A stretch of 64,000 bases of DNA from Lytechinus pictus (Eukaryota): positions 16,802,001-16,866,000 of the forward strand of contig NC_087259.1 in NCBI RefSeq assembly GCF_037042905.1. Reading direction: 5' to 3'. This document shows, piece after piece, positions 1 through 64,000 of this stretch. Each line of letters opens with the position of its first letter. Positions within the stretch are counted from its first letter, which is position 1. The position numbers and the translations under genes are program-made. Below the pieces are notes generated by a model. It was not told the DNA's origin and ran no database searches. It worked only from the letters and a program-made list of their open reading frames with translations.

Positions 1-181
1 TTTAATCTGACTTTGACGTTGACTTTGAGCTATTCATCATTGAATTTCCGACCTCAAAAAAAAATATTTCGCGGAGCCATATGCTCGCGCAAATTCTCAT
101 TATTTTTCCGTTTAAAACTTATAAAGAATGTCCTTGAAAAAAAAATGATAAAATGCACGTTTTCGCTCTGTATGCATCACG

Positions 182-305
182 TATAAAGCAGAGTCAGGTT
201 CCAGCTAAGAAGACTCGTTACTGCTGCTATCATTACACTACTACTGCTGCTGCTCAGCAACAACTGCTACTACTTAACTATTAATAGTACTGTTGCAGAT
301 AACAG
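182..305 (+). promoter_or_regulatory. Putative TATA box and non-coding first exon of the three-finger gene
   Basis: TATAAA at 182-187, followed by a (CTA/CTG)-rich leader ending at a consensus donor CAG|GTAAGA at 305/306; the ATG exon has an upstream acceptor that needs a partner donor. Confidence 0.45.
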
Positions 306-333
306 GTAAGATTATATCCGAGTAAGTCTTTCA

Positions 334-945
334 AGGTCAAATCCATCCCATAAAATGTTGATTTGAATGAATAGAAAAAAATCAAACTAGCATAACGCTG
401 AAAATATCATCAAAATCGGACGTAAAATAAGAAAGTTATGACATTTTAAAGTTTCCTTTATTTTTCACAAAGTGATATGCAGAACTCAGTGACATGAAAA
501 TTAGAAAGTCGATGATGTCCCTCAATTGCAATTTCTTTTGTTTTTTATTGTTTGAATTATACAATATATATATATATTTTTACAGATTTGAAAATCAGGA
601 CCAATTTGACTGAAGTATAAAATATATATCAAACAATGCTCATTCCCAATTCCACATGTTCAGAAGGAATTGATTGTTGTTTCACTTGACAATGAGGAGA
701 AAATAGGAATATTAATATTTCATGTCATAAAATAGAAAAGAAATAGTGAGTGGATGACGTCATCATTCTCCTCCTTTGCATACCAACCAGGATGTGCATA
801 ACTGTTTTGTGAAATTAAGTGAAACCTTAAAATGTCATAACTTTTCGTATTTTACAAACAATATTGATGAAATTTTAAGTGTCATGCTTGTTGGATTTTT
901 CTCATTTTATTCAAAATCAACTTATTGTTGAGGTGGACTTGTCCT
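334..945. mobile_element. TTAA-type (Kolobok-like) MITE, degenerate copy
   Basis: Homologous over its full length to 53627-54219; long imperfect TIRs AGGTCAA.TCCA...TGGACTTGTCCT. Confidence 0.75.
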
Positions 946-1229
946 TCAAAGAACTCCACACGTCACAAATCGCATAACTAGTATATCATGATCGCAAAGC
1001 TCTTAAATATGGCCTCATTCTCCGGGTAATTTTAAACCATTTAGATAAAGTATTTTTTACGCTTGGATAATCAGGAGATTTGTATGAATGTATAATTTAT
1101 GCATGGTTGCAACGAAGAAATCCCACTGATCATCAAATTGTAAACCTATACTACATAAAAAATTTGGTATGAAATTGTGAGGGAATACTGTTTCAGGACA
1201 TAATGCATATAAAAGCATAATAGCTATAT

Positions 1230-2162
1230 GTTCATGATACCTTTAAAAAAAAATCAAATTGGTGATTTCAGAGGTGTATCTTTTTTTCTATCATGTATTA
1301 TTAAATATAGAGGTGCCAAGGTATATAATGCCCTACCTTTGGACTTAAAATTGTTTCCTACTGTTAACAATTTCAAAACTAAATTATCATCTCACTTCGG
1401 TGACCTGCTTACCTTGTCATAAAGTCAATATTGTATTTTTTTTCTTCCCCGTCTCCCCATTTTTTTCTTTTCTTTTCTTCCCCATTTCCCAATTGTTCTT
1501 TTAACAAACTTTAAATTACTAACTGATTTTGAGCTTATTCCACGAAATAGTTCCACAAAGTGCATTCTCCTTTTTGGTTTTTATTTCTTACTTCTCATAT
1601 GAATCCAATCAGTGTATATACATGTTTATATATATTTATTCCGATGTTGTCTCAATGCAATCGGTACTTTTATCCTGAATTCCTTTCAATTGTTTACGCT
1701 CTTATTGTTGTCCTCTTAAAATTGTATGCGTGAACCAGAATCCTGTGTTATTATGACAGTTTACAATGATTACATATTCATTTATATTCATTGTATATTT
1801 ATATTATTCATTTTCTATTCCTTGCTCCCTGTGAAAACCTTTTTCAATAACGTGATAGCAGCCTAATTCATTCATTAAAAAAAATATTTAGTGTAAATTC
1901 TTGCCAAACTATTTAATTTTATGATCTTTTCTTATTAGTAACAACATATATCATGTCATTTTTGTTATTTTGTTTGATTTACCGTATATGTTATGCTTCT
2001 TTCATTATGTGTTTACTTTTTACTTTGTATTGTATATGGACCCCATGGAAGAACAGTATAGTCATGTCGACTAAACTGAAAATGGGCTATCCATCCGTTT
2101 TGCATTTTGCATTTTTGCTTTTTTATACGGAAAATAAATTCTATACTATACTATACTATACA
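1230..2162 (+). mobile_element. 3' end of a CR1/L2-group LINE
   Basis: IKYRGAKVYNALP...FKTKL C-terminal motif, GGACCCCATGGAAGAACAG 3' stem region and AATAAA + (CTATA)n tail. Confidence 0.6.
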
Positions 2163-2539
2163 CAAAAGTAATTTCCGCTGTATGGTAGAGAATATTTTTA
2201 CTGGATCTGGTTGTCTTTCATAGATCTTTTCGGGTATCCATATTATTCGGAAAAGTCTTTCACCTCAAAGGGATCCGAGTACATTTTTTTATGAAATTAC
2301 CCATAATTATAGAATGAAAATAATCATCGATCGTCGTATATCTAATTATGTATTATGTTTATATTGTATACATTATGGATTATTTTGTATATTACAAACA
2401 ATGTAAATATTTTTGATAATGTATTGTGAACGCAGAAGTAAAAATAAAACAAAAAACAAATATCTTTTTTACATTTATTTCAACATTTGCAGTCAGAAAA
2501 TAACATACTTTTATTTTGCAGGTCTTGCTACAATTCAAC

Positions 2540-2582
2540 ATGAAGATAGCTCTTCTTTTGGTGACATTTATGACATTGAGAG
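2540..2582 (+). CDS. Three-finger gene, signal-peptide exon
   Basis: Acceptor ttttgcag at 2521; ATG at 2540 in CAACATG context; hydrophobic MKIALLLVTFMTLR; phase-1 donor GTAGGC at 2583. Confidence 0.78.
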
Positions 2583-5500
2583 GTAGGCGTTCAAATTATA
2601 TTAAGAAACGTCCATGTTTTGTGGAGTGGGCCTATTAGAATGGGCAAATCAAATCTTTCTTTAGAAAGGATTTAGGATTTGATGCAAACTTTACGTGGAT
2701 AAAAATTTCATTAAAAAATAAGGTTCTGATTTTATTTATTATTTATTTATTTATTTATAGTTATTATTATTATTTTTTTTTTTTTTGGGGGGGGGCTTTG
2801 AACCTCCACCTTTTCATTTCTCTACTCTCCTCTTGTTCTTTCATTTATTTTGTGGGCGCGTCATCGTCTAGTGGTTCTGACTCTCGTCTTACGAGGGTTG
2901 CCGGTTCGAAACCTAGCCATGGCGTTTCAGCAAAAAAATTGTTTACATCGTACTGCACTCAACTCAGATGAGGGGAATGAGATCCTGGCAGGATACTGGA
3001 AAAAGGTCGTAGCTCGAGTTATAGCATGGACCTATTTCGTAATAGGTCCATGGTTATAGCCGGGGTAATAATTGCTCTTTGGATCCTCAGACAAAAAACG
3101 CTAGAAAAGTCACAATAGTTATCATTGCTATTCTTACCTTATTATCATTGTAATTGCTTATTATTATCAATATTATGATAATTATTATCTTTACTATTAT
3201 CATTATATCATATATGATTAATATCATTATTATTGTCCTTATAATTATTATACCAGGAGAACTAACTTCAATCTTTTCTGCTTTAAGACTAGTGGATAGT
3301 ATGACAAAATGAAAATCATCTTCTTTTCACAAAAGAATTTAAAAATTGAAAGGGCTATTCCTTCTACCCTTTTGGTGTCTTGCGATTCCTTCAATATAAT
3401 TTATATTTATTTGTTATTATCTATTTTTTTTTTAGATTTCTAATATTGCATGCGACCTTAGTATGAGCGATTTGGCGCATTACTAGTAATTTAAATCTTG
3501 ATTGATATATAAATCCTGTATATTGATGACCTCTAGGCCTACACCATGTTAATTGTTGATTTACATTTTTAAGTTCACTAGTCTTAACGTGCTTAGATGT
3601 TAGAAGGGCGTTATAATGGATCATTGTGGCCTAGCGGATTTGTCTCCGGACTTTGAAAAAGAGGGTCGTGGGTTTGAATCTTAGCCATGGTGGAATTTCT
3701 TTCGGCAAGAAATTGATCCACGATGTGCTGCACACAACCCAGATGAGGTAAATGGGTACCTGTCAGGAATCTATTCCTTGATACAGTATGCGTAACAGCT
3801 GCTCTTCTAAAGCCATGGTAATTATGCGGCATTACAGAAGAGCTCTTAGAGACTTNNNNNNNNNNNNNNNNNNNNNNNNNNNNNNNNNNNNNNNNNNNNN
3901 NNNNNNNNNNNNNNNNNNNNNNNNNNNNNNNNNNNNNNNNNNNNNNNNNNNNNNNNNNNNNNNNNNNNNNNNNNNNNNNNNNNNNNNNNNNNNNNNNNNN
4001 NNNNNNNNNNNNNNNNNNNNNNNNNNNNNNNNNNNNNNNNNNNNNNNNNNNNNNNNNNNNNNNNNNNNNNNNNNNNNNNNNNNNNNNNNNNNNNNNNNNN
4101 NNNNNNNNNNNNNNNNNNNNNNNNNNNNNNNNNNNNNNNNNNNNNNNNNNNNNNNNGATATCATTTTTTAATGTCTTATTTCTTAAGGGTCATCTCTGGC
4201 TCTCCAGTGCTATTCGTGTGAAGTTGTATTGGGGGAGGATGTCACCACTCCTAACGAATGCAGAATGAATGTCGATGAAGTTGAAGAGTGTGCAGATGGC
4301 ATCAGTGAATGTTACGTAAGTTCATTTTTTAAAATGAGATTGTGCATTGAAATACACACGTGGGATCCAAAAAATTGGCACCCCCTCCTCTACCCTACAA
4401 AAAATATGTTTCTGACTATTTGGGGATAAAGACATTTTTTTTCATTTTTTTTCTTTATTTTTTAGGATTTCTAAGTTTTAACCATTTTAATTGCTTGCTG
4501 ATATTTTGAACAAAAAATGTATGACCATTTTGAAGTAATAAGCTTTTGAATTTATGGTTATTCAAAATTTGCAAATACGGATTTTCATTATTAGTATTGT
4601 TATCATGAACATGATTATCATCACTTTATACTCGGCAAACAAAATGACAAAACAAAATAATATGCGATTATGTCGTGGCTTTATTGAATAGAGATGAACA
4701 CTTTTCCGAATCTGGTGTCACAATCACATAAGTATAAAACATGGATATGAATACCTCTGATTAGAGACTTACATTCATGTATGTCTGGAACCAACCGATA
4801 GCCTTGGTTTAGCTCCCCGAAGGGGGGTTAAACCCCCGGCTAGAAGGCCCCCCTCCCAGAAAATTCAACGTTAAATTTCACGGCTGCTTTCCCACTGGTT
4901 CTCTGCTAGCCGGACAGGAATACCAGCACAGCTATTAACTACATGTATGAGCTATCGGCAAATCGGTGGATTACAGATGGCATACTTATATCATATAATA
5001 TACATATATATACCAGCCTTCCCGCATGAGAACTTGGGTGAGGCCAAAATTTCACGAAAAATATAAATGTATACAGAATACCAGCCTCCCCGCCTATGAG
5101 ATCAGGTGAGGCCTAAACTGAAAGTTCGAGCGTGACACCCTTACATTCAAATTACAATTGCGTTCCTAAAGTACTATGTAAAGTTATAAATAAATCCCCT
5201 TCGTCTAGGTACCGAATGAGGACCCGATTCAATATGAAATATTAATCAACGTACATGGCATCAAAGTGGAAAATCTAATAGCTAGAGGCTAAAATATCAT
5301 TCACTGCTTTACACACCTTGCAAAAGTGACCATTGTGGATTAAAGAACATATGCCATGCCAATAATATGAGAACTCAATTCATGTGAATTACCAAAATAT
5401 AACGAACACCCAGTCCCAAAAACGGGTAAGGGCGAAAACCCACCTGACCACAGACCAAAATAGATCAGAAGGATAAAAATTCCCTTACGGCCCACATTTC

Positions 5501-7320
5501 TAAATACACGACAATCTTTATATTGTTTTGATGTGCGACCAGGCAAACTGCCCCCGGATTTGAATTCGTGTTTCGTTATATAAATCAACATTAAATTCAT
5601 ATAAGTAAAATAATTCAAATGTCCATATATCATATAACAATTCTACATCCGTTATTCCATTCATAACGAGCTATACACTCCAATAAAACACAAATCAACT
5701 CTGAATGATACCTAGAGTATCTTCATTCTCGACCTTCCCCATTGCATGTGTTTAAACAACATTCCAACATTGTTTGACCCAAACGTAACATTTACATGGA
5801 TGGTTGTTGGGGAGGAGGTGGGAAAATTACAAGCGAATATTTTGGACGTTCATCTCCGTTGAAAGCCAAAACTAAAATGAAGGATTTTTCGCGCCTTCAC
5901 CTAGGCGCGCGCGCCAAAATATCGCGCTCCTTGCGCCCAGTATAAATTATTGTCATTGTGCGCATAAACAATACCGTCTGGCGCGCCATTGTGACGTATC
6001 ACATCGTCAACCGCGCCATTCCAAATTACAAACACCTTCATGACCTGGCTTTGTTCGCCGACCTATAAATCATTTTAAATCGCCGAGTCGTCTTTAAAAT
6101 ACATTATACTCGGCAAACAAAATGACAAAACAAAATAATATGCGATTATGTCGTGGCTTTATTGAATAGAGATGAACACTTTTCCGAATCTGGTGTCACA
6201 ATCACATAAGTATAAAACATGGATATGAATACCTCTGATTAGAGACTTACATTCATGTATGTCTGGAACCAACCGATAGCCTTGGTTTAGCTCCCCGAAG
6301 GGGGGTTAAACCCCCGGCTAGAAGGCCCCCCTCCCAGAAAATTCAACGTTAAATTTCACGGCTGCTTTCCCACTGGTTCTCTGCTAGCCGGACAGGAATA
6401 CCAGCACAGCTATTAACTACATGTATGAGCTATCGGCAAATCGGTGGATTACAGATGGCATACTTATATCATATAATATACATATATATACCAGCCTTCC
6501 CGCATGAGAACTTGGGTGAGGCCAAAATTTCACGAAAAATATAAATGTATACAGAATACCAGCCTCCCCGCCTATGAGATCAGGTGAGGCCTAAACTGAA
6601 AGTTCGAGCGTGACACCCTTACATTCAAATTACAATTGCGTTCCTAAAGTACTATGTAAAGTTATAAATAAATCCCCTTCGTCTAGGTACCGAATGAGGA
6701 CCCGATTCAATATGAAATATTAATCAACGTACATGGCATCAAAGTGGAAAATCTAATAACTAGAGGCTAAAATATCATTCACTGCTTTACACACCTTGCA
6801 AAAGTGACCATTGTGGATTAAATAACATATTCCATGCCAATATATCTTATGACATCAGAGTTTAGGCGGCATAATTTGACAAATTACCGCCAAACGAGAA
6901 TATATTTTATATATATGATCGGCCGCCAAAACACTTCATTCATTTTTAAGCGTTCGTTCATAATTTACTCCAGTTTTGTGTTAGCTGGCCAAGCTAAATC
7001 AGTTATGCATAACGGGGGAGCGTTTCATCAATATTTTCATCCGACAAGTTGTCAGATCTGACATCTTTCCATGATTTTGATTGGCAGAGAGGCACTGTTC
7101 CTATGGTAACTGTCGGAAAAAATGGGACTTGTCGGATAAAACGTCCGACAAGTCCTTTCATGAAACGCCCCCCAGGCCTCCAAGCCCTCCATCAATATAT
7201 TTAAATGAATCAAAATTATACATCTTTGTACAGCCTTTGACGTCGCTGTCTTCCCTGACACAATTACCTGAAGGCTTGCATTCTTTGCCTCTAGATATTA
7301 TTCATTATTATTATTATTAT

Positions 7321-7359
<39 letters not shown>

Positions 7360-10300
7360 ACCTGCTTTCTATCCTTGACCAACATACCAGCCCCCTATTA
7401 AACCAGCATGAAATGAAATTTAAAAACCAGATAGAAATATTCAATTAAAGTATATGAACAAATATCCATCTCAAGTTTAATGAGAGCATGGAAAACACTT
7501 CTACAGGTATGTATTCAGTTGTTGGAAACAATCTCCCATTAGAAATACATTAAACATAAACCGTGTCAGAACTTCCTTCACAATTAAAATCTGATTACCA
7601 TGCACAAAACTAAACAAAACATATGAAGGAAGACAAGATAATATGCAATTTTAAGTATGATGGTTTTGATACAAACCTATTGCAAGCTTCAAAATTGAAA
7701 TTCATTGCATCACTAATTTTTTGATAAGTTATCAATGGTGGCCGCACGCCATCGGTTTGACCTTATAATTAACAAATACTAGCATCCCAACATTGCTAAA
7801 CTAACAATGCATGCCGCACTAAGGTACTGCCTCTTTCTTGTTGCCCCATTTGCCATAAATTTATAACAGTGCATGATTTAACCCTATGCACAAATATAAT
7901 TCAATCGCAGACAATCGATCAATTAAATCCAACCACAGCATTTAGTTAGTTACCTCACACTTAATTTCAACAAATACATAATTATACCATTCCTGAGTTA
8001 TAATGGATTTTGTAAATTGTTCTGTTGAATTGGAGATAAAATAAAAACTGAAAGCTTGCGTAACATCCACAGAATAACCCCATATAACCCATGGAGTATA
8101 ATCATGATAATTGAAGGCACTAAAACTAATTTGAATATGAAACCTTCCCGATCAGGACTATTCGGTTAGAGCTACACTCCTCAATTAAATATGCTGTTAA
8201 ACTAAGAACCATTTAACGTAAACTGGAATTTTACCCGGGATGAATCATTTCGATAATGTTTTCACATATCAACGTAAAACATGACTGCCTTTTTATTGTT
8301 TTATCATCCTCACCACATCCATGAAATAATTATTTATTTCAAACATTAAATAACATCCGAACGAGTAGTCCTTCAAACGATAATGAATAAAATTTGAAGT
8401 GCCGTATACATTGATACATTCATATAATATATGCTTATCCTGAATAATATGTTCCATTCTTGTTGGCAAAAGCATACGTACAAAGGGCTTTCTTCATATG
8501 TTCCACATGTTCAAGTTCCAATCCCATCCAAGTGAGCAATATGGGGGACCTCATAAAAAGTCTGAAACTGAAATCATGACGAATTCATCCTCATATTATA
8601 TGAACTCATCATTCAAGACAGCCCACTGTATCATGATGTTTCAAATATGATCTTTCCCTGTTGCTTGAAGGCTAAAATGTTTGTTCACCAGTTTTTTGAC
8701 TGAAGAAAAACCTCTATTCCTTGGAATACGTGTTAAAACCACCTTGTCGGTAAATTAGTTCTATGAAGATGAAGACGTTGACCACTGCTCCAATTAGTGT
8801 CATTGCTGGCAGCAATACCCAGTTCAGTTATATTTATTATAAGAGCGTATTAACGCCCCAAATGACATCCTTTACTATGGACTCTAAGCTAACTGGTCAG
8901 GAAATAGATCCAACCAAAGGGGAACTCTTTGGCAGCCAGACTTGGAGCGTTCTAGATCATACTATAGTAGGTCTAATTGTCATCAGACTTTCCTGCCAGC
9001 CTACCTTGCCTCGCAGTAGCCCACTTGAATCCCTTTCATCCAAAGATCCGGCACTGCAAAAGAAAAGAAGAAAAAAAGCCTGGGCAGAACACCAAATTCT
9101 ATATCTAGTACCAAAACGGGTCTGTCCCTCTGCTATCCTTTTCAATTTATCACTCTTGTCCCTCTTCGCACCTTGTAGGCCCGAAAACCGGAGGACGTAT
9201 ATAACAGAGGTTATAAACATTTCTTCATCTACTGCAAACACACAAGCACTAGTGAAATGCATATTAAATAATTTGGAAGATTACAATCCTCACCAGTATT
9301 GGGGGGGGGGGGGGGCTCAATTGAACCCCCTAAATGCCTATGGGGTTGTACCATTTATTCAGAAACAACTTGTAAAATATATATATCCTTCGCCCTCTTT
9401 ATCGTAGCTTTCAATATACGCGTACTTAAATTTTGAGCTTTATACGAAACGAGCAGCTTCCCGAAACATCTGAAACCGCCTCCACAGAGTAATCATTAGT
9501 CCCGCTCCTTATGTTTCATTTATAACTGCTATTTTCCAATTCCTTACAGTATAACCCCAACCAGCGATGCAATATCATCTGCATATATCATATGTGCGTG
9601 TTGCAACTTCGACAATATTTCAAAACCAGATTCAATAAGCTTCAAATAATCTGTTTAATTTTAGACTATAACTTCTCTTATCATTTTTATTATTTATTAT
9701 TCTTATTTCAGTATTCGGTTTTACCTCTAGACCACTGCAGAAATAGTCAAGCCAAATTACTGCATACAGCCCATTAGATACATTTTCATAATCAACGGGC
9801 CACCAACACGAATATTTCACACGCTGTCCAATTCCAAGAGGAAGATATACTTTTTGGAACCTGGTTTCAGCTTGAGCAATCGGTAAATTTCGTTTGATTG
9901 GCCAGTATACCTATGTGGCTTATTGCATAATTAAGGCATCCGTATATTGTGTCCCGGCCCCCGAAGCAACGAAGGGAAATGACAGTATGGTACAAGATTT
10001 CAGACACTTTCCAACACAGGCCCATGTCAATCGACTACATCAATTTCCACTGAATGCCTTCAAGGAATTAGCTCATAATTATAAGCTCATCATCATTATT
10101 TATTATTTTATTTGCCGCTTTGATCATGTATACCGGTACCAAATCTATTATCATTATTTTGAATGATACTATCGATATTATCTCAGTTCAAATCATTGAC
10201 CAGTCAAATAGGCCTATTTGATATTGAACCATGAGGTGTAAGGTTCAATTCTGAAGCGCTTTGAGCGGTTAGAGGCTGATAAAGCGCTATATAAAAACAA

Positions 10301-13300
10301 GTAATTCAATTCCAATAGGGCCTAAGCATTTATATTCTTTCATTTCCACAAGATATAAACCATACAAAATCATAAAAAATCAAGGTATCTTTTTAGGAGG
10401 CCCATACTATTATAACAACTGCTCGTTGAACCCCTTGACTTCAATCTAAACTAAATTGGGGATTCCAAGCTAATTCGAAATTACATCCGATTTAATATTA
10501 TGTGCATGGTAAGTTTACTTTTACATGTACCATGTTTCCTCGAAAAGCTAATCACATAATCATAATGATAAGCATCATCTGCTACTTTCCAAAATAATGA
10601 CTGATTCAACAATAACATTTGAAACTGAAAGCCGAGTAGAATCTATAATTATTACCACTAGGCACTACCGGTCTATCCACATAATTTTGCGACCAAGAAC
10701 ACAGCTCTCGCTGGCCCATAATCCAGAAAATGTCATAGAGGTCAAATACTACTTTTATACTAGGCCTAACTGAACCATCTGATAATAGGGTCTATCCCCA
10801 AACAGACATGTAAAACTGCGTCTACTGTAAGTAGATCTAACGTTAGGCCGAGCCTAGTTTCACTCTGTGGTGTCACCATGCACTGCTGTAGTGCAGTAGA
10901 CTGCACTACAGCAGTGCATGGTGATGCACTAGGGCCTACGCTACGCCTACGCTACGGTAACCAACGTTAAAATTGTTGAACTCATTCTCAAAACCTCCAA
11001 TCTCCATCATGACACACCTGGTTCAGACACCAAAACAAGTAGTCAAGTAGGACCAGGTCTAGCCCAGGCTAGGCCTGTGTTTGAATTTTGAAGCTGACCC
11101 CTCCCTTTTCCATCATGATCGTAATTAAAACACTTGGACCAAGTTTAAAATTAATTCCAGGCCAAGTCCAAGTTATGTCTAGCCTAGGATCTATGGCTTG
11201 ACATTTGACCTACATGTAAATCCCCAATTGCGTTAGCATGCCAAATGGCAAATGCCCCCCCCCTGTTTGCCTGACTAGGCCTACATCATTACATGAACTA
11301 GGCCATAACGTTAGGCATTTGATTTGCCTAGCACAAACATGTAAATGGGATCTTCGCGTGCTAACGTAAGAACCGGGGGGGGGGGGTATTGAAGAGCCAT
11401 TAAATTGAAAGAGATTTGTGTCAGACTCAGACTCAGAGGTAACTAATCGACTTCTGACCAATAAGAACATGATTTTTTTTTTTTTTTTTTTCTTCTTTTC
11501 TTCAAAATCTCAGACTAGGATCTAGGCAGGCCTACCTGCGCTAGTCTAAAGAAAGCTCCAAAAGGTACAAATCACCCCGATACTACCGTAGTACTACTTG
11601 TACTACTAGCACTGTAACTTTTTTACTCTGTACTCCTGTAGCAGGCCTCGATCATTCAACAAGCCTAACGTTAACTAACAATAGGCTTAATTCTAAGATA
11701 CGATGCTGAGAAGATTAGGTGGTCGATAAGGGGTAGTTCCAACCATACTAACACTAATCCAGACTGAGTCTAGGCTCTAGCCTAGAATAGGCCTAGATCT
11801 AGATCTATTGCTGCTTCCGTACTCACCGGATAGGCTAGGTCTTGCAAAGACTTGAACTTGTAAATTGTCTGGTACCGACCCCGCGTTCCGTCTGCTAATC
11901 CAGACCGTTGCCTCGGGCTCGGCTCAGCCAGCCCACCTGCTTCACATCATAATCGGGAGCTAGTAGTAGTAGGTACCGGTAGTAGTAGTCACTAGTAGTA
12001 GTAGGACCTCTGACTACCGTAACATTCAATACTCATAATCATGATGGATCCCAGTCGACCGTATGTCGTTGAACGGAATTCCATCTAGCAGCTCGAGTCA
12101 ATTTCTCATCGTTGCTGAAACCAAACAGCTCTAGGACCCAGCCGATCTACTGTGTTATAGCGACAACACGTAGCGTAGCTCCTTGTACCGTCGTATAAAA
12201 CTCGGTTCAATTCAAAGCAGACGGTTAATCGTTAGGCCAGGCAAGAAATAGAGAATCCTCAAGTAATTCGGACAGCATTTAAAGCTGCATTAAGCAAAAT
12301 TAAGATGATTCCCGATCGATGATGGTTTCAACAAAAATTATTGTAGATCTCGTTGTACTTTGTAGATTACGACGTCTCCAAAAACGCAAGGTCGTAAGAA
12401 AAATTACAAGCGAATATTTTGGACGTTCATCTCCGTTGAAAGCCAAAACTAAAATGAAGGATTTTTCGCGCCTTCACCTAGGCGCGCGCGCCAAAATATC
12501 GCGCTCCTTGCGCCCAGTATAAATTATTGTCATTGTGCGCATAAACAATACCGTCTGGCGCGCCATTGTGACGTATCACATCGTCAACCGCGCCATTCCA
12601 AATTACAAACACCTTCATGACCTGGCTTTGTTCGCCGACCTATAAATCATTTTAAATCGCCGAGTCGTCTTTAAAATACATTATATAGTAGTCATAGTTT
12701 AAGAAATCTTAGTCTGGTCGTGCAGAATAAAAAGGTATAAAAACCTTCCAAAATCAGATAAGAAGTTAAGGAGATAAGCAAAACAATTTAAAAAGCAAAA
12801 CAAAAAACAGTATAGTAAGAAAAAAGAAAGAAAGGCAAAAAGAAAACAAGAAGCGCGAAAATGGAAGAAAAGGGAAACAAGGGAATAAGAAGCGTTGTGG
12901 CCCAGTGGATTTGTCTCCGGGCTTTGAAACAGAGGGTGGTGGGTTCAAATCCCAGCCATGGCATAGTTTCCTTCAGCAGTCAGACCGCAGGTCCCTATGC
13001 TAATGAGCAAAAAGGCCAGATTCATCCAAATCATCTTGTGGCTGAATCCTCCTCCTTGCAAAATCTCGTGATTCGTGAGACTTTCTGTCTCTAAGAATTT
13101 ACCTGTTTTAACTTCAAGTTAAATGAAATATTATTGCACCATCAGATAGAGTAAAAGTTACTCTTTCATATTGGTCATTTATTTTGTATACAATATTTTG
13201 TTAAATAAGTAAATTTCTGGCCTGAAAATGTGCCTCAAAACTGAATTTTCTTCCTCTGTTTTCTTTTGCAAATTGTGCAAATCTTTTTATTTTGAGCCTC

Positions 13301-16300
13301 AATAATATCTATATCACCATAAAGCTGAACTTCTGTTCTTTCTCATGATGCCACTCTTGATATGCGGCACCTTTTAATCGGGTCAAGATCACACTTTTCC
13401 CACCAAGATTCAAGACGAGATTTCTGAAATTTTGTACTTGCATGAAATCCAGAGTTCTGATTGGCTGGATAAGGTTCACAGAACAACAGGCGCGGGGTAT
13501 TTGAGGAGATTACCACATGGGAAGTGTGACCTTCCCACGAACCCAGGCACTGGCACCGTTGGAATTTGCCATTGTGTGGTCTTTTTGACCAATCAGAGTG
13601 CAGTATTCTTGTTTTCAAGCTGCTTTATGTACTTGGCAAATGAAAAGTGTGATCTTGACCCGATTAAACCAATTCTTATTTTGAAACCTATATCATTTCA
13701 AAGCAAACATATTCAGCTTTATCATGATATAAAAATCATTTGGGCTCAAACAAAAATAAAGTGTGAAAATAGCAGCTTTTGTCAGGTGAAAATATTTATT
13801 TTGTAGCATATTTTAGATCAAAATTTTAACCTATATTCCAAAATCTTTGAATAAATCCAAACACATGACCTGAAAGAATGATTCTTCTTCTTTACAATGG
13901 TACCAAATTCATGAAATTCGATGCACAATTAGAGCAGCAATGACCGAATGTAAAGAGGTGTTTTGGTCCGCATCAAGCTCATTAAATATGCAAAACATCT
14001 CAAGTCATGAATATCACTTTAGTCCAGGATAGAAGAGGCACAACCTTGTTTTTTTATATATATACAATATTTTTTGATGGTTTCTTGTCAATTCGAGGGT
14101 GCTGATCACGAATCTGGATGATGCCACTCGTGTAACCTTGAGCGTTTTCCGCAAATTGGCAAAATCCAATATGGCCGCCCAAATATGCAAATTACCCATG
14201 AAAATCATAAAATTGTCCGCACATTGGCTATGAAATGCATGAAATTGTGTGGCAGGAGTGAAATACTCTCTGAAAAAATAATTTTTGACAAAATATTTAT
14301 TTTCCTGATATTCAAAATGGCCGCCATAGGCCCCTGTATACTCTATTATGTACAATATGAATAGGGAAAACTAATTTTCACAAAAATGAGCACTAAACTG
14401 CAAAAAATCGCGATGTATCAACAAAGTAATATATGCAAATCATCATTACTAACGAGATATATCATTTATCATCAATATCATATATCATCAATCACAAGAG
14501 TGAGCACTAAAATGCATATATATGTGATGAATTAATTGGATACTGTCTAAAAACGTATTTTCTAACGAAATATATCATTCAGGTTTCAAGTTTGCCGGTT
14601 AAATACTGTATTTTGACTTTCAAAATGGCCGCCATCGACAATAACTGTATTATGTACAATGCAAAGTGGGAAACCAATATTCACAGGAGTGAGCACCATA
14701 AATGCACGTAATAGTGATCTATGAGTAAAATATTGTCTGAAAGCATAATTTCTATTAAGATATATCATTTATTCTGCCAGTTAGGTGGTAAATACCGTTA
14801 TTTTAAAGACAAAATGGCCGCTACAGGCCCTTACGGTATTATATATGCACAATATGAATGGGAACAAATCATTTCAACAGAATTTGGCTTTGCTTGGTCA
14901 AATGGTGATGTATGAGTGGAATATTGTCTGAAAACATGATTTATAACAAAATATATCATATCTTATGTAATTTAGGTGATAAATACTGTATTTCAACATT
15001 CAAAATGGCTGCCATATGCCCTTTTTGTGAACATTATTTGTCTCTATATGGTGGCCATTTTCAATTTAAAAATGCGGCATTTATCACCTTCATTACACAA
15101 CATTATGATATATCTCGTTAGAAACCATTATTTTAGACAATAATTCACCCTTACATCACAATTCACAATTATATGCAATATTTAGAGTCAAGCAAAGCCG
15201 AATTCTGTCAAAATGATATGTCCCATGTTACAATGTACATAATACTTTTAGGACCTATGGCAGTCATTTTGGATTTTAAAGTACAGCATTTATTACCTCC
15301 ACCATGTCCACGACCAATATGTGATAATGTTTAAGACAATATCTTTACTCGTATATCACAGTTATATGCATTTTATGATTCTCACTCTTGTGAAAATTGG
15401 TTTCCCTGTTCGCATGTTACATAATTTAGTAAGGGCTTGTAGAGGTTATTTTGAATGTCAAAATACAGTATTTATCATCTATATGGAAGAAAGAATGCGA
15501 TAATTAAAAAAAAGTTTTCAAATAACGTTTTACTCATACAACAGGATTATAATTATGGATGTCATAGTCAAGCAAATCCAAATTCTTACAAAATATGTCC
15601 CAATTCACATTGTAGATAATACTGTTAGGGCCTATAGGGGCCATTTTGAATTTCATAATACAGTAGTTGTCCCATGCATGACAAAAGAAATGATATGTCT
15701 TGCTATAAAACATGTTGTCAGACAATATTTTACTCGAGTAGATCACAATTACATGCATTATATGTTTCTTACTCGTGTGAAAATTAGTTTCTCCATTTGC
15801 ATTGTACATGATGAATATAGGGGCTATGGCGGCCATTTTGAATTTCATAATACAGCATTTATCACATCAATGGCATATTAACAATTATGTTTTTAATCAG
15901 TATTCCACTCGTTTATCTTAATGATATGCATTTTAGTGCTCAATCTTGTCATTTTTTTTGCCCCGGCCATTGCCATTGTATACTCTTTGGGCCAGTGGCG
16001 GCTATTTTAGATATCAAAATACAGCAGTGTTCCCATATATGACATGATATAAATGATATATCTCGTTAGTAATGATGATTTGCATGTATAACTTCGTTCA
16101 TACATACGCGATTTTTGCAGTTTAGTGCTCATTTTTGTGAAAATTAGTTTTCCCGATTCATATTGTACATAATAGTATACAATGGCCTATGGCGGCCATT
16201 TTGAATATCAGGCAAATAAATATTTTGTCAAAAATCATTTTCTAAGATTGTATTTCACTCCTGCCACACAATTTCATGCATTTCACAGCCAATGTGCGGA

Positions 16301-17158
16301 CAATTTTATGATTTTCATGGGTAATTTGCATATTTCGGCGGCCATATTGGATTTTGCCAATTTGCGGAAAATGCTCAAGGTTACACGAGTGGCATCATCC
16401 AGATTCGTGATCAGCACCCTCGAATTGACAAGAAACCATAAAAAAATATTGTATATATAAAAAAACAAGGTTTGGTCAATTTTCTATGGGGCCTATCCTG
16501 GACTACTTGGATGAAAGAAGCCACTTTCTTGGGACCTGCAGTCTGACTGTCAGCAAGAAATGTATCCACATTGTGCTGCACTCAACCCAGGTAGGTGAAT
16601 GGGTACCTGGTAGGAATTTATTCCTTGAAATGCACTGAGCGCTTGAAGGCTGCTTGAGCTACAGCCGGGGTAATAATCCAAGTCCTTTGGAAGCGCATAG
16701 AGACGTTATTCATAATGTGTTATGCGCTATACAAGAACTGACTATCATTATTATTAAGAAAGGCAAAAATAGGGAATAAGAAATAGAAATAGAAAGGGGA
16801 AGGGAATGAAAGATATAAAAAGAAGGGGCAAAGAATAAAAAAGGAGCTTGTTACTGCCGATGTTCATTTAGCCACATTTACAAATGATAACTAAAATGGG
16901 ACATGATCTCTGAATATGCTATTCATTAATCTATTTTTTTAATAACTAATAATCATCCCCACTATCCAGTCTAGGTTCGAGTGCGAGTTAACTCCCAAGG
17001 GGGCATGCCTGAAGAGGACATTTTCTCGCGGATGCGTTCCAGAAGACGAAGACTGTGACACAGAACTTACTAATACTGGAGGAAAATACGACCTCCAGTG
17101 TTGCGGAGAGGATAAATGTAATACCATTGGAACTACCCAGGTTGCTACATCTAAATGA
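2540..17158 (+). CDS. Secreted Ly6/uPAR (LU, three-finger) domain protein, 119 aa; coding exons 2540-2582, 4188-4315, 16970-17158
   Basis: Manual splice gives MKIALLLVTFMTLR-G-SSLALQCYSCEVVLGEDVTTPNECRMNVDEVEECADGISECY-SRFECELTPKGACLKRTFSRGCVPEDEDCDTELTNTGGKYDLQCCGEDKCNTIGTTQVATSK*. It has a signal peptide, the ALQCYxC start and the CCxxDxCN end typical of LU domains. Introns are GT-AG with consistent phases (1, then 0). Confidence 0.88.
2853..3110 (+). mobile_element. Degenerate tRNA-derived SINE
   Basis: GTCTAGTGG...GGTTCGAAACC head; body similar to the SINEs at 3617 and 12889. Confidence 0.6.
3617..3855 (+). mobile_element. tRNA-derived SINE, cut by the assembly gap
   Basis: TGTGGCCTAGCGG...GGGTTTGAATC head; body matches the split SINE. 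Confidence 0.72.
3856..4156. other. Assembly gap (N run)
   Basis: Run of N characters. Confidence 1.
4188..4315 (+). CDS. Three-finger gene, LU-domain exon A
   Basis: Acceptor ttcttaag, encodes GSSLALQCYSC...ECY, donor GTAAGT at 4316. Confidence 0.88.
4626..6108. mobile_element. Unclassified element, short unit (end A + 458-bp interior + end B)
   Basis: 4626-5364 is near-identical to 6104-6842; 5823-6108 is identical to 12400-12685; bounded by TTATA. Confidence 0.7.
7014..7172. mobile_element. Short Harbinger-like MITE
   Basis: GGGG.GCGTTTCAT...ATGAAACGCCCCCC TIRs; related decayed pieces near 36620 and 58975. Confidence 0.6.
10873..10924. repeat. Perfect 25-bp inverted repeat with a 2-nt spacer
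   Basis: TCACCATGCACTGCTGTAGTGCAGT-AG-ACTGCACTACAGCAGTGCATGGTGA. Confidence 0.95.
12977..16549. mobile_element. Non-autonomous TIR element, CAG termini, 4-bp TSD TCAG (Academ-like)
   Basis: TIR CAGTCAGACYGCAGGTCCC at both ends; TCAG at 12973-12976 and 16550-16553. Confidence 0.78.
14020..16505. mobile_element. Foldback non-autonomous TIR element, TAG termini, 3-bp TSD CTT (Academ-like)
   Basis: TIR TAGTCCAGGATAG; arms of ~450 bp inverted (14044-14470 vs ~16055-16470); CTT at 14017-14019 and 16506-16508. Confidence 0.82.
16970..17158 (+). CDS. Three-finger gene, LU-domain exon B (terminal)
   Basis: Acceptor tatccag, encodes ...SRGC...QCCGEDKCN..., stop TGA at 17156-17158. Confidence 0.88.
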   Translation, partial: SRFECELTPKGACLKRTFSRGCVPEDEDCDTELTNTGGKYDLQCCGEDKCNTIGTTQVATSK

Positions 17159-18579
17159 AACCCGTTACGGAGATCGCAGATTTCAAGAACTGACCCAGTG
17201 GTGCTTCGAGATAAAAATTCATATATCGATGGTGGCGGTAGTTCTCATTCCTTTCTCCGTGTCTTTCGCTCCCACTTTCATCCCCCTCTCTCACTCTCCC
17301 TGCATCCATACCCTGAGAGGTAGTTCCCCTTCTCCCGTCTCCGCCCCTGTCCCCTTCTTTGTCGCATTCCAAATCTGGTTTACTGATAGGAAACGAGAAA
17401 ATGCCGTAAATTATCATTGGCCTTTGTGAATAATGAAACGCACTCATCTATCATGTATCGGGCAGATAAACTGAACGAAATGATAGTAAAATTGTAGTTG
17501 TTTTCACCTAAACGCTTTAGAGCAATATTATTGGTCAAAGTCTTCCTATAGGCTACATTTTCTTCTCTTTTTTTCGGGGGGGGGGGGGGGTACGTAATTC
17601 ATTAATGTATATTTTATTCAGACTGATATTGAATTGAAAACGATTATATATTAATCTGAAGCTTTGTTTTCCACTATCCAAAATTTTCCCGAATTCTTCA
17701 TACCAGGAATTCCGGTTGATGACTTCATAATTATTTCAGACAAAATTATATATTGTGTTATCGCGTAGTTACTGGTTATTATCTCTGTAATGAACAGATA
17801 TATACATCAATATTTGCCAAGATACTTCTGATCAAGTCGAAATATAGTGATTTACTTATCATGCTTATATCATGGTTCTGGCATTAATCATTATATTAAT
17901 AAAAAACCCAATCATTCTAATTCGTAGGTTCGATTGAAAATTTCATATCTGTGATGCATATTCGCAAATAAACCTGTATTTTCATATTCACTCAAAATTA
18001 TTGTGAGTGCTTTCTCTTTTTTTCTGATTGAGGAGAAGAATGTAAATGAGAATTGATAAAGAAAATATAGGATATTGAGAGGAATAACGAGAAAATGAGA
18101 AATCGTTGGTAAATAGACATAATTATGTCGACTTGGCGGGACAATTATGTCGGCTTGGTGAGACAATTATCTCGCCATCTTGATAAGTCTATGGCTCTTT
18201 AAAAACTCTGTATGAAAGGGACCGAGATAAAGTCAACAACATGAGGAGAGATTCGAAAATAAAGATTGTTCCTCCTTCCGAACTCGGGTTTAATTTAAAC
18301 TCTGGTCTAAAGTTGTGATTTTACTATGGACAGCCAATTGTAACACAGATCCTTAACAGTACATGGTATAGGTTCAATTTATCAGTTCATCTGTCACCCA
18401 GGTCAGTCATAACTGTCTGCATGGGCATGCTAGCCGAATCAGTTTTATTCGCCAATGTAGCATGATAAAAAGGACACAGTAAGCCTCACAATCATGCAAT
18501 GTTGACGAAATTTAGAAATTTTCGGCTATCCATCTTTTTAAGCACATAGACATGGAATAAGATAAACCGGACTTCAGAT

Positions 18580-19200
18580 TACAGGACAGAGAGTCGATTG
18601 ACAAAAATTGAGATATTGAGAACGGATGATGATAGAAAGGAAAAAGCGTCGACATAAAAAACAACAATAGGCCTATACTGGGAAAATTAAGAAAAACGAA
18701 TGAACAAGACCGAAATAAGATTGATACAAGAGAATGACAAGAGTCGACAAAATAAATAAAAGAGCGACACGAGAAGAGACGGACAAAGTGTCGACATAAA
18801 ATGAGATTAGGACAGTTGGAGGAGGCGTTCTAAAACAACGAGACCGAGAGAATCAAGAAAAACAGATGAAGAAAATGAAATAAGAGTGACAATAAACAGG
18901 ATTACAAGAGTCGACAAAACAAATCAATGAGCGATAGAAGAAGCGATGGACAAGTGTCGACATAAAATGAGATTAAGACAGGTAGAGAAGGGGTTCTAAA
19001 ATAGCAAGGCAGCAAAAATCAAGAAAAACAGATGAAGAGAATGAAATAAGAGTGATAAGTCGACAAAACAAATCAATAAGCGATACGTCAAGAGAGGGAC
19101 ACGGAGACGATACATGTAAATCGAGAGAGTCAAGAAATAAAATGAAGAAACTAAAGGGATAGATGCGAAAAGAGAGAGGGTTATAAAGAAACATGGCGAT
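18580..19200. repeat. Purine-rich degenerate tandem repeat with recurrent GTCGACA
   Basis: G.GTCGACATAAAA recurs at ~18646, 18788 and 18954. Confidence 0.55.
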
Positions 19201-19990
19201 GTGAAGGTATCTTAAGGGGGGGGGGTAAGATGATTTACATGTGACATTTTTTCTTTAAATGAATGCTTTGTTTATCGTAAAGTTAAAACCATTGTACCTC
19301 CACAGGGGCGGTAACCCGTACCCGGCTCTTTCTTATGGTGCCGTGGCGTGCCGCCTTTTAACGACATCTGAATGTATTTTCAATTCAATTCAATTCTCTA
19401 TACAATTTCCATTCAAAACAAAATAAAAAGTAATATAAAGTAATACAATTTTACAGACGAGTATTCTTACTTCGTAAAACAAAAAACAGTATAATATTGA
19501 GCATAAATGGAAATGAGGGGGTCCAAAAAAAGCAAAGCTTGTAAAGTGTGGATAATGTAAACAGTATCAACGTGGAGACACCAACACATGACTATCAAGA
19601 TGCCTTCAATACTCATTTAAAGTATCGATTGCCTTTTTTTATCACGGATACCAAGAAATACCCTCTTATACATTATTGATTGCTTTCGATGTTTAAAGTT
19701 CAGTGTTATCAATTATTAATATATAGGAGGCTATAACATAGTGACAACCAACCAACAACGCACGAAAATCGCACGCACGTCATTCGCATGCTGATTGTGA
19801 TGACCTATTCTAATCATCGACGCGTCATTACATATCATTCGTTCAAGGAGTTGTATTCTGTTTCTGACTTCAGCAATCCGCATCATCAACTCCGGTCCAT
19901 GGTAGCAAAATGGCCAATTTGGAGCTGAATCTTTTACTAATATCTTAAACGCATTTCCCTCATCATTTGCAATTTCTTCGAGAAAACAAA

Positions 19991-22900
19991 ATGGCGGCTC
20001 GTTATCCCGATGGAGGCGATGGAGTCGAGGGTTTGGAAGAAGAATCAAATACGTGAGTATGAGCTTCTTCTTTTCCTTACTTTGGTTTTGATGGTAACCG
20101 GTCAGTATTGACTATTTTGCCACAGATTTTAAAGAAAGAATTTGATACAGTGAAAAAGCTTTTCTCATAATTTTGAGTTATTTTTCTTTTCTTTCTTTGT
20201 CTTTCATTTTTCTTTTCTTATCTCCTTTTTATAATTTCCCCCCTTTTTTTTCTTTTAAACATTTTCTTTTCTTTTTTTTTCTTGACTTTTGAGCAACCAC
20301 ATATTGAGTAGCCTATTTGACAAGGCCTCGTGACTTTGCTGTATACTGAAAAATGGGAGTCATTCCAAACTTGAGCGGGGGGGGGGGGGCACGACACCTC
20401 GTCAGCTTTCCAGATGCTTTTAAATTATACCTAAATATGTTGTTATAACAGAGGCGGATCCAGCTTTCACCAATGGGGGCGGAAAATTATTTACATCCAA
20501 ATTTTCCCTGATCGACTGCTAAAAGTTGATTTTTGTTGGATTTTGAGGAGAGCTAGGGGGAATAAAAATTCTGAGCAATGCTTGTAATCATGAACAAGGT
20601 TCGTACGTAAACAATAATCAATGAGAGTGCGAAGCAAGAGCGGAATTTTTTTTTTTACTTGAAAGTCATACTAATCACTTATTATTAACAGGATAGGTAT
20701 CTTACAAAACAATAAATGCGAGCGTGAAGCAAGAGCTGAATTGTTGACATAATATACTTACCTGAAAAGGGACCTGATATTCAAGGACTGTCCGCAGTGA
20801 CTCATGAAAAGGATACATATCCCTGCAATCAATAAAGCAAGCGCGAAGCGCAAGCTCAAATTTTGTTATATTTTGACCTGAAACCCGAATTTTGTTCAAT
20901 ATTTCGCTTCAATTTTTATTTTTAAAAATAGTTCTTCATATTAATTGAATACTTGCCTATATTTGGATTTGAACCCGCAACCTTGCCATTTTAAGACCAA
21001 TGATTATCCCATTGCGCCACGCTGTTGCCAATTACTTTTATAGCTTTACGTGTTTATTAATATTCAGGTGTAGTCTTTGACGAAATAAAACCTTTGCTGA
21101 CGCTGGGAAGGTAATGTAGTAGGGGGGGGGGGGTAGTGTCCAGGGTCCCGTAACACAAAGGGTAGCGATTGATCGTACGCTTGATTTTCACGATTGATTG
21201 TACATTTAGTCAATGGAATCAATCGTAGAAAAATGTTCTACGATCATTGCTAAGCTTTGTGTTACGGGCCACGGGGCATGCGCAATCAGCAGGGACAGAA
21301 TTTAATATTCAACGCCATGTCTGGTATCACCAACTAGAATAATACTGTTGGGTCAGATTCTAGTTATCACCCTGGGTGTTGTACGAAGGAATACAAGCAG
21401 AGGGAGTGGGGCTGCGGCCAAAAACACGAGTTAAATCAATCTCAGAATTTTTTCATTATTATTATTGGTTGAAAATAAAATCATTTTGATTGGAACTCTT
21501 TCAACGACAGATGTCAACAACAACAAAAATGTCAGCTTTTAAGACTTGAGACTGATACACAAAGTGCTTTATAGCGTGAAAAATATATGGAGATATTCAT
21601 GCAAAAAAAAAAAATAAGTGGTTTATTATGCTTGGCTTATTTGCTTTCCAGTCATTCGCAGCAGGGGCATCGATCTGTGTTTCGGGGGTGGGAAAAGGTC
21701 ATGAAAATGTAAAAAAAAAAAAAAATTACACGTTTAAATTGTGTACAGTATTTTCATTAAAGTGCTTCCAAATTCTCTTTAAAACATTTCCATTGCACAT
21801 CATAAATTCTTCAAGTTGTCAAAATTATGGGGGGGGGGCGGGCAAGTCGATATGTTTGCCCCTTCCTCAATATTTACAATGGAGGCGATCGTCCCCTTGC
21901 CCCCCCCCCCCTCCTCTAGTATCGACGCTTCTGATTATCGAGTTGTGAAAAGATAATATTCTCCGAATTATGATATTATTAGAACCAACATGATTTAAGG
22001 GTGCATGGACTTTCCTCCTTTGCTCAAGAATGTTTGCTTTTTGTTTCAATATCATTATTACAGTCAAGTTGATGGTGCAACTATTGGACTTAGTGATAAG
22101 GAAATCCTTAACATCGCAGAATCTATCTCTGATGAGATGAATATTCGTCGCCTCGGTATTGACCTTGGGTTCAAGTGGGCCAAAGTAGACCAATTTCTAA
22201 AGGTAATGACATCGATTAACAAATATTCAAGGATTTTTTTAAAGGTAACATAACATACAGTAAAGTATAAGAAAGAAAAGACATCATGAATTGAGAGGAG
22301 TAAAAAAAAAACACCAACAAACAAACAAACAAAACAAAAAAACTGTAAAAACTGTTCAGGGGGCAGAAAATATTAAAGGGATTATTAGATGCCACCATTG
22401 TGACTCAAGGGGTGGGTGCGAATGGTTATTTAGTCCCAAGTCTCCACAAAAGTTTTGAATGACAGAACGTGTTGTGAAAGGTATACATGATGTGTAATTC
22501 ACGAAGGCCGATAATGTTTGCTTAATAAGAACCTTTGGAATAATCAATAGAATTACAGAATATTAGGCGTAAAGTAATAAAGTCTCAAATGGAGAATACG
22601 AGGGGCTGCGCTACAGGGGGTAAGAGCGTCGACTGCCCCTCCTATAATTTTTCACGTAGTGAAAAGGGGGAGGGAGAAAGGGGAAGAAAGAAAGGTCAGA
22701 GCTGTGTAACTCTATACCTCTATGATTAAATTGAGAAAGAATTATGACGTCATGCACCTGAACGTCTCCCCCTCCCAAATATCAGGTATCTCGGCGTTCC
22801 CATAGCAACTAGACCACTTTACGTGTAGTGGTTCTGGAAACCAGGAGATGGGGATGAGAAACTAGTTCGAGAAAGTTTATTTGGAAACGGGGTTGCACTC

Positions 22901-25900
22901 TTACTGGTGCGTGGTTGAAAAAAAATGTATATTCAACAAAAATATTTATGAAATACGCCATTGTTGTAGCCCTATCGCACGAGATGACATGAGGAACACC
23001 GGAATGATTCTGTTCCACCGTGAAGTAGACAAAAAAAACAGAACGAGTTGTGTTTTAACATTCTTGTCCTTTGCCCTTCTCTTTGAAGACGAATAGGAGT
23101 GGTGGAGACGTTACGTCCAAGGGAACTCAGAATATGCTTAGCAGCTGGAGAAACAATACCAGGGCAGCAGATCAACGAACCAAAATGAGAAAAGCGTTGG
23201 TTGAGGCGGAGTTGACTGCTGTGGCGGAGAAGTATCTGCTCCTAGGTAAGATTTACCGAGGTGCAAAAAAAAAACGAAATAAAGAACAGAGTAGGGCGGC
23301 GATAAAAAAAGGGGACATAGCTCCAGTAGTAAAGGGGATAAAAGAGGACGTAACAGAAATTGGAAGAAGGGTAACAAGAAAGAACGGTCGGAGTGTAAAA
23401 CTCTAAATATTCCTGTTATTCGACTGAGAAAAACATGACGTCAAGTTTAGGTCGTCTTACTTTAACCCCCCCCCCCCCCCTCCATTAAACTACCATGGCG
23501 CCGCCCCTGAGAAAGTCACAGAACGTGACAAATTAGACAAATATAGTGATATCAAAGTTATTTTACGGTATAAACTATGCTGATTGACTGCAGCTTCCAT
23601 TCCCAAAATAATAAATTGGAGATTGTTTCTGCATCGGTCTTCAGTTTCAGAGAAATTGGAATATTTTCAGATTCGGGGACATCAAAATACAATATCATCA
23701 TCATGAATTACATTGTCTCGCTTGGCGGCAATCAATAATGGTCGTCGAAAAATAACATTGTCGCAAACAATAATAAAACGTTTGTTACTATCCATAGTGT
23801 TTTATTTCGGGTATCCAAATGGGCTGTATTTTTCAATATATATAGTGAAGACAGAAGACGGAAATGAACTAAGAATGCTTTATTCATACCATCACATAAT
23901 TATTGTAATGACAAAGCTAAGATTATCGTTCTTTCAAATTAATTCATGAGTTTCTTTGGAAAATATATTACTAGCACTATCGCATACATTTACGACCTTG
24001 ATAGCGGAAAACGATATTAATGGGGTATTTTCGTTCACAAAATCTTTATCTCATTTTATCAGATCCCGAATCGTCATCAGCGATGACTGCTCAAGAGGTG
24101 AAACAATGCCAAAAGGACCTTATCCAGTACTATGTGGATGACGCTTGCAAGATTAAGACGTCTCCACTCGATCCAGACAACTACGTGGAACTTGACGAGA
24201 TATTCATCAATCTAAAGATGGAAAAGAAACAAAATCAACCGGGAACACCAACAAAAGAGCCACTGGCGTACGATGATATCATGAAGCTTCCATCCAAGAG
24301 GTTGATGATTGTAGGAGAAGCTGGAGTTGGGAAAACAACCGTATGTGCAAAGATGGCTCACGACTGGGCAAGGGGGCAACACTTCAAGAACATCAAGCTA
24401 TTGCTGTTTATTCTCCTCTGCGAAGTGACGGATCAGAAGACTCTTGGGGAAATTGTCAAGGATCGACTTTCTGATAGCAATGACGTGAAAGAAAAGCAGA
24501 TTGATGAGTACGCCCGAACCAATCCAGAGAAAGTCCTCATTCTCATGGACGGATTGGATGAATTCAATAACAAGGCCAAGATCATCACGGAGATCCTCGA
24601 GGCGACCAAACTCAAATCCTGCCAGGTTATCGTCACAGCCCGCCCCTGCGAAGTCGAGAAGATAAGCACCAAGGACAGACTGAGCAAAATCTATACACGT
24701 ATCCACGTTGAGGGGTTCAGCAAGGCTCAAATCCAGAACTACGTTAGGAAATTCTTCGAAAAGAATGACCCAAAGGCTGGCGAGAATCTCCTACATTTCA
24801 TACAAGAGAAGGGTGGCGTTATCTCTGAGACCATAGCATCCTATCCAATATACTGTACACTGCTTTGCCATTTGTGGAATGACGAAAAGCGACGAGATGC
24901 AATCAGGAAGTTTCAGACCTTCTTTCAGATCTTCGATGAAATGGTGATTCAGCTGAAAGAACACCACTTATCAAAGACCATAGGTGATGGAGAAAATCTT
25001 GACTACACAGAGGTCGACGCTTGTTTCGAGGTTCTCGGGAAAATAGCCTTCACGGGACTTGTAGACAAGCAGATGATCTTTGACAAAGGGAGCTTCAAGA
25101 CCGGCGATCTTACCTTGGCATACGAAGTGGGAATACTCAGTACAAAGGGTAAGAGGCTAGCACCACGAGCTATGAGGAGGAAGACGGGCAAACGATTCGT
25201 CGAAGAAGTCTTCTTCCCACACAAACTCCTGCAGGAGTTCATGGCAAGCATTCATCTCTCATCGTGCCATAAAGCAAGTCCTGATAAATTCAAGAAGATG
25301 CTGAAGAAGAACATGTTGGAGGATTATATGAAGTTCAGGTACGTCTTCTACTTCACTGCCGCACAGGGGCCAGAGATTGGACGAGATACTCTGAAGCTAC
25401 TTAGGAGGGGAAGGGTTCATGAAGACTTCATTGTCGCTACTGCCTTCGAGTGTCAAGACAAGGAAATGACCCAACCGTTCATCGAGAAGCTCCTTGCCAG
25501 AGATCAAGCAGTACAGCTGACGGATTACATGCAACCCCACACGGTCACCGCGTACCTCTACGCTATGGACACGTTCGATGATTTGGTAGGATTCATGACT
25601 TCATAAATAATACAAATACATCCCTTCCACCTCCATTCGAATTCCAAGACTGGCAGAGATAATTGATCAGTCATTAGCTGTCACAAAACCAGACTGGGTA
25701 ATAGGAACAACAAGGACCACGCCTCTGCACCCTTTTATTAAAATGTGCACTTCTGAGACTGGTACCTTAAGTTTAATATCGATCGTGTTTTGTACATAAT
25801 ATTTTAAAGAAATCTTCAAAACTAGAGTCTCCTTTCTGTTCTCCTTTCAGTCATCTTGTTATCAATAATGTTTTATGGGAAATGTCTGACCAATCGTCTT

Positions 25901-28900
25901 ATCATTTCCCTAATATCTTTATAGGGGAAGTTGACCTACAAGAAGACAAGACTAAGTAAGACAGCCTCCCACCAAGCAGCTGAAACGACATTCAAGGCAA
26001 CGAATATCCACGAGCTAAATCTCAGCGAAGCAAACTTTCAGGAAGACTTCTACGTGGTCATGGCCGACGTGTCCGCATCTTCGCAGGTACAGGGATAATT
26101 GTCATATGCATTGGGTTATGTTACAGTCAAACCAACGAATCCGACTCCAAAACCGATACAGAAAACCTTTGTGCGGTCTGGAGTGGTTTCGCCGATGTGA
26201 TTTTATCACCATGGTGCTTTGATTATGATTTTATGCCAGCTAGAGTCATACCGTGAAAAACGATGTCAGGAAATACGTTAATGCAATGGTCGTTTTGTAA
26301 TGATTCGTGGGATATCATGTGCGAATTTACCAAACAAAGCTTTTCTGAAAAGGCGTGGAAAAGGTGTTTGAATATGTATAATCAAGATGAGAATTTTCTT
26401 TGTCCATGCTCTACCCGTGCCACTCGACGCCAATTAAGTCTTACGCACCAACTTTCGGATGCAGAGTGGCATAATAGTCATCTATGAATTTATGACTACG
26501 TCCAAGGTAAATTTAATCAAGGTAAATACAAAGACTTCTGAAACCAATCAAGAAGAAAAACGGATTGTAAAATTATGTGTATTTCGGTTGAAAAAAAAAC
26601 AAACACATATTTTCAGTTTATGGGGTTAAGAGACATCACTAAACCCAGGAGGTCCAAGTAACGAATAAATCACCGACACAGGGACCTTCTGGGGTTAAGA
26701 TACATCACTACACCTTCGCCCCTGGAGGCGTCTACGGAGGCGAGTGATACACAGTGACATGGAGGCCGACTTCGCAAATGGTCTCAAAGATCCGTTGCTA
26801 GTACATTTGGAGAACCAAGGGTTTCATTAGTGTTGACATTAGATGTGACTTGTAAAGCTAGGGTTACACAAAAACCGAATTATCCCGAATAACTTCGGAC
26901 CGATTCTGCCCGAATATGGCCTGATTCGGATGGTTTCGGTGGATTCGAATGTTCCCGAATCCCTCCCGAATTTTATCGCATTCGCGGAGGAATGAAATCG
27001 CAGCTGATTCAGTTCCGGTGTAACCATATAGTACGGGCAATTAGGATATGACATATGTTTCTGTTCGTCCTTTGGTCTTAAGTTGGTGTTCATGGAATAA
27101 TGTTCATTTCATTCCGCCTTCTCTTTAAAGATTCAAAAGATTACTCATCGGGATAGCAAACTGAGCAAGGATGACTCGTTGAGGTACGCCGTTGGACTCT
27201 GCAACATGCCTTGTTTAACTGAACTGGAGCTGATCAGTGTGTACGTGTATCCTTCGTTCTACGGCCCTTTTGCGGACCCAAAGAGCAAATGCCAGGTAGG
27301 GCTATTAAGGTTTGAATAATTTTCTCCGTCTTTTAAATCGACGGAAACTTCATTAACAGAACGCAGCGGGGGGGGGGGGGGTGAGACACAGGATAGTTGT
27401 CCCGTTTACTTTTAATGTTCACATTGCCCTCAAAGGGGACACCAGATTATTGAGATTCAATTAAAAAATGTAAAGTCTTCTCATGTATTTCTGGAACATT
27501 TTATATACACCCCATACAACGAATAAATTATGCACGTGCGAACATGAACAAGATGAAGGAAATGCGAAATAAAACTGGAGAACAATACTTCAATCTTCTT
27601 AAGATGTTGAAACACTTTAATACACAATAGATATCATGCACCAACTGCCTTTTGTTTTGCAGATAGTGAAAACAAGGGTTCCAAAAAAAGTAAAACTCAA
27701 CAAAACTCAACGATTTGGACGAGTAGTTCTTTGATCTAGTCCATTTCTTTATTTTTTTCACACACAGATCAAGAAGATGTCATTAAGTCGACAGGCCTTC
27801 AACAGAGCTACATTCAGGGCGCTCGTTACAACGCCCTCTTTGACATCACTCAAATTGGATCGTCTCATGATCCTATCACGTGATGATACCGGAAAATCGG
27901 CTACCAAGGTAAGTTGAACTATGTTTATGTTAATTATGTGGTCTGCCTTTGGATGTCTTTCCCTTGGTCTTGGACTCTGAGGTATGGTGTCCTTGTCCTT
28001 ATTGGCACTTGTTTTGGCCTTTGTATCGGGTAAGGTCCTCAGATGGCTCCGGAAGAGTAAGTTAAATTTCAGAAATAGGATGGTAACACTAAGTCGACAA
28101 ACCTGACTATATTTATGGAAATGATTGTAGTGTTGTGATACTTGAGAGCCCTCTTGGCCCGAGGACATTTATTTGGCCCTGTCCTTACTCTTGGACATCT
28201 AGTCATTGGTCTTCATAGCACTGGCTTCGGAGGTCTGAAGTCCCTGACCTTGTACTAGAGCAGTCAGGCCAAGACCTTATTCTTGGCTTGAGTTTTGTCG
28301 ATCGGTAAAGCTAAAACTTAATTTTAGTCAGGAAGTAAATGACAATTTTGTTCCTTCTACAAAGAAAAATCGCAAAATGCTTAATTGCTACATGCATGGC
28401 AAAGGGCATGGGATTTTTTTTTACTCATAACGATACATGTTGTCGGGGATTAAGGATCCCCCTTTCTTTATGAAAGTTAAGATTACGCCGATGACTATTT
28501 TTTATAATCGAGAATCAAACCATGTGAATATCTTTCAGGCACCCAAAGGGACTAGTCACGTGACCGAGCTAGAGATCGATGACAAAACTCTACTTGCATC
28601 AGGTGCTCTTGGGTTACAGGAGTCGTGTTCACGTGTCACCAAATTGACTCTACGCTGTTCAGGGTACGTCCCCTTTTACTCAAGGAAAAAAGTCCCCTTA
28701 CAAATGTGTTTAATATCCACTTTAATCATAAAAGGACCCGTTTTATAACGAGTGCTCTTATGCCAACTTCAAATTCTTGTATCAGATAAGTAACCGTAAC
28801 CCTTCTTAAACCCATTTTTTAATGCCCGATCATAACCCATTTTCCTTATATGGCGTTCTGTTCCGTTCTGCAAGTGCATCTTTTAATCATCCCTCTCAAA

Positions 28901-30595
28901 ATGTGTTCATTGTCCCCTTTAGTTATGAACTTACAAAGGACGTATTAAAATGTATCGAGTTCCCTCTCCTCACCGACCTCCATCTCGAGGGTTCGACCAC
29001 AGAAGATACTATCTTGGAAGAGTCGACGTCGATCTGCAGGTCATTAATGGAACGGTGGCCCGCCCTCACAAGTCTCATAGTCTCGAACGTCCTCATCGAC
29101 GACGCACAGACCGAGAACATCCTAAAGACCGTGAAACGACATCGCTCTCTCAAGAAACTCAAGTGATTATTCTTTATTTGCCCATTCCATTAGATAGTTT
29201 CATTTATAGTATTTGCATATTAACAATAGGCTGCATAAAACATGTAAAATAAAGTGTACAAATACCATTGATACGCAAAGCAACGATTGGCGGACATTCA
29301 AAGGAATAAAATAACAGGAAGGTAGAATTTCACGTGAATAAATAAACAGCCATCAATATAACTCAGGTTAAACTAAGTTTAAATGGTCATGATTAGATTA
29401 TGGGACTGTATAATATACTATGTATATCTGCCGAATTATGACAATGAACGAATTAACGACTGAATTTGTTTTGGGTATATCGTTGAAAAAAAAGTTAAGG
29501 CCTTCTAAACCTGTACACGTACGTTGTTGAATTAAGGAGAGCGCATGCAAGTGTCAAGATAATAGCTATCTATCCTATTCATCTTTGACAAAAATACGTT
29601 GTTAATTCTCTTTTGTGACGTCACAACTAAGAAATAATATCATCATTAACACTAAAGTGATACGTCGTGTCCTCTATACAAAAGCCTTACCGTTCTCATT
29701 GATAGGACAATTTTAGAATACTAAAGTGATACATCGTGTCCTCTATACAAAAACCTTACCGTTCTCATTGATAGGACAATTTTTTAGCAAAAATAGTCAC
29801 ATTATTTATGTCTACTTAGACTTTAAGCATGTTAAGTTTCTCAGTGTTTTCATTTTTCTTAATTTTGACATAGGTTCCACAAGTGTTTCGATGACGATGA
29901 ATTCATCGATGAACTTTGCGCCGATATTAGAAAGAAAGGTATCATCGAACTTGACATTGAGAACGTAAACGATGATGAAATGGTAGGTAGAAATGCATTT
30001 TATATATAAATGTTGTAGGTACAAAACTGGAGAAATGAGAAATATACTTTTTCAAACATGAATAACATTTTGACAAATATATAAATTGATTATAGACCTA
30101 ACAATACTTTGTAAACGAGTCCAAATGAAACAAGACACTCTTTACTGTTGAATATCCACATTCAAATTCAAATTTTAAGATATTGGATCAAACGGCATAG
30201 TTTTATAGAACGATTTCCATTGTAAATGTAAGCACTTGGCCTGTAAACATTGACAGCCTTACAGCAAACTTATATTCCAAATATGCCGTCAACCGAAGGG
30301 ATCATGGCGTAATGAAATAAATCGTTAATTACCAATGACCAATCAAGATCATCGTTGCATGCGCACTCTGTTTGAAATACTGACCTGGAACCAATCAGTG
30401 CGGTTCTATCTTATTTGCAATCTTTGAGTTTTTGCATCTTTAGATCCATCTAGCTCCTTTTATCTGTGCACAACTTTTGTAAAGTCTTGAATCACAACAA
30501 AATTCAATCTATATGGTGACTCTATTTCATTATCATGATCATTGCAGTTGGACTATGACGAGGAAGAGTACGAATACTCGCGGCGTGCACTCTAA
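19991..30595 (+). CDS. NLR-family receptor (DEATH-NACHT-LRR), ~956 aa; exons 19991-20052, 22064-22202, 23089-23245, 24063-25585, 25925-26086, 27131-27295, 27768-27908, 28539-28663, 28923-29162, 29874-29982, 30548-30595
   Basis: All introns are GT-AG and phase-consistent (2871 nt of CDS). Death-fold motifs RRLGIDLGF and NMLSSW; Walker A GEAGVGKTT; Walker B LILMDGLDE; sensor-1 VIVTARP; WHD FPHKLLQEFMA; LxxLxL repeats in the downstream exons. Confidence 0.88.
21143..21271. mobile_element. Short hairpin MITE
   Basis: CCCGTAACACAAAG...CTTTGTGTTACGGG inverted ends; similar architecture at 46184-46452 and 62687-62900. Confidence 0.6.
22064..23245 (+). CDS. NLR DEATH-domain exons (22064-22202, 23089-23245)
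   Basis: LSDKEILNIAESISDEMNIRRLGIDLGFKWAKVDQFLK + TNRSGGDVTSKGTQNMLSSWRNN...KALVEAELTAVAEKYL fits a six-helix death-fold pattern. Confidence 0.82.
24063..25585 (+). CDS. NLR NACHT/WHD exon (1523 nt)
   Basis: Lies inside the 528-aa ORF 24020-25606; P-loop GxxGxGKT, hhhhDGLDE and FxH..QEF motifs; acceptor ttttatcag, donor GTAGGA. Confidence 0.95.
25925..29982 (+). CDS. NLR leucine-rich-repeat exons
   Basis: IHELNL, LTELEL, LTSLKL, VTELEI/VTKLTL, LTDLHL/LTSLIV/LKKLK motifs in short exons with good splice sites. Confidence 0.8.
29651..29785. repeat. 69-bp tandem duplication in NLR intron
   Basis: ACTAAAGTGATAC...GATAGGACAATTTT at 29651 and 29720. Confidence 0.85.
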
Positions 30596-30819
30596 ATTAC
30601 AGGGATTTAAAATAAGTCCAGATGGACTGTAGCTAGGGACCAATCGATTTCTGAATTTAGTTTTAATCCTAACGACTTAAATTTATATCTCAAATGATTT
30701 AAATTTAAATCTTTCGAGATTTAAAAATGAATCTTAAGGATTCAAACTAAATCCTGAATTCGATTGGTCCCTAACTACAGTCCATGTGGACTTGTTTTAA
30801 ATCCCTGTAATTTAGAGTG
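30588..30819. mobile_element. 232-bp palindromic MITE, CACT termini, 2-bp TSD TG (EnSpm/CACTA-like), inserted in the NLR last exon
   Basis: TIR CACTCTAAATTACAGGGATTTAAAA; TG at 30586-30587 and 30820-30821. Confidence 0.88.
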
Positions 30820-31255
30820 TGAGTCTTTTGATTTAGAAGGCTTCGAAGATTTTGAAGATTCCGAAGAGAGCGATAACAGAGACCTCTAAGAATACTTCGA
30901 CGAGGGCCATAACAGAGCCTTTGATCTATTATGAGGAGAATGATGATGCAATCGAGGAACGAAATGATGACGACGTCGACAGTGGCAACGAATCAATGAT
31001 GACGACTTCAATTCGATAACTCATTAATAGCAGAACAGCATCCTACTCTCAACAACTCCAGAACACTTTCATACGAGTAACTTAATTATCACTCATATTA
31101 ATTGATTGGCAGCACAATCTCAGAGTGATCATGGTGAGATTCCTACATGTTATCACTCGCAAGGAGAGTGATCCTAGATCACCACTTGATATCGATTTGG
31201 TGGAGTATTCTAACGAGCGAAAGGGAGCCAGATAGCATAATTCCGTGTTGGTGTA

Positions 31256-31640
31256 TTAAACGGGAAGTTCACCCTGAAAAAAAGTTTACTGTAGAAATAG
31301 CAGAAAAAATAATAGAAAATATTGGTGAAGGGTTGAGGAAAATCCATCAAAAATTTAAAAAGTTATTAGAAGTTTGATTTATTTATTTGTGACGTCATAT
31401 GCGAGTAGCTTTCCACGTGTCATGAATTTGATAAAATCAATGAAATGTTGTTTCCTCAAAAAAATTGTAATTTATTGTACCTTCAGTGTATCAACAGATG
31501 AATCATTGCTCCTGGAAGAATTTTTTTTTGTCCTAATGAAACATTAAAAATTGAATTATATTCATTTTATATTACATAACATATGAGGAAGTTGCTCGTA
31601 TATGACGTAACAAGTAAAAAAAAAACTAAAACTTGAAGCA
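31256..31640. mobile_element. Decayed TTAA-type MITE (second copy ~51688-52020)
   Basis: Shared GG.AA.TTCA.CCTGA...ATTTGTGACGTCATATGCG sequence at both loci. Confidence 0.55.
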
Positions 31641-33671
31641 TTTTATACTAATGTAAAGGAATCTGAAATTCGACCTCTTGTCAAATTTTTCAATATCCGC
31701 TTTCAAGAAATCAAATAGAAAATATTAATGTAGCATTGAATTTAATTATATACAGTACCCTCTTTCGGTAATATCAATATTTTCTTAATAAATGCACTTC
31801 AAGCACTGTAATATTCAGCTATTGTTTGAATAAAGACTTTCAGCAAAGTACAGTATCCTGAAATTTATGTCGCAGCCTATGCTGATAAAAGTTTCACTAG
31901 AATTATCAAAAACTTGACTTAAAATAGGCAAGCTAGTGTAAATTATTACTGTAAATAAATTCACCATTTAGGTCGAAATTTTTACGAACTATATACTCTC
32001 TAAATATAAACAATTCAAAACTTAATTCAAAATTAGTAGGCAAAATCTTCAGATTACTGAATCCCCAATCCCGCTATATAAGTGAACAAGCTGATGTACG
32101 TTTATCATAGCCTATGTACATTTACCATATCAATGGTTTGGAGTACTATTTGATATACCTTGCTCTGTTCACCCTTAAAAATATGTTGAATTTAACTACA
32201 GCATGATGTAAGGGGGCACAGTCTCTTACAAACGACTAGATTATTTGACCTCACTTATAATGTAGTCTTTTGTTGGGGTTTTCTTCTTGAATATGACTAT
32301 TTTAAATCGTAATTACTAGTTACTAATTACATACGGCTATTTCTTTTGTCACACCAAAGTTGGTGATCTTAGTTTGACTAATTCTTCTTTTTTTAATTCA
32401 TGTAAATCATTTGCATAATATGGCCTGTTGCGATATCAGTTCGGCATGTTTTAACCAATAGTTTTCAGGGGCGCTATTTTACCAATGACCATGCAGTATT
32501 GATTAAAATCGTCTAATAATTTGCCCTAGTTTAAGAGTGTATTACTGAACTGAATCGGTGACAAACACTTCTAGAGGACCACCAACTCTGAAAAGAGGCT
32601 TTAATACAGTTTATTCATTTTTATTGGAATCCTGTTCCATCCCATACAGGATCTATAATACAAATTTTACCGATTTTTATGCAATATCACAATTATGTCC
32701 GTCTAACATGTGACATGCATTTCCAATAGTTCTGTCTGTCTTCTGTAGCCACTTTAACCTCAGTCTAACCTTTTTGTGTAACGTACGTTTATGTTATTTG
32801 TTTGGTCTTGGAATGAAAAATTATACTAAAATCTAATCAGATTTCTTGTTATACTTATGCTGATTTGCCTCTCATGATGCATGTAATTCCAATTACTTTT
32901 GTTTCTTTTCGATAGCCTGAATTTTTCTGTAAAATATAACATTTACCTATAAGTTTGTTTGGCCTTAAGAATTAACTGAAATAAACTTATTCACTTTGTC
33001 ACATACTACCCTTTTTAATTTCATAATCATAAGATGCCATGCATGATCTGTAAATGAAGAGTTTAGTTGCAAAAGGGGTTAGGTCCACTTTGGACCATTC
33101 CGAGAAAAACCATGTTTTTTATTTTCACTCATTGCAATATTCTTATGAGAAACTAAATTTTCATGATGTACTACCCTATCATCTGAACATAAAATTGGGT
33201 ATAAAAGAAATCTACCTGTCTTCATTTTGTCTATATGTTTAAAAAAAAATATCATTGTGGAGCTAACCCCTTTTGCAAGTAAACTGAAATTAATCCAATC
33301 TCTTTTGATTAAAAAAGTGATTTTTCTTTGCCACTTTCATTCACGTTTTCATTTGAATTTCAAATTGTCTTTGGTATCATCAAAGTGACTTAAAATTTAG
33401 AGGTTTAGAGACAGAAAACAATAACATTTATGAAAAATGGACCTAACCCCTTTTGACAGATGAGTTCTTCAGAAGAGTTTGGTTGCAAAAGGGGTTAGGT
33501 CCACTCCAAGAAAATCATTTTTTTAATTCTCCCATATTGCAATATTCTTATGCGAAACTGAATTTCCATGATACCCTACCATGAAAACATAAAATTGGGT
33601 ATAAAAGAAATCTACCTGTCTTCATATTATTTTAAGATATTCTTTTCCAATGTGTGGACCTAAACCCTTTT

Positions 33672-35490
33672 GATTGATTGATTGATTGATTTTATTTGTC
33701 AGGTAACTATGAACAAGTACAAGAAAATATGAACATAAGTGTATACCTTGACAGGATTGCCCATGAAAGCCGAGATGGCTTATTTCCAATGGGGTCCTTA
33801 CATCAGTAATTGATGACATACATCTATGAAAAAACAAAATATGATTAAAATACTTGTAAAACAGGATGATTAAAATAATTGTAAAACAGGTTGAGTAAAC
33901 GATCATTACTTCTAAGTTACATATGAGAATTATACTAATAATCAGTTTTTAAGTAGCGCTAAATGCATCGCAACTAATACAAGATTCATGAATCGTAAAA
34001 CCTAAGATATGAAAAAGTACAAATAAGTTTGACATCAAACTTTCACGCAAACAACAAAAGATGATGAAACAATGTAAAACAAGTTGATTAAATAAATCAT
34101 AACTAAATAGTTATATATAAGACTACACGATGCACATGAAATTAGAAAGAATATCTAACATTACAGAGTGGGGACATTTTTTAAGTGTTGTTTCAATACT
34201 CTTTTAAATTGTGTAAGAGTCTTAACCGATTTAACATGATTAGGGAGGGAATTCCAAAAATGTATACCCTTATAATAAAAAGTGTTGCCAATTTGACCTT
34301 TTCTCATAGGTACCACAAAGTTAAAGGTATTGTTTAACTTTGTGAGCAGCCGATTTAAAAAATTCTCAAACCAAGATGAAACATGTGTACAAGTGCATGT
34401 ATTAGAACTAATAAACCCTGAAAACAACCATTATTGAGAATGAAAAGCTAAAACTACAAGGCAAACCCCGATTTTGTAAATAGGCGTCTTATAGACGCCT
34501 AAATAGTACACATAAGTGTATGGGATGAAATTAAGATGGTGTTTTCGGTCACTTTATATTTCAATTTTTGAAGCACTAAATAATTATTTTCGAACGCAAT
34601 TTTTTCTGGGCTTCATTTTTGTAACATATCACAGACACAGGTGACAAGTGTGACCTTCTAGCTCAGATTTTTTTAAAGTCAAACCAATGTTAACCAATCA
34701 CTTTAAACAGACTATTTTTTGTTTCATGCCCGTGAATATTAGATGATCGTGTAAAATTTGTTGATATGTAATGATATTCGTTTGAATAGAAAATTTTATG
34801 AACATGGTGAAGTATAAGTTGTTGCGACCTCAAGTCTATGCGAAGAAGGCCAGCTTTTTCGATTTCACATGTGTTCTTGGGTGTAAGCAAGTAATAAATC
34901 TAACAATCTTATTTTGAATAATTATAAACTTTTTTGATCAACCTTTCCAAGACTGCAGTACCATGCTGCATTAGCATAATCAAATAAACACTGTATTAAT
35001 GAAAAGCTTCAAATGCGTCTGGATTTCGTATTCATGCAATTTTGGTACCGGTATAGAAATTTCAAGCGAGCATTAGCTTTTTTTACAATATAGTTAACCA
35101 TAGATGTACATGAGAGATCACTATTTAATATCAGGCCTACATACTTCACGGAATGCTGTCTCTTAATTAATTGATTGTTATAGTATATATTGAAATCATC
35201 TGTATGCTTAGACATGCCCCGCGAACAAAACAAAATACTTTCAGTCTTACCAACATGTAAGCTAAGCTTATATTATCTGTCATCCATTTAACACAATTTG
35301 ATAATACTAAGCTAAGTTTTTTACCGATCAGCTTAGGACTTGTATCAGAATAGAGCAAAACACTGTCGTCTGCATATAAAAGAAATTTACTTTCATTAAC
35401 ACAAATACACATATCATTGATATAGCACATAAAAAAAAAATGGGACCTAATATGCTCCCCTGTGGAACTCCACACTTTATAGGCATAGAA
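33672..35490 (-). mobile_element. 5'-truncated, decayed CR1/L2-group LINE (RT pseudogene plus 3' UTR and (TCAA)n tail)
   Basis: Minus-strand ORF pieces YINDM...FLLYADDSVL, VKYVGLIL...KKANARLKFLYR and FYYKGIHFWNSLP; frameshifted; AATAAA followed by a microsatellite tail. Confidence 0.85.
34325..34702. mobile_element. TTAA-flanked MITE inserted in the LINE
   Basis: TTAA on both sides; removing it restores LINE NSLFNFVVP; inverted copy at 53109-53484. Confidence 0.82.
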
Positions 35491-37389
35491 TATGAAAGTA
35501 CTACTCATCTTATAGAGCTACTGAAATTCTATACATTGAGACATAAAAATCAAATTTGATAAAAAATTGACCTAACCCCTTTTGCAAGTGAGCTCTTCAA
35601 ATATGCCCTAGGAGTGATAGCATTCTTCATTCCGAGTCTTCCAATAAGCCAATGACGCCTTGAAAAATATAAGCGAACTGACAAGCACCGTGTGTTTGTC
35701 TCTCATTGACTTTGTGTTGTAAACTGGTAGTCTTAAAAAAAAAAAATTGGATAATTATTCATAATATACATAATTAGCCTAGATTCCATTCGTATATAGA
35801 AATGGAAAAGGTTGTAAGAGGAAAATACTTGTTTGCTACATGATTAAATTATTTTTGCGGTATTTAGCAAATGGTGTGTGGTGTGTTATCATTTAAATGG
35901 GTCTGTATTACAAGACTATATACTCTCATCAGAATGTTGCATTGTGGCTACGGACCCTCGCTAGATTTGCGAAGATGAGTTATTAAGTGATGCTATTAAA
36001 GCTGCTAGGTCGGAATTGCTTTAAAGCCCGACTAAAGCTTTGGGAAATGGTCAGTAAAATGAATTATACTCGCGTAAAAATACAACTCTCTAACATCTTT
36101 TAAATATTACAAACTGTAATGGTCATGTGATGTTTTCCGGTCGCTAAAATTCTAATTTGGCATCTAGTGCTCCCTCTCGATAATATATATTGTATTTGTA
36201 GGTAAATCATTTGAGCGCAGTTACTTTACAAGTTATAGTAATGATATATTTCATGCATTATTCAGCCCATTCTATGCTTGAGAAGGGTTTTATCATAAAT
36301 AAGACAAAAATGCGCAGATTTTTCTGTTGTGATCGGGTACCCAATCGAATTTTGATGTAAGATTAATTACTTTATACAATAAAATGCATTTTTGTTTTTA
36401 TCCTTTACGTAATAATCATTCTAGAACGCATCCATTCATATAAATCTAGTCATAGATACGAATAGTGACATGCACTTGTAAAAAGGCTTTAAGACCATCT
36501 AATATCGACCCCCCCCCATCCTCCCCTTGATATTCTTATCCTATGATTCAAAGTTACCATAGTCACGGTGAGGGAAATTATAACCACATTAACGTATTTC
36601 CGACGCGAGCTCCATAAAGGGGAGCCTTTTACGACGTTTTATCATCGATTTTAACCGCTGCTGTAACAAGCTACTGCGAATCCTTGCATCCGATTGGCTG
36701 ATATCAAATTTTCTCAGTGAATGATGGGGTGTGCGTGTATCTGGAAGCAAAACTTGTCACTTTTTATGCAATACAAAATGATGCCGAAACAGTTATGAAT
36801 GAATAAATGGCGCATGCATAAATATTAACTAAATTGAGTCTCGTGTTCTTTGACCCAGAAAGAAGAAAAAATGGGATCTCTTCAAGAACTGAACAACAAA
36901 AGTAAAAATGCTTAAAGACAGACCACACACTCACCAAAGCTGGACTGAGGAGAATGTTATAATTAATATTCATTTTCAAGTTACTTCATTATTCATTTAT
37001 TTATTCCCAAAAGCAGAAAGAAAACCACAGGATGGAGCACGTAATAAACAGCTCCAAAAATAGTTTCAAATTTAGCTTCAACTTCCCCTATATTCGTTTC
37101 ATTTTGCCAGTGTACTTTGGACCGCGCGTCGCGTCAAATGTATCCATCTAAAAAAAAATGAATCAAAACAACCTTTAATTGATGAGACGGAAAACCCTGG
37201 GGATGTGACGATTTCATCGTGATTTCATCGATACTGCCAGCTGCTATTTCATGCAAACGGCGTTGAACTCTGCATCAACTTATTGGTCACGAACATATTG
37301 AATGGGTCATTATTCAAATGCAGTGACTCCCCCGGCTAGGCTGGGTAAAAAAAATACTCCCAAAAAGATCGGAATAAACTCATGCTACA

Positions 37390-37451
37390 TAATATTCCAT
37401 CCGCACATCACAGCGAGGTCACATTATCTAGAAAAAGCCACCCGTACCAAG
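37390..37451 (+). other. Putative non-coding first exon of FMO-A
   Basis: Consensus donor CAAG|GTAAGC at 37451/37452; the ATG exon starts at an acceptor (ttttcag, 40688), which implies an upstream UTR exon. The start coordinate is approximate. Confidence 0.4.
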
Positions 37452-39494
37452 GTAAGCAATTATGATACAGAATATTCGGTACAGAATATGTTCTCAGGGT
37501 GTATTAGTGATCATTATGATAATAACAGAATCTTGGCTTTTGCATGTCATGCTATGTAGATGTGCTTCCAAATGGACAAAAGACAGTATTATTATGTTTA
37601 TCTTCTGATAGGTTACACGTTATATCCAGGTTAGGCCCTGTATATCATGTATATGGTTAGATGGCGATATGTCACACAGATGCGCACTTGGATCACGAAT
37701 CGGTGTAAGTGTATTGTATATCATTCCATGATTTACTAAGTAGTTGCTACTGCATATTCATATATGCAGGCCTAGATGTATTATTAACCACAAATAATGT
37801 AGATCTAACAACATGCTTTCCCCAAGGTAGCCACTTCAATGATAGCAAATTATTGTCCTCCTTAAATCCACTCGTTTCCTCCCTACTTCTAGTACCTAGG
37901 CCTGTAGTAGCTAGAATAATGAAGTTGAAGTTGAAACTTTATTACCAAAAAATATATTATACAAACAAGAAAACAATATCTTTGGTAAAAGGGGACCACA
38001 AAATAGCAATAGCCGCTAATCGGGTATAAATATATTTCCGGTTAATTCCCTTTCAGGGGTAATCATCGAATGAAACCTTTCACAGAAAGTAGTTATACTA
38101 TACGACCAGGGAATTTCCCAGATAGTATATGCTATGTTGCATCGTTACAGTCATGTAGGTCTGTACCACGTATGTCCGTACTGAAAAGAACACAGTGACC
38201 CCAGCGTGTTCACAGTGTGGAACACAATGTGAAATCCCCTTAGAGCATTTCCACAGTGTGAATCACATATTCACATAGTAGACCATGTGAAAACGCTGTG
38301 AGCAGTCACACTGTCGAGATGTCCACAGTGTGAAAATATCTTCACACTGTTGAATTTGAGCATTTTAACAGTGTGAATATAATGTTTCCAGCAGGGGTTG
38401 TAGTGTAAGCTTGACACAGACAGATAGATCTACGAAACGGTTCAATGACATTTGCTCCAAATGCAACGAATACCACACACAAATGGAATGACCAACTTCA
38501 GACCTCGACCTAATGTAACACTATACACTTTCTTAAACCTATCCCTAAACCTGACATAAAACCCTATTGCAACGAAATAAAGCCCGGAGCAAATGTCATG
38601 GTTACGTCAACTAAATCGGGAAGTTATTGTGGTGATTGTGATCATTATACGAGCAATATGATATGTGGTAATAAACGTGAAACTAAATTTCTGTACACAC
38701 AAAGTCATGGATTGTTGTATGATAACGCATTTCATATTTCCTGTCTTGTGATTAGAAAGCAATGAGGATAACTTTTGTTTATTCTTGGTTTACTCATGGC
38801 AAACTATTGGGAGCTTGCAGTCGTCTTCTCCATCTTCTGATTAAAATATTTCATTCTTTTTTTTTACTATTATCATTGTATGTAGGCTAATCACTTTCAT
38901 CAACGTCATCAATATTATTATTATTATCATCATCATCATCATCATCATTACTATCACTATTACTATTATGAACAGTATAATAATCAGATTATACTCATTA
39001 GAGGAATAGGCCTATATTTTTACGATATAATATGACGCACATTTCAAAAGGGCACAAAAATATCCAAGGCAAATGAGAAGGCCATTGGTACCAATATGAC
39101 ATCATAGGTAATGGCCTTAGTGGCATTGGATTAATTTAAGCCCTGGCATATTGTTGTTACAATGTAAATCACATTGAATGTTTCAAGGAAGAGAAAACAA
39201 TTTGCTATCAGTTAAATTATATAATTTACGCTGTAAATAAGGGTGGACACACGGCGACTTCCACTTCTCACACCAAGAAATTTTTATCAAAATAATGGAA
39301 ATTGAAATATATTTCTACGCTTTATGAATATTTTCAACAGAGTGGAATTTAAACTGTTCATTTGTCACAGTGGGAATATTAATATTTTTGGCTATTAGAA
39401 TGTGCATAATTCTCACAAAATAAATTTGGTCTTGAAAAAACGAAAATGCTCTTTTAAAAGTATAGTTTGACGGTTTCGCCGTGAAAACACACTG

Positions 39495-40430
39495 TTAGTG
39501 TGTAGGCCTACTAGTCGTTCGCACTGAATTCTGTTCACAATGTGTACTAGATGTTCACACTGAATTTTGTTCACAGTGTGTTCTAAATGTTCCATCGAAT
39601 TCTGTTCAGTGTGTACTAGTAGTTCACATTGTATTCTCTTCAAAGTGTGTACAGGTTATTCGCATTGTAACTTGTTCACAGTGTGTCTTAGATGCTCACA
39701 CTGAATTTGTTCACGGTGTGTAGAAGTTATTCGCATTTTAATTTGTTCACAGTGTGTATTAGATGTTCACACTGAATTTTCTTCAGTGTGCACTAGTTAT
39801 TCGCATTTCAATTTGTTGACAGTTTTTACTAAATGTTCACACTGAATTTTGTTCAGTGTGTAATAGTTATTCGCATTCTATTTGTTCAGTGTGTACTAGA
39901 TGTTCACACTGAATTTTGTTCACAGTGTATACAAGATATTCGCATTCTAATTTGTTCACAGTGTGTACTAGATGTTCGCATTCTACATTGTTCACAGTGT
40001 GTATTAGATGTTCACACTGAATTTCGTTCAGTCACGGTGTACTAGTTATTCACATTCTAATTTGTTCACAGTGTGTACTAGATGTTCACACAGTGTGTTC
40101 TAGTTATTCGCATTTTAATTTGTTCGCAGTGTGTACTAGATGTTAACACTGAATTTTGTTCACGGTAAGTACTATTTATTCGCATTTTAATTTGTTCGCA
40201 GTGTGTACCCGATGTTAACACTGAATTTTGTTCACGGTGTGTACTAGTTATTCGCATTCTAAATTGATCACAGTGTGTATTAAATGCTCTCACTGAATTT
40301 TTTCATGGTGTGTACTAGTTATTCGCATTTTAATTTGTTCAGTGTGTATTAGATGTTCACACTGAATTTCGTTCAGTGTGTACACGTTTTTCACATTCTA
40401 ATTTGTTCACAGTGTGTACTAGATGTACAC
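39495..40430. repeat. 36-bp minisatellite with alternating A/B monomers
   Basis: A = ACTAGATGTTCACACTGAATTTTGTTCACAGTGTGT, B = ACTAGTTATTCGCATTTTAATTTGTTCACAGTGTGT. Confidence 0.9.
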
Positions 40431-40708
40431 AGCGAACGGTATACAAGAATGTCATTGATTCACAATGAATCACAATGAATCACAACAAGGTGTCCTCGGT
40501 TGTATAGTAAAATTCTATATAGCCCTTACTTGAAATTATTCAAATAAATGGTTTTCTTTTAAAAATGTCCTCAATCCACAGTATTCGTATTGTATGTGTG
40601 TAAATGTGTAACTTAAAGAAAAGCTTTTGACATAGTCCAAGGTCATTATGTAAAACGGTGAAATGTATATTATAACTCCAATTTTCAGAGCATCACTAAT
40701 ATTTCGCC

Positions 40709-43700
40709 ATGGCTGTGAAAAGGGTTGCTGTTATTGGGGCCGGGATAAGTGGTTTGGTGTCTACCAAAACCTGTCTCGAGGAGGGATTCGAACCTGTGTG
40801 CTACGAACAAACAGAACAAATAGGTATGTTGATACCATATTATTATTATGCCCAATTTCGAAATACACGCTTTTAAAAAATCGAATTCTAAAGTTGTATG
40901 AAGTAAATGAAGTTTATTTCAAAATTATGCAATTTAATCAATCGTTGACTTAAACTAATAGGTGGAACGGTAAGGAGAACTTTCTAGAAATTAAAATTAA
41001 CGTCAGTTGGTCAATTTTTACTTTAAAAACGGTGTGTTTGTTTAAAGTGTGCCCTTTTTAGGGGGCACTGTAATTAGGATCAGACTATTTGAATAATTTT
41101 CGTGCCATAAACCATGTGAATAAGACTAGTGTGTATTCGATTGTCCTTTTGATATAATAATATATATTCCACTTGATTGATGGGACTACCAATTTGGGCA
41201 TATATCGATCTTTGATATCTAGCAGTCACACATACCAACCCGACCGATTTTGTGCCATTGAAAAAAAACCTAATAGGTTGGTCAGTCTCGAGTCGGTTTG
41301 TTCTTGGTGTGACTGCACATTAATCATGAAAATGATGAAAGAATAATTCTGCTGAGTTTGGAAATAGCCACCGGGTAAGAATATCATATCTTTTTACGGG
41401 TGTTTTTTCATCCAATCTCTTATTAAAACTTATTTTAATGTTTACTGTGAGAAGGGGGGGGGGCAATTTCTTTTTTCTTTTCCTGAACATGATCTACTAT
41501 TTCGTCTCCAGGCGGTATCTGGGTCACCAGCGACCGGAGGGCCCCGGGGACAGAGACGAGGGGCGCCATCTACGACTGCCTCATCACAAACTCGAGCAAG
41601 GAGATGATGTGTTTCAGTGACCACCTTTTCGATCCTTCTATCTCGCCGTACATCCAGGGCAATCAGGTTTTAAACTATTATCAGGATTATGCCAGACAGT
41701 TTGATCTCGAGCCGCATATACGATTGAACACGAGGGTTGTTCGTGTGGAGCCCACGGAAGACTTCGATAAGACAGGTAAGTTTTGTTGTTGTTTTTTCAT
41801 CTTCATTTCTGTTGTTGTTTTTGTTTATGGGATTCTTGATAGGCCTATTTGACTTCGAATATAATATTAAAATCTTGAAATTGAATTGTATCCAATAACA
41901 CGTTTGAATGATATTATGATGCGTATTACAATTTATATTTGGATATCGCAATACATTCATGATATTTCAGTTTGTTTAGAGGCGTCGACAAAAAAAAGAG
42001 GTATTTGAAAAAAATTGCAGCATTTCATAGTTCTCAAATTGCAATGTCATCTTGATACAATAAAAAGTTATGGAGTTCTACTGTTATTTCCTAGGTCAAT
42101 GGCACGTAGAGAGTCGGGGCCCGAGTGGTGAGGTCGACGAGGAGGTGTTTGACGCGGTTATGGTGTGCTCAGGGCTTCACAATAAGAGCTATATTCCCTC
42201 CCTTCCCGGAATGGATGACTTTAAGGGCGACATCGTTCATAGTTGCGACTTCAGGAACGGAGAGAAATATGCTGGCAAAACCGTCGTCGTCGTCGGTAAA
42301 GTCGTTTCCCCTTTAAGAATATTACTATGTCATGATAATAAGGAATGTAAAAATAATCCTATCACTTTTCGTTGAGATTATATATCAATATTCGGACTTT
42401 CACTTTTGTTCCCGGGAGAGAGGGTGGACAGTTTGAATAGCAGCTACATCAAGGGCACCGATCAGTATCATATATCAGCTCGCGTGTCTTGTATGTAAGT
42501 TTGCCCCCCGTTCAATCATATCCATGTCGTCACTTCCGAACTTATGTAAGATGGTATCGGGGGAGTATGCTTGGTGCCAATTTACTGAATTTTGGAAAAC
42601 ATTTTCTCTCCTAAAACTGTAATGTTTCTTTCTTTCTTTTTTTAATACTTGCTTCTTTTCAAATAGGTGGTTCACATTCGGCGGGTGATGTAGCGGTCGA
42701 CACCAGTAGGCATGCGAAAATGGTAATCCCCCCCCCCCAATATCTCTCTTTCTACTGATTTGAAAACTGGGATGATATCGATGACAGTATTCGTGTAGTC
42801 CTACTCGATTAACTCGGAACATTATATAATGAGTACATTTCTACTGTTTCTACTAATTAAATGAAGTCAAAAATTAAAAAGAGATAATGTATTTCAACAT
42901 GAGTGGCACATGTAATCTATATATACAGCGCGTATCAAAAAAAAGTTTACACTTTGAAAAAATCTTGTAAAATTATACATTTGTAATATCCTGAAGATTT
43001 TTCCACATTCTAACATTGGCACAGATCCATTTAAGCAAATGACGATATAACTGTCGAAAAATATTTCCGCTTGAGTGAGCACCACTTACTGTTAAAAAGT
43101 TAGTGAAAAATTATTTGCGCAGAACTTTGAAATAGTAATGATATTAAAAGTATACCTTTATTACCTTAATAATGAAGAACACGTAGAATTTAGCTAGTAA
43201 AATTGATCTGAAGATATCTTTTACCTTTTTTAATTTGTTTCTTTGCCCAAAACACTTCGAAGGGTGCATTGCGCCCCACCCCACTCCCCCACACACGGAG
43301 GCCATCGTGACGATATTTGCTTTACACTGAGCTGTGATTTACATGAAATGGCTTAGGCTTGATTTTCATTTTGTTAATCATTGTCAAGCTTTGAAAAAGT
43401 GTGGAGAAACAAGTATTAAATGAAAAATGAAATGTAAACCAACTTTAAATGATAAAAACTTAGTGAAAAAATGCTAGAGATGTCTGATATAAACTTTTGT
43501 TCAGATTCAGTTATGTCCTCAGATCCGGCTGGTACGAAAAGGGTAAAGGTTGTGCTTACTAAGTGTTGAAATTTCAATTTGGGTGGCAAAATTGTTACAA
43601 AATGCTTGAATGTATCCGTTTTATTTCAATTGACTAAAATTGCAAGGGAAATGTATGAGAAATGTTTCGCAGGGTAAGTTTGATTTCGCCCTTTCCCCTT

Positions 43701-46700
43701 GACACAGCGTGAAAACGAGCATTTCTGCGCAAACAGATTTCTGCGAGCTTTACAAAAACGGACAGTGCTCACTCAAGTGTAACATTCTGTCAAAACTTTT
43801 ACTTTCATTTGATAGATAAGAACCAAAACCAAGATTATATGTGAAAATATTACCCACATGTTGTATATTTTTTAATTCCCAGGGTTTTTTCAAAGTGTAA
43901 ACTTTTTTTTGATACACACTGTATATATATTTTGATTTGAATGCGAGTGCTGTCATTCATACAAAAGAGCAATAACAGTTGCAAAAAATAACAACCACAG
44001 CAACATCTGACTTCCCTGTCTGCAAAGACGTGACCAGCATGACCGCGGGTGCTATTTTTCACGATATTCCCTTCCAGGCATTAGAATATGGTTTATGCCG
44101 TCAAAAAAAAGAAACTCTTGTATGTAGCGCAATTGAATAATCTATGCGCTTACAATGGCAAAATTCGCAGGTTGGGAGCCTTTGAAAATGTGCATTTCCA
44201 ATACTTATTCAAAGTCTTCAATACAGATTATCTGTGGGACGGAAAGAATTATGGTTGTCATAAAGTCACAGAAAACAAGTTTGCATCCCTCTTTCCATTT
44301 CCTATGTAAAAAGCTCTGATGTAGATTCATCGCATCTATTGATCTCACAATCTTTGTCCTTATCCTATATAAAAATTCTTCTGTTCAATTTCTCTTCGAT
44401 TCATCTTCACCAGACCTATCTTTCGATGAGGACCGGTACGACAGTATTACCCAGGCAGGGGCCAGGGGGTGCCCCCATCGATACGTACATCAATCGTCGA
44501 GTCAGGGGCTTGGTACCCCTTGCCCTGTGGAAGATGTGGATGCAGTCATTCATCTCCTACCGGCTTGATATGGACAGTCTTGGCCTAAAATCCGACAGAC
44601 CACTCTTCGCTTCCACTAGTCTGATGGTCAATGATACGATAGGGGTAAGGAAACACCCCCCCCCCAAATTTTATAGCTCCACCAAGTCATCCTGGGTGTA
44701 GAGGGGAGGGGGCACTGGGCAAACATTGGCACGAGCAAAACCGGGGAGCAAAGGCATTTTGTCAATGATCATTCCCAATTCAGAACTGATTGAAGTGCCG
44801 AAATTAAATCCCGCTTACAGGCAAAATATGAAAATAACTATGTACTCCTGTTAAAAAATCCCACCGATATTTTAGCAGACAAAATTGTATTCAATGCTGT
44901 AAACCACATTGTTGTCGATCTTTGATCCCTTTGAATAATTCAGTATCGTTCCGGCGGGACCGAGTTTTCCTAAGCTCCGAGTTAGTTGGCACCCAATTGC
45001 AAAAAAAACCCCATCCTTTCGCATTTTTTCCCCAGCTGTCTATTAGGAATCTTGTAGAATTTGATGGAAAAATGAAACTGACAGGAGAGGGGATATATAT
45101 ACTCATTCCCAATTCCCAGCAAAATAAGTTTGGCCTACTTGCAAAATATAGTTCAGTGTCCCGAACGATAAAGAAGTATTAGAAATTAATTAAAAATCGA
45201 GGACGGCAGTTAACTATATTATGATTAAAAAAATACGCAACACGTTTTGCCAATATTCCGGCGTGTTCGTAAAAAGGTAGTAATAAAATGATATAAACGA
45301 ATAATTCAAATAAAAGTACCCTTCGAAAATACACCCTTTCTCTTTTTTTAATCGCTTTAATTCGAAGCGGAGGAAGTGACTGTGCAAGTTAAATTTTCCT
45401 TTCAATCTTGAGGTTCGGATCTGGTGCGGTGCTCTCAAAGCCAAACCTAACATCGCTCGCTTCACGGAAACCGATGTCATCTTTGTCGACGGCACGGTGG
45501 TCGAGAACGTCGATGCGGTCATCTTCGCGACTGGTTATGAGTTTAAATTTCCATTCATCGACAAGTCCATCCTGCAAGGTCCGATTCTTATTTATTCGCG
45601 TACTTGCATTTCTCTTTTTATTTCGTAGAAACAAAGCATGCTTTCATTTTGTGTTCGCTTATCCAATATTCAGTTTTTGTATCAATAACCTTCAAATCCT
45701 TTTTCTTTCTTCATTTCTTACTTTTTTTCCACATATTGTAGTATATAGGTAGAGCGCAGCAAGTATACCCTACTGCGCTTATGGCATTGTAATACATATT
45801 ATGTTTTAAGACCTACATTTAGAAAGTCCAATCTTTTCTAAGATTTCTTTTCATGTTTGTCATCATCTAACCCGCGACCCCACCGCATCATAAACAAATT
45901 GATAATTTTTTTTTCATCCCTATTAGAGTCTTATGCGGATCTGGAACTTTATTGGCACGTTTTCCCGCCACGTCTAGCCCACCAGACAATAGCCATGGTC
46001 GGTGCCATCAACTCAGTAGGTGCCCAAGGGCCCATTTATGAACTCCAGGCCCGTCTGGCGGCGCGGGTCTTCAAGGGACTGGTCGAACTACCATGCCAAG
46101 AGAGAATGCTAGAGGATGTAGCCAGGAGGAAGAATATCTTTAAGATGATCTACGGCAATCCGAAGATACATGTATGTATAACCTGGGCCCCGTCCTACAA
46201 GGAGTTGCGATTGATCCGATCAACTTAACTATGGACGGCCAGCAACGTCAAAATCTATTTTGCATGTTTGTTCAAAATATTTTCTAGTTGTGATGTATAT
46301 TCATACAAACATTGTTTTCTTGAAACTTCACGTTGCTTCTCTATGTTTACAAAGGATATTGTACAAATTTCCTCTAGAAAAAATTATGACACTGATGGAT
46401 TTCTATAGTTACGATTGATTGGATCAATCGTAACTTTGTAAGACGGAACCCTGTTATCAGTCTTACAAAGTGTTTCGATTGATCCTATCAGTATCAACCA
46501 TACAAATCCTGATGTCACAATTCTTCGTCTGCATGGAAGCAAAGAGAAACTCCAGGATGGGCTTAACCAGATAATCGCTTTCAATCGTTAATATCAAATA
46601 AATCAATCATTTTCCCTTTGTAAGACAAGGAAATGAACCCCGTTTCTTGAAGTTTGTGTTCACTTTACAAAATGCAACCAACGGATAGGAAGTGTTGCAG

Positions 46701-47436
46701 AGGTCGGGACTGTGTTTGGAGAGCTCGGGGTAGAGCTATAGTAGGCCTATTTTCAACAAAACAAATCTTATCAGATTTCCTAAATTATCTTGCCGACTCA
46801 AAGTCTTGGCCTTTTTTATTACTTTTTGTTTTGCTCGCACTCTAGATTTCTCACTTAGGGGATTGCATAGCTGAATTTTGGCTCGTTCAGTCTACTCTAT
46901 AGCACTTTTATTTTCTTTAAATATTGTACGCCATAAAATGCATAAAATATAAGAAACTCCAGCCCTCATATTCGTCTGGTTCATTAGGCCTACCAAACGG
47001 TTTACAAATAACTCCCAATCTTGATCAATAATGACGGTAATGTTTACAATAGGAAATTAAAGGATTCTTACGTAGGCCTATGTTTTTAAACTTTTTCTAT
47101 TCATTTGATTGAATTTTCTAGTTTCCACCGATCCCATACTGTGACATGGTAGCTGCAAAACTCGGATGTCTACCGCGGTTCACGGATCTGCTGAAGTCGG
47201 ATCCGGTACTTGCCTTCAAATTCTTCTTCGGTCCCAACTATCCGCCATTCTACCGGTTGGTTGGCCCCCATGCATGGCCAGGGGCACGGGATGCAATCAT
47301 GAAAGCAAAACACAACACAGTCAACCCAACCAGGACCCGGAAAGTTCAAACTCCAGGAACTGATCAATCGAGTCTATTGTTCATGTTTCTCTTAGTTGTT
47401 ATTCCGCTCCTAATATTCCTAATGATCTTTACGTAG
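40709..47436 (+). CDS. fmo: Flavin-containing monooxygenase paralog A, 530 aa; exons 40709-40823, 41512-41775, 42095-42295, 42667-42722, 44414-44644, 45413-45578, 45927-46171, 47122-47436
   Basis: FAD motif [21 protein letters not shown] fingerprint [11 protein letters not shown] (FxGxxxHxxxF), FATGY and a C-terminal hydrophobic membrane anchor; 1593 nt phase-consistent; AATAAA at 47458-47463. Confidence 0.93.
42926..43921 (+). mobile_element. Tc1/mariner-like non-autonomous element in FMO-A intron
   Basis: TA|CAG.G.GTATCAAAAAAAAGTTTACACTTTG TIRs, TA flanks; second copy at 54257-55234. Confidence 0.82.
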
Positions 47437-47473
47437 TTTTATGGATAGAAACACAATAATAAACAGTGATAAT

Positions 47474-47692
47474 CATGACCGTACGCAGCGGGGAAGGGGC
47501 AGTTGTCCCCCCCCCCTCCCCAGAAGTCTTGAAAACTTCATTTTTTAAAATTTTCACAAATCCTTCAGTTTCAACTTAGAAAATACAAAAGCGCACCCAT
47601 CACAGCTCGGTTGCTTCGCTCCCTCGTTTTCATGATTCTTCAAAAATTGGCGTGCATCTTGACCCTGGAAAAAAATTATGCGTACGGCCATG
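47474..47692. mobile_element. hAT-like MITE just downstream of the FMO-A poly(A) signal
   Basis: TIR CATGRCCGTACGCA; flanks GTGATAAT / ATGATATT resemble a decayed 8-bp TSD. Confidence 0.6.
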
Positions 47693-50600
47693 ATGATATT
47701 ATGCAATATCTATCAAGCGTTTAATACAGCGTTATAAGCGCTGATGAATATTACCCCGGCTTTAGCAAAATAATTGATGTCTTGCCCCACCCCCACCCGA
47801 ATGTTGTGCATTGGTAGAGTCAGGTTTGGGGAATGCTCTCTGTCGGGTAAGGGGCTTGGGGGCAGCTGTGTCTTAAATATTAAAACATATGTTGATATAT
47901 CTATTATCATCTTTAGAAAGAAAATACCAAAAAAGGGGTAAATATTACACCATGTGTTGATATACTTATTATCATCTTTAGACAGAAAAGACCCCAAAAG
48001 GGGGTCAATATTATTCCCGACACCGGGTCAAATTCAGACCCGGTCCCTATATAACCCCCTCGCTATAATTATGTCAAATCCTTGAAAAGGGGCATGCCCC
48101 AAACCTGACACTATATTTGAGATTACACCCCCCCCCCCCTCCTCCTCCATGATTACAAAACGCCATAGACTGAAAATAAAAGAACTCGCTGATAAATTGA
48201 TAGTAAACGACTTTACCATGAGATTGTTATCGAATGTTGTGGAAATACAGATGCAATACAGCGCCCCCTTTTGAAATAAAAGCAGTCTCAAGCACTTTGT
48301 TGCAGCTTCGCAAATCAGAGGTTAAAACAATGGTAGCTTCACATACCACTTCATTTTATTCATTAATTGTATAATTCCAAAGTCGAGTTTCATGACGTGT
48401 GTATAGATGAATCGCTTTGCATTAAATTCAACCATGCGAGCACTTTAAAAAGGAAAAAAAAACAAATATGAAGAATATGTATATTTTGCATTGTTCATCA
48501 TTATTGAGACTTATCTGTCATGGTATAAACATGTATTTAATTGCGGAGTACCTTTGTGGAGTAAATGAAAGTTAGAATCCATTTTCAAAAATATATATAT
48601 AATTGAATGGATATTCAGCCGCGGATCACGCATTTTTTTTTTTTTTTTTTTGGAATGGGTGCATTATGTCCCAAAATTATACAAGCAAAAGAAAAGGGGC
48701 ATCACTCAGAAATCAAAGGGCATTTGACCTCGGGCCAAAATTGGAGACGGGGGGGGGGGGGGGTGGGGTGGGGGTCATCGCTAAAAAAGGGGTGGTGAAC
48801 AAAAAAGAGGCGTTCGGGGGGTTGAAATTTTACGGGTGCGCCCGCACCTTACCGATATAAAGCAGGTCTTTAAATGTTTGCCATTGAGTGTTTACATGTG
48901 TTTTGTCTTTCATAACTTGTCTGTCCGTCCATACCTCTGTCACATTGTTTTCGCATTGTTTTTAAAGGCACAACCCCTTTAATTGCACTTTTGGAAAAAA
49001 AAACTTTCGGCACGGAAGGACCCATAAAATAATCAAATTTCAGTGTGGGAAATGATATTTAGCGGCATAGCGGCTCTATTGATTGTCATATTGCCTTAAA
49101 AAACAGATTAATGTTAATAGCGTAATCGTATGATATTTTACATTATTTTGATGGATTTGCCCTTTTTGTAAATTATTGTTTAATATATGTGTGTATAGAA
49201 ATATTTTATAAATTTTGTAGATGAAGCATGATCTGATGATGGGAATACGAACATTGATGTATTTGCAACCTATGATTTCAAAGGTAAATTATGAAAAGGA
49301 TAAGAAAGAGTGAAGACATTCATTTCAGCCGACAAGAACCACATTAGTCAAATATTAGATGCGCTATTAAGATAGTTGAGTAAAATTTAACTAAATAATG
49401 GATAAAAGGAGCGAGGGCCTGGAAACGATTTTTTTGCAGGGGGTGCTGGAGTAAATTTGACCCAAAAAAAGGTTTTCACTACAAAGTGAAGGTCGTTTTG
49501 GCCCCCAAAAAAATTGACAAGCTAGAAAAATATAAAAAGGGTTTCAACACAAAATGTTGGTCAATTTCGATACATTTCTCCAATTTGACACACCTACCAA
49601 AATTCCAGGGGGTGTTGCCTTTGGAAAATAATACACGCAGCACCCCCTGGGAAAATCTTGGGCGTGCTTCAGCACAACTAGCACCCCCGCTTCCCAGGGA
49701 CATGAAAAGGAGTAAAAGAAACATGATTATATTGACGCATCTTTGGTTAAATATTTCACAATATTTTGAATCAGTTTACCCCCCCCCCAAAAAAAAAGGG
49801 GGGATGCATGCAATGTTTTGATACAACAAAATGTATAAGACAAGACTACACCAAGAAAAGCATATGAAATAAAAGAAAAATTGTATATGATTGTCTACAT
49901 AATATGTCTAGTAGCCTGTAAAATGCACATGTATTGCAATAATGGTGTCTTTCATCGTAAATTTTTTGTGTGTGTTCTGTATGTTCTTTTCCCGAAAATA
50001 AATATTAAGCGGCCATTGTACACGTTGTAATCGTCACTAATATGATGCCGCGAGAAAATCATTTTGTGCTGGTTATCTATGATTGGTGTATATACGGGAG
50101 AGGGTGGGGCTAGGGACCATGGCCCAGCACCCCTAATATTTTCCTGGGGGGGGGTACTGCATGTATTATGCTCCATAGGCAGCACCCCATGGGATTCTGG
50201 TAGGTGTGACAGAATGAATAGTTGTAACAAACATGACCTATATTTTTTACACAAACCCTTTTTTTTTGGGGGGGGGGGGGCTTGTTAAATTTACATCAGC
50301 ACCCCCAGTCATAAAACGTTCCCAGGGCCCTGCTGGGGAACCTCAAATTATCACCCCAAAATATTTCTTGACAAATCAATTAACCCCATTAATTATTTCA
50401 TCAATATGTTTTCATATTTCTTTAAAACCTGATAGATTGGAATTTCTCGGTCGCGTTGCCACCCCCCCCCCCCCGCCAAAATTAAACAATACATCCCACC
50501 CTAACCAAACTCTCAGCCCTCGAACGTTTGCCTGGTTTCGCCGCTTTTTGCCCTAAACATTATCAAAGATACTGAGCTACTGTATATAAGCACGGACCTA

Positions 50601-52757
50601 TTAAGGTCCATGATATAAGCATGTCCAATCCAATTCCACATTACATGTATCTTGCATCGTGAGTGACAAAATACCAAGAATTGAACAGAAAGCGATGTCC
50701 AGCATACAGGAAGGATTATCATGGTCAATTGTCCCTGCTTTACTATTCTCTAATTATTGTTTTGTGATGACCGGGTTCATTTTTTAGACCCTTTAAGGAC
50801 TATACCCCCATCATTCTGTAATTGATCTATTCTTAATGTCATAAAACTTGGTTTCATAAGTAAGCAAGAATAAGGGGTGTGTCTAGAAGTTAGACGAATA
50901 TAGGGGCGGTTTTTAAGGGGGTTGATTTTCAAAAAGTAATTATTCCTTAAATTTGTTGATCATAAAACTTTATACTTCTGTTCATATATTGAGAGATTTT
51001 TTTTTATTATTATTTATTTTGTTTTTCATCTTCAGGTCAATATTGGTGTTAAAATACATGAACGTTATTTAGAAAATGGGGGCGAGGGGTGTCTTAAATA
51101 ATAAAAAATATATATATATTTTTTTTAATTGGTGGTGTGAGTCGCGATAGAACCTAAGCTATATAGGGTAACCAATGGGCACCAGAGGCGATAGTATAGG
51201 GGCAGAGGCGACCTCTCCGATGAAGGAAAAGAAGGGAAAGGGGGGATGAAAGGAAGAAGAATATCAAACAGAATTATTGGTCTTGTAACGCCATATTGTC
51301 CTGCAATTTACTCTGGGAAAGATGACGTCATATGAAGGTCGTCTTGCCACCCCCCCCCCTGAAAAAAAAAAAATCAAAATTCCCTGACTCCGTCCCTAAT
51401 GGGTACAGTTGGCACCAATACAACCCCACATCGACAGATAAACAAAACTGAATATCATCTTGTCAATCTCTTCACTCCGTTTTGGAGAAACAGGAAACCG
51501 ACTTCGTGTAAACTTTGGTTTGAAGAAGAATTTAAGATGATTATACCAGCACATTCTAACGATTTCAATATCTTTGCACGTAGATAGAAACAGGAAACAT
51601 ACATTGAAGAAAAGGCGGTTTTGTGTACTTGAGGGTTGGTCTGTGGCACGAAGCACTCGTATATGCATATTGAGCAAAAACAGAACGAAAGGGGAACTTC
51701 ATCCTGACAATTAGAAAATGTTTATTGTAAATATATCATGAAAATGAAAATATTGACGAAGGTTTGAAGAAAATCCACCAAAGAATAAAAGAATTTTAAT
51801 TATTTGATTTGTGACGTCATATGCGTGCAGCATTCCATATATTGTATGGTAAAACTCAATGAAATGTAATCTTCTTAGATTGAAGATGGTTTTCATTGTA
51901 TCTTTGGTATAGACAATCATTTCACAACTGTTCTTACAAAGAAAAAGGGTAATCATGAGCCATTAAAAAGTCGACATTTATGTATTTTATATTACATAAC
52001 ATTGGGGCAGCTGCTTTTGATAAACAAGTCTAAAGATTCAAACGAACATGGCTAGTTGTTTAAAGTTAAACAAGTTTTTTTTTAATGTTTAAACAATTTC
52101 CAAAACAACTTGTTAAAGTGACGGGCCAAGGAACGTGCTGAAATATTAAACAGGGATTTTGGAGTGCACTATAAGGTGTTCTTTACGGAACGTATTTAAG
52201 TTCAATGTTTCATATTTATTTCATAATAAAACAGAGAACTGTTTAAAATAATTCATCATCAGTTCACTCGTGTGCATGATGTATAAATTCATTCACTCGA
52301 TTGTGCAAAGAAAAATATCTTTCCTAGTTACATTTGCAACACCGATTAAAAATATATAACGTTGTTTAATGCATTGTATAAGCTTTTACAAAGCTTTAGG
52401 ACGTTTAACAAGACATAATTATACAAGTCATTGATACCCTGGCTTATTGGTCGAAAACATATATAAAAATTTACGACTAATATGTATGAGTCTGCTAACA
52501 TAGTTGAATATTCCATTTTACAAGAGGGTGACTCCGATGTTAAAGAAATTTGGAGAGAAGGCATACACAAAAGCCTTTAAAAGTCGTTATTTTTATGACC
52601 TCTGAGATACACAAGAAGTTAAGGTGGTGAATAAATTCATAAATGATAATGTAGCTTCGCTATCTTACCAAATTTGAATACTTCGTTGAAAAAATTCAGA
52701 GATAGAACTTATAAAACAACTGAATTGTCGATTTGGATTTGCCGATATTAAAACCTG

Positions 52758-52966
52758 GCTCGCATTCCTCGCAGCAGCAGATCATGCGGGCACCCTTATC
52801 TTTTCCCAGATGCTGTTGCAAAATGTTTAAAAAAACGGAACTACCTTACACCGAGAATAGTTACCACACTCTTCAAGCTTCAATTTCAGAACTGATCTTT
52901 TGTGAGAGTTCTTAATACATTTTCGGAATCATCACCACAGCAAGACTTTCATTATAGGCTAACAAG
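52758..52966 (+). promoter_or_regulatory. Putative FMO-B promoter and non-coding first exon with GCM and GATA sites
   Basis: ATGCGGGC (52784-52791) matches the GCM consensus; near-match GCTCGCAT (52758-52765); TTATCT (GATA, reverse) at ~52795-52801; donor CAAG|GTAAGA at 52966/52967; the ATG exon has an acceptor at 58820. Confidence 0.45.
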
Positions 52967-53108
52967 GTAAGATAGATTTAAAGTACTTCATATTTCTTTT
53001 CACGTTATCACGTATTATTGTTGTTTTGTTAAACACTTGGCAATTATATCCCGCGACGAATCATCGCTTATATTATGTCAACCTAAATGTTTGATCATAT
53101 TATGCTTT

Positions 53109-53484
53109 TGATTGGTTAACATTGGTTTGACTTTTAAAAAATCTGAGCTAGAAGGTCACACTTGTCACATGTGTCTGTGATATGTTACAAAAATGAAGCC
53201 CAGAAAAAATTGCGTTCGAAAAAAATTATTTAGTGCTTCAGAAATTGAAATATAAAGTGACCAAAAACACCAACTTAATTTCATCCCATACACTTATGTG
53301 TACTATTTAGGCGTCTATAAGACGCCTATTTACAAAATCTGGGCTTGCCTTGTAGTTTTAGCTTTTCATTCTCAATAATGGTTGTTTTCAGGGTTTATTA
53401 GTTCTAATACATGCACTTGTACACATGTTTCACCTTGGTTTGAGAATTTTTTAAATCGGCTGCTCACAAAGTTAAACAATACAT
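53109..53484. mobile_element. Inverted copy of MITE 34325-34702
   Basis: Near-identical reverse complement; explains the duplicated 'MFSGFISSNTCTCTHVS' ORF in the track. Confidence 0.8.
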
Positions 53485-53626
53485 TTAACATGTTACAAGT
53501 ACCGTCAATTTTAGATAAATTGGATCACTGTATTTTTCTTAAGATGACCCAAAAAACGGGAATCTAAGGTTACATAAAATTACCATATTCATCGTTAATG
53601 ATATTCTGGTGAACTTTACACCTTAA

Positions 53627-54219
53627 AGGTCAAGTCCATCCCAGAAAATTTTTGATTTGAATAAATAGAGAAAAATCAAACTAGCATAACACTGAAAATT
53701 TCATCAAAATCGGATGTAAAATAAGAAAGTTATGACATTTTAAAGTTTTGCTTCTTTTTCACAAAACAGTGATATGCACAACTCAAATGAGACTGTCTAT
53801 GACGTCCTTCACTCACAATTTCTTTTGTTTTTTATTGTTTGAATTATACAATATTTCATTTTTTATAGATTTGACAATAAGGACCAACTTGACTGAATCC
53901 TATAGTATTAAACAATGCCCATTCCACATGTTCAGGGAGGAATTAATCGTTGTTTCACTTGACAAGGAGGAGAAAATTAGGATATTCCCTATTTTATATA
54001 ATAAAATACAAAAGAAATAGTGAGTGGATGACGTCATCAGTCTCCTCATTTGCATGCCCAACAGGATGTGCATATAACTGTTTTGTGAAATTAAGCAAAA
54101 CTTTAAAATGTCATAACTTTCTTATTTTACATCCGATTTTGATGAAATTTTCAGTGTTATGTTTGTTAGATTTTTCTCTTTTTATTCAAATCAACTTTTT
54201 GCTGGGGTGGACTTGTCCT
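53627..54219. mobile_element. TTAA-type (Kolobok-like) MITE
   Basis: TTAA|AGGTCAAGTCCA...TGGACTTGTCCT|TTAA; long TIRs. Confidence 0.82.
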
Positions 54220-54223
54220 TTAA

Positions 54224-55746
54224 GGAAAAATATGTCTTGAACGCATAATCATTATACAGTGCGTATCAAAAAAAAGTTTACACTTTGAAAAAGCCATGGG
54301 AATTAAAAAATATACAACATGTGGGTAATTTTTTCACATATATTCTTGGGTTTGGGTCTCATCTATCCAATGAAAGTAAAGGTTTTGACAGAATGTTACA
54401 CTTGAGTAAGCACTGTCCATTTTTGTAAAGCTCGCAGAAATCTGTTTGCGCAGAAATGCTCGTTTTCACGCTGTGTCAAGGGGAAAGGGCGAAATCAAAC
54501 TTACCCTGCGAACATTTCTCATACATTTTCCTTGCACTTTTAGTCAATTGAAATAAAACGGATACATTCAAGCATTTTGTTACGATTTTGCCACCCAAAT
54601 TGAAATTTCAACACTTAGTCAGCAATACCTTTACCCTTTTTGTGCCAGCTGGATCTGAGGACATAACTGAATCTGAACAAAAGTTTATATCAGACATTTC
54701 CAGCAATTTTTCACTAAGTTTTTATCATTTAGAGTGGGTTTACATTTCGTTTTTCATTTAATAATTGTTTCTCCACACTTTTTCCAAGCTTGACAATGAT
54801 TAACAAAATGAAAATTAAGCCTTAGCCATTTCATGTAAATCACAGCTCAGTGTAAAGCAAATATCGTCACGATGGCCTCGTTGTGTGGGGGAGTGCGGTG
54901 GGGCGCAATGCACTCCAAAGTGTTTTGGGCAAGGACACAAATTTAAAAAGGTAAAAGATATCTTCAAATCAATTTTACTAGCTAAATTCCACGTGTTCTT
55001 CATAAGGTCTACTTTTATTCGCATAACTATTTCAAAGTTCTGCACAAATCATTTTCACTAACTTTTCAAAAGTTAGTGGTGCTCACTCAAGCGGAAATTT
55101 TTTTCGACAATTATATCGTCATTTGCTTAAATGGGTCTGTACCAATGTTAAAATGTGGAAAAATCTTCAGGATATTACAAATGTATAATTTTACAGGATT
55201 TTTTCTCAGTGTAAACTTATTTTGATACGCACTGTATATATGGCTGGAAAAAGTATCTTCTCCCAAATGATTTGATACCATATTTATGTGGTATGTCTTC
55301 ATGTTTGGACAATCGGTAGGTATATTCTTTGCAGTGATGTAAATTTTGATTTGTGCCAAAGTAAGGCATGACTGCAATGAATGAAGCCAGATGCCAATGA
55401 TGTTGAATACTACATGAGTTAGTAAACGTATTTGCAAACCCCTTTTCAATGAAGTTAAATTGAGAAATCATACTAAAAGGTGTTTACTAAACAATTATGA
55501 ACTGTTGAGAAGGTGTTTTAAAATGGATCTTAATGCAACCCTTGTGGGATTATGACATTATTGATATCTGGAAGCATTCATTGCAGTCATGCCTTACTTT
55601 GCCGCAAATCAAAATTTAAATGGCTGCACGGAATATCACCTGATCATTCAAGCGTCAACACATACCACATGAATATAGTTTCAAATTATTTGGGAGCAAT
55701 ACTCTTTCAGGCCATATAATAATTGTGTTCATGACATATTTTTTCC
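54224..55746. mobile_element. TTAA-flanked palindromic MITE (GG...CC termini) interrupted by a Tc1/mariner-like MITE
   Basis: TTAA|GGAAAAATATGTC...GACATATTTTTTCC|TTAA; internal inverted arms 55240-55390 vs 55575-55715. Confidence 0.7.
54257..55234 (-). mobile_element. Tc1/mariner-like non-autonomous element, inverted copy of 42926-43921
   Basis: Reverse-complement similarity along ~1 kb; TA flanks. Confidence 0.82.
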
Positions 55747-57357
55747 TTAAATTTGGGATTTGTGAGGTGTCAAGTTTGTTTGTCTTTTTGTTTTGCCTAT
55801 TTTACTCACACGGTAGAAACAAAAACAACAAAAATGAAGAAAGGAAAACGATAACAAAAGATGTGACATGATAATATTGTAGTAAATTTTTTTATGAATG
55901 GAGGCGGACTCGAATGATTAATCAATAGGAGAAGGGAGGCTCATTGGAGTCTACTATTGCTTTAAAAATTCAATGATGAGCCAAAAATATCATCACCCCC
56001 CCCCCCGACACCTTGGAGGGCCCCTAAATTTGTACACACTTTTCTATTGTAATGTCTATTTTCAAGATTTTCCCATTTTTCCTCATTACGAGCTCAGACT
56101 ATCAGGTAGATTTTTTTTAACTCTGACTTGGTCCAAAATAAACTGAAGGCTTTTCAAAGAAATATTCTTTGTCAAAAGCCTTGTTATGATAAATTGGGGA
56201 ACCAATATGAATAACACGGATTTTATATTTTTTTTAATATGTTTTTTTTTTGCAATACAGCACCAAATTTTGAAGATGCTCGTACAATGAATTAATGCAT
56301 GCCTAAGATACATGAAAAAGATGTGTGTGTGTGTGTGTATCTGTTTTTTTTTATGTGTCGCCTTCACATTATTATCATTCTAATGTATAAGTATTTCAGT
56401 GTATTCTTGCCTTCTTATTGTAATTCAAATTTGAATATACAGCCGTTAAAATTAATTGAATGATTACATGTATATGTACCCTTTTGCATCCTCAACTCAT
56501 GTATATGTAGGTTGATAATATTCTTGTGTATTTGTGTTAAATCGCCAATATTTTGTTAAGCGCTTTTGAAACATTTTTTGTCAAGCGCTCTAGAAATGAG
56601 ATTTATTTTTTCATTATTATCATGATGATTATTGTTTTTATTATTTAGTATTATTATCAGTTGTTGCTGTTCTTGATATTGTTATTCTTGTATTATCATT
56701 ATAAGGCCTATAACAACTATTTTTTCTGATAACACATCTTTATAATATTATACCGGTATGTATAATGAACAATATAAAATGAAATAAAAACAAATTATAA
56801 AGACAGGCACATAGGCAAGAATATCCGGAATATGATCACATACCTGCAATAGTTCCAGTCGAACGAAGTGACAGCTTTATTTTGGCTGGTAGGAAAAACA
56901 ATGCCTCGCATTTATCAAAATTGCATTATTCATTTTACTCTCGAGACAAATAAAAATTGATAAGATGACTAAAAAACCATATAGGGACGTAGTAGTATAA
57001 TGGTACTGCGTATTTGCTGAGCTTTTAATAATACAACATACAAAATAGGCCTGGTATATTATGATCAGAAGATATATGTCTAGGGGTTTGCTATCATATT
57101 TCATTCCCAACCGACAGAAAAATACACGTTACTTAACTTTATTCACATTCACTAATATTAACATGTATTACTTTCTTTAGAGAATAACGTCAGCAAACAA
57201 CAAATAAGAAAATATTGCTTACAATAGCACAAGCATGTGTGTATGCCCATACACATTCAACTCATTAAAAATGCAATTCAATTCGAAGAGTGGGGCTCTA
57301 CTTCAGCAGTGAGGGCTACAGGGATTGTTATAGGCTCAAGAGAAGAAAAGTATTTTA

Positions 57358-58358
57358 AACAAGTGGAATGCCTCTGGCCGTCTCACCTGCATCACGCGAT
57401 TCAATATAGCAGCAGTGCTGATTTTGAAAACTACTATAACTCGCACAAGATGTTCAGTGATACTTGGTTACTCTTATTTCCACGTTTTATGAACTAGACC
57501 AATACACTTATAGAGATATGATGGCAATTCAACAAATACCCCCAACGTGGCCAAAGTTCTTTTACCTTACATGACCTTTGACCTTGATCATGTGACCTGA
57601 AACTCGCACAGGATGTTCAGTGATACTTGATTACTATCATGTCCAAGTTTTATGAACTAGACCAACACACTTTCAAATTTATGGCTGTAATTCAACAAAT
57701 ACCCCAATTTGGCCAAAGTTCATTGACCCTAAATGACCTTTGACCTTGATCATGTGACCTGAAACTTGCACAGGATGTTCAGTAATACTTGATTACTATT
57801 ATGTCCAAGTTTCATGAATCAGATCCATAAACTTTCAAAGTTATGATGGTAATTCAACAGATACCCCCAATTCGGCCAAAGTTCATTGACCCTAAATGAC
57901 CTTTGACCTTGGTCTTGTGATGTGAAACTCATGCAGGATGTTCAGTGATACTTGATTAACCTTATGTATAAGTTTCATGAACTAGGTCCATATATTTTCT
58001 AAGTTATGATGACATTTCAAAAACTTAACCTTAGGTTAAGATTTTGATGTTGATTCCCCCAACATGGTCTAAGTTCATTGACCCTAAATGACCTTTGACC
58101 TTGGTCATGTGACATGAAACTCAGGCAGGATGTTCAGTAATACTTTATTAACCTTATGGCCAAGTTTCATGAACTAGGTCCATATACTTTCTAAGTTATG
58201 CTGTCATTTCAAAAACTTAACCTCAGGTTAAGATTTGGTGTTGACGCCGCCGTCGCCGTCGCCGTCGCCGCCGCCGCCGCCGTCGCCGCCGCCGCCGCCG
58301 TCGCCGTCGGAAAAGCGGCGCCTATAGTCTCACTCTGCTATGCAGGTGAGACAAAAAA
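57358..58358 (-). mobile_element. Helentron-associated non-autonomous element (HINE/DINE-1-type) with internal ~163-bp tandem repeats
   Basis: 13-bp subterminal inverted repeats GTCTCACCTGCAT (57380-57392) / ATGCAGGTGAGAC (58340-58352), adjacent partial IR, (GCC/GTC)n microsatellite, and core repeats recurring at 57449, 57612, 57774, 57937, 58129. Confidence 0.82.
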
Positions 58359-58831
58359 CACCTGAGAAGATACCCCAAAAAGTAAACAATACGATACAAA
58401 TAAATACAATAAAAGTGGGGCACATAACATAGGGGATCCTACAAAGCTATTTAATTTTATGTTTGGCAAATTCTTTTTAAGGGTTTTTAATTAATAACAA
58501 CAAAAATGATGTTATTGTCCACGGAAACACAAAGAGAGGTGTCATATAGGCCTATATCTGTCCAAAGTCTTGTGGCAAGCAATAAAAAATTTCATCAAGG
58601 GTCCAGGTGCGGGGCCCAGTTCGCCTATCTCTTGTAAATTATAAACACTTAAAGATTGTCCGGTGTATCCCCCCCCCCCCCCCCATCCGCCAATGCACCT
58701 TCTTTCAAAATACCCTGGCGGCTAGCTGGCGCCACTTTCGTTTTCGAAACTCTGCTCCTCATATTCTACAGAGACATTGAAATAGCGATTGTCATGATTT
58801 TCTGTCTTCTATCTCCACAGTTTGGCAAATC

Positions 58832-61800
58832 ATGGGACCAGCAAAGAGGGTAGCCGTGGTGGGTGCTGGGGTAAGCGGTCTGGTTTCGGTCAAAGCATGC
58901 CTTGAAGAGGGACTGGAACCCGTGTGCTATGAACGGAACGATGAGATAGGTAAGTGACTCGGTATCAATACCAGAGGAGCATTTCGTTAAAAAAAAAATT
59001 GTCTGAATTCAGGCATCTCTTTGATTCGCTGAGAAGCGCAGTACCTCCGGCGGGACTTCCGGTAACTGTCGGATCAAACAATCACTGTCTGATAAAACAT
59101 CCGACACGTCCTTCCCCGATCTAACAACTCTCCTTAATTTTGATTGGCTGAGAAGTGACCGTCGGATCAAACAGAGACAGAAAGTTTCTCTCCATCCCTT
59201 TTGTGAATCATCAGTGGTTTCCTTTTGGTCAGGACATACTGTTGACTGCCAACACGCTTCTTGATGGAGTTTGCTAATGAGAAATCTGTGCCATGATTAA
59301 CTGAAATCTTAAAGTGTCTTCACAAGAGTTGATTTCCGGCGCTACGGAAGAGAGCACATGATTGTGTGCCCCATTCCAAAAGGTCCTCGATAGAGTCACC
59401 GACCAAAGAGGTTCACTGATGATAATCATGCCATCCATCCCCCAAAACAGTTATGGAATATGAAGGGAAGTCCTCTTAATCACTAATTGTAATCAGCATG
59501 TTTGATACCATGGCCAATGGTCTTGATCAACCATAACGTATCGCCAATATGTGCGCTATTTACTTTTGCAGGGCTATGGACCACACAATGTTGATTGATA
59601 AACCTGATCACGATTATTGATTGGGCTATCATTCCAATGATAACTATGTGACTTTTTCCCTGCCGTCAGCTCTACTTATAATAACATCCCCGTGGGGTTC
59701 CACAGGGCACGAAACTGGGCCGATCATATTTCTCGTCATGTTGTCTACTCCACGGAGAATCAGTTTTTGTTTGTTTGATTGATTCAATACATATACATAC
59801 TAGACGTATTACTCAGTTTCTTTTACAAATTTCTGTAAAATGGGACTGACCCACAAACCACAAATATAGACTGCTCAATAGAAATTCCATCAACCGGATA
59901 CTAATTCGCCTTATGATACATTGTTTATAGGGAAATTAAATGGTTATTCTTCGGTTATTTTTTCCCCGACCAAGTTAACTTCACCTTTCTTGGAGCAATG
60001 TATAAATGACGGTTACTTTTAATTTTAGTTTACACATCATTTAGACTAGATCATTTTCGATGTGGAATATAAAACAAATAATCACATTTTGTGGTTTAAT
60101 TCATGAAAAAAAATCACTTTCTCGGCGAAATAAGGTAGAAGATATATTTCTTAATCTCTGCTTCGAAAAAAAATGTCATTATAGTCAATCGATCCCTCTC
60201 ATCCATCACATCCTCTATCTCTATCTCTCATCTCTCAAGTTCCACATCTCCACTCTTTCACTTTACTGTTTCGTTTTCTCTTTCTCCTTTTTCACATGAT
60301 TTCTCTCTAAATAACAGGTGGAATATGGGTATATCGTGATACAAATCCAAACGGGCAGTCCGATGCGGCCATCTACGAAGGTTTGGTCACCAACTCGAGC
60401 AAAGAGATGATGTGCTTCAGTGATTTCCCGTTCCCGCGGGACTGGGCACCCTACATCCAAGGTCGACAACTCAACGAGTATTACCACGCCTACGCTGAAA
60501 GATTTGATCTCAACAGACATATACATCTTAATACCGAGGTAAGAAGTGGTTGTCTTGTCTACTGTTACAAAGAATTTAGAACAGATCAGAAGGCAAAGGG
60601 TTTATATCCCTGCTCAGCACTTTCACTCTGCGGCAAGACGTTAATCTACAGAGCTACTGCATTGCTACCCAGGGGTTTAAAGTTAGAAGAAACCGTTAAT
60701 ATAGCGTGTTTTAATAGTACATTATTAGTCTATTGAAATTAATGACACCTTCCACCTTTCATTACATCTACAAAATGACACTCCATTAATGCTGCTGCTG
60801 CTGCAGGAGCTGCCAATAACTTGTGCAAGGCGTAAACTACATCGTCACATTTTTGTACCTACTTATCATACTACCAAGCATCAATCATTTATATTGATTA
60901 CTTTTACAGGTTTTGTGTGTCGAGAAGACTAAGGATCACGAAACGACGGGCCAGTGGTCTGTATTGGTCCGGAACCAGGATGGGACAGAGAGCGAGTCTG
61001 TCTTCGATGCTGTCATGGTGTGTACGAGTATCTTCAACAAGCCATTCGTTCCGTCATACCCTGGAATGGACGTCTTCAAAGGAGAGATCTGCCACAGTCA
61101 ACAGTTCCGTAAAGGAGAAAACTTCAAAGACAAGACAGTTCTTGCTGTTGGTATGGCCACCTTTCATTCCATCTTATTAAAAAGTCTCCTATTGCTTCTT
61201 GTCATTTTTATTGGAGTTGAAGATTGTAATCTTTACTTTTTATTTGTTACACTCCTCCTATTGCTCCATTGTTATAGCTACTGTCAGATTGGTTTCTATG
61301 TGATGCGGTCTATACACAAAGTTTCAGATGCTCAACTTTGGATACAGGGCATGAATAAAAGTATTGCATGTGAATGCTATATAAATGTACATCTTTCAAC
61401 CTATGGGTCCAGATCAACTCAGCACTTCGGATAACTCGGCCTCATTGAAAAATCAGGTGCCGAGTTGTCCATCATACAACTTATTATCACTATCCCTACG
61501 CTAATACTGAAACTAAAATACAACAAAACAATTTAATTCATAGTAGAAAACGCTGCAATTAATTTGCATTACATATTCGTAAACATAATAGTGATCCGAT
61601 ATTGTACGACTCAGCACCTAATTTTTTGCGGGGCCGAGTTGTCCATAGTGGTTCCGAGTTAGCTGTCACCCATATATACAGACCATTGCCAAATGAATAC
61701 GTGAAGTCATATGTTCACTTTTCGTATCATACATGTATGTCATATGACTGGAAGATTGGTCAGTGGGTGTTAAAGTGCGTAGGGTAAGGTGTCCATGTGC

Positions 61801-63762
61801 ATTTCAAATGAAAACAGAGCTCTGTGTATAAGAAATTCTAATGAATAATATTCACAAATCGTTGTTTCGTTTTCCCTGTGAAGGTGGTTCCCATTCAGCA
61901 GGAGACATGGCTGTCAATTCCAGTCGATTCGCAAAACAGGTGAGGAAAGGAAATTATATTTTATTTTCGGAGTAAGCTTATGAATATCACTCTTACAATA
62001 TTGACATATCTGGAAAACTCACTGTCATGCTTTTCAGTGGTTCTGCTTCATTAGTTTGTCATATACAAAGCTGAAAAATATACCACTTAAAATGGTTCGA
62101 ATTTTCATTATCATTAAAGTTAGCTCCCAAAAAAATTTAATCTGTGGTCCTTTAGTATGTCCCTTGCTGAAATCTAAAGGTGGACTGTGATCTAATCTCA
62201 TTTTGATCATGTTTTATCAATTTATCACGCGGAGCTGCAAAAAACATACAACTAAAAAGGGTTCAAACTTTAATCATCAGATTATCTACCAAAAATATTC
62301 AACCTATGTCACTGTAGTCTTTATTTTTCTGAAACTTAGAATTTGACAGGGGTCTAATCTTTCTATTGAACGTCACATTCCATGTCAGGTATACCTCAGC
62401 ACACGTACAGGAACCTGGTTGATGAACCGGATGCAGTCAGATGGTATGCCTCGTGATATGACCATCCACCGTCGCTACATGACCCATGTTCCCGTGAGCT
62501 GGAAGTTGAAGAGATTCGAACAGGAGAGTATTACCAGGGTGGACCCATCGCTCATTGGTATCAAGAGTTCCAAGCGATATGGTACCACGACGGTCATGAT
62601 CAACGATGATCTAGGCACGATGGTCCTCAATGGCAAAGTTAAGGTAAGAAGAGTTCACCCTTGGATACGGCAAGTCCAACACTTATGAGGCGTTACAAGA
62701 AGTTGCAATCAATTGCAAGTCAATTTGGGGTCTAAAGAATCAATGAAAAGTCGGTCAAATAATTGCTAATTTACAATTGATTGCTTAACTGGTTCCTGCA
62801 ACAAGCAGCTAGAATAAATTGGTTCAAGTTAAATTGGTATCAGTTGGAAATTGACATCAGAAATTTGCAACTGATTGCAAATATTTTTCTGCAACACCCC
62901 ATCCCCCTAGGTCGTGTAAATTGCGGTGATCACGATCAAGGAGAAATGATCCTTGGTGAAAACCACACTTTGTCCACTAAATGCGGTCTCCGAAATGGTC
63001 CCATTCAACGATCAACGATTGTCTAGGAACCAGTCATCAAGCAAGAGAAAGATCACGATAAGATTGGTTTTCCCCTAACAAGTGTAGTTATCCCACTGCT
63101 GCCACCATTTATATTTAGAGTATATGAATAATCTAGAATAGTATGTTAAATGCCTTGACCAGTTATTGATGACCTCCGATTCACAGTCCCTAAAGAATGG
63201 TCAAAATAAGATTTTAAGTCCAAACCAAGTCCAGCCTCTACAGCCGTCGCCACCATGTTCAACTTTGTGTTTCTGAATAAACTAAAATATGGTAAAAACC
63301 AGTTAGGTCATGATCAACCATAATAGCTCTAGATAATAGTGTCAAGGACAGAACAGTTCACCATAACAAGGGCTATGTTACTTTTTCTAAAGTCCATCGA
63401 GGTCTAATCTCAATGAACACTGATGATGAATGAACCATGGTCTTCAGTTGGTACGTAATTGAGTAAGGTTTACAGTATGATATTGCAAGTTAATCTATCA
63501 AACCGTTCCAACTAGGTTGTCCTAATTTTTTTATTCAAGATAAAGATGATATGGCGATGTCACTTTGTCTTATTCCTATATCTTTCAGTCCATTTCCTTT
63601 TCCTTTTCATTGTTTGAAATCAGACGAAGCCTGGAATAGATCACTTTACTGAGACAGGGGTTGTGTTCAAAGATGGCTCAACCATTGAAAATCTGGACGC
63701 TGTCGTCTTCGCAACTGGATTCCAAATATGCAATCCGTTCATCAGTTCTGATATCATACCAG
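58832..63762 (+). CDS. fmo: Flavin-containing monooxygenase paralog B, 3'-incomplete at the window end; exons 58832-58949, 60318-60538, 60910-61150, 61884-61939, 62389-62643, 63624-63762
   Basis: [29 protein letters not shown] and FATGF motifs; phase-consistent GT-AG introns; remaining exons expected beyond 64000. Confidence 0.92.
59210..59740 (+). pseudogene. Decayed LINE reverse-transcriptase fragment in FMO-B intron
   Basis: 59691-59740 reads [15 protein letters not shown] (RT motif) with a frameshift. Confidence 0.55.
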
Positions 63763-64000
63763 GTGGGTTATGAATGATATATTTCTCAACTGCATCAGAG
63801 TAGATGCATGTTAGTATATATGACTTAAAATGGGCTAAAAGTTAGAAAAATAATAATTGACTCAATCCTAGCTGTCACTAAATTTGCCCAATCTTGAGTC
63901 ACTACATGTCTGAAGAAAAAGACGATTGAACTAAGAAGTTTGGGTAAACTTGTATGGGTAGAACATTGAATAGCAGCGACAAACCTGATAAGAGCTAGTC

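Follow-up and report, generated by a model that had tools for sequence, protein, structure and literature searches.

A young non-coding family with split direct repeats in Lytechinus pictus, tentatively placed in the DIRS order

Results and Discussion

The window analyzed here is a 64,000-nucleotide stretch of the Lytechinus pictus genome (assembly GCF_037042905.1, contig NC_087259.1, positions 16,802,001 to 16,866,000, forward strand), and positions below are counted from its first letter. It contains two direct repeats, A and B, each present twice, and two interiors, x and y. The entire 8.06-kb stretch may well be a single copy of a non-autonomous mobile element, organized as A1-x-B1A2-y-B2, with the following features:

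4626–4628, + strand: left TTA core, present in 23/23 unique left flanks; the exact boundary lies somewhere within TTA
4626–5364, + strand: A1, the left copy of repeat A (739 bp), three substitutions from 6104–6842
5365–5822, + strand: x, a unique 458-bp segment at the center of A-x-B, the complete repeat unit; found after A1 in all composites and in solo short copies
5823–6108, + strand: B1, the left copy of repeat B (286 bp), 100% identical to 12400–12685
6057–6114, + strand: imperfect palindrome spanning the B/A junction, a predicted DNA fold
6104–6106, + strand: single TTA core at the internal B1/A2 junction, ACA-TTA-TAC, with 47 exact junctions genome-wide
6104–6842, + strand: A2, second copy of repeat A, matching A1
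6843–12399, + strand: y, the non-coding interior of the long unit, which recurs at other loci
7015–7176, strand not assigned: short, unrelated repeat of high copy number lying within y, marked by RNA depth and loose read ends
12400–12685, + strand: B2, second copy of repeat B, matching B1; it reads ...ATACA (to 12680), then TTA (12681–12683)

An earlier note on this DNA, made from its letters alone, had described the layout A-x-B-A-y-B, which is real at the positions listed. Comparison reproduced the differences it had reported, namely three substitutions between the A copies, all near the inner end of A, and none between the B copies. Two of these three fall at inner-end sites that also differ between A1 and A2 in other composites, the copies elsewhere in the genome with the same layout. 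As the note had also held, x and y show no detectable similarity on sequence comparison, the window element has neither terminal TIRs nor TG..CA ends, and an inverted motif lies at the internal junction, GCCGAGT (6082–6088) being separated by 19 nt from ACTCGGC (6108–6114). At this locus, y falls ~0.7 kb short of its usual length. Over the repeat nested in y, RNA depth reaches ~170–250 per strand class, with both classes covered, and hundreds of loose read ends occur at 7015 and 7172–7176.

Three standard classes were rejected on structural grounds. A PIF/Harbinger-type DNA transposon, with its 3-bp TTA/TAA duplication, does not fit because no terminal inverted repeat links the 5′ and 3′ ends. 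An LTR element would have a second x and TG..CA ends, both lacking here. The ends (T)TATAC... and ...ATACA(TT), with TTA as target, are not the 5′ TC, 3′ CTRR and A/T insertion of a canonical Helitron.

A pattern search of the genome recovered 128 3′ ends, 122 5′ ends and 47 exact B/A junctions; reversed as controls, the two end patterns each gave 0 matches. Chance would come nowhere near such numbers. At up to three mismatches the junction pattern gave 99 matches in total, and the control matches numbered 30 and 23. Near-matches to this pattern at C15:24484708/24487212 proved to be old broken copies, and the one at C1:30297177 an unrelated tandem repeat. Repeat A has at least 142 candidate matches, the best 40 of which are 99–100% identical to it. 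The family occupies ~81 loci in total, and its commonest form, at ~46 of them, is the composite; the others are solo A-x-B (short) units, solo A-y-B (long) units and one short-short-long trimer. Of the copies with an unusual size or a single end, C5:23551542 (5 kb) and C8:18181149 are long variants that lack ORFs. The family is very young, multi-copy, non-coding and non-autonomous, which supports the earlier description of a young non-autonomous family without TIRs or LTR-type ends and with a short core common to its borders and junction.

The possibility that the duplication is an assembly or haplotype artefact, against which the earlier note had cautioned, or a local segmental duplication, deserves practically no credence. 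The perfect identity of B1 and B2 is all that speaks for it, and it is refuted by the many loci, since the 47 exact junctions are spread over many chromosome-scale contigs, and by an independent run, one contig of which spans the junction (5978–6822).

The composite is the unit that spreads, and its order is constant. The short unit always precedes the long one, and no long-short, long-long or mixed-lineage dimers occur among the copies listed. Wherever a composite locus was examined, A2 was followed by this y, at 93–100% identity at other loci and 82–86% in a second subfamily. The heterodimer proposed earlier, in which two elements had captured different interiors, is thus not supported; the composite is one fixed-order unit, and its y is family-specific and not variable cargo. 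Reinsertion of an element at its own end, also suggested earlier, would be expected to yield the dimer types that are absent. In a related explanation, two independent elements land side by side repeatedly, forming a fresh heterodimer each time. Both borders do regenerate the preferred target A-TTA-T, and the one trimer could be read in this way, but random reinsertion would mix orders and lineages, whereas all ~46 composites are short-then-long and, even in their private variants, the A1/A2 and B1/B2 copies of one element are always of one lineage. We regard this explanation as very improbable. Multi-round rolling-circle copying of one circle is rejected because x and y differ; a circle that carries A and B once each cannot give A-x-B-A-y-B.

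The target preference was derived from 23 left and 22 right unique flanks. On the left, TTA is present in 23/23, preceded by A in 16/23 and, one base further out, by C in 8/23. On the right, TTA is found in 21/22 copies and is followed by T or A, the sequence after TTA being variable. The resulting consensus, (C)A-TTA-(T/A), resembles the junction ACA-TTA-TAC. As judged from occupied sites, the trinucleotide TTA is constant at the left border, the right border and the junction (47 copies). The TTATA joints proposed earlier therefore stand as far as TTA is concerned, while the longer motif at the right border is partly coincidence, since the flank varies past TTA. The ends would be compatible with insertion within TT (T/TATAC...ACAT/T), yet TTA is needed on both sides of the occupied sites. 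The predicted empty site with a single TTA fits the split-repeat model discussed below.

These borders bear on a DNA-only, Crypton-like tyrosine-recombinase element, whose excised circle would reintegrate at TTA sites, among them those at resident-copy ends. The TTA shared by the borders and the junction, the junction-like targets and the many tyrosine-recombinase ORFs of this genome (83 matches to PF00589 with 98/200 candidates scored) agree with such an element, and the short direct repeat at both borders is Crypton-like. Cut-and-paste movement, however, fails to explain ~81 near-identical loci, the fixed short-long order and the concerted repeats. The family also resembles canonical Helitrons in its head-to-tail joins and lack of TIRs, but it differs from both groups in that it has no 5′ TC or 3′ CTRR, no A/T target and no recombinase gene. 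Neither Helitrons nor Cryptons are, to our knowledge, known for split direct repeats. For Cryptons, such repeats have not been described (PMC13465315), and we consider a Crypton-like origin improbable.

The two copies of each repeat evolve in concert. No difference separates A1 from A2 in 9/15 elements, or B1 from B2 in 9/12. The mean differences are 0.9 (A) and 0.5 (B) within an element, compared with 4.1 and 4.5 from one element to another (permutation, 0/10000). The two repeat copies of one element have private substitutions and indels in common. Subfamilies 1 and 2 differ by 4–7% in A, x and B, and subfamily 2 also has an 89-bp duplication; even so, in one of its composites the A copies are identical over 807 bp and the B copies over 284 bp. 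Within each element, A1 and A2, like B1 and B2, are renewed or homogenized together, and frequent gene conversion between the direct repeats could be an alternative source of this pattern.

The junction itself is represented a second time inside B. The segments GCCGA, TATAA and ATTTTAAA in B complement TTTAAAAT at the end of B together with TTATA and TCGGC at the start of A; because this arm pairs with both, it is the reverse complement of the end-to-end joint. The junction palindrome has a predicted DNA fold of −9.5 kcal/mol (z −2.9), and that of subfamily 2 reaches −10.8 kcal/mol (z −3.3), where pairing is retained by a two-sided change, TATAA to AATAA with TTATA to TTATT. The isolated true 3′ and 5′ ends fold less well (z −1.5 and +0.4). 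GCCGA-CC-TATAA lies at 6057–6068, ~36–47 nt from the 3′ end, and its partner TATA-C-TCGGC lies 1–2 nt from the 5′ end. An 8-bp palindrome, ATTTTAAA-N13-TTTAAAAT, ends 3–4 nt from the 3′ end. These subterminal inverted repeats and the 3′ palindrome correspond to the end signature of Helentrons and HINEs, with an inverted repeat that is shorter and interrupted.

The published HINE signature consists of a 5′ inverted repeat 2–4 nt from the end, its 3′ partner at 38–60 nt and a palindrome 8–35 nt from the end, with insertion within TT and no duplication (PMC4067079). Because the ends of the present family also fit this signature, in the 5′ motif, the 3′ partner and the 8-bp palindrome, the main rival to a split-repeat element is a composite HINE. 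Short and long rolling-circle elements with the same ends would be joined head to tail and move as one, the internal 3′ and 5′ ends being skipped, perhaps through the extended junction hairpin, and solo copies might use the internal ends. The element lies between T and T with no duplication evident at occupied sites, and the junction is a precise 3′-to-5′ join. The genome also contains several families of intact Rep/Hel ORFs (2,600–3,500 aa), and one of its Helentrons has 5′ tandem units that are 98–100% alike within a copy and ~96% between copies. Like HINE/DINE-1-like elements, the family is non-coding, with a subterminal inverted motif ~40 nt from the 3′ end and a short 3′ palindrome.

Several observations nevertheless weigh against a composite HINE. 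The inverted motif is ~11 nt and interrupted, compared with 12–15 bp in HINEs, and the target requires TTA, not TT alone, with strict TTA on both sides. The dimer is the main mobile form, whereas termination of rolling-circle copying at identical B1 and B2 should give mostly solo units, and none of the 22 right ends reads through into the flank. DNA copying of a composite also leaves the private variants common to A1/A2 and B1/B2 unexplained. An autonomous partner normally shares >95% of the termini, and none with these ends was found: all 39 of the 39 PF14214 (Rep) candidates were scored and none is near any listed family end. The comparison of termini covered one of three Rep families, through the autonomous Helentron on C11 (>20 kb, with tandem units of ~830 bp on the 5′ side and ~626 bp on the 3′ side). 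Its sampled 5′ and 3′ regions, short of its 3′ end, contain nothing like A, x, y or B, and its unit junction does not fold. The termini of the present family are absent from the supplements of the HINE paper (PMC4067079). A composite HINE is thus possible but rather unlikely.

The coding content of the element is minimal. Only one ORF of y exceeds 101 aa (214 aa, with no Pfam match), and a Pfam scan of 11 y ORFs gave no family above the cut-off. Pieces of the Rep/Hel ORFs gave no tblastn match in the window, Rfam nothing credible and ARAGORN nothing. No PF00589 match lies inside any listed member (98/200 candidates scored), and a long copy encoding a tyrosine recombinase or Rep/Hel, which the earlier note had proposed to look for, was found neither in nor beside the listed members. 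Among the candidates scored, the Rep/Hel and recombinase scans revealed no autonomous element with A, B or the junction. In three RNA runs, reads cover A and A-x-B on one strand, and none fall on 7200–10399 of y, so that no full-length RNA template was seen.

We propose, with somewhat more confidence than doubt, that the family is a non-autonomous split-direct-repeat element of the DIRS order (Ngaro/PAT/VIPER-like), in which A-x-B is a SIRE-like or solo-LTR-like unit. The earlier note had listed the split direct repeats of Ngaro/PAT as one analogy among several and had judged the element unassignable; from the architecture at ~46 loci this analogy is now the best match, and the element can tentatively be placed in a known architectural class. 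The arrangement A1 ... B1A2 ... B2 is found in the window and at ~46 loci, with the 458-bp x as the deviation, and the identity of A1 with A2 and B1 with B2 is likewise found within elements. No tyrosine recombinase, RT/RNase H or gag was found in the listed members, and since they show no recombinase, the family could be only a non-autonomous derivative within the DIRS order. Most DIRS-order families are few-copy, and the present one has ~81 loci.

Ngaro/PAT-like elements have the structure A1-[ORFs]-B1A2B2 and are accompanied by isolated AB repeats (PMC8547959); in split-repeat elements of this order, VIPER among them, A1 is 100% identical to A2 and B1 to B2 (PMC9210276, PMC6681497). Sea urchins are known hosts of such elements (PMC8547959, PMC9210276, PMC4157794). 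The family shares with them the A1 ... B1A2 ... B2 order, identical repeat copies within an element, scattered isolated complete units and no evident duplication at occupied sites. It differs in the absence of gag, RT/RNase H and recombinase ORFs, in its long repeats (739 and 286 bp), in the 458-bp x inside the complete unit and in the location of that unit upstream of the long region on the probably transcribed strand. In Trypanosoma cruzi, SIRE consists of A2, an exclusive region (~30 bp) and B2 of VIPER (PMC6681497). A-x-B has the same make-up and, like SIRE, is non-coding and dispersed alone, and it is transcribed here. The host belongs to another kingdom, however, the long partner is non-coding too, and the likeness is one of layout.

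DIRS elements have the junction trinucleotide at both ends and no TSD (PMC3266345). DIRS-1 cannot do without its ICR, rebuilds its termini from internal templates and uses an RT that works in trans (PMC7192593). The present family resembles DIRS-1, whose circle junction repeats the trinucleotide of its ends, in having one trinucleotide at its two borders and its internal junction, and in having an internal complement of the joined termini. In contrast, DIRS-1 has inverted terminal repeats and a complement of 40–90 bp, while that of the family is ~22 nt, imperfect and within B. DIRS-1 is also the one experimental system from which tyrosine-recombinase retrotransposon replication is known.

In this DIRS-order reading, A-x-B would be the complete repeat unit, and the second repeat copy would be split by the ORF-less y. 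By analogy with DIRS-1, the two ends of a single-stranded copy could be aligned on the complementary segment of B and joined into a circle, which would recombine at TTA with a genomic TTA and leave no duplication. The reverse transcriptase and recombinase would be supplied in trans by an autonomous element. Solo A-x-B, solo A-y-B and the trimer may arise from recombination between the direct repeats. Several points count against the assignment to the DIRS order: the members carry no RT or recombinase, no autonomous partner was found, and no y RNA was seen. In addition, canonical A2 adjoins B2, whereas here the 458-bp x separates A from B in the complete unit, and the junction complement is also Helentron/HINE-like.

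Less probable than a composite HINE, and unlikely in our view, is a protein-less element type of its own, distinct from a simple DIRS-order derivative and from a simple HINE, which would have split direct repeats and also carry within itself the complement of the joint between its ends. Such an element would replicate via a single-stranded circle, its ends being aligned by this splint, regenerating both repeat copies in each round, and it would parasitize the enzymes of recombinase-retroelements or Helentrons. If true, this would provide a mechanistic bridge between recombinase retroelements and Helentrons.

Conclusions

The class assignment made here is tentative, and no enzyme donor was found among the Rep/Hel and recombinase matches scored. 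As an ORF-less, very young split-repeat family of ~80 loci, the element is a natural minimal substrate for mobilization in trans, and it marks the non-coding parts that are likely sufficient for it, namely A, B and the junction complement. It also preserves a record of repeats renewed together, along with one compensatory change that ties a subterminal segment to the joined ends. The signatures used for Helentron derivatives and for split-repeat elements can coincide, which is relevant to repeat annotation in echinoderm genomes.

Results and Discussion

Layout and Neighborhood of the Window Copy

The layout A-x-B-A-y-B at window 4626-12685, proposed in the earlier note, was borne out by a repeat finder and pairwise alignment. 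Its features, and two host genes farther along the window, are as follows:

4626-5364, first copy of A (A1)
5823-6108, first copy of B (B1), preceded by x (458 bp)
6104-6842, second copy of A (A2), differing from A1 by three substitutions near the inner end
12400-12685, second copy of B (B2), preceded by y and identical to B1
24020-25606, 528-aa ORF with a NACHT domain (E 1.8e-25), host gene
60913-61434, 173-aa ORF with an FMO-like piece (E 1.9e-21), host gene

As had been claimed, x and y are unrelated, and the B1|A2 junction carries GCCGAGT, 19 nt and ACTCGGC. Because the usual B-to-B spacing in the family is ~7.25 kb, the y of the window copy must carry a ~0.7 kb deletion. It also contains a perfect 25-nt palindrome with a 2-nt center (10873-10924).

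The element is flanked on both sides by an 84-bp direct repeat (3624-3707 and 12895-12978, 82% identical). Since it has a tRNA-like look (GGTTCGAATC-type box) and ARAGORN called no tRNA in it, it is probably the head of a SINE. Immediately upstream of the element lies an N run (~3860-4160, masked or gap), and immediately downstream a MITE-like unit with perfect inverted repeats of 27 nt, 242 nt apart (13373-13668).

Family Census and Subfamilies

The genome holds at least 142 candidate matches to A and at least 137 to B, the best 40 of each being 98-100% identical. Pattern counts gave 128 3′ ends, 122 5′ ends (reversed controls of both, 0) and 47 exact B|A junctions; with up to 3 mismatches, the junction pattern gave 99 hits in total and its controls 30 + 23. 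From the counts of ends and junctions, we estimate ~81 loci. The composite A-x-B-A-y-B occupies ~46 of them, solo A-x-B ~11 listed loci and solo A-y-B ~8; there are also one short-short-long trimer (C12:3045364) and a few truncated copies. A2 was followed by the same y at every locus inspected, and no long-short or long-long order was found among the listed copies. Repeated re-insertion of the element at its own end is a very improbable origin for the composites.

Two subfamilies are told apart by their 5′ start. The TTATACTCGGC subfamily has 57 5′ ends and a short unit of 1,478 bp, and the TTATTCTCGGC subfamily, whose A contains an 89-bp duplication, has 53 5′ ends and a short unit of ~1,570 bp. 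Identity between them is ~96% in A, ~93% in x plus B and 82-86% in y, which makes A the most constrained part of the family. Older, broken relatives (88-94% identical, inverted orientation) occur at ~3480-6420 of a stretch of contig C15 (C15:24481000-24490999); they keep the B|A junction, but the motifs beside it are altered (TTTTCGGCG where A starts).

Concerted Repeats

No difference separates A1 from A2 in 9 of 15 composites (738 columns), or B1 from B2 in 9 of 12 (283 columns); the mean within-element differences are 0.9 and 0.5, respectively. Between copy 1 and copy 2 of different elements, the means are 4.1 (A) and 4.5 (B), and the observed total was reached in none of 10,000 permutations in which partners were shuffled. 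Some variants, namely insertions of 6 bp and 1 bp and several single changes, are private to one of the sampled elements and carried by both of its repeat copies. In one subfamily-2 composite, A1 does not differ from A2 across 807 bp, nor B1 from B2 across 284 bp, although the divergence of its subfamily from subfamily 1 amounts to 4-7% in A, x and B. Only two sites in A, at its inner end, depend on position. The identity of the repeats and their common private variants therefore mean that both copies of each repeat are remade from one template per round, or else homogenized very efficiently.

Ends, Target and Junction Complement

In unique flanks, TTA is present at 23 of 23 left borders and 21 of 22 right borders. 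The base preceding the left TTA is A in 16 of 23, the next one out is C in 8 of 23, and the base 3′ of the right TTA is T (12) or A (9). As the flanks vary after TTA, the TTATA reported earlier at the right border shrinks to TTA, its last two bases being due to chance. The junction reads ACA-TTA-TAC, and the targets therefore resemble its core weakly. A single TTA is common to every junction and terminal inverted repeats are absent, which argues for an exchange within TTA without duplication, presumably in preference to a strict 3-bp duplication.

Folded as single-stranded DNA, an imperfect palindrome across the junction (6057-6114) has a predicted energy of −9.5 kcal/mol (z −2.9). GCCGA, TATAA and ATTTTAAA in B are predicted to pair with TTTAAAAT (B end) and with TTATA and TCGGC (A start). 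In subfamily 2, TTATT replaces TTATA at the 5′ end and AATAA replaces TATAA in its B partner; with both sides changed, the predicted pairing is preserved (−10.8 kcal/mol, z −3.3). The B-side arm (6057-6079) thus forms a reverse complement to the end-to-end joint. A TATAAAT lies at 6064-6070, ~35-40 nt upstream of the A2 start, so B contains a candidate promoter that could start transcription from the first A bases in tandem or circular forms.

RNA and DNA Reads

In three rRNA-depleted, paired RNA runs labeled with the species, reads cover A, x, B and A (4600-6800) at a depth of ~3-25, with the first mate on the minus strand in nearly all. In most stranded libraries, this orientation corresponds to plus-strand RNA. 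The same three runs gave no reads in the left flank and essentially no coverage of y at 7200-10399 (depth 0 in most bins, maximum 1.5). The fixed differences and two variant forms among the reads show that they come from several copies other than that in the window. About half of them omit 79 bp across the x/B boundary (5756-5836) and have TAT in its place; as there is no GT..AG, this reflects a variant copy and not splicing. A small high-copy repeat in y (7015-7176), holding repeated CCGACAAGT-like motifs, reaches a depth of ~170-250 in each of both strand classes. Hundreds of its reads run off at 7015 and 7172-7176, which shows transcription in many other contexts.

A contig of another run, of DNA-like depth, spans the junction (5978-6822). 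Depths in that run (x ~23, y ~15, B and A ~45) are consistent with the copy counts, and we consider an artefact hardly conceivable.

Coding Content and Search for a Partner

The ORFs of y comprise one of 214 aa and others of at most 101 aa, and Pfam gave no family at cut-off in the 11 scanned. Two odd-sized family copies also contain no ORFs, and pieces of Rep/Hel ORFs found no match in the window. Tyrosine-recombinase matches fell inside a member in 0 of 83 cases (98 of 200 candidates scored).

A nonautonomous Helentron (HINE) is the most serious alternative, though still an unlikely one. Published hallmarks of such elements are inverted motifs lying 2-4 nt from the 5′ end and 38-60 nt from the 3′ end, a short palindrome that precedes the latter, and insertion in TT (PMC4067079). 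The family's termini show such motifs and a palindrome, and its insertion sites are compatible with TT. Helentrons that look active are also abundant, and the genome has three or more groups of intact Rep/Hel ORFs (2,600-3,500 aa). However, of the 39 Rep candidates, all of them scored, not one is close to an end of the family, and no Rep element was found to carry the family's ends. Solos are fewer than composites even though B1 and B2 would be identical terminators, no read-through into flanks was seen at 22 right ends, and DNA copying of a dimer leaves the common private variants unexplained. A DNA-only recombinase element seems less probable still.

One autonomous Helentron, of which parts were read, has nothing in common with the family. 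It covers >20 kb of contig C11 (L073, C11:24743500-24753499; L079; L080), with a single ORF of ~3,460 aa. Upstream are at least five tandem units of ~830 bp, 98-100% alike within a copy and ~4% different between copies, and the starts of other copies coincide exactly with boundaries between units (query positions 413 and 1262). A second tandem repeat, of ~626 bp, lies downstream. Nested in its 3′ region (L080:1344-1931) is a ~590-bp element with internal inverted halves ~80% alike. With 7,682 first-look genome candidates and scored copies ~98% identical, it has the appearance of a young MITE that is very abundant.

A Probable Split-Direct-Repeat Element

On balance, we favor a split direct repeat of the Ngaro, PAT and VIPER type. 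These elements have the layout A1-[ORFs]-B1A2B2, with A1/A2 and B1/B2 identical and AB units also found isolated, and SIRE, a short dispersed derivative of VIPER, consists of A2, an exclusive piece and B2 (PMC8547959, PMC9210276, PMC6681497, PMC4157794). In DIRS-type integration, a 3-bp sequence at the circle junction exchanges with the same genomic trinucleotide, which then flanks the element without duplication (PMC3266345). Such elements also need an internal region that is complementary to their joined termini, internal templates restore the termini, and the reverse transcriptase works in trans (PMC7192593). Together, these features would explain the TTA pattern and the junction complement, the concerted repeats and solo forms, and why composites predominate and keep a fixed order. 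If A1 and A2 exchanged unequally, the products would be exactly the trimer seen and a solo long unit.

The split-direct-repeat reading has weak points. No enzyme donor was found among the 39 of 39 Rep/Hel and 98 of 200 recombinase candidates scored, y lacks RNA reads in the three runs, and gene conversion is an alternative origin of the concerted pattern. In addition, x lies inside the complete unit. The architecture itself is already known, and what is new is its guise: fully noncoding, with long repeats and a unique piece inside the complete unit. Also new are the joining of a DIRS-1-like junction complement with split direct repeats and a copy number that is unusually high and recent.
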